A stretch of DNA of 39,863 nucleotides from a virus (IMGVR_UViG_3300033076_001356:1-39863), one strand, 5' to 3'; counted from the first letter of the stretch, positions 1-39,863 are shown. Numbers and translations: made by a program. The notes: generated by a model not told the origin, from the letters alone.

Positions 1-81
1 GCTGCTGCTGCCCACGCTGCCCGCGCTGCAGAGCACTTAAACCTGAGCGCTTTAGCTGATAAAGCAATGGAGATAGTATGA
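1..81 (+). CDS. 3' end of the Ala-rich protein that begins at 39351
   Basis: Frame 1 reads AAAAHAARAAEHLNLSALADKAMEIV*. TGA at 79-81 overlaps the ATG at 78 (ATGA). Confidence 0.75.
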   Translation, partial: AAAAHAARAAEHLNLSALADKAMEIV

Positions 82-290
82 AACCACTATTTAATGACGC
101 GCTAAGGCGCAATATGTCACTGGAAGAAAAAGCATATTACGGGATTCCGATGGGGCCGGAAGATATGGAGGATATCCAGAAAGGGATTGTTGCCCTGAAA
201 GTGCTCGATAACTTCTTTCTCTCCCCCGATACAGTGGATGAGGGTATAGCGGCAGTAGAGGAACTGATAGAGGAGGGGCGCGATGAATAA
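78..290 (+). CDS. Hypothetical protein (70 aa, acidic)
   Basis: ORF track, GGAG RBS, ATGA coupling with the upstream gene. Confidence 0.7.
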   Translation: MKPLFNDALRRNMSLEEKAYYGIPMGPEDMEDIQKGIVALKVLDNFFLSPDTVDEGIAAVEELIEEGRDE

Positions 291-387
291 ATTGCTTGGT
301 GTGTTGGTCGATGTGGCGCTTCCCTTCTGCGTAGTGCTTATTACGGCGTGGGTATGGTGGGGTATTATGTGTGTAGTGTGGGGGTGA
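283..387 (+). CDS. Small single-TM membrane protein (34 aa)
   Basis: MNKLLGVLVDVALPFCVVLITAWVWWGIMCVVWG*, preceded by GAGGAGG and overlapping the upstream stop. Confidence 0.6.
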   Translation: MNKLLGVLVDVALPFCVVLITAWVWWGIMCVVWG

Positions 388-400
388 CCCCCGAACGGAG

Positions 401-425
401 AAAAGCCCGCATTGCGGGCTTTTTT
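401..425. terminator. Bidirectional rho-independent terminator
   Basis: AAAAGCCCGCA-T-TGCGGGCTTTTTT lies between convergent genes. Confidence 0.85.
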
Positions 426-430
426 ATGCC

Positions 431-2524
431 TCAGTACTTAGCGCCGGACGCCTGGCGCTTATAACTGTGGATAAACTCCTCACTAGTCATTGCACGATAT
501 CGGTCATGGTTCCGTATCAGCCACAGACGAAGGTTCGCCCCGTCAACACGGTAGATAGGGACAGCACACCCCCGCAGCTCATCGACGCGCGTGGAGATAA
601 CGTTATGCCTGGAGAGCATGGAGCAAAGGGAGGCCTTACCCGAGCTCCATTTAATCCCTGTGCAGTACTCATAAGCAGCGGCGATTTCGTCGGGGGTGGC
701 AATGTCCTTACCCGGTAGCGCGACGTCGGCAAGAATATCCTCTATGAAAGACCCGAGGCTTCCTAGCGTCGTGGAGATCGACGCGGCGCGGGCTTCGGTT
801 TTTATAGCAGGGGCGCCCGAATCCCAGCCATAAAGGTCAAGTGTCCCGGCCCAATGGAGGAGCGCCGAACGCACTCCGGGGGATCTGAGCCAGCGGGCAT
901 AATCATCTCCCTTGGAGTCTTCAAGTACTTTGTCCGCGGCGAAGCACGCAGCACGGCGGTCGAGGGGGTCAAGATGTGCAATTTTTTCACTGTTGGCGGT
1001 GAAGATAAATCGAAGGTGATTGTCGCTGTCGCCGGGTTGTACACCCTTGGACTCCAGTGCAATCCGTGGGTTACCCACCATCGACTTTACCTTTTCCCCC
1101 ATGCGGCGACGCTCTTCGAGCTTGTCCATTAACAGCTCGTCGGTCAGTACAAGGAGCTTGCCCTCCCATTCGCCGTTGAAGCGCCCGGTCCAGGCTTCTT
1201 TTGTGCCAGATACGCAGTACTTATCACCAAGCATTAAGCGCAGGGTGTTAGTAAAAAGACCTTTGCCGGTGCCCTGGGCGACGGAAGACAGCGCAAGATA
1301 GGTGGAACAAAGTTCTTCCGGTTTCTGTATAAGGTGGCCAATCCATTTCGTAACCCATTCCCGGTGCTTAGGGTCGGGGAATACATGCTCGAGGTGGTTG
1401 AGCCACGGGGTGACGTCACCCTCTTTTGGCGCTTCTCCCCAACCGTTGAACAGGTTTAGTCGAGTGCCTTCGATATGTGGAGTGTCGTGCGGAGTATTAA
1501 TTCCCCAGGGAGTGAAGAAAGTACCTGTAATGGTGGGGACGTATTGATGATCGAGCCACTCTTTGGCGTGGTAGATACGCGAGTGTCGGCCGGATTTGCT
1601 GGTTACGAGTGAGTTCAGGTGGCTATACTGGTTTGTAAATTGTGCGGTAGTGAAAAGTTTGGCATCGGAGAGCCGGATTATGCCCCCCTCAAACTTGGCA
1701 TAATTGGTGGAGAAGTACCTGCGGTTCATCGGGTTAAGGTCGAGCGAAACGCTGTGCTCGATGGCTTTCATGATATTGCCGCCCGCGACAATATAATCAT
1801 CGAGTTTTTGTTCCCCTGCCGAGGCGTCTACAGGCCAACGGAGAATGGTAACGACGGCACCGGTGGAGGCGAAATAGTCGTATAGGTTGTCCTCCGCGCG
1901 TTGGACGTCGGGGTTCTCCTTGTTCCAGTCGAGGGCGATTATGATAGGGCGGCGGATGGTGCGTCCATTAGCAGACGCGCAGTACCCGAAATGGCGGAAG
2001 TGGTCGATAAAGTAACGCCACTTACCCACCCCGTTAAGGGCGACGCAGGAGAATGGAAGGCCTTCTTGTAGCATTTTGCCCTGGGCGCAGAGCGCTTTTT
2101 TCTCTCCCTCGGTTATCAGGATACCGGTGGAAATGTCCTGCATATTTTTTTCGTGGTCCACCCCCATGTAGCGCGGCCAGTAGGGGAGTTCAAGCCCCGA
2201 GCCGACCCCTTTTATGCGGATACACTTGGCGGGTTTTTCCGGGCGCTCAGTACCATTCTCAATAGCCAGGGATTTGGCGCGTTCGTAGGATTCCAGAACA
2301 GAATCCGGAATGTGGCGCCGAAAGGTGGAAACGTCGGTTTGTTCTCCCCGTATGTTGAAGTAGGGCATCTCAAACCCGTTGTAGGGCTGACGCGCAAGAA
2401 GGCGGAAGCCAGCGTGATTTGCGACGGCATCAGAAATGCCGGAAGCAGCGAGTTGTTGTTTATACCAGTCAATGGACGTCTCGGTAGTGATCGGAGCGAC
2501 GACGGATTCAAATGTACTGGTCAT
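431..2524 (-). CDS. Primase-helicase: DUF3854/TOPRIM-like N-terminus plus SF3-type (DUF5906/NrS-1-like) helicase
   Basis: ILITEGEKKA (TOPRIM), QKLDDYI, Walker A QGTGKG, Walker B LVLTDE, FIFTAN, DRR. AGGAG RBS favours the ATG at 2524. Confidence 0.85.
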   Translation of the reverse strand: MTSTFESVVAPITTETSIDWYKQQLAASGISDAVANHAGFRLLARQPYNGFEMPYFNIRGEQTDVSTFRRHIPDSVLESYERAKSLAIENGTERPEKPAKCIRIKGVGSGLELPYWPRYMGVDHEKNMQDISTGILITEGEKKALCAQGKMLQEGLPFSCVALNGVGKWRYFIDHFRHFGYCASANGRTIRRPIIIALDWNKENPDVQRAEDNLYDYFASTGAVVTILRWPVDASAGEQKLDDYIVAGGNIMKAIEHSVSLDLNPMNRRYFSTNYAKFEGGIIRLSDAKLFTTAQFTNQYSHLNSLVTSKSGRHSRIYHAKEWLDHQYVPTITGTFFTPWGINTPHDTPHIEGTRLNLFNGWGEAPKEGDVTPWLNHLEHVFPDPKHREWVTKWIGHLIQKPEELCSTYLALSSVAQGTGKGLFTNTLRLMLGDKYCVSGTKEAWTGRFNGEWEGKLLVLTDELLMDKLEERRRMGEKVKSMVGNPRIALESKGVQPGDSDNHLRFIFTANSEKIAHLDPLDRRAACFAADKVLEDSKGDDYARWLRSPGVRSALLHWAGTLDLYGWDSGAPAIKTEARAASISTTLGSLGSFIEDILADVALPGKDIATPDEIAAAYEYCTGIKWSSGKASLCSMLSRHNVISTRVDELRGCAVPIYRVDGANLRLWLIRNHDRYRAMTSEEFIHSYKRQASGAKY

Positions 2525-2551
2525 GGACACTCCTGCTTTAGTTGACCGGGA

Positions 2552-2581
2552 ATAGTACTACTGGCGCATTTGGGGATGCAA
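2552..2581 (-). promoter_or_regulatory. Sigma70-like leftward promoter for the primase
   Basis: TTGCAT-18 bp-TACTAT on the - strand. The -10 overlaps the operator-like CAGTAGTACTATT. Confidence 0.55.
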
Positions 2582-2630
2582 GCACTATTTCCCTAGGCAT
2601 TTGTCGCATAAAATATATTGGTAGTACTGC

Positions 2631-2660
2631 TTGCGCAGTGCTAGGGAACGCGGCTACAAT
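2631..2660 (+). promoter_or_regulatory. Sigma70-like rightward promoter, divergent from the primase promoter
   Basis: TTGCGC-18 bp-TACAAT, followed by GAGGA RBS and ATG at 2689. Confidence 0.6.
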
Positions 2661-2688
2661 TGGTACGACTAACTTGAGGACAGTGCAA

Positions 2689-3012
2689 ATGGCATGTAAA
2701 AAGTGTAAGTGGTATCAACATAAACTCTCTCCTCTGGAGGACAAGGTGTTCACTGCCCGTTTCCTGGCCAAAGAGCCGAAATCGTGGATGAGCAAACAAA
2801 TTGTTGAGCGTGGGGGTATGCCGTACATTATGTTCAATTTGCCCGACGTTTGGCAAGCCGCTTTTAAAGAACCTTCCCCACACCGATCCGCCCTTACTAA
2901 CTTGGGCAGGACACTCGACGCGTTGGGCTGGGAACGCACGAAAGTGGGAGGCTTGCTCTTTTTCCGCATGCCCCTGAAGGAATTTGCGGATTATTGTCTG
3001 GAGTCTAAATGA
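2689..3012 (+). CDS. Putative DNA-binding (winged-helix-like) protein with N-terminal CxxC
   Basis: Start reassigned to ATG 2689 (RBS GAGGA). LTNLGRTLDALGWERTKVGG resembles the wHTH tails of phage primase/VapE proteins (inference). Confidence 0.5.
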   Translation: MACKKCKWYQHKLSPLEDKVFTARFLAKEPKSWMSKQIVERGGMPYIMFNLPDVWQAAFKEPSPHRSALTNLGRTLDALGWERTKVGGLLFFRMPLKEFADYCLESK

Positions 3013-3197
3013 AGAGGGCTCTTTTGTGGATCAGCCTGTTTAACCCTATTACATGGATTAAGCGGTGGGTTTTGGAATGGGCGATAGACGAGATCGAGCG
3101 CGGTAATGTGTATAGAGTGGTCAAATGCAAAATAATGGAAGACCGCGTATACATCGAATTGTCCACGGGCGAATGGCGTCGATTGGGGAGAAAGTGA
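3009..3197 (+). CDS. Hypothetical protein
   Basis: ORF track, ATGA/TGATG coupling, GGAG RBS. Confidence 0.65.
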   Translation: MKRALLWISLFNPITWIKRWVLEWAIDEIERGNVYRVVKCKIMEDRVYIELSTGEWRRLGRK

Positions 3198-3304
3198 TGT
3201 GCAGCTTGCTCGGATTCGTCGGGGAACATCAGATGTTTATGCTCTTAGCACTCGGTATAGTGAGTACGGCAATTGTATTAGTGACGGAGGCACTTGCCCG
3301 ATGA
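3197..3304 (+). CDS. Small membrane protein (35 aa)
   Basis: MCSLLGFVGEHQMFMLLALGIVSTAIVLVTEALAR*, coupled to both neighbours (TGATG, ATGA). Confidence 0.55.
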   Translation: MCSLLGFVGEHQMFMLLALGIVSTAIVLVTEALAR

Positions 3305-3495
3305 GATTACACACTGATGCGCCCGATTTGTCCAAGCAGATGGAAGCACTTGCGTACAGGATAGACAACTTGAAACGCTCACAGGAAGAAGAACGTCGCT
3401 CTTTACTGGCGCGCGGTAAATACATAGCAACACTGGAAAAAGAACTTGACACTATGCGAGGTATACATGGCAAAAAAGCACAGCAACGTAAATAA
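3301..3495 (+). CDS. Hypothetical coiled-coil protein
   Basis: GGAGG RBS before ATG 3301. This is the 3' part of track ORF 3199..3495. Confidence 0.55.
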   Translation: MRLHTDAPDLSKQMEALAYRIDNLKRSQEEERRSLLARGKYIATLEKELDTMRGIHGKKAQQRK

Positions 3496-3682
3496 CCCGA
3501 AGCATTACACGAGCCACCCCTCGGGGGTGGAGTGTATTGAAATAACCGAGCACATGAATTTTTGTCTCGGTAACGCGGTGAAGTACATTTGGCGCGCAGC
3601 GCTTAAAGGCCGCAAACTTGAAGATTTGCGCAAAGCGCGCTGGTACATAGATCGCGAAATTGAGCGGCTGGAGGCTGAATGA
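3467..3682 (+). CDS. DUF3310 / SaV-like protein (T7 gp1.7 nucleotide-kinase-like family)
   Basis: VNNPKHY...ECIEI...FCLGNAVKYIWRA..KG...EDLRKARWYIDREI signature. Confidence 0.9.
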   Translation: MAKKHSNVNNPKHYTSHPSGVECIEITEHMNFCLGNAVKYIWRAALKGRKLEDLRKARWYIDREIERLEAE

Positions 3683-3909
3683 TCTGCGAAGCAAGCTCTC
3701 CGGAGGATTACGCCAACCCAGAGAGCGCCATTCGTGCCTCAGAGCTATTGGCGTTTGACAATGCGCGCGCGAAACGTATACAAGCCATAGCAGAACTTAA
3801 ATGGCAGGAGGCTCACGCCGCAATTTTGAGAGGACAGCTAGGCATAGAGAAGGTGCCCAGCATCTCCTTATACGACGGGCGCGGCGAGCCGCAAGGATCC
3901 TGTGTATGA
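3679..3909 (+). CDS. Hypothetical protein
   Basis: ORF track, GGAGG RBS, ATGA overlap. Confidence 0.6.
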   Translation: MICEASSPEDYANPESAIRASELLAFDNARAKRIQAIAELKWQEAHAAILRGQLGIEKVPSISLYDGRGEPQGSCV

Positions 3910-4067
3910 ATAAAACATTCTTAATTGTATGGCACCAGGAAGACACCACGGAGCACGGAGTGGTGTGTGCTTTCCGAAAAGAGAGTTCTGCGCAGGCGCT
4001 CATAGCGCAGTTGCAGCAGATTTCCCCCTTGGTCTTTGAAATTGTAGAGGTTCCACACTATGACTGA
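3906..4067 (+). CDS. Small hypothetical phage protein
   Basis: MNKTFLIVWHQED...VVCAFRKESSA...FEIVEVP, ATGA overlap. Confidence 0.6.
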   Translation: MNKTFLIVWHQEDTTEHGVVCAFRKESSAQALIAQLQQISPLVFEIVEVPHYD

Positions 4068-4452
4068 CCCCTCAACAGCAACGCGGGAAGAAGTTACAGC
4101 TGCAGTGGGCAAGTGGCGGGAGCTGCGTGAAGAACGATTGGCTGCGGATAAAGTAGCGGCTGAGCTTAAGAAGCAGGAGAACGAGGTAAAACAGTTTATC
4201 ATCTCCGCGCTTATCGCGCAGAAGTATGAAGGTATTGTATTGGGTCAACGCATCACGGGGCTAAGTGAAAAAGAGCAGCCAGTTGTAACCGAGCGCAGTG
4301 TGTTTGAAGATTTTGTATTGAAAGAAAAGGCGCTGCACCTATTGCAGTTTAGAATTTCGGCACCGGCCATTCGCGAAATGCAAGAAGCCGGTATCGTTAT
4401 ACCAGGAGTCGGCAGCGAAATGCTGTACGACTTATTTGATAGGAAAGCATAG
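4060..4452 (+). CDS. Conserved phage replication-module protein (coiled coil)
   Basis: Coiled-coil N-terminus and LHLLQFRIS...IPGV motif, typical of genes upstream of SSB/PolA. Confidence 0.7.
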   Translation: MTDPSTATREEVTAAVGKWRELREERLAADKVAAELKKQENEVKQFIISALIAQKYEGIVLGQRITGLSEKEQPVVTERSVFEDFVLKEKALHLLQFRISAPAIREMQEAGIVIPGVGSEMLYDLFDRKA

Positions 4453-4460
4453 GAGAATTT

Positions 4461-4694
4461 ATGAGACCCAGCGAGATAGGGCTGATGCAGCCTGTAGTGT
4501 GCAAGTACAGGGAAACCACTGAGTGGAGTTCCACCGTTGAGTTGATGAAACTGAACTTTTCCACCAATGGTAGAATGGTGTATGTACGAATAGTACACTT
4601 CTCCACCGGCACCCCAGGTCTTTCGCACCAGTGGTACGATGTGGACGACCTGGACAGGAGGTATGTAGTAGTAGACACCCTGAAACACCACTAA
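4461..4694 (+). CDS. Hypothetical protein
   Basis: AGGAG RBS, fills the gap between neighbours. Confidence 0.65.
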   Translation: MRPSEIGLMQPVVCKYRETTEWSSTVELMKLNFSTNGRMVYVRIVHFSTGTPGLSHQWYDVDDLDRRYVVVDTLKHH

Positions 4695-4713
4695 CCAACT
4701 GAGAACTAAGCAT

Positions 4714-5469
4714 ATGAGTAACGAAGAAACCAAGAACTTACCGATAAATTATGACGAATTGTTGGCTGGCATGGCGAAACAGGCAACATCTGTTGAGCGC
4801 CCGAGCGTTAGCACGATTAGCTTGAAAGCGGGGCAGCTGAAGTACAACAAGCAGCCAGTTGCGGGGAATAAACTGGATTGTATTGTCATCGCATCGACGC
4901 ACACGAACCTCTACTACGAAGGGGTGTACGACCCTGATGATTTGGCCAACCCTGTGTGCTACGCGTATAGCGACAGCGGGGAGAACATGGTGCCGCATCC
5001 CTCCTCCAGTAAGCCGCAAGCAGACAGCTGCGAGACGTGCCCGCATAATAAATGGGGTTCGGCCATTAACAATGGCAAACCGGGCAGAGGCAAACGCTGC
5101 AAACAGGGCAGGAGCCTGGCGCTTATTCCTGCGAGCACACAGTCAGAAGAGGTCGCTACGGCAGAATTGGCTGTGATGAAATTGCCCGTAACCAGCGTTG
5201 CCAACTGGTCTAATTACGTTAATAAAATTGCAACCCTTTTTTCGCGACCACCACTCGGCATCATCACCTCTATTGGTACAGTGCCGGATGAAAAGTCCCA
5301 GTTTAAAGTTGTATTCAACCAGGTATCTCCGGTGCCCAATGAAATGCTCAAGCCTCTGATTGATCGCGCGCCGAAAGCGCGGGAGATTCTGGAGCGGGTA
5401 TATGAAGCGAATCTGGAAGATGATTCACCTGCTGCTGAGGATGAACCACGGAAGGGGAAAAAGTACTGA
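4714..5469 (+). CDS. Putative ssDNA-binding/annealing protein with a Cys4 motif
   Basis: PVCYA...CETCPHNKWGSA...GKRCK, acidic C-terminal tail, directly upstream of PolA. Confidence 0.65.
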   Translation: MSNEETKNLPINYDELLAGMAKQATSVERPSVSTISLKAGQLKYNKQPVAGNKLDCIVIASTHTNLYYEGVYDPDDLANPVCYAYSDSGENMVPHPSSSKPQADSCETCPHNKWGSAINNGKPGRGKRCKQGRSLALIPASTQSEEVATAELAVMKLPVTSVANWSNYVNKIATLFSRPPLGIITSIGTVPDEKSQFKVVFNQVSPVPNEMLKPLIDRAPKAREILERVYEANLEDDSPAAEDEPRKGKKY

Positions 5470-5486
5470 TTCAAAGGTGCCAACCG

Positions 5487-5512
5487 CCAGCCCTCCGGGG
5501 CTGGTTATTTTT
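5487..5512 (+). terminator. Rho-independent terminator
   Basis: CCAGCCC-TCCG-GGGCTGG followed by TTATTTTT. Confidence 0.7.
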
Positions 5513-5537
5513 ACATGCTAACCATGTGGATTAAAAA

Positions 5538-7325
5538 ATGAATAACAATTTTATTGTACTTGATATCGAATCCGAAGCCATCGTGCCCGGCGCACCCTTA
5601 TTGCCACGTCCTGTGGGGGTGGCAATAAAAGAAATTCGTTGGATGGATTCCGCGAAAGTCCCTTATTTCTTTGACTCTGAGTACATGGCGTTTGGTCACC
5701 CGACAGAAAATACAACCGACTTCGAAACCGTTCGCAAAACACTAAAAATGTTCTGGAACTCTGACTTACATATCATCACACACAATGGAGCAACGTTCGA
5801 TATACCTGTCCTCGAGCACTGGTTCAACCTGCCAAAGATAGATCCATTGCGAGTACATGATACCCTGTTCCTTGCCTATCTTAACAACCCCCACGCGCGA
5901 AGTTTGTCGCTCAAGGATCTTGCACAGGATTTACTAGGGGTACAACCCGCCGAGCGCGACGAACTTTACGACTGGATCATGGCCAACGTACCGGAATGTC
6001 GCTCCCGTAAACAGTGCGGAGCACATATCAGCAAAGCCCCCGGCGATCTTGTCGGGCGCTACGCCGCTGCGGACGTTGAAATGACGTGGAAACTCTTTGA
6101 GCATCTTCACCCGCTCGTAGTGCCCAGGATGCAGGAGCCCTATGAGCGCGAATTGAAACTCGCCCCAATACTCGTCGACATCCAGAACCGCGGGGTGCGG
6201 GTGGATGTGGAGCAGCTGGGGAAGGATACAGTGGCCTCATTGGCCGAACTTGAGGCTCTGGACGCCGACATTCGCACTCGACTTAAATCACCCGAGTTGT
6301 CCATAGACAGTAACGACTCTCTCGTGGAAGCATTGCAGCTTAATGGGTACACAGGATTCTCGCTAACGGAGAAGGGTAAACTTTCTACTAATAAAGCATC
6401 AATGCAGAATGTATTAGCGGCAGACCCCGAACTCAAACAAGTACTGGAGAGGCGTAGTGCGCTGGCTACGCTTACCTCGACATTTATGGTGCCGTGGCTG
6501 GAGCTATGTACCGCAAATGGTGGACGACTGCATGCCGCGTACAACCAGGTGCGCAACCCGGACGGATTTGGTACCAGGACAGGTCGCCTATCTTCCACCA
6601 ACCCAAACCTGCAAAATGTTGCAAAAGAATTGATTCACGGCCTCCCCATGATGCGAAGTTTCTTATTGCCCGAGGAGGGGTGCGTCTGGGTAACGGCTGA
6701 TTTTAAGTCACAGGAGCCGCGTATTGCCGCGCATTTTGAAGACGGGGCCCTTCTCAGGGCATTTCAGGATACCCCTGAAATAGACCAGTATCTATGGATA
6801 GCCGAAGTATCCGGCGGCATTACTCGCAAGCAAGCAAAGGTAGTTTTTTTGGGGCTACTTTATGGTATGGGCAAGGATAAACTCGCCTCACAGCTCGGGG
6901 TCACCCCCGACCAAGCACAAGCTATAAAGGATAAAGTACGCGCAGCCCTACCCGACGTTGTAGCACTTGACGCGGGGTGTAAACGTCGATTCCGGATGGG
7001 GGATGCAATTCGTACCCTTGGCGGAAGGTACTACCACTGCGAGCCTCCGAGCAAAGGGAAAACCTGGGAATATAAAGCGCTTAATACGTTGATCCAGGGG
7101 TCCGCAGCCGACCAGACCAAGGAGGCACTAATTTATGTAGCTGCGCGATTACAGGAGGGGGAGCGCATACTGGGCACCGTACATGATGAAATCAGTGTTA
7201 GTTGCACTCAAGATCGCGTGGAGGCGGTTAAGCAGATCCTGCGGGAAGCCGCATCGGCGCTTCCCTGCGACGTGCCCATGCTGATGGATTTTGGTACTGG
7301 AACTACCTGGGCGGAAGCAAAATGA
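5538..7325 (+). CDS. polA: DNA polymerase family A (3'-5' exonuclease plus polymerase), Leu762 type
   Basis: Exonuclease motifs LDIES, HNGATFD, YAAAD. Polymerase motifs TGRLSSTNPNLQN, A (DFKSQEPR), B (RKQAKVVFLGLLYG), C (VHDE). Confidence 0.95.
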   Translation: MNNNFIVLDIESEAIVPGAPLLPRPVGVAIKEIRWMDSAKVPYFFDSEYMAFGHPTENTTDFETVRKTLKMFWNSDLHIITHNGATFDIPVLEHWFNLPKIDPLRVHDTLFLAYLNNPHARSLSLKDLAQDLLGVQPAERDELYDWIMANVPECRSRKQCGAHISKAPGDLVGRYAAADVEMTWKLFEHLHPLVVPRMQEPYERELKLAPILVDIQNRGVRVDVEQLGKDTVASLAELEALDADIRTRLKSPELSIDSNDSLVEALQLNGYTGFSLTEKGKLSTNKASMQNVLAADPELKQVLERRSALATLTSTFMVPWLELCTANGGRLHAAYNQVRNPDGFGTRTGRLSSTNPNLQNVAKELIHGLPMMRSFLLPEEGCVWVTADFKSQEPRIAAHFEDGALLRAFQDTPEIDQYLWIAEVSGGITRKQAKVVFLGLLYGMGKDKLASQLGVTPDQAQAIKDKVRAALPDVVALDAGCKRRFRMGDAIRTLGGRYYHCEPPSKGKTWEYKALNTLIQGSAADQTKEALIYVAARLQEGERILGTVHDEISVSCTQDRVEAVKQILREAASALPCDVPMLMDFGTGTTWAEAK

Positions 7326-7537
7326 CCACTCAAGAAGAGCGTGAGGCTTACCACGAGGCGGAGCAAAACTGTAATATGTGCAAGCATCTGGTACGCAAGC
7401 CTCACCCCAAAAGTATTGACGGGTTTTTACACGGTAGTTGCCCCCGAAAAATGTTGGCACATATAAAATTTCACCCACAAGATACTATGCACATGTCCTG
7501 TTGGGAGCCCAGAAAAAAGAAGTTGACAGTTCAGTAG
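7322..7537 (+). CDS. Small Cys/His-rich hypothetical protein
   Basis: CNMCKH...GSC...HPQD...SCWEPR, ATGA overlap with polA. Confidence 0.65.
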   Translation: MTTQEEREAYHEAEQNCNMCKHLVRKPHPKSIDGFLHGSCPRKMLAHIKFHPQDTMHMSCWEPRKKKLTVQ

Positions 7538-7551
7538 TACTGAGTTATAGT
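7523..7551 (+). promoter_or_regulatory. Strong sigma70 promoter driving the accessory gene cluster, with operator-like sites
   Basis: TTGACA-17 bp-TATAGT. The spacer holds the palindrome TCAGTA-G-TACTGA, and TAGTGGTACTAAG overlaps the -10/+1. Confidence 0.8.
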
Positions 7552-7616
7552 GGTACTAAGTTAGTGAGGCATTGGAAATGACAGCAGAGCAACAAGCGGC
7601 TTGGAGGTCGTAATTT

Positions 7617-7727
7617 ATGAGATATGAGACAGAACAGCTTATAGAAACCGTAATTGTGTGCGTAGTTGCCTTAGTAGCGATTTCGATAGCATTACATCAA
7701 TGCTTTTTATTTGTGGGGGGGGCGTAA
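7617..7727 (+). CDS. Small membrane protein (36 aa)
   Basis: MRYETEQLIETVIVCVVALVAISIALHQCFLFVGGA*, GGAGG RBS. Its TAA forms part of the attC R box. Confidence 0.6.
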   Translation: MRYETEQLIETVIVCVVALVAISIALHQCFLFVGGA

Positions 7728-7770
7728 CCATTGCGCTAACCGGCTAGTCCGGTTGAGCGCGTTGTTATGC
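7722..7770 (-). mobile_element. Integron attC-like recombination site #1 (49 bp)
   Basis: - strand: GCATAAC(R'') AACGC GCTCAACC(L'', extra C) GG A CTAG CC GGTTAGC(L') GCAATG GTTACGC(R'). Confidence 0.75.
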
Positions 7771-7800
7771 GTAAATTGTTTTTAACGGAGAGGTAAAAGC

Positions 7801-8079
7801 ATGTGTACAGTTTCAATGGTAGGCGATGGATGGAGAGATCAATTCCCGCAAAGATGGCCACAGTTTGAGCCAAATAACTTTCATATTTCGCAGGTTTCGC
7901 GCATGGAGTTTGACGCGCTAAAGCGTGAAGTAGAGGAATTGCGAGAGCTTTTGAAGGCAGCAAAAGCATTTGACAAAGCAACAGGCCAGCCAGATTGCCA
8001 CATGGATGACAAAGTGGAATTGATAAAAAAGGTTGCCGAAATGGTAGGCGTGGATTTGGGCGATGTGTTTGGTGCATAA
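7801..8079 (+). CDS. Hypothetical protein, cargo of cassette 1
   Basis: MCTVSMVGD...LLKAAKAFDKATGQPDC. It ends in GCATAAC, the exact complement of GTTATGC at 7764. Confidence 0.8.
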   Translation: MCTVSMVGDGWRDQFPQRWPQFEPNNFHISQVSRMEFDALKREVEELRELLKAAKAFDKATGQPDCHMDDKVELIKKVAEMVGVDLGDVFGA

Positions 8080-8131
8080 CACCGAATTCCGCGAATGAGT
8101 GTCGCATTAATAAGTTAAAGAGGACAGGGCT

Positions 8132-8470
8132 ATGAAAATCAAAAGCTGGACAGGTGAGATGGTGGAAGCGAGGGTTGCCATGAAAGGAACCCGACAATGT
8201 TTTAATGGCGTATGGGAAATCGTAGATGATTATGAAACTGGAATGTCCATGATGTCTTCTGGTTTGCTTGCCCATGATTTTGAAAATTTCACCATGCTCC
8301 ACTGCCCGTTCCAGGTTGGGGATGAAACCGAATTTCTATACACATTTCCAGATAATTGGATTGAGAACGGAAAGATAGAAAGTCAATTAGAAGCAGACAG
8401 ATGCAATAATTCATTCAGGGTCAGACACGCCAACCCAAACCTTCGCGCATCACCGGAGTATAGAGAATGA
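8132..8470 (+). CDS. Hypothetical protein
   Basis: ORF track, GAGGA RBS. Confidence 0.6.
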   Translation: MKIKSWTGEMVEARVAMKGTRQCFNGVWEIVDDYETGMSMMSSGLLAHDFENFTMLHCPFQVGDETEFLYTFPDNWIENGKIESQLEADRCNNSFRVRHANPNLRASPEYRE

Positions 8471-9096
8471 CAGACAACGACAAAACACACGAAGCTGATT
8501 GCGCTATATCCGTTAATTCAAGACATGGGTGTAGTTGTGACAACGACAAGGCTAGCGAATCCAAGGTGCGGATTGGATTTAACGAATGGTTTTGTTCTCT
8601 GCCCGAAGGCAGACAAGCCATATTGCGCGAAGATAAATGGATGTTAGCTAGCACCTCTTATGACGCGGGTATCGAATCCCAGCAAGCAGAGATTGATAGG
8701 CTGAAAGAGGAAAACAAAATGCTAGATGAGTTGAATGATCAGTATGCAGTCGTTGTTTGTGGTAACGATGAAGAGAAGTTAAGGGCATTGCAAATACGCG
8801 ATGAAAAAATAACGCAACTCGAACACCAGCTCGCAGAGGCGAGGAAGGAACAATGGATTAGTGTTGATAGCAGTCTTCCAGCCGAGGGTCGCAGGGTTTT
8901 ATGTTACGAAGACAACAGAGAAGGCGGGTCAATCTTTGTTGCTTGGAGGCATAAATTTAACGCGAACAAAAAGCAGGAATTTATCGCTTGGATGACTCCA
9001 ATGCGCGAAGAGTTTTGGCCTAATCCAACGCACTGGATGCCTTTCCCATCAGTATCTGATTTGCTTAACAGCGCACAGCGCGGAGGTAATGGGTGA
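8467..9096 (+). CDS. DUF551-domain protein (coiled coil plus C-terminal DUF551)
   Basis: WISVDSSLP...VL...PTHWMPFP. Confidence 0.8.
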   Translation: MTDNDKTHEADCAISVNSRHGCSCDNDKASESKVRIGFNEWFCSLPEGRQAILREDKWMLASTSYDAGIESQQAEIDRLKEENKMLDELNDQYAVVVCGNDEEKLRALQIRDEKITQLEHQLAEARKEQWISVDSSLPAEGRRVLCYEDNREGGSIFVAWRHKFNANKKQEFIAWMTPMREEFWPNPTHWMPFPSVSDLLNSAQRGGNG

Positions 9097-9389
9097 TAGA
9101 ACAAGACTTGGTTAATAAAGCGGCAAAGATTTATGAGATGCACGAACTTGGTGTCGTATTGAATCGTTGCATAATTCAGGGCATAGATGAAGCAGACCCA
9201 AAAACCGGTAAAGTAAATCGTGAAGCTATGCAGGATGAGATAGCTGATGTTATTGCACAGTGCGAAATTAACATCGATTATTTCAAGCTTGACGCGGCGA
9301 AAATAATTGAGCGTATCGAGATGAAAAAATCCCTTATGGTTGAGTGGGAAGCTATGTTCGATGAGCGTACAGCGCGGGTGAGTGAATGA
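9093..9389 (+). CDS. MazG-like NTP pyrophosphohydrolase fold protein
   Basis: EMHELGVV...GIDEADPKTGKVNRE..QDEIADVIA. The first ExxE motif is degenerate. Confidence 0.6.
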   Translation: MIEQDLVNKAAKIYEMHELGVVLNRCIIQGIDEADPKTGKVNREAMQDEIADVIAQCEINIDYFKLDAAKIIERIEMKKSLMVEWEAMFDERTARVSE

Positions 9390-9583
9390 ACAACATAGAC
9401 ATCTACACAGCCGGTACAGATAAGCTGCTAAAGCCAAGGATTAAGCCTTGCAGGTGCGATAGGTACTTATTCCCGCATCGCCGTGAAGGCAAGTGCGAAG
9501 AGCTGGAAGAAGAGGGGTTTGACGACAAATTCATGCGTGAGTGTGATGCGTTTAATGCCGAGGTTCGTAAGGTTTTTAGTTGA
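9386..9583 (+). CDS. Hypothetical protein (CxC...FPHR...C)
   Basis: ORF track, ATGA overlap. Confidence 0.65.
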   Translation: MNNIDIYTAGTDKLLKPRIKPCRCDRYLFPHRREGKCEELEEEGFDDKFMRECDAFNAEVRKVFS

Positions 9584-9590
9584 GGTAGTT

Positions 9591-9677
9591 ATGCGTAGAA
9601 GTGAAGCAGTTACGCTTAGTGTATTGGCGGCCATTACGGTGGCTTTAGTGATAACGAGTTATGTGGTGATGGTATGA
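9591..9677 (+). CDS. Small membrane protein (28 aa)
   Basis: MRRSEAVTLSVLAAITVALVITSYVVMV*, GAGGT RBS. Confidence 0.55.
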   Translation: MRRSEAVTLSVLAAITVALVITSYVVMV

Positions 9678-9874
9678 AAAAAGCGGACGATGTTGATGGC
9701 GTTGTTATGTTGCCATTTCCAAAAGAATGCGTGATTAAAAACATCTACCGCGGGGAAGCAGGCGGGTCTTGCTATGTTTATGCTAGCTTGTACTCTCCAG
9801 AAGGCGAGTTGTTAATATCAGCAACATTGGATTACATAAACGAAAGAATATTAAATGCAGGCACAGCAACATAA
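9674..9874 (+). CDS. Hypothetical protein, probable cargo of eroded cassette 3
   Basis: The N-terminus DDVDGVVM is encoded by an attC half-site. It ends in ACATAAC, complementary to GTTATGT at 9704. Confidence 0.7.
   Translation: MKKADDVDGVVMLPFPKECVIKNIYRGEAGGSCYVYASLYSPEGELLISATLDYINERILNAGTAT
9691..9710 (-). mobile_element. Degenerate attC half-site (R''-L'')
   Basis: - strand ACATAAC AACGC CATCAACA has the same AACGC spacer and extra-C L'' pattern as sites #1 and #2. No L'/R' found. Confidence 0.5.
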
Positions 9875-9916
9875 CCCCGCTCTAACCGGCTAGTCCGGTT
9901 GAGCGCGTTGTTATAC
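9869..9916 (-). mobile_element. Integron attC-like recombination site #2 (48 bp)
   Basis: - strand: GTATAAC AACGC GCTCAACC GG A CTAG CC GGTTAGA GCGGG GTTATGT. 33 bp are identical to site #1 (7736-7768 = 9882-9914). Confidence 0.75.
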
Positions 9917-9939
9917 GGCATTTTACCTACGGAGGATTT

Positions 9940-10122
9940 ATGAACGACGATAGAGAGATAAGGCTGTTTGATAGCCAGTGGATGAATATAGTTAACCATG
10001 ACCATTGCTGGGAGAGATATACAAAGGAAGAGGCTGTAAATGCTGCCGTAAAAATGGCAGAGGAAAAGATGGCAGAAAACATGGCGCTAGGTAAATGGCC
10101 ATCGCGCCGCGATGCCGTATAA
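9940..10122 (+). CDS. Hypothetical protein, cargo of cassette 2
   Basis: GGAGG RBS. It ends in GTATAAC, the exact complement of GTTATAC at 9910. Confidence 0.75.
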   Translation: MNDDREIRLFDSQWMNIVNHDHCWERYTKEEAVNAAVKMAEEKMAENMALGKWPSRRDAV

Positions 10123-10155
10123 CTAAAGACTAAGCGAATCTTGCAAGGTAAATAT

Positions 10156-10347
10156 ATGAGACAAAATACAGTGGATAGAAACGAAGCTCAGCTTAGGCGA
10201 GAAGGCATGATGTGCCACAAGCACATGAAGGTTATTAGGGGTTTTGAGCGTAGTTTTTATGGTGAAGGTGGTGGAGCAATACCAAAATGTCAGGATTGCA
10301 TCCAAGAAGACTGCGATAAAATTAACCGGAGGAGAAAAACTTTATGA
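10156..10347 (+). CDS. Small Cys-containing hypothetical protein
   Basis: MRQNTVD...CHKH...CQDC. Start probably ATG 10156. Confidence 0.55.
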   Translation: MRQNTVDRNEAQLRREGMMCHKHMKVIRGFERSFYGEGGGAIPKCQDCIQEDCDKINRRRKTL

Positions 10348-10703
10348 ACAACTTTAAGAAATATGCAAGTAGCTGCGCGTTCAGAGTCGAACTTACGCAG
10401 CCGCAAATAGCAAAGATGTTCGAAATTGGAAAGATAGAAGAAACTGGCGACTGGAAGTTAGCCTACGAAATCCGAAATCCGCTTTTAAAGGTGTATGGCG
10501 GCGTAGATAATTTTTTAGCAACTGAAAACGCATTAATAAGAAAGGGTTTGATATTTAATAACAGGCCAAATGGCGATGGTGCGTGTGTAAGGTTTACTGA
10601 GCCAGGCAGCGCCATGTACAAACTCTTATTAGTTTCTGGGTTTTTTGAGGAGTTTGAAAAATGTTACTTAGATTATAAGCAAGTCAAAGAGGTGGCGGCA
10701 TGA
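10344..10703 (+). CDS. Hypothetical protein (possible winged helix)
   Basis: ALIRKGLI...FTEPG pattern, GGAGGAG RBS. Confidence 0.6.
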   Translation: MNNFKKYASSCAFRVELTQPQIAKMFEIGKIEETGDWKLAYEIRNPLLKVYGGVDNFLATENALIRKGLIFNNRPNGDGACVRFTEPGSAMYKLLLVSGFFEEFEKCYLDYKQVKEVAA

Positions 10704-11026
10704 CACATATAACACTCGGTCTTTTAGCTGCGTTTATCTCGATTGCTTTCTTTAGGGAAAGCCTAGTAAGGAATGATGAGTTTATGCAATTCGCGGCATC
10801 TGTTGTAATCGGGCTTCTTGTATCATCTGCCAGCTTTGTATGCGTTGAATCGTATAGAATTGCCACAGGATACCGCGACCCTCATGTGGTGGCGCTTGAA
10901 AACACAAGGGTAGAGTGGTATTCACTCGGAAGGAACGATGCTATAGAAGCGCATGAGCGCTGGATAAAAGACGGAATGCCGCTAAGGTTAAATGGTATTG
11001 GGTATAGGTGCGAGAGGATTAAGTAA
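10700..11026 (+). CDS. Membrane protein (two N-terminal TM helices)
   Basis: Hydrophobic segments, ATGA overlap. Confidence 0.6.
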   Translation: MTHITLGLLAAFISIAFFRESLVRNDEFMQFAASVVIGLLVSSASFVCVESYRIATGYRDPHVVALENTRVEWYSLGRNDAIEAHERWIKDGMPLRLNGIGYRCERIK

Positions 11027-11027
11027 T

Positions 11028-11678
11028 ATGTCCTACACAAAACCTATAAGCCACAGCAGCCGAAAACTTTTTGCAAAATGCCCCAAGCAATGGCACGACA
11101 AATATGTACTGGGCAATAAAACCGAAACAGGGGCGGCCGCTGCGCGCGGAACAAATATCCACGAGGAAATAGAGCGCTTCTATCGCCACAGCATTCCTCT
11201 CAGTAATCCCGTTCTTATGCCCTGGCGCAGAGTGCTTGAAGCATTGACACTAAAATCCCCTGTGCCTGAAGCAGAACTTGCACGAACGTCTGAGTGGCAA
11301 ATGACAAAGTTCGATGCGCCGGAAGCATTTTACCGAGGCAAACTGGATCTGCGGTATGACGACAGCGCAGTGCATGTAATAGCCGACTGGAAAACGGGAC
11401 GTAAATACCCCGAGCATGAAGAACAGGGGCTGGATTATGTGGCGCTGTCCGATGAGCGTGATGCGTATAGGACTGAGTTTTATTATATCGATCAGCCATT
11501 GTGTGTAGTGACGTTCAACTATACCAAGGATCAGCGCGCACGACAGATCGACAAGATACAGCACGAAGTAAATAAAATACGGGCAGAAGAGAACTTCGAC
11601 CCAACTCCTGGAAATTTTGCATGCAGGTACTGCCCGTTGAGTTGGCGTAATGGCGGGAAATGTGAGGCTGCGCCGTGA
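11028..11678 (+). CDS. PD-(D/E)XK exonuclease, Cas4/RecB-like with probable Fe-S cysteines
   Basis: SHSS..LFAKCP, RGTNIHEEIE, RGKLD, ADWKTGR, CRYCP...C. Confidence 0.9.
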   Translation: MSYTKPISHSSRKLFAKCPKQWHDKYVLGNKTETGAAAARGTNIHEEIERFYRHSIPLSNPVLMPWRRVLEALTLKSPVPEAELARTSEWQMTKFDAPEAFYRGKLDLRYDDSAVHVIADWKTGRKYPEHEEQGLDYVALSDERDAYRTEFYYIDQPLCVVTFNYTKDQRARQIDKIQHEVNKIRAEENFDPTPGNFACRYCPLSWRNGGKCEAAP

Positions 11679-11878
11679 TTGTAGAACTGAAGGTAGTCGT
11701 CGAGGATATTTACACCGTCTGCGGGGTACCTGTGACAGGCTTTTATCGGGTAGCTCCATGTGTGTACATACCAAAAGATTGGGTGCATGTAATCTTCACC
11801 CACAATGGAAAAATCGATGCGTTGGGGGTGGACACTAAATACTTACCCTATTGCCAATTCAGTGAGGCTGCACCGTGA
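11675..11878 (+). CDS. Hypothetical protein
   Basis: GTGA overlaps at both ends. Confidence 0.55.
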   Translation: MIVELKVVVEDIYTVCGVPVTGFYRVAPCVYIPKDWVHVIFTHNGKIDALGVDTKYLPYCQFSEAAP

Positions 11879-12081
11879 AGGATTTAATCGCACTGGCCAA
11901 AAAATTAAACGCGCCCGATTATGTCAAACGCAAACGCGCTCCCGTAGGCCCTAAAATTATAGGAGGGCCTTGTAGCAAATGCGGTGGGACACTTAGGTAC
12001 GAAAGTAACCACAACTGTGTGGAGTGCCTGAAAAAATATGCGCAGCGTGAACGTGGGGGTTCGTATGAAGGGTCGGCTTGA
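11875..12081 (+). CDS. Small zinc-finger protein
   Basis: GPCSKCGGTLRYESNHNCVEC. Confidence 0.7.
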   Translation: MKDLIALAKKLNAPDYVKRKRAPVGPKIIGGPCSKCGGTLRYESNHNCVECLKKYAQRERGGSYEGSA

Positions 12082-12397
12082 GCGGCACATAGAAAACATG
12101 ACCGGGAAGCGACTGCTGGTGTGGGCTACGCGGGAAGGCGTTCCGCTCGAATACCTTAAGTGCGAAGTTCCGGGCATAAAGGGGTTCCCCGACAGAATTA
12201 TTTTATGGGAAGGAGGGCATACCCTTTTCGTAGAGTTTAAGCGCCCAACTCTTCGCCCCACAAAACTCCAAAATTTTAGACACGAAAAACTGAGATCATT
12301 AGGGTTTGAGGTTCACGTATATGACAACATCGACAACGCCGTGGCAGGTATTACGCAAAAAATTCGAGCCACGGCCCGAGCAGATCAGGGGCATTAA
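12065..12397 (+). CDS. VRR-NUC domain nuclease
   Basis: LERHIE...PGIKGFPDRII...FVEFKRP...Q...LRSLGFEVHV. Confidence 0.9.
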   Translation: MKGRLERHIENMTGKRLLVWATREGVPLEYLKCEVPGIKGFPDRIILWEGGHTLFVEFKRPTLRPTKLQNFRHEKLRSLGFEVHVYDNIDNAVAGITQKIRATARADQGH

Positions 12398-13742
12398 ATT
12401 AATTCTACAAGGGAAGGGTACTCGCTTGTTTTTGCACCCGGGAAGGGGGAAGACTTCTACGGTACTAAAATCCTTCCAGATACTGAAGCAGTGTGGATAT
12501 GTAGATTCCCTTCTGGTACTCGCCCCTTTAAGGGTAGTGACGACGAGTTGGCCGAGTGAATTACAGAAGTGGTCTGATTTCGAGTCACTGACTTACACAA
12601 CCATACACAAAAAACGAAAGTCTGCCATGCAGGAGAATGTCGACATCTACTTAATGAATTTTGAAGGCCTCCTGACCCCTGAATGGTGGGACAAAAAGAA
12701 GAATACGCTGAGCCCATTTGCTGTCCAGTTCCTGAAACGCAAACGTTTCATGTTAGTAGTTGACGAAGCCACCAAAATGAAGAACAGTCAAAGCGCAAGG
12801 TTCAAAGCGCTCAAAAAATACCTGTCATGGCTCCTGTACCCAACTATTCTAACCGGCACCCCCAAGCCAAAATCACTGGAGGATTTGTTCGCCCAATGCT
12901 ACATCACAGACCAAGGCCGGGATCTGGGAGCTTTTATCACCCATTTCCGTCGGGAGTACATGGTGCCGAATGAGAATGGATATGGCTTCTCCCCGCAGAA
13001 CGGTGCATTTGAGCGAGTATCCGCGAAAATTGCCCCGACCACTTTGCAGTTGGATTACGAAGAGGCCGTACCGAGTCAGGTGGTGGATATCATTGTACCC
13101 ATGCCAGATGACGTGAAGCCCTTTTACAAGGAGCTTAAGGATGAGTTCATTGCATCTATCCAGGGGCAGACAGTGATCGCCCCCAACAGCGGGGTTCTGC
13201 TGAACAAACTACGGCAAGTAGCGCAAGGCGCAATATACAACGCAGAAGGGGAAACGCTCGAACTACATGGCGCCAAGCTCGATGCACTTGAAAATCTGGT
13301 GGAAGAGCTGGACGGCGAACCGCTGTTCTGCCTGATCCAGTATAAGCACGACACCGCTCGGATATCCGAGCGCTTGGGGTATGATGTGCCGGTAATAGCA
13401 GCCGGGACCAGCGCTGCACAGGGAGCGGCCTACGTCCAGCGCTTTTCCGCAGGGGAAATTCCACTCCTTCTCGGGCACCCCCAATCCGTAGCGCATGGGG
13501 TGGATGGGCTGCAAAATAACTGCAAAAATGTGGTATGGTTTGGGCTCGACTGGAGCTGGGAGAACTACTATCAGGCCAATTTGCGCATAGTACGCCACGG
13601 TAGTAAGGCCGATATGGTGTCCATTTACCGAATAATGGTAGATTGCCCCACGGAACGCGCAGTACTCGCCTCCGTGGAGGGGAAGAGAACCGCCGAAGCC
13701 GATTTTTTAACTGAATTGAAAAAACACTTGCAAGTCGAATAA
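12321..13742 (+). CDS. SNF2-family (SF2) helicase
   Basis: PGRGKT, LVLAPLRV, VVDEATKMKN, LTGTP, AHGVDGLQ, QANLRIVRHG. Confidence 0.92.
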   Translation: MTTSTTPWQVLRKKFEPRPEQIRGIKLILQGKGTRLFLHPGRGKTSTVLKSFQILKQCGYVDSLLVLAPLRVVTTSWPSELQKWSDFESLTYTTIHKKRKSAMQENVDIYLMNFEGLLTPEWWDKKKNTLSPFAVQFLKRKRFMLVVDEATKMKNSQSARFKALKKYLSWLLYPTILTGTPKPKSLEDLFAQCYITDQGRDLGAFITHFRREYMVPNENGYGFSPQNGAFERVSAKIAPTTLQLDYEEAVPSQVVDIIVPMPDDVKPFYKELKDEFIASIQGQTVIAPNSGVLLNKLRQVAQGAIYNAEGETLELHGAKLDALENLVEELDGEPLFCLIQYKHDTARISERLGYDVPVIAAGTSAAQGAAYVQRFSAGEIPLLLGHPQSVAHGVDGLQNNCKNVVWFGLDWSWENYYQANLRIVRHGSKADMVSIYRIMVDCPTERAVLASVEGKRTAEADFLTELKKHLQVE

Positions 13743-13774
13743 CTTAGTACTACTATGAGGCTGTAGTACCACTA
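13728..13774 (+). promoter_or_regulatory. Sigma70-like promoter with two operator-like sites
   Basis: TTGCAA-17 bp-TACTAT. CTTAGTACTACTA at 13743-13755 and GTAGTACCACTA at 13763-13774. Confidence 0.65.
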
Positions 13775-13786
13775 AATAGGAAGCAC

Positions 13787-13987
13787 ATGCGGTTTTGTAC
13801 ACATAAATGCGGGTTTCAGTTTCACAACCTTGTGGCAGCTTCGGGCTGCCCCCAATGCGGCGCCCCGTTGTCTGCTCACCCTATTAAGCTGGCGGTCAAA
13901 GTTGTAGAAAAGCCCACACAGGAAGTACGCGAGCGAGCTGCGCACGTACCAACTATCACATATAAACGAAGAGGTAACACCCTATGA
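13787..13987 (+). CDS. Small zinc-ribbon protein
   Basis: CTHKCG...CPQCG, AGGAAG RBS. Confidence 0.65.
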   Translation: MRFCTHKCGFQFHNLVAASGCPQCGAPLSAHPIKLAVKVVEKPTQEVRERAAHVPTITYKRRGNTL

Positions 13988-14319
13988 AATCCAGTAAATT
14001 TATCTTTTTTGCTGCGCTGTACATTGGAATTCTAACATCCACGCTGACCATGATACCTACGGTACTAGAACTTCAGCGAGCCGTGATCGAGTGGACATTA
14101 TATGTACCACTGTTGTGCCAGCTAGCCTGCCTGGCCTGCGGCTACTGGCGCGGAGTGCGTATCTACGCTCTTGCATGCGCCTTTGCGATTTGTGTTGCGC
14201 ACCAGGGCATGCTCATGGACAACGCACTACTTGAGTCAGTTATCTACATGGGTTGGGCAAGTATTGCGCACTTAGTGCATCGCGCTACTGTGGCACAGCG
14301 GGAGGAGCACCTGCTTTGA
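13984..14319 (+). CDS. Multi-pass membrane protein
   Basis: About four hydrophobic segments, GAGGT RBS. Confidence 0.65.
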   Translation: MKSSKFIFFAALYIGILTSTLTMIPTVLELQRAVIEWTLYVPLLCQLACLACGYWRGVRIYALACAFAICVAHQGMLMDNALLESVIYMGWASIAHLVHRATVAQREEHLL

Positions 14320-14515
14320 TCCAGTCTTCATACGCCAGTTCCCCACCGTCTGAGCGGTACTTACGGTACGCTAATTGGTACTGGAAAGTACCCGCACCCT
14401 GGGGAACTGAGGAGGGGCTTTCCTGGCGCTCTTCTGCCAGATTATGCGAGGTTTCAGTTTCATCCCCTGCTCCGCCATATTTGCGGAGCAGCTCCGCCAT
14501 CATACTATTTGCCAT
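14285..14515 (-). CDS. Small hypothetical protein, last gene of the late operon
   Basis: AGGTGGA RBS, converges with the + strand genes. Confidence 0.6.
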   Translation of the reverse strand: MANSMMAELLRKYGGAGDETETSHNLAEERQESPSSVPQGAGTFQYQLAYRKYRSDGGELAYEDWIKAGAPPAVPQ

Positions 14516-14561
14516 AAGTCCACCTATTGTGTAAATTTGTCAATTGTAGTCCTACGCTACG

Positions 14562-15116
14562 CTACATGCAATATTGCGGTCGCTTTGTTAATATGGCCAC
14601 AAGATCTACGCAGGCATTAATGTTATAGCGCATAAAAAACCCCTTGGTTTCCTCGTTTCTATGCGCTACGTTCGGGTCATTCGGGTCTAAAGTTCCAATC
14701 AGTGTATAGTCGAAGTCACAAGTATAGCCTGTGTGAGGCGCGTTTACATCCCGCCATGATTTTTGCAAGTAAAAGTAAAGCCAAGATGTAATGGGCGGCC
14801 ACTGATGAGTTGGATCTCCATAAGCCCTCTCGTTTGACCAGTGCGGGGTAGTTAACCGTGCCGTAGTTTTTGGCTTCATGACGCGATATAGCTCGTTAAA
14901 AAATGATATGCGTTCTGAATTGGTGAGATGCTCAAGGAAGTGGCTAGAGTGTACCTCGTCTACCGAGTTATCCTCAAACGGCCACGGGGTAATACGTACA
15001 TCGTGGACAATATCAACGCCATCGAACCCGATAGCGTCAATGCCAGTGAATCCAGCGAGTTTGTTCTTGCCGCAGCCGATGTCGAGTTTGATTGGTTTGA
15101 TTTCTTTGTCTGTCAT
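14562..15116 (-). CDS. Class I SAM-dependent methyltransferase (Methyltransf_11-like)
   Basis: LDIGCG...GID...HDV...WPFEDNSVDEVHSSHFLEHL...ELYRVMKP...DPTH. Confidence 0.88.
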   Translation of the reverse strand: MTDKEIKPIKLDIGCGKNKLAGFTGIDAIGFDGVDIVHDVRITPWPFEDNSVDEVHSSHFLEHLTNSERISFFNELYRVMKPKTTARLTTPHWSNERAYGDPTHQWPPITSWLYFYLQKSWRDVNAPHTGYTCDFDYTLIGTLDPNDPNVAHRNEETKGFFMRYNINACVDLVAILTKRPQYCM

Positions 15117-15376
15117 ACAAAGCGACTCCTATAAAGCCATAAAAATATATTTCCACTAGTTTCCATCTTTAACCCAAACAGCTTTGCATAGTAAGGGCGT
15201 AGGCTATTTAGCGCAGTAGTAGTTACAAAAATACCTTTTGCTTGCGCATCTGAAATCATATCCCTATGTTGATTTTCGCATTGCTCGCATCTTAGGTATT
15301 TATCTAAATTCACATTGTGTGCATCGCATTTTAAGAATTTTCTAAAAATTGGGGATTTTTCGTCTGTCATGCTCAA
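15113..15376 (-). CDS. Hypothetical protein (AT-rich, Cys motif)
   Basis: ORF track, ATGA overlap with the methyltransferase. Confidence 0.5.
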   Translation of the reverse strand: MSMTDEKSPIFRKFLKCDAHNVNLDKYLRCEQCENQHRDMISDAQAKGIFVTTTALNSLRPYYAKLFGLKMETSGNIFLWLYRSRFV

Positions 15377-15379
15377 CCC

Positions 15380-15559
15380 TCACTGTTGCATTAAAATTAT
15401 GTTTACGCTTGCTAGACTTATAATCAACGGAACTTGCATCTTGTACTCTACCGGGTACTCCAATCTCGAAGCCGAAAACTTTAGCTCTTTGGTGAGCCAT
15501 ATATTAAACCAGTGACCAAAAACGCAAACCTGAACGCCGCGCATGAACTTAATCATCAT
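15380..15559 (-). CDS. Hypothetical protein (59 aa)
   Basis: MMIKFMRGVQVCVFGHW...ILMQQ*, fills the gap between the glycosyltransferase and the next ORF. Confidence 0.45.
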   Translation of the reverse strand: MMIKFMRGVQVCVFGHWFNIWLTKELKFSASRLEYPVEYKMQVPLIISLASVNIILMQQ

Positions 15560-15562
15560 ATA

Positions 15563-16303
15563 TCACCATGTGAAGTCAGGAATGCCAAATTTACCGTCTA
15601 AATCGTAATGCCCTACATGAACACTACAATCAATCGCACAGCGATAGCCCAAAGGTCGCGCATTTTTCCAAAAATACAAATCTTGAGTCATAACCCCTTG
15701 TCCTTGTTCGCCAGTTAGTGTTTTAAACCATGGCTTAGGTAGCTTCTCATCCTTAAACATTGATATTTTCCACAGGTTAAACCCCATGCCGGTACCTGTG
15801 CATTCAACAATGCCGCCGTTTGGATCGGGTCTTTGTGGGCGGAAATTAAGGCACGGGTCTTTTGGGTCGCCCCATATCTGCGGCTGTCCACCCGGCCCCT
15901 TTGTAAAGTAAAGTCCGCCTATGCAGGAATACTGAGGATTATTCTCAATTGCAGAAAGCAGCTTAACCAGCCCATCTGGGGGCGGGCAATTATCATGCTC
16001 TACAGTGAGCAGGTATTTGTAATTTTGGAGTTCTGGATGAGCGAGAATGCCCTCAATACTCTGGGAAAAAGCCTCCCCGACTTCCATACCTAAAGCCCAC
16101 ATGCGTAAAAATTTTGCGTTAGGGGGTGAGTACATATTCATCCAGCTTGCTACTACTTTTGTTGGAATTTGACCAAAAGCAGGCACAAGCATAATTGTCG
16201 AAAGGTCTTTATAGGCCCCCTCTAAAGTGAGTCTTTGGTGGGACTTGGCCAGATCGGAGTTATGCACCCCGGAAAAATCAGGCATTACTATCTGTGGCTT
16301 CAA
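15563..16303 (-). CDS. Glycosyltransferase-like protein (GT-A fold)
   Basis: YLLTVEHDN (DxD-like), IGGLYF, GTGMGFNL, KPWFKT, QDLYFW, DCSVHVGH. TTG start. Confidence 0.75.
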   Translation of the reverse strand: MKPQIVMPDFSGVHNSDLAKSHQRLTLEGAYKDLSTIMLVPAFGQIPTKVVASWMNMYSPPNAKFLRMWALGMEVGEAFSQSIEGILAHPELQNYKYLLTVEHDNCPPPDGLVKLLSAIENNPQYSCIGGLYFTKGPGGQPQIWGDPKDPCLNFRPQRPDPNGGIVECTGTGMGFNLWKISMFKDEKLPKPWFKTLTGEQGQGVMTQDLYFWKNARPLGYRCAIDCSVHVGHYDLDGKFGIPDFTW

Positions 16304-18433
16304 TCAGATATTCCTAAATATTAGCCCCACATTTGCTCTCGCATAATAGGAGCCTGTCTGGTTTATAGCACTCAAGGATACAGTAGGCGGCACCGTGCTA
16401 ATCGCAGCAGAGTATATCCCTTGACCACCGAACAGTCCAGTGCTTGTATTTGTCGCATCAGTGAAATTGCCAACTTGAGGAACGGCGCTTGAGTATATCG
16501 GGCCTCCCATCACAGACCATGTATTACCAAGCGCGGTTGTGGCAGTTCCTACGCTTGATGTGTTTGTGCTAATCCCAAAACCAACATAATACTCGCCAGG
16601 CGCGAATGTCATATTCATCCCAACGGACATCGGACGAATAGCATGAGCAATAACCTGCGTGGCTCCAGCTGTATTGGATGCCAGTGTTGTATTCCATTGG
16701 TTTTGAGCGCTAGTCAGACTGCTCAATGTATTGCCGTTTTTTGTATAAATACAAGCGAAAGCTGTTACAGCCAATCCCCAAGTATTAGCTGTCGCACTAG
16801 ATGCGATAGATACCAAAAATGGAACATCGACTCTAGTTGCAATCAGGTCGTCGTCCATTTGTACGCGGTTTATGGAAAACGAACCATTGCCCATCGCAGC
16901 TACAGCTGTCAGGTTTCCGGGAGGCCATTGTAAGCGCTGAGATATTGTTGCATTGTTATTTATTGCTAATGACAATGTGAATCCATTAGACGCCGAGGCT
17001 GTAGTGCCGCTTAAATTAGTAAGAGCAAGCGTGGGATTACCATGACTGTGTGTACTATTCCAAGATCCAGTTACAGTACCCGCATCCAGCCCAAAAGATA
17101 CACCACCGCCATCCCCGAAATTGATCGTTGCAAGATTGCTGGAAGTAGTTCCGGCAGAAACCCCCACAGATCCGCCTCCACCAGGAGCTGCCACTGAAAT
17201 AGCCAGTCCGTTGGAGTTTAGGGTAATGCTTGCGTTTGTGGCGCTGGTGCCAACCCCCGCATAGCTACGCGCGTCCAGTGAAAGCCCTGCGCTATTAACA
17301 GTCCATGTCACGTTAGATTGCGCAGTAGCCAGCCCGATGCCGTCATTACTCGCACGCGCCGTAGTTAAGTAATCTGTCTTAACCGTCGCAAAAACCCCTT
17401 GCGTACCCGTAGAAAATGACACTCCATTGCTGTTGGCAAATGAAAGCGTACTAAAATTAGCGGAGCCATTCGCGGCGGAATAAGCAACCGGCTGCGTTGA
17501 CTGCTGGGTAATACCATTATGGCTGGCTGTGAGGGTGGACGCATTACCTCCAAAGGTAATCCCATTGCCATTGGCGAAGGATATATTACCTGTGGACCCC
17601 AGAATGCTGACCATATTCTGGGTCTGCACAGACTGGGAGGTTATGCCGTTGTGACTAGCCGTCACCGCACTTCCCGCAGATGTGCCAAAACTTATACCGT
17701 TAGCATTCGAAAATGAAAGAGTACTGAACGCATAGCTACCATTGGCAGCAGATGCCGCTACGGGCTGAACTGACTGGGACGCCGCGCTTAGTGAAAGCGT
17801 AAGCCCCGCACTATTACTGGCAGTAGTTCCACTAAGATTCGTAAGGTTAAGCGTCGGATTCCCATGGCTGTGACTACTTGGCGCGTAGTCAGTACGAACA
17901 GTTGCAAACACTCCCTGTGTGCCTGTACTAAAACTCACCCCATTGCTGTCGGCAAACGGTAGCGTCTGGAATGTGGCGCTGCCGTTACCTGCGGAATACG
18001 CCTGATTAGATTGGCTTGTAAGTCCATTATGGCTCGCAGTAACAGCACTACCGGCTGAGGTGCCGAAACTGACCCCATTCGCGTTACTAAAACTGAGCGT
18101 GGAAAATGCGTAACTACCATTCTGTCCCGAAACTGCGACGGGCTGCGTAGACTGCGCAGTTATGCCGTTGTGGCTGGCAGTCATTACCCCATTATCCGAC
18201 AACCCAAAAGTAACGCCGTTACTGTTCGAGAAGTTTACTGTCCCCGTGCTTCGACTATTGACCCCTCCCGAGATTACTACACCTCCGGCGCTTCCGCCAA
18301 CCGGGACCCCTCCAGGGGTGGATCCATCTCCCACGTACAAAAGTTGGCCATCAGTTACCCAAATAGGCTCGCCATTTGCAGGGGTAATACTTGTCCGATC
18401 TGTGGAAGCCCCACGGCGAAACTTCAATGTCAT
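16304..18433 (-). CDS. Ser/Thr/Asn/Gly-rich fibre or adhesin with an Mtd_N-like N-terminus and internal repeats
   Basis: LKFRRG...PANGEPIWVTD...LYVGDGST. Repeated STLSFSNANGVSFG, TASHNGIT and SHGNPTL units. Confidence 0.8.
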   Translation of the reverse strand: MTLKFRRGASTDRTSITPANGEPIWVTDGQLLYVGDGSTPGGVPVGGSAGGVVISGGVNSRSTGTVNFSNSNGVTFGLSDNGVMTASHNGITAQSTQPVAVSGQNGSYAFSTLSFSNANGVSFGTSAGSAVTASHNGLTSQSNQAYSAGNGSATFQTLPFADSNGVSFSTGTQGVFATVRTDYAPSSHSHGNPTLNLTNLSGTTASNSAGLTLSLSAASQSVQPVAASAANGSYAFSTLSFSNANGISFGTSAGSAVTASHNGITSQSVQTQNMVSILGSTGNISFANGNGITFGGNASTLTASHNGITQQSTQPVAYSAANGSANFSTLSFANSNGVSFSTGTQGVFATVKTDYLTTARASNDGIGLATAQSNVTWTVNSAGLSLDARSYAGVGTSATNASITLNSNGLAISVAAPGGGGSVGVSAGTTSSNLATINFGDGGGVSFGLDAGTVTGSWNSTHSHGNPTLALTNLSGTTASASNGFTLSLAINNNATISQRLQWPPGNLTAVAAMGNGSFSINRVQMDDDLIATRVDVPFLVSIASSATANTWGLAVTAFACIYTKNGNTLSSLTSAQNQWNTTLASNTAGATQVIAHAIRPMSVGMNMTFAPGEYYVGFGISTNTSSVGTATTALGNTWSVMGGPIYSSAVPQVGNFTDATNTSTGLFGGQGIYSAAISTVPPTVSLSAINQTGSYYARANVGLIFRNI

Positions 18434-18888
18434 ACAAAGCCCCCAAAATCAATCAATACATCTGGTGTGGGCGACGCAAATGTGCCGAAATCCAGATCAC
18501 ATACCAGGCCAACCCCCGTAGAACCGCTGGAGTATACTACCCCGGTAACATACTCTGTAGTCCTTCGGTAAAGAAGCCCACGCATAATCCAGTAATTAGT
18601 GGCGCCAATAACTACATGCAGCTCGTAATTGGCCGACACGATAGATAGGGCCGCTGACTGCTCTACCGATACGGCAACCGCAATGGTTCCAGAACTTCCG
18701 CCAAGGGTAAGCCCACCATTTTCAGTGGTAAGACTGAGTAACGGTGCTGTGCCGCTGGTGGGCAGAACATTCAGGTAGGCCGTTGCTCCGGTGAGGTCTA
18801 CAGGCTCGCCTGCATCTTTCCACACGTAGGTTTCTGCAAATGGCTCGCCTCCCCAGATAGTGATGTCGACCGTATTGGGGGAACTCAT
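18430..18888 (-). CDS. Virion accessory / fibre adaptor protein
   Basis: DITIWGG...PVDLTGATA...GTIAV...YEL beta-sandwich pattern, C-terminal DLDFG/IDFG motifs, TGATG coupling. Confidence 0.6.
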   Translation of the reverse strand: MSSPNTVDITIWGGEPFAETYVWKDAGEPVDLTGATAYLNVLPTSGTAPLLSLTTENGGLTLGGSSGTIAVAVSVEQSAALSIVSANYELHVVIGATNYWIMRGLLYRRTTEYVTGVVYSSGSTGVGLVCDLDFGTFASPTPDVLIDFGGFV

Positions 18889-19184
18889 CAGCCGAACAAC
18901 CCGGAGATTACCTTGCTGAACCATGAACCTATAAGGGCAGACATACCTGCAAGCGCGGCTAAGTACCCTTTTTGGTGAGCCACATACTCCTTCAATTTTT
19001 CCACATCTGTCTCGCTATTGGAAAGCCGAGTTCCCAGAGCAGTCTGAAGATCCGCGATCTGTTTTCGGGTATCTTCATGCATTTCTGCGACAGCTTTGAC
19101 GTGCATTTCCTGTGCGCGCACCAAAGCGTCGACTGTGCCCTGTAAATGTCCGATACTTTGACTTACCTCATCCAACTGAGCCAT
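18888..19184 (-). CDS. Coiled-coil protein with C-terminal TM (holin/XhlA-like)
   Basis: IGHLQGTVDAL coiled coil, one C-terminal hydrophobic helix, located just after the tail fibre. Confidence 0.5.
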   Translation of the reverse strand: MAQLDEVSQSIGHLQGTVDALVRAQEMHVKAVAEMHEDTRKQIADLQTALGTRLSNSETDVEKLKEYVAHQKGYLAALAGMSALIGSWFSKVISGLFG

Positions 19185-19190
19185 AAAAGT

Positions 19191-22100
19191 CTACCCGTTT
19201 CTGTTGTATTTCCAGGATTTTACGTAAATATCACCGTATGCTGTGTTAGTGGACGAGCGCTGGCGTAACCGGGAAGAACTGTCGAGTTTTACGGAGAACG
19301 CTGCTGCGGTAGAGTACGAAGGAGTCGCGTACAAATCAGGGGCAGTTAAGCTGTTAGTAGTTCTTGGGTCGGAGAATTGAATCGTTGTAAGCCCGGAAGT
19401 GGAATTCAAAAGCGCAGAAAAATTGGGTGTGGTTGACGGAGGTGCTCCGACAACCAGCAACGCGCCTGCAGTATTACCTGTATAGGTTGTTTTAATGGGG
19501 GCGTCCCACACACGAACATCCCCATCGTTGAAGAATGGCTTAATCGCTGATGCGGTGTAATACGTCCAGTTTATTTGACAGAAATGTTTATACCCCGCCA
19601 ACTCGGCAGCTGAACCTGTTGCAAGGAGATTAGTCGCGTTGGGGGCGTTTGCCGCATCCCACCCGAAATTAACCGTGCCATCATCTTTCCAGATGACAAA
19701 TTCTCGGTAGTAGGTACCGTTTACAGGAGCTCCAAGGGCGGCTGCCAAACCACCGGTAGGCGTCGCGGTGGTTCCACCGTCTGCCCACACTGCTGTGATA
19801 GTTTTGCCCAGTGCAGAAGTCAGCTCCGCAAAACTGGTATTTGCGGAATTCGGTACCCCATAAGTTCCCTGATTGGCGCATTGGCCAATCCCGATATCCA
19901 GGGCGGAGGTTGGGTTAACAACGCTATTTGTGCACAGGAATCCAGTGAAATAATTATCGGGTAAGCTCAAGGCAGGCGACGTGCCGAGTGTAACCCATGA
20001 ACCGTCAAGGTAAGCCTCAATAACAGCAAGATCCGTATTCCTGCGAATATAGCTCTCGGTTGCTACGCGCTGGGCAGTCGTACCACTCGGCAGCAACAAT
20101 CCGCCAGTAGTGCCAAGCCCGTAACCTGTTGCGAGCATTACGTGTGTTGGGTCGTTGTCCGTTGTGGTTGTCTGCACGTCGTAAGTAATAACATTTCCGG
20201 GTACATCCCCCTCAGCAATGACCTTGCCTGTAGTGTCTGAAAAAATAGCAAGCGCGCCGGATGTAGAAGAAACGGGGCCGAACACGTCGCCCACAGAATT
20301 GCCGTTGACCGTGACATCTCCAGGAAAAGTGGTGTCGCCGTTGGTATTATCTACCGTGATGGTTGCCTGCACAGTGCCATTCGAGGGGTCACGGAGTTGC
20401 AGCCAGGTTTGATTGGTGTCTTTGTCTGCCCGGAGAGTTACCCAGTCAAAGCCGCCACTCTGCATTCCAAATTGCGCATAAGTACCTGCGCCACCTGTGT
20501 TATTCAGTGTAGCTTTTGGGTTAGATTTGTTAACCTGTATATTGCCAGTAAACACTGGGTTGTTAGCGGCTACTACTTGGGCCCATGCAGCATTTTGTCT
20601 GCCATAAGCATTACCATCGATAGGTGCTTCTGCAATGCCTCCAACCGCTCCAATATAGAAGTTAGGTTTAGCTCGGTTAATATACCCAAAATTAGCCGAC
20701 GGGTTTGCATTTGGCCAGTTAGCAGGGTTACTATTAACTGCTTGGGTGTAGCCAGTAGAAAAAATCTCAGCTACAAGGGCAAGTCCAGCTACTTGGGCTG
20801 GCGGTACATAGGTAGCCCGATCCAGTTCAATCCAGCTCAACGCGGATTCAAGAGTAGTGGGGAAGAATGTGGAACCTTCATAGGTTATTTTACGCCCGAG
20901 AACCCACAGGCACGGCGTGTTAGGTATGCTGGGGGCGTATAGTCTGTGTATCACGCCTTTAGCTTCATTGTCTGGGATGAGTCCAACTCCACTCCCTGTG
21001 TCGTACCTGTTTATGGGGCAGTCTGGATTGGTGTCGAATGCGTTAGCCCACCAAGTCGTGCCATCACTCGCACATATAACCACAAACTGATACTGCGCCG
21101 CAGAAACAGTGGCAAAATTTACAAGGTTAGGCTGACTCGGGTCCTGATCTGCATTGGCTTGGAACAGGTACACATCGGAAATATCAATGCGGGAAACCGG
21201 CCCCGCTGTATTTAGCAATGTCGCTCCTCCTCCAGAAATGCAAGTACCACTCAACAGGTTTGCGACGTCCAAGCCAAGGTATCCGTCCCCACCAGAATGC
21301 GCAGGGCGAGGCGCTTCCGTTAAATTACGTTGCATATCCTGGTCCAACCAAAACATCGCAGTGCCGAGCAAACAGTTATCCCGATAAAGAGCCGTGTCAG
21401 GAATGCCGAACACCACGGTGAATGCCCCGGTTTGCGAAATAAAAATGCTGGCTTGCCCAACTGTGTCTACCCCAACGGTAACATAATCAGCCAAGTCGAT
21501 AGTCTGCGAATCCCACGAATATACGAACACGTCTCCCGTGGCGGATACAAAAATTCCCGTGCCGTCTGGTATTGTTATCTCTGTACCAGACTGATCGGGA
21601 ACCACCAAGTCAGGGTATCCGTCAGCTGGGCGCACCCAACCTGTAACGGACTTCTGCTCACCGGCTCCGCCACCGGCGGACTCTACAGGGGTCTGCAAAA
21701 TAAGGCTGGTACCGTCCACATACCCCAAATACAAATTGCCCGCCGCAAGGTCATCAGCGAGAAGAGTTGTCCTGCTGGAAGACAGCACAGCCAATTGGCC
21801 CAGGCCATTTACAGCGATAGTAACGGTGTCTGTGTTGTTCACCAGTGGCACGAACGCGATACCCATATAATCCGTATAAGCGGTTAACCCCGTCAAGGTG
21901 CCCACAAGGGCATTTACGCCGGAAGTAACCGTAACTCGATTGTATGTACCTGCGCGAATCTGTCCGAGGGATGTGTACTGCGCGGCAGCAACGGCATCGC
22001 CAACTCCTGTATGCTTACGGCCGCCCATGGGGAGGTCGGCGGAGGGTGTCGTCACCCCATCCGCAGAAATACTATTTGTAAGCGCGTCAGCCACATCTTC

Positions 22101-22199
22101 AAGAGTGGTATTGGCCCAGTTACTTGTAATTGTGGTACCTGTAACAACCGGGTTAACCTCTCCAGGTAAATTGTATACTCCGTCATCGTTGCGTGGCAT
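19191..22199 (-). CDS. Tail fibre protein
   Basis: Podovirus fibre anchor MPRNDDGVYNLP...WANTTLEDVADALTNS...LPMGGRKHTGV, plus fibre motifs EAPIDGNAYGRQNAAW and LPSGTTAQR. Confidence 0.85.
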   Translation of the reverse strand: MPRNDDGVYNLPGEVNPVVTGTTITSNWANTTLEDVADALTNSISADGVTTPSADLPMGGRKHTGVGDAVAAAQYTSLGQIRAGTYNRVTVTSGVNALVGTLTGLTAYTDYMGIAFVPLVNNTDTVTIAVNGLGQLAVLSSSRTTLLADDLAAGNLYLGYVDGTSLILQTPVESAGGGAGEQKSVTGWVRPADGYPDLVVPDQSGTEITIPDGTGIFVSATGDVFVYSWDSQTIDLADYVTVGVDTVGQASIFISQTGAFTVVFGIPDTALYRDNCLLGTAMFWLDQDMQRNLTEAPRPAHSGGDGYLGLDVANLLSGTCISGGGATLLNTAGPVSRIDISDVYLFQANADQDPSQPNLVNFATVSAAQYQFVVICASDGTTWWANAFDTNPDCPINRYDTGSGVGLIPDNEAKGVIHRLYAPSIPNTPCLWVLGRKITYEGSTFFPTTLESALSWIELDRATYVPPAQVAGLALVAEIFSTGYTQAVNSNPANWPNANPSANFGYINRAKPNFYIGAVGGIAEAPIDGNAYGRQNAAWAQVVAANNPVFTGNIQVNKSNPKATLNNTGGAGTYAQFGMQSGGFDWVTLRADKDTNQTWLQLRDPSNGTVQATITVDNTNGDTTFPGDVTVNGNSVGDVFGPVSSTSGALAIFSDTTGKVIAEGDVPGNVITYDVQTTTTDNDPTHVMLATGYGLGTTGGLLLPSGTTAQRVATESYIRRNTDLAVIEAYLDGSWVTLGTSPALSLPDNYFTGFLCTNSVVNPTSALDIGIGQCANQGTYGVPNSANTSFAELTSALGKTITAVWADGGTTATPTGGLAAALGAPVNGTYYREFVIWKDDGTVNFGWDAANAPNATNLLATGSAAELAGYKHFCQINWTYYTASAIKPFFNDGDVRVWDAPIKTTYTGNTAGALLVVGAPPSTTPNFSALLNSTSGLTTIQFSDPRTTNSLTAPDLYATPSYSTAAAFSVKLDSSSRLRQRSSTNTAYGDIYVKSWKYNRNG

Positions 22200-22202
22200 T
22201 CT

Positions 22203-23798
22203 CTAGTCCTCTTGGGTTTCGCTCGCGATTTTAGCACGAAGAGCATCCGCAATCGCGCGTCTACTTTTTGGGTCATTTGCTATTTTTTGCGGTACACCAG
22301 TTTTTAATAGCGCGTGTGGGGCTCCTGCAACAGCCGCTAATTTTGTGGCAATCACTGGGTTCATAATAGAAAGCCCCAGCGAGGCGCCCTGTACAGTTTC
22401 ACTTGGCGCAGTTTTCTTGGGAATGACTAGCGCGACATCTTCCAGTAATTTACGTGCTTTCGGGTTAACCGCTCCCTTTTTAGCTGCTCGTTCTACATCC
22501 GAACGTGCGCGATAAAGATCGAGCCCCTCACCCGGTTTAATATCCTGTTTACGGAGCTGCAGGGCCAACCGATAATTACTACGCGCTTTATCCAGTGTCA
22601 TCTTTTCCGCAGGGGAAAGTGATTCATCGAACGTATCATCGAGTGCTTTCTGCAACCCATAAAGTGCTTGCTTCGCGGGGCCTTCTGCACTGGACGCTGC
22701 TGCACCGATTGCAGATCGATTCTGCGCATACACTTGACCCTTTAATTTAGCATTGGGTATGTTGGACAAAGCCTTCATCTCTTCCGCCAACTGGTCTACT
22801 GTAGAATTGCGCAATTTTCCGCTGACTTGATAATTTTTCAGCACATCATCTACGCGCGATGCTAAATTAGCTACGGGGGCCGCCTTGGCTTTGGTAACAC
22901 TACCAATTTGCTGCCCAACTGTATCCACAATATCCTTCATACCCTCATTACTTACAGGTACCTCTGTGCCCAGGATGTTAAAGAGCGCCTTTTTTGCCGC
23001 TTCTTTTTGCGCGGATTCAGTAGCGCGCATGGTATCCCCGACAATGGGCATGCGCTTCAGCAGGGCTGATGTGCTATTACTTACAATGCCAGGGATTTCT
23101 TGTATCTTGGATACGTCAACACCAAGATCGCGAAGTCGTTGAGCTGCAACAATGCGCGCGGGATCTGCCTCTCCTACAAGGGCTCGAACGCCCTTCCCCG
23201 CTAATGGAATTGCGGCGTTGAGTGCAGCATTCTCGATTATATTTTTCTTTAGCTCCCCCTCACCTGCGGTGGGGGCAAGCGCACCGGTTGCTGCACCAGT
23301 TGCTCCTTCTGCTGCCATAATGGCAGGCAACGATAGCGCACCTGCTTTATACGCATTCGCCATTGCGCCACCGGGCGCGGCCAACATAGCTATATTCGCT
23401 CCCACATCCCCCACAGTGCCCGCTTTGGTATCCATAAGGGGCCGATCAAGTTGTCGTTGCTCCGCAGTCTGTGCTTGCAGCTGCTTAAGTTCTTCATCAT
23501 CCCCCGTGGCGCGATTCCATAATTGGCGCGCGCCCATACTTGTATCTGACAGCGCTTTCCCCGCCCCCGCCAACAACTTTTCTGTGGTGCTCATATCCTT
23601 GGTAGGATCGTACAACTCCCGATCCGCCAATTGTTGAGCAGCTACTTTCTGCTTAAATTCTTCGGAATTTGGGTCAAATTTGGGATTTGGCCGGTAGCGC
23701 GCCTGCGCTTGGGCAATAACCTCTTCCTGTGAAGCACCATCTGGTCCTTCAACTTCAAGTTCCGTGCCGTCCGGGGCTGTTACGTAGTAAAGCGCCAT
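22203..23798 (-). CDS. DNA ejection / internal virion protein
   Basis: YVTAPDG..LEVEGPDGA N-terminus, Ala/Gly-rich, position in the operon. Confidence 0.7.
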   Translation of the reverse strand: MALYYVTAPDGTELEVEGPDGASQEEVIAQAQARYRPNPKFDPNSEEFKQKVAAQQLADRELYDPTKDMSTTEKLLAGAGKALSDTSMGARQLWNRATGDDEELKQLQAQTAEQRQLDRPLMDTKAGTVGDVGANIAMLAAPGGAMANAYKAGALSLPAIMAAEGATGAATGALAPTAGEGELKKNIIENAALNAAIPLAGKGVRALVGEADPARIVAAQRLRDLGVDVSKIQEIPGIVSNSTSALLKRMPIVGDTMRATESAQKEAAKKALFNILGTEVPVSNEGMKDIVDTVGQQIGSVTKAKAAPVANLASRVDDVLKNYQVSGKLRNSTVDQLAEEMKALSNIPNAKLKGQVYAQNRSAIGAAASSAEGPAKQALYGLQKALDDTFDESLSPAEKMTLDKARSNYRLALQLRKQDIKPGEGLDLYRARSDVERAAKKGAVNPKARKLLEDVALVIPKKTAPSETVQGASLGLSIMNPVIATKLAAVAGAPHALLKTGVPQKIANDPKSRRAIADALRAKIASETQED

Positions 23799-25006
23799 TA
23801 CTGTCTAACTCTCACAGACCATGCTCCACCACTTCCGGGTGCGGTTGGTGTCGTAAGTGGTGGTGCCATCTCTGGAGCAGCTTTATTGACACGTGCAGCC
23901 GCCTCAGCCATTTTTCGCTTACCCGATGCAATCGCATCCTTAATAATTTTGTATTTAGCTAATCGCTGGGCTCGTGTATCAGTTGGTAGTATCTTGGTTT
24001 TTGCCAGTATAGCGCGTTCACTCTCTGTAACAGCCCCTTGGCCTTTAAATACATCAGATGCCTGTAATGCCAAAGTATTTGCTTTTTGCGCCAATGCATT
24101 TGCCTCATCCGGGATGGTGGCCAAATCATTTTCGTTATTAAAGCCAACAGCTTGCCCCATCGCACTTAAGGTTTTCAGCTTTCCGCCCGACAAAAATGGT
24201 TCTGGCTTGCCAGCTGCGGCATCCTGTGTATCCTGCAACTCCATCTCGCCGACCATTTTCTCCACGGTATCCAGCTGCGGAAGCCCCTGCAGCGCGTTAA
24301 CATCTGCAGCCGCTTGTTTCTGCTTCAGCGTTTTTGCATACGCATCATCACCCCCGGCCGATCCCTTCAAAGCTGCAAATTTTGCATAGGCTTCTGGGTT
24401 TTCTTGATACAGTTCGAACTCTGATTTCTTCGGGGGTTGGATGCCCAGCGTTTTCAGTGTTTTTTCGCGCTCAAAGGCTGCCTGATCTGCTGCTTTCTTA
24501 TTCGCCGCAGCGGATTGAATCATTGTTCGTATCTGTGCCTCGTCTTGCCCATACAATTGGGCAAGCATAGGGGCGTCTACCTCCGTAAATTCCCCCAAAT
24601 GCTGCATAAGATTCGCAATGGGTTCTTTTTTCGGTTGAAACGCCTTAAGCGCACCCACATCCACCCCCATTTCCTGCAACCGCAGAGCTTGCTGAGGGGT
24701 GAGCCTTTCTACGCTCTCGGGGGTTATTTCAGAGAGCGCCTGTTCCCGTGCGGCTTGCATTTCTGCTTCAGTCGCATCCGCTTGTCTATTCACCCGCGCA
24801 TTCGCGAATGCCTTGGCCGCATTGGCCAGAATTCCGCCATAGTTAACCTGGGTAGATCCTGGATATGCTCCAGTTGCTCCAGTAGATACAGTGGCTGCCA
24901 TGTCAGGCGTCGCAGATAATGCTGTCTGCCGACGTCGAAGCGCCTCAAGAAGCATTTTCTTCTTGCGAAAATCCTGAGATGCTGTATTCGTGTCGAATGT
25001 AGCCAT
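23798..25006 (-). CDS. DNA ejection / internal virion protein
   Basis: Ala/Gln/Lys-rich helical protein, GQGAVTESER motif, position. Confidence 0.7.
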   Translation of the reverse strand: MATFDTNTASQDFRKKKMLLEALRRRQTALSATPDMAATVSTGATGAYPGSTQVNYGGILANAAKAFANARVNRQADATEAEMQAAREQALSEITPESVERLTPQQALRLQEMGVDVGALKAFQPKKEPIANLMQHLGEFTEVDAPMLAQLYGQDEAQIRTMIQSAAANKKAADQAAFEREKTLKTLGIQPPKKSEFELYQENPEAYAKFAALKGSAGGDDAYAKTLKQKQAAADVNALQGLPQLDTVEKMVGEMELQDTQDAAAGKPEPFLSGGKLKTLSAMGQAVGFNNENDLATIPDEANALAQKANTLALQASDVFKGQGAVTESERAILAKTKILPTDTRAQRLAKYKIIKDAIASGKRKMAEAAARVNKAAPEMAPPLTTPTAPGSGGAWSVRVRQ

Positions 25007-25827
25007 TACACAATATCCTTAATCCAAGCGCCTGAAAGTATTTTACCTAGACTATTCTTTTCACTGAAATTGCGGAGCCCGCTGGCCAAAGCCTTTCCGG
25101 TAGCTTTCGTTGCTTTCCACGACTTCTGCGCGGGGTCTACTAATGTTTTGTTCGAGAAATCCTTCGCCCCCTCAAAATTCTGCCGCGCCACGTTCTTCGA
25201 CATCTCTACCGTGTCTCCCGCCAAGCCCTTTGCCCCCTCCCACTGATGGCGGGGGTCTGCAGATAACATTCGACTTGAATGCTCCCCTACCCCTTCTGCT
25301 CCACCGATTACATTGTCCATCGATTTCGACATATTTTTAAAGAAGTCCATATTTTTCCACCGCTCGGCGGGAGCGTCGGCTGTCAGAATATCCTTCGGTT
25401 GGTACCAACCACGATTTACCGCGTTAGCCCCGAGGGCAGCAAGTAGCGCCCACCAACCAAGTGCTCCATAGCCCGCCCCGGAAGCAGTACCTGTACCAGT
25501 TCCAGTGCTTGCGGCTGTGCCGGTGCCTGTACCGGCTGCAGTAGTTCCGGTACCGCCCGCAGCTTCCGTTGCCCAGGGGGCATTGGCCTCTGCTTCTGCT
25601 AAGGATGGGGTTGTAAAATAGTCGTATGCAGAATTGCCCAGCCTGTATGCACTGGTCAAATTGTTAGACGTATTACTAGAAGATTGTCCGCTCTGAGGAG
25701 CGGGGGCGCTTGACGGCGCCATCTCGCGGCGTCCGACTTCACCACCCCCAATAGCAACATTGGGAGAACGCAGCCCGCGAGCCAACGCCTTCTGATTACC
25801 GTATGGGTTGCCGAATGTAGCAACCAT
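25006..25827 (-). CDS. Putative ejection/pilot protein
   Basis: Gly/Thr linker, hydrophobic segment GYGALGWWALLAALGA, position. Confidence 0.6.
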   Translation of the reverse strand: MVATFGNPYGNQKALARGLRSPNVAIGGGEVGRREMAPSSAPAPQSGQSSSNTSNNLTSAYRLGNSAYDYFTTPSLAEAEANAPWATEAAGGTGTTAAGTGTGTAASTGTGTGTASGAGYGALGWWALLAALGANAVNRGWYQPKDILTADAPAERWKNMDFFKNMSKSMDNVIGGAEGVGEHSSRMLSADPRHQWEGAKGLAGDTVEMSKNVARQNFEGAKDFSNKTLVDPAQKSWKATKATGKALASGLRNFSEKNSLGKILSGAWIKDIV

Positions 25828-25831
25828 ATTA

Positions 25832-26650
25832 TTACCCCCAAATAGACGCAGCAGCCTGTAAGCCCCCGCTTAAAGTATTGCCCTTCTTCGCATTATTCGC
25901 ATTGCTGCCGCCCATCTGCACCTCATACTGCTTTTGGCGGGCATTCAATAGGTCTGCGGGTTGGTATCCCGTTGCTCCGGGGACACCTGCAAATTCCGGT
26001 CGTGGGATAGCGGCATTCGCACTTTGTGTTGTAGCCAACTGCTCCCATGGCAGCCTGTACTCGTTCATTTTCTGGTTGTATTCATTTTGCTGGGCAGCCG
26101 TGCGCGCCCCAAACTCATCCCGTGCCTCCTGCCCGCCCGCAAGCCGTGCCTCGAGAGCCGCTCGCGTCGCAACGTCTCCTTGGGAGGTCATCAAGTTCTG
26201 CATAGCACGGTCGTATGCCTCCGTGCCGGGTTGGAGTCCTTGCTGACGTAGTTGTGTATCTATGCCTGTGCGTTCACGCTCTTGTTCTTTTCGTGCTCGC
26301 CCCATAACATTTTCATACAACGCATCCGCCATGGCATTGCCAGCGTTAGGGTCATACTGAATGCTCTCAGGCCCCTTAAATTCACCTTGTTTGGCAGCTT
26401 GCTGTGAAAATTTACTCTGCATACCCAGATTCTGGTTAGCGAGTTCTGTTATACGTGGGTCCCAAGTCTCAGTCTGTTTCCAGTTGCCGTTCTCATCCTG
26501 TGACCAATCCAATCGACCGTAAGGATTCTCTTGCGTAGGTCGATTAGCCGCTGTAATTTCTTGCGCGGTGGCACGTTCGGCAGCTGATTGTTGCTGGGCA
26601 AGTTGCTCATACTTAGGGGCTTTGGGCTGTTTGCCGCCTTTTTTAGACAT
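25832..26650 (-). CDS. Putative DNA transfer / ejection protein
   Basis: MSKKGGKQPKAPKY...NRPTQENPYG, Gln-rich, follows the GNAT gene. Confidence 0.7.
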   Translation of the reverse strand: MSKKGGKQPKAPKYEQLAQQQSAAERATAQEITAANRPTQENPYGRLDWSQDENGNWKQTETWDPRITELANQNLGMQSKFSQQAAKQGEFKGPESIQYDPNAGNAMADALYENVMGRARKEQERERTGIDTQLRQQGLQPGTEAYDRAMQNLMTSQGDVATRAALEARLAGGQEARDEFGARTAAQQNEYNQKMNEYRLPWEQLATTQSANAAIPRPEFAGVPGATGYQPADLLNARQKQYEVQMGGSNANNAKKGNTLSGGLQAAASIWG

Positions 26651-27093
26651 TATGCCACCTCAACCTTTTTAACGGTTCTTTGCCACAGTGGGGAGTTAAG
26701 GATTTTGCACTGCTCTCGGGTCATTGTATAAATATATAAATCCCCATCAGAGATGTAGTTCTTGATTACCGCTTCTTTAACAAACCCCATATTCTCATCC
26801 AATGCACATGCCGCAGTATTGGTAGATGCTACCTGCCCGGAAATTTTACGTACTTGGAGTCGGTTAAATGGATAATCGAATATCGCAGCAAACCACTCAC
26901 GGGAAGGTACTTTACCCTCGGCTATCCACAGGTGAGCAGTGATGCCTGCTCCATTGTAACAGTCGTAGATAGCTCCCGCAATGGGGCTTCCATTTTCAAC
27001 ACATGCAATACATTGCGCATAGACAGTGGGGACAAAATCCAACTCTTTTGCGAAAAAGGGTATGAATATAGGGCTGCAGTCGACGCTCTTCAT
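26650..27093 (-). CDS. GNAT-family acetyltransferase-like virion assembly protein
   Basis: IFDYPFNRLQVRKI...N..A..LDENMGFVKEA. ATGA overlap gives the start at 27093. Confidence 0.8.
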   Translation of the reverse strand: MKSVDCSPIFIPFFAKELDFVPTVYAQCIACVENGSPIAGAIYDCYNGAGITAHLWIAEGKVPSREWFAAIFDYPFNRLQVRKISGQVASTNTAACALDENMGFVKEAVIKNYISDGDLYIYTMTREQCKILNSPLWQRTVKKVEVA

Positions 27094-28679
27094 ATCGAAG
27101 ATCCCGGCTCGTACACCCAATCGAACGACGCAAGGGATATTGGGTTATCCGACGCTACCCGCATAACCACCGCTGCACACATCCCAATCCCCAATACCGT
27201 CGTCCAGGGTCGACTTACCGTAAGTGATGTACGCCAAATAGCGGCATCCCATAAAGCGGCATCCCACCGATCTGCTGATGTAGCCCCAGCCACAGTACCA
27301 ATCTGATTGGTCAGTGCGTTTATATCGAAATCAGTACTGATAACTAAACGAAACAATACCTCCGAATCTGCCTGGAAAGTGGGTCGTATCATTTTAAAGT
27401 GCTTTAAAGTAGACCGGTTATCCAAGTAGTTATAGGCGGAAAATAGATAGCAATCCACGGGTTCCCCGCCAGTGCCATCCAATTTTACATCTGCAAGTCC
27501 AGTAACCCCATACTCAAGCACACGTCCATTGTCGTCGCCAAAAAAGATGCGGGCCCCGATATTTGTAAAACACCGTGCAGGTAAGAAGATTCTGCTCCAC
27601 GCCCCTGTGACGGTATTCATAAAGAACTGCACTGCGGGAGTGTCGGGTGTCGACGGGATGCCTATAACTACACCCTGCAAAGACGAAAAGTTTTGGATTT
27701 CCCAATTATCTGCAAAGCTGGAATCCGCAAATAACTGAGAAATTATGGGGTTTATATACCGCGTTAAGGTACTCTCAAAAAGAGCTTCCGTAGCAGATCC
27801 TTGAGCTATTTTGGAAATAGGGATAAGACCTGTGGAAGTTAAAAGCAGCGAATCCCCACCAAAATCTACCGAAGATCGCTCTCCTATGGGAGGGGCCACA
27901 AAGTACACCGATACGAGTGTCCAAGTATCCGCATCCGAGGGATCAGACCCCTGATACACGGCTATCTCTCCTGCGGAGGAACGGAATACGAGATATGCAT
28001 TAAGCCCGGCTCCCGAGTTGAAGCTCCAGGACATGATATCTACGATGTAACCGCCGCGGGTAAATACGCCGCCCAAGTAGAAAGGGGTAGCGGCGCCCGC
28101 TACTGCATCTGTGGGCAGGTAATAAGCTGTCATGGTATTCTTTTCAACCAACCATAACCGGCGCTTGTATGCCAGGATAACCGAAATATCTGCGGGGTCT
28201 ACTCCCGATATTTCCCCGGGGTCTGTGGGCCCTACCACCTCTGTAAAAGTGATCCACGCCGTGCCATTCCACATGAACATGGGGTCGGTGCCATTTGCGC
28301 AAATAAGATAGGTATTGGCTACCGTAGCGAATTGGGTAGTATCAACGCGCCCATTTGTAATTCCGTAGACCGCAATCGGAGTACTGGAAGATTCCGTAAC
28401 ATCCCAAACGGAGACATCGGTCATACCAAACATCTGAACGGTGCCATCCCATTTGTTGTAGGTTGCCAACGTTCGCACCTCTCCACCCAAACCGGTGCAG
28501 TGCTCCTTGTAACCCTGCAATGTCGTAAGACCGGTAGTCGTCGGAAGCCAGTTATCAAGTTGTATGCAGAACCCCGCGTCCATTACCGCGAGGGGGTCTA
28601 CCGCATTAAGGCCTTTGCTGGGGCACGGAACGCTGGAAAGAGTGCTCGCCCTACGTTGCCTTCGAAGTCCAACCGACAT
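27090..28679 (-). CDS. Tail nozzle / packaged-DNA stabilisation protein (tubular B / P22 gp10-like)
   Basis: GLNAVDPL...LDNW, GEIAVYQGSDP, WDAALWD, beta-propeller-like composition, position. Confidence 0.75.
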   Translation of the reverse strand: MSVGLRRQRRASTLSSVPCPSKGLNAVDPLAVMDAGFCIQLDNWLPTTTGLTTLQGYKEHCTGLGGEVRTLATYNKWDGTVQMFGMTDVSVWDVTESSSTPIAVYGITNGRVDTTQFATVANTYLICANGTDPMFMWNGTAWITFTEVVGPTDPGEISGVDPADISVILAYKRRLWLVEKNTMTAYYLPTDAVAGAATPFYLGGVFTRGGYIVDIMSWSFNSGAGLNAYLVFRSSAGEIAVYQGSDPSDADTWTLVSVYFVAPPIGERSSVDFGGDSLLLTSTGLIPISKIAQGSATEALFESTLTRYINPIISQLFADSSFADNWEIQNFSSLQGVVIGIPSTPDTPAVQFFMNTVTGAWSRIFLPARCFTNIGARIFFGDDNGRVLEYGVTGLADVKLDGTGGEPVDCYLFSAYNYLDNRSTLKHFKMIRPTFQADSEVLFRLVISTDFDINALTNQIGTVAGATSADRWDAALWDAAIWRTSLTVSRPWTTVLGIGMCAAVVMRVASDNPISLASFDWVYEPGSSI

Positions 28680-28681
28680 AA

Positions 28682-29404
28682 TTAATTCCCGTAGTAAGTG
28701 CCGTCTGGGACATTTTGCCAGCCAATAAGGAGTGAATAGTCATTCGCGGATAGATTTATTGTACGGGCGCCTTGCACCTGGGCCTTTTCATTGGCCAGGA
28801 TATAATTAAACTCACTTTGTAGCACAGTGGTATCGAAGCCCTTCTGCGCCCAGAACTTTACCTTGAGCCCTGATATTAATAATCTGCGGTCAAACAACGG
28901 TATATCGCCGCCACGTTCAATTTTGCTTTTATAAATTGCACTATCTTGCGCATCCCGAATACAGTTTTTTGAGATGTAGTATAGTGCAAATGCTTCCCCA
29001 TCCCCGGGGATGGGGAACACATGGTATGTGTTATCGAGGATACGGTAGCGAAAAAACACCCCGACACTTACAATGCCGTACTGCACCCATGACCACATCT
29101 GTGGGCTATCGGGACCCATCATCGGGCGATTGTCGCTTGTTGCCCACTGGGTTTGATTAACTTGTCGGCCGTAATCTGCTGGAAGGGGGAACTCTGCGGT
29201 CACCCCATCACCTGTAAATGTCATTATTTTTTCAAGATTCTGCCAATCGTGTACTCGTACAATCTCATCGCATAGCGCCTGTAGAAGAGCTATCGCTTGA
29301 GTACCTGTGGGATCTGTATAAGCAGTTGAAAAAGTGGCTGCGGGCATGCCCAGCTCCGCTAACGCTGAATTAACAATATTCTGTGCGGTATCGTAACTGG
29401 GCAT
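28682..29404 (-). CDS. Head-tail adaptor (tail tubular A-like)
   Basis: IVNSALAELG...DWQNL...FPLPADY...VFPIP, position. Confidence 0.75.
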   Translation of the reverse strand: MPSYDTAQNIVNSALAELGMPAATFSTAYTDPTGTQAIALLQALCDEIVRVHDWQNLEKIMTFTGDGVTAEFPLPADYGRQVNQTQWATSDNRPMMGPDSPQMWSWVQYGIVSVGVFFRYRILDNTYHVFPIPGDGEAFALYYISKNCIRDAQDSAIYKSKIERGGDIPLFDRRLLISGLKVKFWAQKGFDTTVLQSEFNYILANEKAQVQGARTINLSANDYSLLIGWQNVPDGTYYGN

Positions 29405-29465
29405 AGCAGTCTCCTAAAGCAGCAGATGGTCGGTGCCAACCTCACATCTGCTTGGGGCAGTCCCC

Positions 29466-30023
29466 CTAACCTTCATTTGCGTTCTTACCTTTTTTACCAG
29501 CCAACTGCGCCTGTAGGGCAGCAATGGTTTCCTGCATGCTTTTTATTTGTGCATGCATCTCGGTAAAGGGTTTTGCTTCCTCCGATTTTTTAAGCCATGC
29601 AGCCGCCTTACGTTTAAGCTCAAACAGCCCGGCCAATTCTGTACAGGCGTGGTCAGAGACCTCCGCCAGCTGCTCGAGTGTACGAATCTTGCGGTAGGCA
29701 AGATCCTCAACTTGCGAGCGGGTAATCCACGGGATCTCTCCCAGGGGAGTGCCTTGCAATTGCTCCGAATCACCTGCCTTGAACTGCTCATACTGCTTGC
29801 GGAACCGGCGAATATCCATCTCCGTCACGGGACGCTTTACGATGTTATTCTGGTTACCCGCTGCAATTATCTCAATATACTCTTTGTCCACGAAAACAGG
29901 ACGTCCCGCCTCTTTACTTTTGGCGGCATCCTCTTTCGGCACGAAATAAAATTTCGCGTACACCCCTTTTGTACTATCTGGATCATCAAAATCTTTTACA
30001 TCAAACTCTGCTGTATCTCTCAT
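29466..30023 (-). CDS. Conserved hypothetical protein of the morphogenesis module
   Basis: GTPLGEIP...IRTLEQLAEVSD, C-terminal coiled coil. Confidence 0.7.
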   Translation of the reverse strand: MRDTAEFDVKDFDDPDSTKGVYAKFYFVPKEDAAKSKEAGRPVFVDKEYIEIIAAGNQNNIVKRPVTEMDIRRFRKQYEQFKAGDSEQLQGTPLGEIPWITRSQVEDLAYRKIRTLEQLAEVSDHACTELAGLFELKRKAAAWLKKSEEAKPFTEMHAQIKSMQETIAALQAQLAGKKGKNANEG

Positions 30024-30041
30024 TTGGCACCTCTTAAGTAT

Positions 30042-30067
30042 AAAAAACCTCCCCTGTTAAGGGGAGG
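30042..30067 (-). terminator. Rho-independent terminator after the capsid genes
   Basis: - strand CCTCCCCT-TAAC-AGGGGAGG-TTTTTT. Confidence 0.8.
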
Positions 30068-30076
30068 GGTTTAGCA

Positions 30077-30901
30077 CTACGATACTGTTACTGTCACCAG
30101 CCAGCGATTTGTATTGCCGTTGTATACGGCTTGTATAATTACTTCATACGTACCTGCCACGGATGCGTCCGCAAATGACAGCGCGCCCGTTGCTGCAACA
30201 ATCTCAAACAGTGCTTCGTCTGCACCACCATAAATACTCCATGCAGCTGTGACGCCATCATCTACCTCATAGGTATCCACAGTTGTAGCTGGGGCAGTTA
30301 CTGCCGGGGTAACATCACCGCCAGTTAACTCCGGAAGCAAATAATCCGGAGCTATAGCGGCAGAATCTGCCGTGGCCATGCCAAACGCAGATTGTCCAGA
30401 TACTAACGTAACACCAGAGCGGTTTTCGAAGCCTGTCTCAATTGCTGACCCATTTGCCACAGATCCTGTCGCAGTAACCAATTTGGCTGCATGACCTGTG
30501 TAGCGATAAGATCCAGCATCACGCTCCGCTCCCTGACCGAAATGAAGTAGGGGCTGCACATCATAAGGGGTTGTATCTGCGATACCTCCCTCAGCTGCAT
30601 CAGAATGGCCCCCGCCTATTGTAGTGAGAATGGCAGTTGTTGCGGCTGTATTATCCGGCTTCGTCACACCTGGAGTATAGTTGTCTGTAAAGCCCGAGCC
30701 TGAGATAGTACCAATCACATGGTTCGCGCCAAACCCTATGCCCGTGCTCAGCGCACCGGTGGAGTAGTTACCTTCAGCGTCATTGTCAAAAGGAGATCCT
30801 GTTGGGCCGCTAAAAGGATCGCAGATAACTGCTTGTCCCTTATCGGCATCATTGACCTGCACAGATGTTTGGGCAGGGAGTTTCATATTTAATGCGGGCA
30901 T
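30077..30901 (-). CDS. Putative capsid decoration protein with C-terminal cadherin-like domain
   Basis: WSIYGGADEALFEIVAATGALSF...YEVIIQA. Confidence 0.6.
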   Translation of the reverse strand: MPALNMKLPAQTSVQVNDADKGQAVICDPFSGPTGSPFDNDAEGNYSTGALSTGIGFGANHVIGTISGSGFTDNYTPGVTKPDNTAATTAILTTIGGGHSDAAEGGIADTTPYDVQPLLHFGQGAERDAGSYRYTGHAAKLVTATGSVANGSAIETGFENRSGVTLVSGQSAFGMATADSAAIAPDYLLPELTGGDVTPAVTAPATTVDTYEVDDGVTAAWSIYGGADEALFEIVAATGALSFADASVAGTYEVIIQAVYNGNTNRWLVTVTVS

Positions 30902-30913
30902 ACCAATTCCTCG

Positions 30914-31216
30914 CTAAATGTTACTAATGTAGGCGTGTTTTAGCACGTCATCGTAAACTGTGCTGTTGATTGGGGGTGCTGAAAATTGCCCGATGGCAAT
31001 CTCTATCTCATTAACCGTCGTCTGCGGAATGTCTATTGCAGCTGCAATTACCCGGAGTATGTCTGATACTGAGCAATATTCCGGTAATTCCAGTTCCATT
31101 GCTGCTGCGTACACCTTCCAATACGTCAGTTCCCGATCCCCCTGTGTGCCTTCAACGGCGCCTGCCATGGAGAAGAACTCCATGGCGGCGTCATCAAGGG
31201 TACCTGCAAAAGGCAT
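30914..31216 (-). CDS. Hypothetical protein downstream of the major capsid gene
   Basis: GGAGG RBS, ORF track. Confidence 0.65.
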   Translation of the reverse strand: MPFAGTLDDAAMEFFSMAGAVEGTQGDRELTYWKVYAAAMELELPEYCSVSDILRVIAAAIDIPQTTVNEIEIAIGQFSAPPINSTVYDDVLKHAYISNI

Positions 31217-31227
31217 TACGCCTCCAA

Positions 31228-32187
31228 TTACGCGTTAACGTCCAAACGACCTTGGAATTGGGCGCCGGAAGTAGTCAAAGCACCCGCCCATGCCAGGATT
31301 TGCACTTCTGCGTCCTGGTTAATGGAGTAGCGTTTGTTCGGGCTCAAAGGCACGAAGTTGCGCGCACTGTGCGGGCGATAATGGATGTACTTAGTGTTCA
31401 GCATAAACGCTGTACCGGTTGGGCAGAAGCCGCCGATGCCACCATCCAACACGCAATCTGCATCCATGAACTTAATCGAGGGGAAGCCCAGGTTGCCCGT
31501 TTCTGGTGAAGTAAAGCGTTGTTGCGCCTGTAAGCTGGCGACATATGCCTGCCATACAGTATTGTCCATCATGATAAGGTCAGGGCGATCCGTACCGCGA
31601 ATCAACTGTCCCCATAAAGCATTCATGTCTGCTTGAATGGTTGTGGTATTCGCCACGTTTTTCAGTTTACTGCGCCAGAAAGTCCACGTTGCGCGATCAA
31701 TACCACCATAAGTGCCAGTGGTCGGATCAAGCGGAACCGCAGCATTCAATCCCACGATCTGCTTACCCGCAGAGCCAGTACCATCTGAGTACAAGCCACT
31801 GCAGATCAGGTTCATCATTGTAGACTCAGCCACATCGATACGGGCAGACATCAAATCGATCATTTGCTCAGGGCCTGCGTTCTGTAACATTTCCAGTCCG
31901 GAAATTACAACAGGGCAAGCAGCCTGCTTAATGTCAAATTGTGCAGCAGATATTACATCTTGCGCAGCAACTGGCAACAGATCATAGCCACTGTAGTAGC
32001 CAGCATTGCCGTTTTCAGCGAATGACAATTCCTCATAAATCAGGCGACCGCCTGAAAATGGGCGTGATTTACCTTTTTGGGAAAGGCGGGTCAACAGGGC
32101 GTTGTTCTTTGTTACGTTATCTGCAATCTTGCGACTGCGTTTTTCAATGGTAGTGGCAATAATGTCACTTACGTTTGCAAAAGCCAT
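31228..32187 (-). CDS. Major capsid protein
   Basis: MAFANVSDIIATTIEKRSRKIADNVTKNNALL...YGGIDRATWTFW...NQDA. It follows the scaffold gene, and the GGAGG RBS gives ATG 32187. Confidence 0.9.
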   Translation of the reverse strand: MAFANVSDIIATTIEKRSRKIADNVTKNNALLTRLSQKGKSRPFSGGRLIYEELSFAENGNAGYYSGYDLLPVAAQDVISAAQFDIKQAACPVVISGLEMLQNAGPEQMIDLMSARIDVAESTMMNLICSGLYSDGTGSAGKQIVGLNAAVPLDPTTGTYGGIDRATWTFWRSKLKNVANTTTIQADMNALWGQLIRGTDRPDLIMMDNTVWQAYVASLQAQQRFTSPETGNLGFPSIKFMDADCVLDGGIGGFCPTGTAFMLNTKYIHYRPHSARNFVPLSPNKRYSINQDAEVQILAWAGALTTSGAQFQGRLDVNA

Positions 32188-32270
32188 AAATCCTCCACGG
32201 ATCAAAAGTTAATTTGAGGTCTGGTGGAGGTTTTTCTCCCTGAAAGTGGGGGTATGCCCCATGAAGTTAC

Positions 32271-32299
32271 ATACTACCCCACTATTCTGTAAGGCGCAA
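32271..32299 (-). promoter_or_regulatory. Sigma70-like promoter upstream of the major capsid gene
   Basis: TTGCGC-17 bp-TAGTAT on the - strand. Confidence 0.55.
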
Positions 32300-32303
32300 C
32301 TAT

Positions 32304-33350
32304 CTAAACGCGCCCTGTTGTGGCCTTCCGGTACGCCTGTGCAACGGTGGAATAGATGTCATCCCCCTCCGCTTCGGTATCCACTTCCACACTACCATTC
32401 GCGGGCAGGCTCGCACTCGCGGCCCTTACCTGCCGTTGTGCAACCTTATTTGCTGTCTGCTGTGTATTCTGCCTGTTCAACATAACCTCCCGAACTTCGG
32501 GAGAAAGCCAGACGGCCTGGTCATACGCATCTGCAAGATCTTTCGCACGGCCCATATCCAGCAGATCTGCCATGATATCCTTAACGTCCCCAAAAAACTC
32601 TTTCTGCTGGGCGAATGACTCGATTGTCTGCTCTACTTGCCCAGTCTCCATGGACATGCGCCAGTTACGCATCTCCTGCAATTCCTGCATAAGTTCGGGG
32701 GGTATAGCTGGTGCAGTGGGGGCGGCCTTCTTAATAACTTCATGCCCCACGGACTGATTAATTATGTCACGTAAAGGTATGCCATACTGATCGCAAATCT
32801 GCATTACTGCATTAAATTTGGTGGGTAAATCTGCCGTACGTAATACGCGTTCGGTCGTCATCACATTTGCAATGTACTGCTCCGGGACAGCTCCCGACTT
32901 TTTAGCCTCCGTTACAAAGGGCTCCAATGATTTGTAAAATGCATTTACAGGGGCATGCTTTTCCTGCAAGTTTCTAACCCCCAACATCGCCGCCTCTTCT
33001 CGCCGCACGATTTCTGCCCTGACGTCCGGGTCCAACTTACCCCACTTTTCCCGTACTTTCGGGTTCCAGCTCGACGGTGCTTTCTCCGCCGTCCACTTAC
33101 CCGCCACTGCCGCGCCATCTTCGAGCACTTTGCCCTCTGGACTCTGCTCTTCTGCCGCTTTAGGGGCGGCGGCCTCTTTCTTGGGGGTAAATCGGCCAAA
33201 ATCATCCCGATCCGATTTCGCTTTGGGCTCCGTCACAAGTTCTTTATCTTCCGGTTGTGATTCGGGGTCTGTCACCCCCGCATCCACCTGCGCCATAGCT
33301 TCGCGGAGTTCGTCACCTATCGATTTTTCAGCTTCATTGTTAGTCGTCAT
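32304..33350 (-). CDS. Capsid scaffolding protein
   Basis: RDDFGRF, APSSW, LADAYDQAVW. Lies between the portal and major capsid genes. Confidence 0.8.
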   Translation of the reverse strand: MTTNNEAEKSIGDELREAMAQVDAGVTDPESQPEDKELVTEPKAKSDRDDFGRFTPKKEAAAPKAAEEQSPEGKVLEDGAAVAGKWTAEKAPSSWNPKVREKWGKLDPDVRAEIVRREEAAMLGVRNLQEKHAPVNAFYKSLEPFVTEAKKSGAVPEQYIANVMTTERVLRTADLPTKFNAVMQICDQYGIPLRDIINQSVGHEVIKKAAPTAPAIPPELMQELQEMRNWRMSMETGQVEQTIESFAQQKEFFGDVKDIMADLLDMGRAKDLADAYDQAVWLSPEVREVMLNRQNTQQTANKVAQRQVRAASASLPANGSVEVDTEAEGDDIYSTVAQAYRKATTGRV

Positions 33351-33744
33351 TTAGCACCTCTAAAGTTGGTTTATATCCATCGCGGACCATAGAAATTGCT
33401 TGCGCAACGTCATTGACCAGCTCCTTTTTATCCAATTTTGGCGCCTGTGAAGGCTTCCCAAAATCACCAGATCGTATCTTGTCGTCTGAATACCCATCCG
33501 CCAATGACACAACACCATTTCGCCGGTTATGCTCCTCCAGCGCGCGCCGTCCTGTGATAATTGACCCGTCCACAGGAGACTTGAACGCATCAAACTTCCC
33601 CAGTACATACCCTCTGGGGGCGTTAAGTATTACCTTGTGCGTCTTTTGCCCACAACATTCGGGGGTGTCCAGGCACTTCGCCACAGTAGATACGTATTCG
33701 TGTATCTGTAAACATTTACCACACTGCGCGTCATACTTCGGCAT
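33340..33744 (-). CDS. FmdB-like zinc-ribbon protein
   Basis: MPKYDAQCGKC...PECCG...FKSPVDG. Confidence 0.75.
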   Translation of the reverse strand: MPKYDAQCGKCLQIHEYVSTVAKCLDTPECCGQKTHKVILNAPRGYVLGKFDAFKSPVDGSIITGRRALEEHNRRNGVVSLADGYSDDKIRSGDFGKPSQAPKLDKKELVNDVAQAISMVRDGYKPTLEVLNDD

Positions 33745-35728
33745 CATTGTCCTCCGCCTTGATCGCCTGCGAAGCCACTTGCCCCTCCAGCTTCATGCCC
33801 TGCATACGTTGCTCAAACAGGAGCTGTAGTTGCATCATCCGCTCCTCCATTGCCATCTTTTCTTTTTCGTGCTGCATCTTCATTTGCTGCAACTGCATAT
33901 CCATATCGGCTTTCTGCTTGCCTACCGCCAAATCAGCCATGGCTTGCATCTTCTCCAGCTGCATCTGTTGGTTATGTGCCTGCTGTTCGCGCTGGGTTTC
34001 CATGGCCTGCGCCTGTAAATCAGCTTTCGCTTTCATTTCTTCGGGGCTTGGGGGTGGCGGCTGCTTAGGCGCTTTCGCCTGTTTGGCCAGGCCATCGAGT
34101 TGCCGATCGATAATCCCCTCGACCTCGGCACTTCCCCGGAAACCTGTAATTGTCCATTTAACCAACGACAACAACAGGGGCGCCAGATCCGGCGGCGCGT
34201 TAACTGCTGACTGCAAGAATTGACTCATGAACCCCATCAACTCCATCCGCTGCCCTTTTTCTAGGGCCCAATCACTTTGCACCAGACTGTCCGCTTTGAT
34301 AGACACTTTATACGACGTCAGAAAATCATTTTGTAATATCTCCACCGCCTGCGGTAAAAATTGTAGGTCAGCTTCGTCGAGGCGCCCCACAATCTGCTCC
34401 AGTTTTGGCTGACTGTACAGCTGGATCATCATCTCTGCCATGATCTGGATAATATGTGTCACGAACTCCGCCACATCGCGCTGATATCCATTCATGCGCA
34501 CCGACGCAAACTGCGCTTTTATTTGCTGCGCTTTCGCTGTTTCGTACTGATTCGAAGCTCCCCGGACAATATCACTCATTCCCGAAACTTCCTGCAACAT
34601 CATTTTGATCGAGTCGAACTGGGCCTGTAATTTCTCCAGTACCATTACGACTTGTTCCACGGGGAACCAATCAATCATGCCCTTGGCTCCTCCCTGCTCC
34701 GCGTACATTGCCCAATTATCCACGGGGATCAATTTGTTCTCCTGTCCCTGCAACATCGTACCAATCTCTGTCGCCGCCGCGTTATAGCAACCTGCAACTT
34801 TTATCGCCTCAATAATCAAGCCCATACGTGCATACAGATGGTCGAGCTGTACATATTGATCCTGTGCGATGTGATAATCCGTAACGGGTAAAAACTCAGA
34901 GGTTACAGGATTTGCAATTAGTGGGGGCGGGCAGGGGAAAAATCCCTTCAACCCGTACGGGTCGGGCTTGGAGTCCAACACATCATCCAACCCCTTGGCC
35001 CAATGCACGACAGTCTTCGTGGTTTTATCCCATATCTCATAGACGCAATACTTATCACTTATGATCTCCTTTTGCGTTAAATTGTTCTTGGAGGTGTAGG
35101 CCTCAATCTGTGAGGCGCGCTCAGCCCCCCACCGCGCAGTAATATCTTTTTTCGTCATCTCCAGTTTACGGAACACCCAACCCACGCGCTCCCACGACCG
35201 GGCGGGCTCATACCCAAAATCCTCCCAGTACACCTGCTCAATGAAAATAGTTTCGGTTCCCTGTACGGGCTGCACGTCGGGCTCTGCTTCGGTGCCGTGA
35301 TCTTCCGTGTCCACCCCGAACCGCACCCATACCTGACCTATGCCAGGCACCAATCGATCCAGGATTGCCGACTTCAGCGCCCCGCTAAAATCCCGCGAGC
35401 ATTCCAGCTCATACGTGAGCCCGCGTTCTATAATCAGCGCCGCAACGCGCGAAGCATCATCGTTATAATCCCCTTTGTGCAGCCGGGAAATATCGGGCTT
35501 CGGTAGTGAATTGAATAAAGACTCCTTGATTGTATTAACGTTGGCATAAAACAGGTTAACCCGCTTCAGTGCTCCCATACCCGTAGAACTGTCCGTCCTG
35601 TCATCCTTGTACCGCGCGTACACCTGCTGCCCATGCGTGTGGGCCTTCTCGAAAAACTTCTCTGCCTTCTGTATCCGCTTACTCCAGACAGATCCCTTGA
35701 CCTCCTTTTTTTTCGCCGCTGCCATCAT
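33731..35728 (-). CDS. Portal protein
   Basis: 665 aa directly after TerL. GFFPCPPPL, SGMSDIVRG, Gln/Met-rich barrel-like C-terminus. Confidence 0.88.
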   Translation of the reverse strand: MMAAAKKKEVKGSVWSKRIQKAEKFFEKAHTHGQQVYARYKDDRTDSSTGMGALKRVNLFYANVNTIKESLFNSLPKPDISRLHKGDYNDDASRVAALIIERGLTYELECSRDFSGALKSAILDRLVPGIGQVWVRFGVDTEDHGTEAEPDVQPVQGTETIFIEQVYWEDFGYEPARSWERVGWVFRKLEMTKKDITARWGAERASQIEAYTSKNNLTQKEIISDKYCVYEIWDKTTKTVVHWAKGLDDVLDSKPDPYGLKGFFPCPPPLIANPVTSEFLPVTDYHIAQDQYVQLDHLYARMGLIIEAIKVAGCYNAAATEIGTMLQGQENKLIPVDNWAMYAEQGGAKGMIDWFPVEQVVMVLEKLQAQFDSIKMMLQEVSGMSDIVRGASNQYETAKAQQIKAQFASVRMNGYQRDVAEFVTHIIQIMAEMMIQLYSQPKLEQIVGRLDEADLQFLPQAVEILQNDFLTSYKVSIKADSLVQSDWALEKGQRMELMGFMSQFLQSAVNAPPDLAPLLLSLVKWTITGFRGSAEVEGIIDRQLDGLAKQAKAPKQPPPPSPEEMKAKADLQAQAMETQREQQAHNQQMQLEKMQAMADLAVGKQKADMDMQLQQMKMQHEKEKMAMEERMMQLQLLFEQRMQGMKLEGQVASQAIKAEDNDAEV

Positions 35729-37071
35729 ATTCTCCGGTAAATACTGTTACTCTTTTCGCGATCAGCAAATAAATTGTTTAAATTCATCGCCACCGAACTG
35801 GTTATAGGTACAACGTTCTTGCGCCCGATATTTTCCGCCCCTTTCTTCGCTGCTTGCGGGTTCATGGCCAATGCAAGCATTCGAAACGCATCTGCGGGGT
35901 TGCTCGCCCAATTGTGGTCGGGCGTTTCCATGAAAATTCGACGTTTATCGTCCCATTTCCGCTGGTATATCCGCAGCGCATTCACCCCGATCCGCACATC
36001 CGGTGACTCCATGTTGAAATAACACTTGGGGAGTGTCTTCCGCACCGCCTGTATACCATCCTGCACCGACAATGAAGGGACAATACTCACCTTCATGCCC
36101 GATGCCATCATCAATTCCCGCGTACTTTTCCCCGTCTGGAATGATTTGTTCTTCGCATCGTGTGGTAAATACGCCACGCCATACGCATACGGCCGAGAGC
36201 GCAGCTCAGCCAATACATCATCAACACTATAACCACTAACAGTAAAAAAATCGATAATTTTAAATTCGCTGCCATTCGTCTGGTAGAACCATATCGACGT
36301 ATCATCACTATATCCTATATCCCATGCGGTCAGTACCGGGAAATTCGGGTCCCACCCGAACACCCCAAAATTTGTTTTCTCCAACTGGTTGAGCAATTTC
36401 CCGTAGTAACTCCCCCGTATCGCCGCCTGGAAGTCACACTCAAACTCCTGACGGAAAGTATCTTCATCACTCCCGGGCAAATGCGCCAGCATATCCAGTT
36501 CTTCGGCATCAATTATCCCGCTCTCCGACGCCTTCAGCATCTGCTTGAACCATTTCGGGTCGTTCGCCGCCTCTTCCCACAGCTCAAAGAAATGATTCGG
36601 CCCCTTCGGGGTACCTATGAACGCCGCCCACCCCTTCCGGTCTGCAAGCGTGGGGGCGATTACCTCCCCAAACAGCCTGGGCGCCATGTCCCCATACTCA
36701 TCCAATATCACCCCATCAAAATACACACCGCGCAACGCGTCGGGGTTGTCCGCTCCGTATAGCCTTATCAGCGCACCATTAACGAGCAATACGCTCAGTT
36801 CCGACTCCATCACCTTCTCAATCACCGGCGCCGCGTAAAACTTTAGATAATTCCACGCCACATCCTTCGCCTGCTTGTAGAACGGGGCAATATACCCATA
36901 CCGCGGCATCGGCAATGCGTTCTGCATCGCCTTATCCACCAGGTCATTAATACACATAACCGTTTTCCCGGCTCGCCGATGCATAACCATCACCGAAAAA
37001 CGCGCAGATCTCCCGTGGAATGCCAGTGAGTGCGCCCGGGGGCGGTAAGGACTCTCAACAATCTTTCGCAT
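35725..37071 (-). CDS. terL: Terminase large subunit
   Basis: [62 protein letters not shown]. Confidence 0.95.
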
Positions 37072-37231
37072 TCCGCGATCCCATCTTCCCCAGCCCTTTT
37101 GCCAGGGCCTTTCCACTATGTGCTTTGTTCATGGCAATCGCCACCGCCTGCCTGTGGGGACGTCCTGCATTTTCCTCCGTCGCTATGTTCGAAGCGATAA
37201 CCTCTCGGGAACTACCCTTCTTCAACGGCAT
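37055..37231 (-). CDS. Small basic protein (MPLKKGSS...QAVAIA family)
   Basis: AGGAGG RBS. This motif is common next to phage terminases. Confidence 0.75.
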
Positions 37232-37358
37232 CCCCAACCTCCTTGCGCAACGGCGCCTGCTCCAGTACACGCCCTATCTCTGTCCTGCGCTCTTCGACGG
37301 GCAGCTCCAAGAGCTCAGCGCGCAATTTCTGCAACCGGTCAACTAACAACACGTTCAT
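37212..37358 (-). CDS. Small hypothetical protein (48 aa)
   Basis: [17 protein letters not shown]...VEEG*, GAGGAGG RBS, fills the gap. Confidence 0.5.
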
Positions 37359-37710
37359 CCACCACCTCCTCTACAAATTCACACTCGGCTACCTGCTCCA
37401 GTGCGGGGGCCTTATTGAGCGGGCTCTGCGGCACAAAGGATCGATACTCAATCGTTTTGGCCTCATTATTCCCACCGGTGTCCTTGGGGGCGAGCTTCAT
37501 CAACATCTGCAAGAAATCCCCGTAGTTATGCTCTTCGGCCGCCCACAACGCCAACCGGGGAACCCCCCCGATCAATTCAAAGGTTTCAATGAAATTCTGT
37601 TCTATCTGCTTTCGGGAGAAGAGGTTGACCACATTGCCATTCGACTCAAGCGCCTGGCGCTCTCGGGCAGAAAGTTTGTTCTGGAGCTGAATCATGAATT
37701 CGTCATTCAT
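37339..37710 (-). CDS. terS: Putative terminase small subunit
   Basis: FIETFELIGGVPRLALWA...FLQMLMKLAPK, first gene of the late operon. Start position uncertain. Confidence 0.65.
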   Translation of the reverse strand: MNDEFMIQLQNKLSARERQALESNGNVVNLFSRKQIEQNFIETFELIGGVPRLALWAAEEHNYGDFLQMLMKLAPKDTGGNNEAKTIEYRSFVPQSPLNKAPALEQVAECEFVEEVVDERVVS

Positions 37711-37743
37711 GGGGCACTGTGCTCTACAGGCATGGGGAAGTAG

Positions 37744-37784
37744 TAGAGTACCACTGACCACGATACGAAACTAGTGGTACCAAG
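37744..37784. promoter_or_regulatory. Inverted pair of operator-like motifs upstream of the late operon
   Basis: GTACCACT (37748-37755), 17 bp, AGTGGTAC (37773-37780). A possible extended -10 (TGG-TACTCT) lies on the - strand. Confidence 0.55.
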
Positions 37785-37938
37785 TGCTGGGACAGAAAAA
37801 TTTCGCGCTTGGCGGGGGAAGCACCACGCCCCACCCCCACTTTTTCCTTTACCCCCGGGTGGGGGTCGCTAAACGCCAGGCACTTAGCGCCAAATACTAC
37901 GCACAAATAACTAAGCGCTAAGTACTAGGTAGTTACCA

Positions 37939-37966
37939 CATTCGCATAATATGCATTATGTTAAAT
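37939..37966 (+). other. XerC/XerD dif-like recombination site
   Basis: CATTCGCATAA-TATGCA-TTATGTTAAAT. The XerD arm is identical to E. coli dif (GGTGCGCATAA-TGTATA-TTATGTTAAAT). Confidence 0.85.
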
Positions 37967-37968
37967 AG

Positions 37969-37981
37969 TAAGTTATTGATT
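37969..37981 (-). promoter_or_regulatory. IHF consensus site
   Basis: Reverse complement AATCAATAACTTA matches WATCAANNNNTTR, 2 bp from the dif site. Confidence 0.65.
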
Positions 37982-38182
37982 AATAAGGCTTTTTTGTTTT
38001 GGGGTCGATTTCGTCTGCATTTGTGCAACACATAGTCAACTAAATGCGCTGCATATTGCGTTTAGTGCTAAGCGCCATGTGCTTAGCGGGGAGTGCCAGC
38101 CACAAAATCGGCTTCGTGTCTAGTTGTACCATCTTTTCTAAATGAGAAAAGCTCTCAACAACATCTACGTATTACTACGTAA

Positions 38183-38203
38183 AAATGTTATAGTATAACA
38201 TTT
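38183..38203. promoter_or_regulatory. Zur-box-like perfect palindrome
   Basis: AAATGTTATA-G-TATAACATTT versus the gammaproteobacterial Zur consensus GAAATGTTATA-N-TATAACATTTC. Confidence 0.75.
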
Positions 38204-38279
38204 GTAACGGCTTGGGGGGTAATTTCAAGTCGCTCAAAAATATGTGAAATTTGAAAAAAACAGGCAAAAACTCCTTACA

Positions 38280-38292
38280 AATCAATAGGTTA
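38280..38292 (+). promoter_or_regulatory. IHF consensus site
   Basis: AATCAATAGGTTA, with A-tracts upstream. Confidence 0.65.
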
Positions 38293-38295
38293 CGG

Positions 38296-38312
38296 TGCAC
38301 CATTTTGGTGCA
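38296..38312. promoter_or_regulatory. NtrC binding-site consensus
   Basis: TGCACCA-TTT-TGGTGCA, a perfect match to TGCACCA-N3-TGGTGCA. Confidence 0.75.
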
Positions 38313-38466
38313 TTCCGGCACCAGAACCCTATAGTATTTATTAAAATTAATTATATAGTCTATATAAATACGCTAAGTCCTTGGCGCTAAACGCTTTTCC
38401 GCCTCCCTGGCTCCCCCGTGGCGCTCCGTTATTGCTTGACTCCTCGTTGCATCTGACGCTTAGTCA

Positions 38467-38487
38467 GAATGTTACATTATAACATTT
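38467..38487. promoter_or_regulatory. Second Zur-box-like site
   Basis: GAATGTTACA-T-TATAACATTT. Confidence 0.65.
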
Positions 38488-38579
38488 GTATGGGCAATTT
38501 CCGACTTTTCCCGAACTGCCCAACGCTTATATCTGAACACTATTCTTATTCACTTTTAATCTAAAAATACTTCTCAATC

Positions 38580-38611
38580 TAGTGGTACTAAGTACTAAAT
38601 TCGGCTATATT
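38580..38611 (+). promoter_or_regulatory. Operator-like motif and probable early promoter
   Basis: TAGTGGTACTAAG at 38580-38592 is identical to 7548-7560. A -10-like TATATT lies at 38606-38611. Confidence 0.5.
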
Positions 38612-38660
38612 AACACTCAACGGGACGCACACCGCGCCCAATACCAAGAGGAACCAAGCC

Positions 38661-38828
38661 ATGCAAAGCATTAAAAAACGCTACTCTATCCGGATAAGCT
38701 ACCCCAGCGGTAGGGTGAGTTATATGTCCCATAGGGACCGTACCGAGTGGTGTCTACGCACTGCCCGTAAGCACCTAGCCGATTGGGTGCACCTTCACGG
38801 CATACACGCTGAACTGGTGGAGGTGTAA
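38661..38828 (+). CDS. Early hypothetical protein (55 aa)
   Basis: MQSIKKRYSIRISYPSG...AELVEV*, GAGGA RBS. Confidence 0.65.
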   Translation: MQSIKKRYSIRISYPSGRVSYMSHRDRTEWCLRTARKHLADWVHLHGIHAELVEV

Positions 38829-38829
38829 A

Positions 38830-38961
38830 ATGATCTGTTCAATTTATCTAGCCGCAACGCTCTACGCGCAAGGCACATTCCACCAAATGGATGCCCTATA
38901 CAAGGAGCTCTCCCCCGCAACCCCCTATGAAATAACCCTGACCTGCGAGGTGACTCCATGA
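38830..38961 (+). CDS. Early hypothetical protein (43 aa)
   Basis: GGAGGT RBS, MICSIYLAATL...CEVTP*. Confidence 0.45.
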   Translation: MICSIYLAATLYAQGTFHQMDALYKELSPATPYEITLTCEVTP

Positions 38962-38993
38962 GCACAGTTAAATAACTTATTGAGGGTTGCAAA

Positions 38994-39134
38994 ATGAAAA
39001 ACTTGATCAAAGCAGTGTTAGTGTTAGTGTTAGTGTTAGTGGTTGTGGCAATGAAGGCTATTGTTTTCGCGGTATCAGCAACCGAGTTGCCCGACTCAAA
39101 ACGCGTAACACAAATTAATAGAGAAGTTAGGTGA
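38994..39134 (+). CDS. Small signal-peptide/membrane protein containing (GTGTTA)4
   Basis: MKNLIKAVLVLVLVLVVVAMKAIVFAVSA..., GAGG RBS. Confidence 0.55.
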   Translation: MKNLIKAVLVLVLVLVVVAMKAIVFAVSATELPDSKRVTQINREVR

Positions 39135-39154
39135 ACTTTTACAGGATTATTAAT

Positions 39155-39349
39155 ATGACAGCCAAAATAGTCCCGTTTCCCAACAGTAAGCGCTTTGCGG
39201 TTGAGCTCGTAGGGAGTTTCTACCGAGTGCGTTACTCGGTGGGTGAAGAAGTGAGGGTATCGCCCCCGCTCTTTGCGTACTCGTTGCGCCAGGCGCTAAG
39301 CATGTTGCCAGAAGGGGCAAAATACATTAATCACAGTGAGGGTACATAG
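39155..39349 (+). CDS. Early hypothetical protein
   Basis: MTAKIVPFPNSK..., AGGA RBS. Confidence 0.6.
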   Translation: MTAKIVPFPNSKRFAVELVGSFYRVRYSVGEEVRVSPPLFAYSLRQALSMLPEGAKYINHSEGT

Positions 39350-39350
39350 T

Positions 39351-39863
39351 ATGACTACGACGATATACAAATTGACAGATGAAAGTATGCGCACCTATGG
39401 CGGGTATAGCTGGGTGTTGGGAGAGTGGCGCGAAACGGACGGGGACGGGGAATTATGCGGTGCGGGATGGCTCCACGCGTATACCTGCCCCCGGTTGGCG
39501 CTATTCTTGAACCCTATACACGCCAACTTTAGCGCGCCCCGCCTATTTCGTGGGGAGGCCGACGGTAAATTCCTCGACGATAGGGGGCTGAAAGTGGGGT
39601 ATACGCGCATGCGTATAGTGGAGGAGTTGCCCGTAGAGCACATTAACCTGAGCCAGCGCGTAGCGTTCAGTATTTTATGCGCGCTCGAGGCATGTGGTAC
39701 CCCGGAATTTGTACAATGGGCCGAGGGGTGGTTGACGGGTAGGGACAGATCTTCCCGCGCTGCCTACGCCGCCGACGCTGCTGCCTACGCCGCCCGCGCT
39801 GCTGCCTACGCCGCCGACGCTGCTGCTGCCCACGCTGCCCGCGCTGCTGCCTACGCCGCCGAC
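39351..39863 (+). CDS. Hypothetical protein with Ala-rich C-terminal repeats, 5' part (continues across the window junction to base 81)
   Basis: ATG at 39351 opens 171 codons to the window end (MTTTIYKLTDESMRTYGG...CGAGWLHAY...WAEGWLTG...AAYAADAAA). It joins in frame to bases 1-81. Confidence 0.8.
   Translation, partial: MTTTIYKLTDESMRTYGGYSWVLGEWRETDGDGELCGAGWLHAYTCPRLALFLNPIHANFSAPRLFRGEADGKFLDDRGLKVGYTRMRIVEELPVEHINLSQRVAFSILCALEACGTPEFVQWAEGWLTGRDRSSRAAYAADAAAYAARAAAYAADAAAAHAARAAAYAAD
39756..39863 (+). repeat. Imperfect tandem repeat (GCTGCTGCCTACGCCGCCGAC / GCTGCCCACGCTGCCCGC units), continuing into bases 1-29
   Basis: Directly visible. 39819-39847 is identical to 1-29. Confidence 0.85.

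Follow-up and report, generated by a model that had tools for sequence, protein, structure and literature searches.

Can a phage that encodes no integrase carry integron-type gene cassettes, and what moves if the recombination sites of those cassettes face away from their genes? The question is posed by a phage record of 39,863 bases, 99% complete and referred to here in its entirety as the window, which encodes primase, family A polymerase, exonuclease, helicase, capsid, portal, and terminase genes. Between the polymerase (5538–7325) and exonuclease (10992–11678) genes sits a run of small plus-strand ORFs with a GC content of 0.44 versus 0.50, and a first-pass annotation proposed that this run holds gene cassettes bounded by inverted attC sites. 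Our reading of the region, in order along the plus strand, is as follows.

7523–7551, plus strand: predicted sigma-70-type promoter (TTGACA-17-TATAGT, 11/12), preceding the array on the coding strand and of presumed function
7617–7727, plus strand: 36-aa ORF whose TAA stop gives the AA|C crossover point before site 1; no matching R box upstream
7722–7770, minus (top) strand: attC-type site 1, 49 nt, with boxes on the plus (bottom) strand at R′ 7722–7728, L′ 7735–7741, L″ 7751–7758, and R″ 7764–7770
7728–8079, plus strand: cassette A unit, 352 bp, comprising site 1, a leader with a ribosome site, and gene A, and ending at AA|C
7801–8079, plus strand: gene A, 92 aa, PHROG 10166 (function unknown), with relatives that are ordinary phage genes
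8074–8113, plus strand: R box closing cassette A, then a possible collapsed attC that does not fold
8132–9677, plus strand: five coupled accessory ORFs without sites, including a DUF551 protein (8467–9096) and an NTP pyrophosphohydrolase-like protein (9093–9389)
9674–9874, plus strand: gene C, 66 aa, starting inside the half-site and ending on the AA|C that belongs to site 2, with matching R boxes (9704/9869)
9676–9710, minus strand: attC half-site, with right arm and R″ kept and left arm lost, encoding in frame the first residues of gene C
9869–9916, minus (top) strand: attC-type site 2, 48 nt, with extra T 9894, extra G 9901, and an L′ mismatch at 9881
9875–10122, plus strand: cassette B unit, 248 bp, comprising site 2, a leader, and gene B, and ending at AA|C
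9940–10122, plus strand: gene B, 60 aa, of no family; its close relatives begin with residues matching an in-frame attC right arm
10117–10140, plus strand: R box closing cassette B and non-folding flank, a candidate docking (attI-like) array end that is not significant alone

Hairpin sites and their remnants

When re-checked, the coordinates, the longest identity between the two sites (33 nt, from 7736 and 9882), and the three R-box complements (GTTATGC 7764 with GCATAAC 8074, GTTATAC 9910 with GTATAAC 10117, and GTTATGT 9704 with ACATAAC 9869) were all as first described. Each R-box 7-mer occurs two to three times on the plus strand of the window and is placed on the TAA stop of the next gene; TAA followed by C ends four genes here, with stops at 7727, 8079, 9874, and 10122. 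Units A and B and remnant C each combine one ORF and one attC and have complementary R boxes at both ends. The two sites share a strand and are separated by 2,147 bp.

The attC layout that had been assigned to the minus strand was borne out both by folding and by covariance matches, with departures in site 2. R′ and R″ boxes with the conserved AAC/GTT and unpaired spacers of 5–6 nt are present, and the four variable R-box bases deviate from strict RRRY, as they likewise do in bacterial sites. On the plus strand of site 1, T 7748 and G 7755 are unpaired and six bases apart, as in the bottom strand of the qacF attC. Both sites folded as DNA hairpins better than shuffled sequences on both strands (z from −2.9 to −4.9); in site 2, a G-to-T change at 9881 leaves L′ pairing incomplete and the lowest-energy fold shifts the bulge to the other arm. 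A covariance model, which we built from the top strands of 23 bacterial attC sites, excluding bacterial sites longer than 80 nt, had only two matches in the 39,863 bases, namely sites 1 and 2, both on the minus strand, with scores of 37.3 and 30.7 bits and E-values of 1.6e-6 and 5.3e-5 (next-best match, 0.72); the training sites had been retrieved with a pattern from the window's own right arm, making the test partly circular. A separate attC site scanner detected site 1 and missed site 2, and a search of Rfam returned no match for either. At its end, site 1 is overlapped by a weak terminator-like match.

When the stretch 9671–9710 was aligned to a phage site's right arm, the score was 45, compared to 33.4 for the best of 260 control stretches, and the 9704/9869 pair, judged by this alignment, belongs to a real half-site, the remnant of a third site. 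Two other candidates were rejected: 8074–8113 as a collapsed attC scored 30.2, equal to the best control (30.2), and 10117–10156 as half an attC scored 25.3, below the same control value. The far ends of the 352- and 248-bp units contain no foldable attC (z of −0.41 and +0.50, respectively). These units had been proposed to be mobile single-gene cassettes; because neither has a partner hairpin, they are best read as past insertions. At present only site 1 and site 2 could recombine with each other, and because the far ends of the units lack a foldable attC, excision between attC sites would release 7728–9874 as one 2,147-bp block rather than single genes. No excision joint was found in X1, the sole run containing this phage, where the assembled contigs are interrupted at the 33-nt repeat and rare forms are lost. 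The middle contig of X1 had a depth of 12.7, versus 10.1 and 9.0 for its flanks, a slight excess that we did not count as a circle. Of the predicted empty sites, the one with its flank at 10120 had 0 matches in viral contigs.

Polarity of the phage arrays

R-box complementarity had been offered as the signature of integron cassettes, but polarity cannot be read from it, because both layouts produce an R-box match. We read polarity from the extra bases, homology to the qacF attC, the strand of the ORFs and their AA|C stops, and breakpoints; by these sequence features, the sites are inverted against their genes. In the window, the model matches fall on the minus strand and the genes on the plus strand, as had been claimed. 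A site in the phage contig L001, which carries the same type of array, shows 91% identity to the attC of class 1 qacF, and the qacF gene lies on the strand opposite to that of the phage genes.

To extend the comparison beyond the window, we used phage loci fetched with its right-arm motif and its proteins, and sites were present in 35 of the 86 loci scanned. These yielded 60 distinct site-to-site units, many of them from loci of a few sample series and not independent. Exact R-box complements were found in 46/60 units, compared to a mean of 10.6 and a maximum of 22 in 5,000 shuffles. By a longest-ORF rule, which is crude, the longer ORF was on the bottom strand in 47 units and on the top strand in 12, with one tie, and the gene stopped exactly at AA|C in 41/60. 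For Gammaproteobacteria with the same site family (28 loci), the longer ORF was on the top strand in 12/14 units and a bottom-strand stop fell at AA|C in 1/14, whereas the R boxes matched in 11/14. The phage and bacterial units thus differed both in ORF strand (Fisher p 9e-6) and in AA|C stops (3e-5). Loci L119 and L125, from unpublished genomes, were excluded from these bacterial counts, and their genomes were included only in the tally of 32/401. The bacterial sites (n = 29) were 56–99 nt long. In an alignment of 14 sites of 48–50 nt, in which the left end of window site 1 is slightly out of register, both sides changed in 8 of 15 pairs, a value reached by 0 of 500 shuffles.

Exchange among relatives and the recombining enzyme

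Two phage contigs, L094 and L095, share the gene order of the window, with polymerase, exonuclease, and helicase 57%, 52%, and 60% identical to the window's, respectively. Their polymerase–exonuclease interval has no site, and sites of the family lie further upstream. There the two contigs are identical from one R box on, and the cassettes upstream of it differ, each with its own matching R box. For cassette genes common to two phages, identity ended no more than 3 bases from the downstream AA|C in 7/8 comparisons, and the downstream site was retained past the shared gene in 0/8. Related phages exchange units of this kind at AA|C. At the upstream end of the shared genes, the whole site was common in 2/8 comparisons, identity started in the right arm or at GTT in five, and one was a locus edge; the gene shared by L045 and L088 starts exactly at GTT. 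Because the upstream site cores differ in 5/8 shared genes, sites must also be swapped by another route, and arms and leaders are probably exchanged by homology, slippage, or top-strand cuts as well. In sister runs the same site occurs with other flanks, and one sister-run contig has the window's 34-nt R″ and leader behind a different site and before a different gene. Sites, leaders, and gene bodies have thus been recombined as modules, and one gene family occurs both with a site and lacking one (81% identity over 579 nt). Among the accessory genes in the cargo of phage arrays are DNA methyltransferases.

The last gene of an array is followed by a bare AA|C. In other phages, this end is a conserved non-hairpin motif whose variable R box matches the last site in 7/7 loci, a count that includes two pairs duplicating each other or an earlier locus. 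Its layout is AAC, five bases, and an AT-rich box, in some cases with a second R-like box ~30 bases on; we infer a resemblance to the attI1 end as read from L040. The window end at 10117 resembles these docking ends only loosely.

In IMG/VR, homologues of gene A were found at 15 loci, of gene B at 8, and of gene C at 4; they are distant, L025–L028 being weak matches, and, at the 23 loci inspected, without sites. A model search of the loci of these relatives gave matches in 0/13. At the protein level, gene A shares its last residues with its relatives, and those of gene B start with residues like those of an attC right arm, termini that would fit cassettes elsewhere. GenBank phages had no match to 7600–10300 and, for related sites, chance or cargo-only matches; plasmids had no match for the L080 site. 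The exact 18-nt core had 7 metagenome matches, of which 2, L030 and L032, are genuine sites belonging to inverted arrays, and 4 matches in 185,579 bacterial and archaeal genomes, none in site context and all due to chance.

Our results establish the hairpin anatomy of the sites, their polarity, the AA|C stops, the occurrence of the same site family beside IntI with normal polarity in bacteria, and AA|C exchange in relatives. In established integron biology, the substrate of IntI is the folded bottom strand, recombined at AA|C. We consider it probable that inverted integron-type cassettes in the window form an array, now partly decayed, and that the enzyme acting on them is a host IntI, which recombines at AA|C in the folded coding strand and moves site, leader, and gene as one. 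IntI itself scored above the TIGR02249 cut-off in 4/5 tested bacterial genomes with the site family, lying 0.5–5 kb from the fetched locus in three of them, and was absent by the same model from 29 related phage records, 6 of which are at least 90% complete. The bottom strand would here be the phage coding strand, so that the moving unit would be site, leader, and gene. In an infected gammaproteobacterium that bears IntI, a circular cassette would recombine at TAA|C, either in the R′ of another site or at a fixed docking end. The cut would come after the stop codon of the upstream gene and leave that gene whole, and the incoming gene, co-oriented with the phage operon, would be transcribed from the promoter at 7523; a textbook cassette inserted at the same point would be antisense and silent. 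Nothing would be broken and the new gene would be read with the operon, because the cut follows a stop codon and the gene faces the operon direction, as the compact structure of the operon suggests. Erosion after insertion, apparent as the half-site at 9676, the mismatch at 9881, and the missing hairpins at 8074 and 10117, would then fix genes in place.

Of the alternatives, the one that fares best, although we think it improbable, is that integron-derived sites now serve as short homology patches, across which site arms, leaders, and genes are reshuffled independently of IntI, through phage single-strand annealing proteins or replication slippage. This model accommodates the differing upstream site cores in five of the eight shared genes and the variable start of identity in the right arm, the reuse of the window's R″ and leader with another gene and site, and the lack of IntI in the 29 phage records; the L001 array, moreover, follows a putative RecT-like gene and a putative exonuclease gene. 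It leaves unexplained the frequencies of R-box matching and AA|C stops among the 60 units, the 3′ breakpoints in 7/8 comparisons, and the compensatory stem changes. Homology exchange may well act alongside IntI.

It is less probable still that a different tyrosine recombinase, Xer-like or phage-encoded, acts on these sites, or that the other strand is cut and the unit is a gene with its downstream site. One array-bearing phage does encode a tyrosine recombinase that is not IntI, ~20 kb from its array, and the exact GTT start of the gene shared by L045 and L088 also counts in its favour. The site family, however, adjoins true IntI genes in bacteria, and the window lacks a tyrosine recombinase, with no PF00589 match in the 99% complete record. 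Against a unit of gene plus downstream site, the downstream site was kept in none of the eight comparisons and arrays end at bare AA|C. The remaining possibility, that the repeats have a regulatory role as hairpins (terminator, RNA-processing, or operator) or arose by chance, is very unlikely: both sites are intergenic and just before ribosome sites, and the terminator-like match falls at the end of site 1, but Rfam gave no match, such hairpins need no R-box complement at the far end of the next gene, and their resemblance to bacterial attC would go unexplained.

Relation to known integron systems

Clusters of attC sites without an integrase (CALINs) in virulent phages and a functional 50-base site have already been published (Qi 2023, PMC9892861). 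The window falls within the definition of a phage CALIN given there, at least two attC sites within 3 kb and no integron integrase (PMC9892861), and, like it, the CALINs of Qi 2023 have at least two sites on one strand, no integrase, and phage-type cargo. In that study, IntI1 recombined five phage sites, the bottom strand more than the top, including the 50-nt TJE1_attC1 and PH101_attC1 (PMC9892861). TJE1_attC1 has the anatomy of the window sites, but the TJE1 array has textbook polarity. For PH101_attC1, the annotated genes lie on the bottom strand of the site; PH101 (4 sites) and MW202573 (5 sites) both have annotated genes on the bottom strand and are inverted like the window. The genes of PH101, unlike those of the window, do not end on AA|C, and those of MW202573 start or stop inside sites. 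The covariance model had no match in P12002L. The text of Qi 2023, figures aside, calls PH101 typical and is silent on inversion (PMC9892861). We found no published description of inverted phage cassettes in the openly accessible text searched; the parts of 10.1101/030866 and PMC5371416 consulted contained nothing bearing on inversion.

Canonical cassettes and attC sites, such as class 1 qacF and aadA7 and those of chromosomal integrons in Gammaproteobacteria, resemble those of the window in their R and L boxes, 5–6 nt spacers, extra G and T six bases apart on the bottom strand, and R-box match across the cassette, and the arms of the window sites are nearly identical to those of the bacterial site L113. 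In the window, by contrast, each gene follows its own site and is on the bottom strand; the stop codon is on R′ rather than near R″; the sites measure 48–49 nt compared to the 57–141 bp quoted for attC (PMC5027507); IntI is lacking; and the promoter is at the opposite end of the array. The window is therefore neither a canonical cassette array, by its polarity, nor a complete integron, as it has no IntI. Isolated cassettes in bacteria (SALINs) offer another comparison. IntI needs only a GWT triplet, and SALIN sites are later lost by slippage (10.1101/2022.09.11.507474). Every TAA|C stop in the window supplies GWT on the other strand, and site 1 follows a gene without an upstream R box, as in a SALIN; SALINs, however, are textbook cassettes in bacterial chromosomes, whereas the window has inverted phage genes in a phage operon, with fixed docking ends in related phages. 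Overall, what stands of the first-pass interpretation is that the sites are of attC type, inverted, shorter than the textbook range, and accompanied by phage accessory genes and no encoded integrase; the mobility of single genes and the empty sites do not.

A broader model, which we advance tentatively and regard as rather less likely than not to be true in full, is that phages of Gammaproteobacteria run an integrase-less integron platform, comprising an attI-like end at which docking is fixed, a pool of inverted cassettes whose attC sites are a minimal 48 nt, IntI borrowed from the host during infection, and inversion acting as a firewall. Integron work treats cassette polarity as fixed, a backwards cassette being silent at attI (PMC5027507), and both chromosomal and mobile integrons are reported to store anti-phage defences (bioRxiv). 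If the model is correct, anti-phage cassettes of the host would not be expressed on entering the phage, nor would phage cassettes on entering the host. Given a large phage pool of opposite polarity, IntI may serve two insulated gene pools per cell, which would matter because integrons hold anti-phage defences and phage arrays hold methyltransferases and accessory genes. Any phage gene ending in TAA-C would, moreover, be one step from a cassette; the occurrence of a gene family with and without a site, together with the modular recombination of sites, leaders, and genes, makes this route to cassette formation testable. Sites of 48 nt, below the quoted minimum, are candidates for a natural minimal IntI substrate. 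The window would be a small, eroded example of such a system, and fuller arrays are present in L001, L032, and L137.

Polarity of cassettes in other phage arrays

In two of the phage genomes of Qi et al. (2023), the annotated genes of the attC clusters lacking an integrase (CALINs; KR534323.1:75919-77987, from PH101, and MW202573.1:2069-3738) lie on the attC bottom strand, a placement on which the available part of the text of that report (PMC9892861) makes no remark. Arrays of mixed polarity may also exist, because one site of a viral contig (L088) has a polarity opposite to that of its two other sites.

Gene starts, cassette contents and array ends

Long sites of L053, L057, L067, L086, L092 and L095 contain an in-frame start, and the gene start therefore falls inside the hairpin; the longest ORF began inside the site in 25 of the 60 distinct phage site-to-site units. 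A putative methyltransferase gene is common to a relative of the window phage (L095:7420-8007) and a fuller phage array (L001:2400-2993), with 81% identity over 579 nt; the former copy has no site and is located between the polymerase and exonuclease genes, and the latter lies within a cassette. The 34-nt R'' end box plus leader at window 9910-9943 recurred identically on a contig from sister sequencing run X3, preceded by a different site and followed by a different gene.

The arrays of L140-L146, L032, L051, L071, L088, L091 and L092 terminate in conserved ends that form no hairpin and whose R box varies; these ends are candidate phage attI sites. Downstream of some of them lies either the palindrome TGACG-CGTCA or another R-like box.

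Intergenic motif and record ends

A TAGTAC-type palindromic motif is repeated between genes at several intergenic spots of the window:

2553-2627, TAGTAC-type motif stretch
7535-7563, TAGTAC-type motif stretch, overlapping the promoter at 7523-7551
13745-13770, TAGTAC-type motif stretch
37927, TAGTAC-type motif
38590-38597, TAGTAC-type motif stretch

This motif is possibly an operator or a phage promoter element. A GC-rich tandem repeat with units of 9-12 nt occupies window 39746-39863 and runs on into 1-29, thus spanning both ends and suggesting that the record is circularly permuted.

What the first reader, a model, noticed from the sequence alone, without database searches (positions are those of the whole stretch)
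37760..38660. Gene-free ~900 bp region is an array of binding sites for unrelated host DNA-binding proteins
Seen within about 550 bp: a dif site (37939), IHF (37969 and 38280), a Fur-like TGAGAAAAGCTCTCA (38143), Zur boxes (38183 and 38467) and a perfect NtrC box (38296). There are also unassigned inverted repeats such as TCTGAC-N5-GTCAGA (38452-38468) and CTAAGC-N7-GCTTAG (~38068-38086). Established: these match known gammaproteobacterial consensus motifs. No zinc-uptake or nitrogen-assimilation genes are adjacent, and most sites are far from any start codon. Inference: the region lies between TerS and the early genes, probably near the packaging end or first-injected DNA. It may recruit host proteins structurally (end protection, injection, nucleoid mimicry, regulator titration) or integrate Zn/N/Fe status into a lifestyle decision.
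Basis: partly seen in the sequence, partly recalled or inferred. Interest (0 to 1): 0.85.

Follow-up and report, generated by a model that had tools for sequence, protein, structure and literature searches.

The report
Host-protein docking pad at phage end
An uncultured phage with no detectable recombinase gene carries, beside its packaging genes, textbook DNA sites for host proteins (XerC/XerD, IHF, Zur, NtrC); relatives carry the same Xer site or other host sites at that spot, so the phage likely loads host proteins onto its genome end and probably uses XerC/XerD to join its ends.

Summary
The window is a whole 39.9-kb podophage-type genome with no integrase hit. The dif, Zur and NtrC matches are reached by 0 of 10,000 shuffles, two IHF sites by 17; one Fur-like site alone is weak. 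All lie on the outer side of a family-conserved ~90-bp element upstream of TerS, likely the packaging/end signal. In 12 of 36 element-bearing loci a dif lies 32-324 bp outside it, never inside; other relatives carry LexA, DnaA, sigma-54 or NtrC sites; 51 of 73 clusters show none of the strong motifs; Zur is unique to this phage. Cultured lytic phages (EdH4, Hena1, RpT1) carry dif inside their terminal repeats, in EdH4 with sigma-54 and Fur-like boxes. An unrelated family has NtrC/SlmA/Fur arrays beside its terminase. Best reading (0.5): a host-protein docking pad on the genome end, dif probably letting XerCD join the end repeats, the regulator boxes being swappable extras. Ends, binding and function are untested. 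Ten literature searches found only single-protein precedents (T5 DnaA boxes, CtrA in repeats); this scan noted similar arrays before on other genomes.

The parts
37339..37710 (-). Putative terminase small subunit (123 aa), first gene of the late block; used as family marker
   Evidence: No PHROG or Pfam hit; named TerS from its place upstream of TerL (inference); 37 homologues besides itself
37772..37785 (+). Likely phage-own operator/promoter motif TAGTGGTACCAAGT (also 38580, 7548, 13742, 2658)
   Evidence: 5 matches against 0.28 expected
37782..37873 (-). Family-conserved ~90-bp 'anchor' (C-run, A-rich spacer, G-run, AAAATGTG-like end); likely packaging or terminal-repeat signal
   Evidence: Profile from 20 seed loci finds it in non-seed loci too; no fold better than shuffles, no Rfam match; role inferred
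37867..38393 (.).
   Evidence: 4 matches, all in this region; 7 of 100 whole-genome shuffles reach 4
37939..37966 (+). dif-type site: XerC arm 37939-37949, core TATGCA, XerD arm 37956-37966; 98 bp outside the anchor
   Evidence: arms match the proteobacterial table in PMC2731167
37969..37981 (-). IHF consensus site, 2 bp from the XerD arm
   Evidence: nearly the same dif-IHF junction in coliphage VogelGryff
38143..38157 (+). Fur-like 7-1-7 box (3 mismatches; weak alone)
   Evidence: boxes of similar quality lie in the EdH4 and Hena1 terminal repeats
38182..38204 (.). Zur box 1, perfect 10-1-10 palindrome
38280..38292 (+). IHF consensus site 2
38296..38312 (.). NtrC box, perfect; no sigma-54 promoter found in the region
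38325..38370 (.). AT-rich tract with perfect palindrome TTATATAGTCTATATAA (38351-38367); possible replication-origin melting element (inference)
38452..38468 (.). Unassigned inverted repeat TCTGAC-N5-GTCAGA abutting Zur box 2
38466..38488 (.). Zur box 2; holds the genome's only perfect extended -10 (TGnTATAAT, minus strand, pointing to TerS), which partly follows from the Zur consensus itself
38562..38576 (-). Second Fur-like box (3 mismatches)
38580..38593 (+). Likely phage-own motif TAGTGGTACTAAGT ahead of the first early ORF
38661..38828 (+). First early ORF (55 aa), no family hit

Best explanation
The gene-free stretch carries consensus-grade DNA sites for host XerC/XerD, IHF, Zur and NtrC on the outer side of a conserved element next to the terminase genes, and it is likely the phage's genome end, where host proteins would dock and XerC/XerD would probably join the two end-repeat copies. 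Shown: the sites, their position, the recurrence of dif at a nearly fixed distance in relatives, and dif inside the end repeats of cultured lytic phages. Inferred: (1) the anchor marks the terminase cut or repeat edge, so that dif is present twice per virion DNA or once per unit of a concatemer; (2) host XerCD, possibly shaped by IHF bound 2 bp away, recombines these identical copies to give a circle or monomers, as Cre-loxP does for P1 but without a phage recombinase, and a private core keeps it from the host dif; (3) Zur, NtrC and Fur-like boxes are lineage-specific picks from an exchangeable menu (LexA, DnaA, sigma-54, SlmA elsewhere), selected for tight binding on the first-entering DNA more than for the signal each senses.
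For: dif lies outside the anchor in 12 of 31 loci and inside in 0; any panel motif outside in 18, inside in 5. 10 of 12 difs lie 98-215 bp from the anchor. In L138 anchor and dif are inverted together relative to TerS, and in L158 and L164 genes lie between them and TerS, so dif follows the anchor. All 14 family difs have a 6-bp core, 13 different cores, none the common TGTATA, first base a pyrimidine in 14 of 14; no 5-, 7-, 8-, 9-, 11- or 12-bp variants. No tyrosine integrase in 27 records (0 of 11 near-complete), no resolvase in 5, no convincing TerS relative in 185,579 bacterial and archaeal genomes. 11 of 120 unselected viral dif loci have a TerL relative close by, most with a similar C-run beside dif. 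Cultured phages: dif in the annotated 519-bp repeat of Hena1, in a 210-bp end repeat of RpT1, and in the 459-bp identical end repeat of EdH4 with a sigma-54 site and four Fur-like boxes; their cores differ from the dif cores listed for their host genus. GA/TC is lower outside than inside the anchor in 20 of 22 loci, as expected for first-entering DNA that avoids host attack (inference). Mixed arrays recur in an unrelated family: around 120 viral NtrC boxes, 95 more NtrC, 29 sigma-54, 15 Fur and 89 SlmA-like sites lie within 500 bp and none beyond 1 kb; a terminase gene is adjacent in 16 of 36 hand-picked loci.
Against: The window's ends are not mapped; only contigs exist and no cultured phage has this TerS. 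Most relatives lack dif: 11 of 73 clusters within 1 kb of TerS, 2 of 10 near-complete records, so Xer joining is not needed family-wide; 51 of 73 clusters show none of the six strong motifs. Unpaired XerD half-sites in L164 and L242 fit binding better than recombination. Chromosomal dif needs FtsK (PMC5357621, passages), yet the window has no KOPS within 400 bp and the family shows no orientation bias (1 aimed at the XerD side, 3 away, 4 at the XerC side). Some LexA and sigma-54 sites lie inside the anchor. Family-wide, IHF (5 of 73; shuffles reach 5) and DnaA (8 of 73; shuffles reach 10) are not clearly enriched. dif cores vary between host species and TATGCA is one base from the Dechloromonas core. 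The near/far controls compare intergenic with mostly coding DNA, and 20 of the anchor loci seeded the profile.
Confidence: 0.5

Rival explanations
1. Binding only: XerCD, IHF, Zur and NtrC are used as tight DNA binders that cap, shield, tether or pull in the first-entering end; no recombination takes place and any abundant host binder will do.
For: Different relatives use unrelated proteins at the same place (7 tandem LexA boxes in L210, 17 DnaA boxes in L134, sigma-54 sites); unpaired XerD arms; sites match the consensus as well as or better than natural operators; T5 DnaA-box tether proposal (10.1101/866236).
Against: RecBCD pushes through and evicts tandem protein arrays (10.1101/142224, abstract); a strict 6-bp core in 14 of 14 family sites, although 7-10-bp cores exist in about 140 other viral stretches; the window has only one or two sites per protein.
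Confidence: 0.22
2. Transcriptional sensing: Zur, NtrC and perhaps Fur repress or time phage promoters so that growth is tied to host zinc, nitrogen or iron status, like CtrA-based lytic deferment.
For: CtrA sites cluster in phage gap regions and terminal repeats and regulate phage promoters experimentally (PMC9437464, abstract and passages). Zur box 2 holds the only perfect extended -10 in the genome. In L002 a LexA box follows a TATAAT directly.
Against: No sigma-54 site for NtrC to serve; no consensus sigma-70 promoter found in the region; close relatives use different signals or none; dif, IHF, DnaA and SlmA are not nutrient sensors; the extended -10 is part of the Zur consensus.
Confidence: 0.18
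3. Decoy: as phage DNA amplifies, perfect operators titrate host repressors (Zur, Fur, NtrC, LexA) or load division and replication factors, shifting host physiology towards uptake and away from division. They sit at the end because it is the only free non-coding space.
For: Consensus-perfect sites far from genes; arrays of up to 7 NtrC boxes and many SlmA-like sites in other phages, all within one cluster per record.
Against: Does not explain the narrow position of dif relative to the anchor; one or two sites per genome is a small sink early in infection.
Confidence: 0.12
4. Integration: the dif-like site is an attP for XerCD-mediated insertion at the host dif (IMEX).
For: No phage integrase; IMEX precedent; the core is one base from a known betaproteobacterial core.
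Against: No family member found in 185,579 genomes; 13 different cores in the family; cultured lytic phages keep the site with non-host cores in their end repeats; no repressor found.
Confidence: 0.05
5. The palindromes are sites for phage-encoded proteins (origin, terminase or repressor binding) that resemble host motifs by chance.
For: The region does hold likely phage-own motifs and an AT-rich origin-like tract.
Against: Three long, unrelated host consensuses are matched at 0 of 10,000 each; no Xer-, Fur- or NtrC-like gene was found in the phage.
Confidence: 0.03

Closest known systems
CtrA-site clusters in gap regions and terminal repeats of alphaproteobacterial phages (PMC9437464; abstract and passages seen)
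   Same: Host-regulator sites concentrated in the large intergenic or terminal region, with turnover between relatives
   Different: One regulator with shown promoter control; here several unrelated proteins including a recombinase, no matching promoter for NtrC, nothing tested
T5 injection-stop region with 8 DnaA boxes (bioRxiv 10.1101/866236; first sixth of the text and passages seen)
   Same: Host-protein boxes in a non-coding stretch of the terminal repeat, proposed structural use; L134 has two DnaA-box clusters
   Different: T5 is a two-step-injecting phage with a 10-kb repeat; in silico only; the word dif does not occur in that paper; this window has no DnaA box in the region
Chromosomal dif / XerC-XerD / FtsK (PMC2731167, PMC5357621; passages seen)
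   Same: 11-6-11 layout, both arms near consensus, intergenic
   Different: On a phage beside the packaging genes; core varies between relatives; no KOPS polarity nearby
Plasmid Xer sites cer and psi with accessory sequences (PMC5357621; passages seen)
   Same: A mobile element borrows host XerCD to act on its own DNA; host proteins bind next to the core
   Different: No ArgR box found; PepA and ArcA sites not tested; accessory candidates here are IHF and lineage-specific regulators
P1 terminal redundancy and Cre-loxP (circularisation through terminal repeats: bioRxiv 10.1101/2021.07.08.451572, passages; loxP near pac is recalled)
   Same: Recombination near the packaging site to circularise or monomerise phage DNA
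   Different: P1 encodes its recombinase and is a plasmid prophage; this phage shows none
IMEX (CTXphi, VGJphi, TLCphi, gokushoviruses)
   Same: dif-like site without own integrase
   Different: No integrated relatives found; cores are private; tailed phage

Membership tests
dif-type XerCD site | 11-bp XerC arm, 6-bp core, 11-bp XerD arm matching the proteobacterial consensus | tested here: met
dif-type XerCD site | KOPS polarised towards the XerD side for FtsK activation | tested here: not met
   None within 400 bp in the window; no bias in 14 family sites; 4 of 10 TerL-adjacent sites of a sister group have one
dif-type XerCD site | XerCD binding and strand exchange | not testable with these tools
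   Needs biochemistry or a reporter
IMEX attP | No own integrase | tested here: met
IMEX attP | Integrated copies at a host dif | tested here: not met
   No TerS relative in 185,579 genomes beyond two 15-residue matches; absence from that set is not proof
IMEX attP | Core homology with the host dif | tested here: inconclusive
   Host unknown; 3 differences from TGTATA, 1 from the Dechloromonas core
Proteobacterial Zur box | 23-bp palindrome GAAATGTTATA-N-TATAACATTTC | tested here: met
   2 and 4 mismatches; consensus from PMC4219657; E. coli znuABC control has 2
Proteobacterial Zur box | Upstream of zinc-homeostasis genes, overlapping their promoter | tested here: not met
   No such gene among the scanned ORFs; only an extended -10 inside box 2
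NtrC enhancer of a sigma-54 promoter (glnAp2 type) | 17-bp box TGCACCA-N3-TGGTGCA | tested here: met
   0 mismatches; pattern recalled, checked on E. coli glnA
NtrC enhancer of a sigma-54 promoter (glnAp2 type) | Paired boxes and a -24/-12 promoter within reach | tested here: not met
   One box; no sigma-54 match with under 2 mismatches in 37701-38700
Fur box | 19-bp E. coli consensus or a good 7-1-7 core | tested here: inconclusive
   No 19-mer within 5 mismatches; two 7-1-7 matches with 3 mismatches
Phage direct terminal repeat or packaging end | Read pile-ups or duplicated ends at the region | not testable with these tools
   Only assembled contigs are served; supported by analogy only (Skadi 125-bp repeat in PMC10504331)
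Lytic-deferment control region (CtrA type) | Host regulator controls phage promoters | not testable with these tools
   No RNA run listed
SlmA-site array | GTGAGTACTCAC-like sites | tested here: not met
   Best matches in the region have 2 mismatches; consensus from PMC3116907

The most novel reading that the evidence does not exclude
Many unrelated lytic tailed phages write an exchangeable menu of host chromosome and regulator sites (dif, IHF, DnaA, SlmA, LexA, Fur, Zur, NtrC, sigma-54) into their terminal DNA, so that the end is dressed as host chromosome on entry and closed by host XerCD: a protein-free, cis-encoded way to protect and circularise incoming DNA, present unnoticed in laboratory coliphages such as the rV5 group.
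Probability: 0.3. Interest if true: 0.92.

Novelty: new variant of a known kind. Interest (0 to 1): 0.78.

Why it matters
How incoming linear phage DNA survives and circularises before any phage protein is made is open for most lytic phages. This finding names candidate host proteins and exact sites, and the same dif-in-repeat layout occurs in cultured coliphages (EdH4, rV5 and BASEL relatives; a dif-IHF junction in VogelGryff), so xerC, xerD, ihf and fur mutants of E. coli K-12 can test it at once. If the regulator boxes gate promoters or soak up repressors instead, it would show lytic phages reading or steering host zinc and nitrogen status without encoding a protein.

Tried and rejected
Nucleotide search of the region against cultured phages gave only 30-40-bp matches. 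TerS has no match in cultured phages. Ends could not be mapped: one DNA holder, contigs only, no RNA holder listed; contig ends of relatives show no shared stop, and their 123-143-bp end overlaps look like assembly overlaps. The region has no tRNA or Rfam match, and the anchor does not fold better than shuffles. No LexA, FNR, CRP, ArgR, matS, parS, sigma-54, Chi or DnaA match in the region and no SlmA site. P26218, Venkman and BUCT555 intergenic stretches were read by eye and showed no dif. KOPS polarity was not found. The TerS tree (36 rows) was poorly resolved: dif needs 5 changes, 75 of 500 shuffles are as low, and one origin is not ruled out. No host genome set could be searched for the window's dif core, so the host stays unknown. 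The Atlas search of the small basic protein found next to the end in relatives gave no named family at 0.9 or above; the window lacks that gene. PMC7139368 gave no terminus data; PMC4066584 printed no NtrC consensus; passages of PMC6103462 and bioRxiv 2024.08.01.606247 added no usable Zur consensus. Paper searches without a precedent for dif in lytic-phage repeats or for mixed arrays: (listings only unless named); 'Xer' does not occur in the BASEL preprint's main text. The library lacks most subscription papers and no supplements were read, so a precedent may exist.

Full report
Setting. The window is the whole record, 39,863 bp, and closes as a circle. It encodes a primase, a PolA-type polymerase, an exonuclease, an endonuclease and a helicase, and on the other strand TerL, portal, capsid, tail and virion proteins. 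TerL is 40-43% identical to those of Rhodoferax phage P26218, Methylophilales phage Venkman and HTVC010P-type pelagiphages. No integrase, resolvase or repressor was found. The region lies between the putative TerS (37339-37710, minus) and small plus-strand early ORFs from 38661.

Observation. Every site named is present. Against 10,000 dinucleotide shuffles of the region, dif, the Zur pair and NtrC are never reached, two IHF sites 17 times, one Fur-like site 211 times. The two IHF matches are the only exact ones in the genome. Zur box 1 matches the published consensus (PMC4219657, passages) as well as the E. coli znuABC operator does, and the NtrC box matches better than the two glnA sites. 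There is no sigma-54 site for NtrC and no zinc or nitrogen gene among the scanned ORFs. The region also holds likely phage-own elements: a 14-bp motif at five sites across the genome and CTAAG-type repeats.

Relatives. A TerS alignment fetched loci from viral and metagenome contigs. I kept the 103 listed loci with about 170 bp or more upstream of the match and left out shorter or duplicate ones; with the window they formed 73 clusters. Within 1 kb upstream of TerS, dif occurs in 11 of 73, LexA boxes in 5, sigma-54 sites in 8, NtrC in 2 and Zur in 1 (the window); none of these occurs in 236 kb downstream. 22 of 73 clusters have at least one strong motif against a shuffled mean of 0.98 and a maximum of 3; 51 of 73 have none, though 23 offer under 1 kb and many are distant hits. 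IHF and DnaA are not clearly enriched family-wide, but L134 has 17 DnaA boxes in two clusters and L210 seven LexA boxes.

The anchor. Upstream of TerS the family keeps a roughly 90-bp element (C-run, A-rich spacer, G-run, AAAATGTG-like end), at 37782-37873 here. A profile from 20 seeds also finds it in non-seed loci; 36 loci were accepted, three of them by hand. dif lies outside it in 12 of 36, 32-324 bp away, 10 of 12 within 98-215 bp, in both orientations, and never inside. In L138 anchor and dif are inverted together relative to TerS; in L158 and L164 genes separate them from TerS. All 14 family difs keep a 6-bp core, with 13 different cores; L164 and L242 add unpaired XerD arms. GA/TC is depleted outside the anchor in 20 of 22 loci, strongly in some, mildly here (0.32 at 37801-38100 against 0.85 genome-wide). 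I read the anchor as the packaging or repeat-edge signal and the outer side as the first-entering end; both are inferences.

Beyond the family. Of 120 viral loci with an exact dif (a partial scan; 40 had short flanks), 11 have a TerL relative nearby, most with a C-run beside dif. In cultured phages a dif with a non-host core lies in the annotated repeat of Erwinia phage Hena1, in the 210-bp end repeat of Ralstonia phage RpT1 and in the 459-bp end repeat of coliphage EdH4, there with a sigma-54 site and four Fur-like boxes. rV5 has the same stretch, and VogelGryff has almost the window's dif-IHF junction. The Hena1 site hits 276 cultured records, 122 of them Escherichia phages; I checked only the few named. 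Around 120 exact viral NtrC boxes (partial scan), 95 more NtrC, 29 sigma-54, 15 Fur and 89 SlmA-like sites lie within 500 bp and none beyond 1 kb; these loci include near-duplicates and the control is mostly coding DNA. A terminase gene is adjacent in 16 of 36 hand-picked loci, 89 of 118 ORFs scanned. A Zur 19-mer occurs in only 19 viral stretches; of 13 examined (30 of 77 ORFs), 3 are next to packaging genes and one has a dif-like site 163 bp away.

Mechanism. Two layers fit best. dif, often with IHF, is old, widespread and position-fixed; a fixed 6-bp spacing with a free core is what self-recombination between identical copies would need, and two copies exist when the site lies in a terminal repeat. 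I therefore think host XerCD most likely joins or resolves phage ends. Against this, most relatives lack dif (2 of 10 near-complete records), half-sites occur, and no KOPS polarity is seen although chromosomal dif depends on FtsK (PMC5357621, passages). Zur, NtrC and Fur-like boxes are a second, changeable layer. Their exchange for LexA, DnaA, sigma-54 or SlmA sites suggests that tight binding counts more than the signal, but RecBCD evicts protein arrays in vitro (10.1101/142224, abstract), and the CtrA precedent shows that such clusters can control promoters (PMC9437464). Nothing here shows binding, ends, transcription or recombination.

Known and new. Published precedents seen concern one protein each: DnaA boxes in the T5 repeat (in silico) and CtrA sites in gap regions and repeats. 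Ten searches listed no paper on dif in lytic-phage terminal repeats or on mixed arrays; the library omits most subscription journals and I read no supplements. Earlier notes of this scan report dif beside terminase genes, NtrC, SlmA and Fur arrays and a GA/TC-free gene on other genomes; they are unchecked leads, not support. What this window adds, as far as I saw, is Zur as a menu item, several proteins in one 550-bp stretch, exchange of site types at one anchored position within a family, and the EdH4 repeat as a ready laboratory model.

Verdict. Observation confirmed; interpretation partly supported; new variant of a known kind; interest 0.78.

Noticed in passing
L140, L162, L177, L178, L151, L203 and other loci, 100-900 bp outside the anchor: GA/TC steps are nearly absent over 400-800 bp, often across a small basic Lys/Ala/Pro-rich gene with a weak winged-helix resemblance (e.g. 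L006:2613-2972); the window lacks that gene and has only a mild dip.
   Followed up: partly
window 2658, 7548, 13742, 37772, 38580: A near-palindromic 14-bp motif TAGTGGTACYAAGT at five sites at or between gene boundaries; probably the operator or promoter element of a phage protein not identified.
   Followed up: partly
L270, L274, L282, L283, L289, L307, L311, L334 and others: An uncultured phage family with a 330-aa terminase-like ORF carries arrays of NtrC, SlmA-like, sigma-54 and perfect Fur boxes just outside a C/G-run next to it; cultured matches to that ORF are only about 25-27% identical.
   Followed up: partly
L541:1-459 (EdH4), L393 (rV5), L389:1-519 (Hena1), L390:1-208 (RpT1): Cultured Vequintavirinae and Ralstonia Autographiviridae carry an intact-arm dif inside or at their terminal repeat, unannotated in the records fetched.
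   Followed up: yes
L394:1132-1222 (VogelGryff, Seuratvirus): dif followed after 3 bp by an IHF site and then a second IHF site, in the divergent gene gap; nearly the window's junction.
   Followed up: partly
L392:1195 (Ralstonia phage RSJ5): A perfect Fur-type palindrome in the non-coding stretch about 350 bp from the record's end.
   Followed up: no
L134, 1434-23 bp outside the anchor: Two clusters of head-to-head DnaA boxes (17 in all), recalling the T5 injection-stop layout.
   Followed up: partly
window 39336-39863 continuing to 1-79: An early ORF (DUF7666-like N-terminus) with a tandem Ala-Tyr-Ala-Ala-Asp repeat runs across the record's join.
   Followed up: no
window 16304-18433: Tail-fibre-like 709-aa protein with an Mtd_N match at its N-terminus; a methyltransferase-like ORF lies at 14562-15116.
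   Followed up: no
L006:2497-2522 and L159, about 530 bp upstream of TerS: A palindrome with the core ATTACAA-TT/TA-TTGTAAT recurs near the early promoter in two relatives; binder unknown.
   Followed up: no
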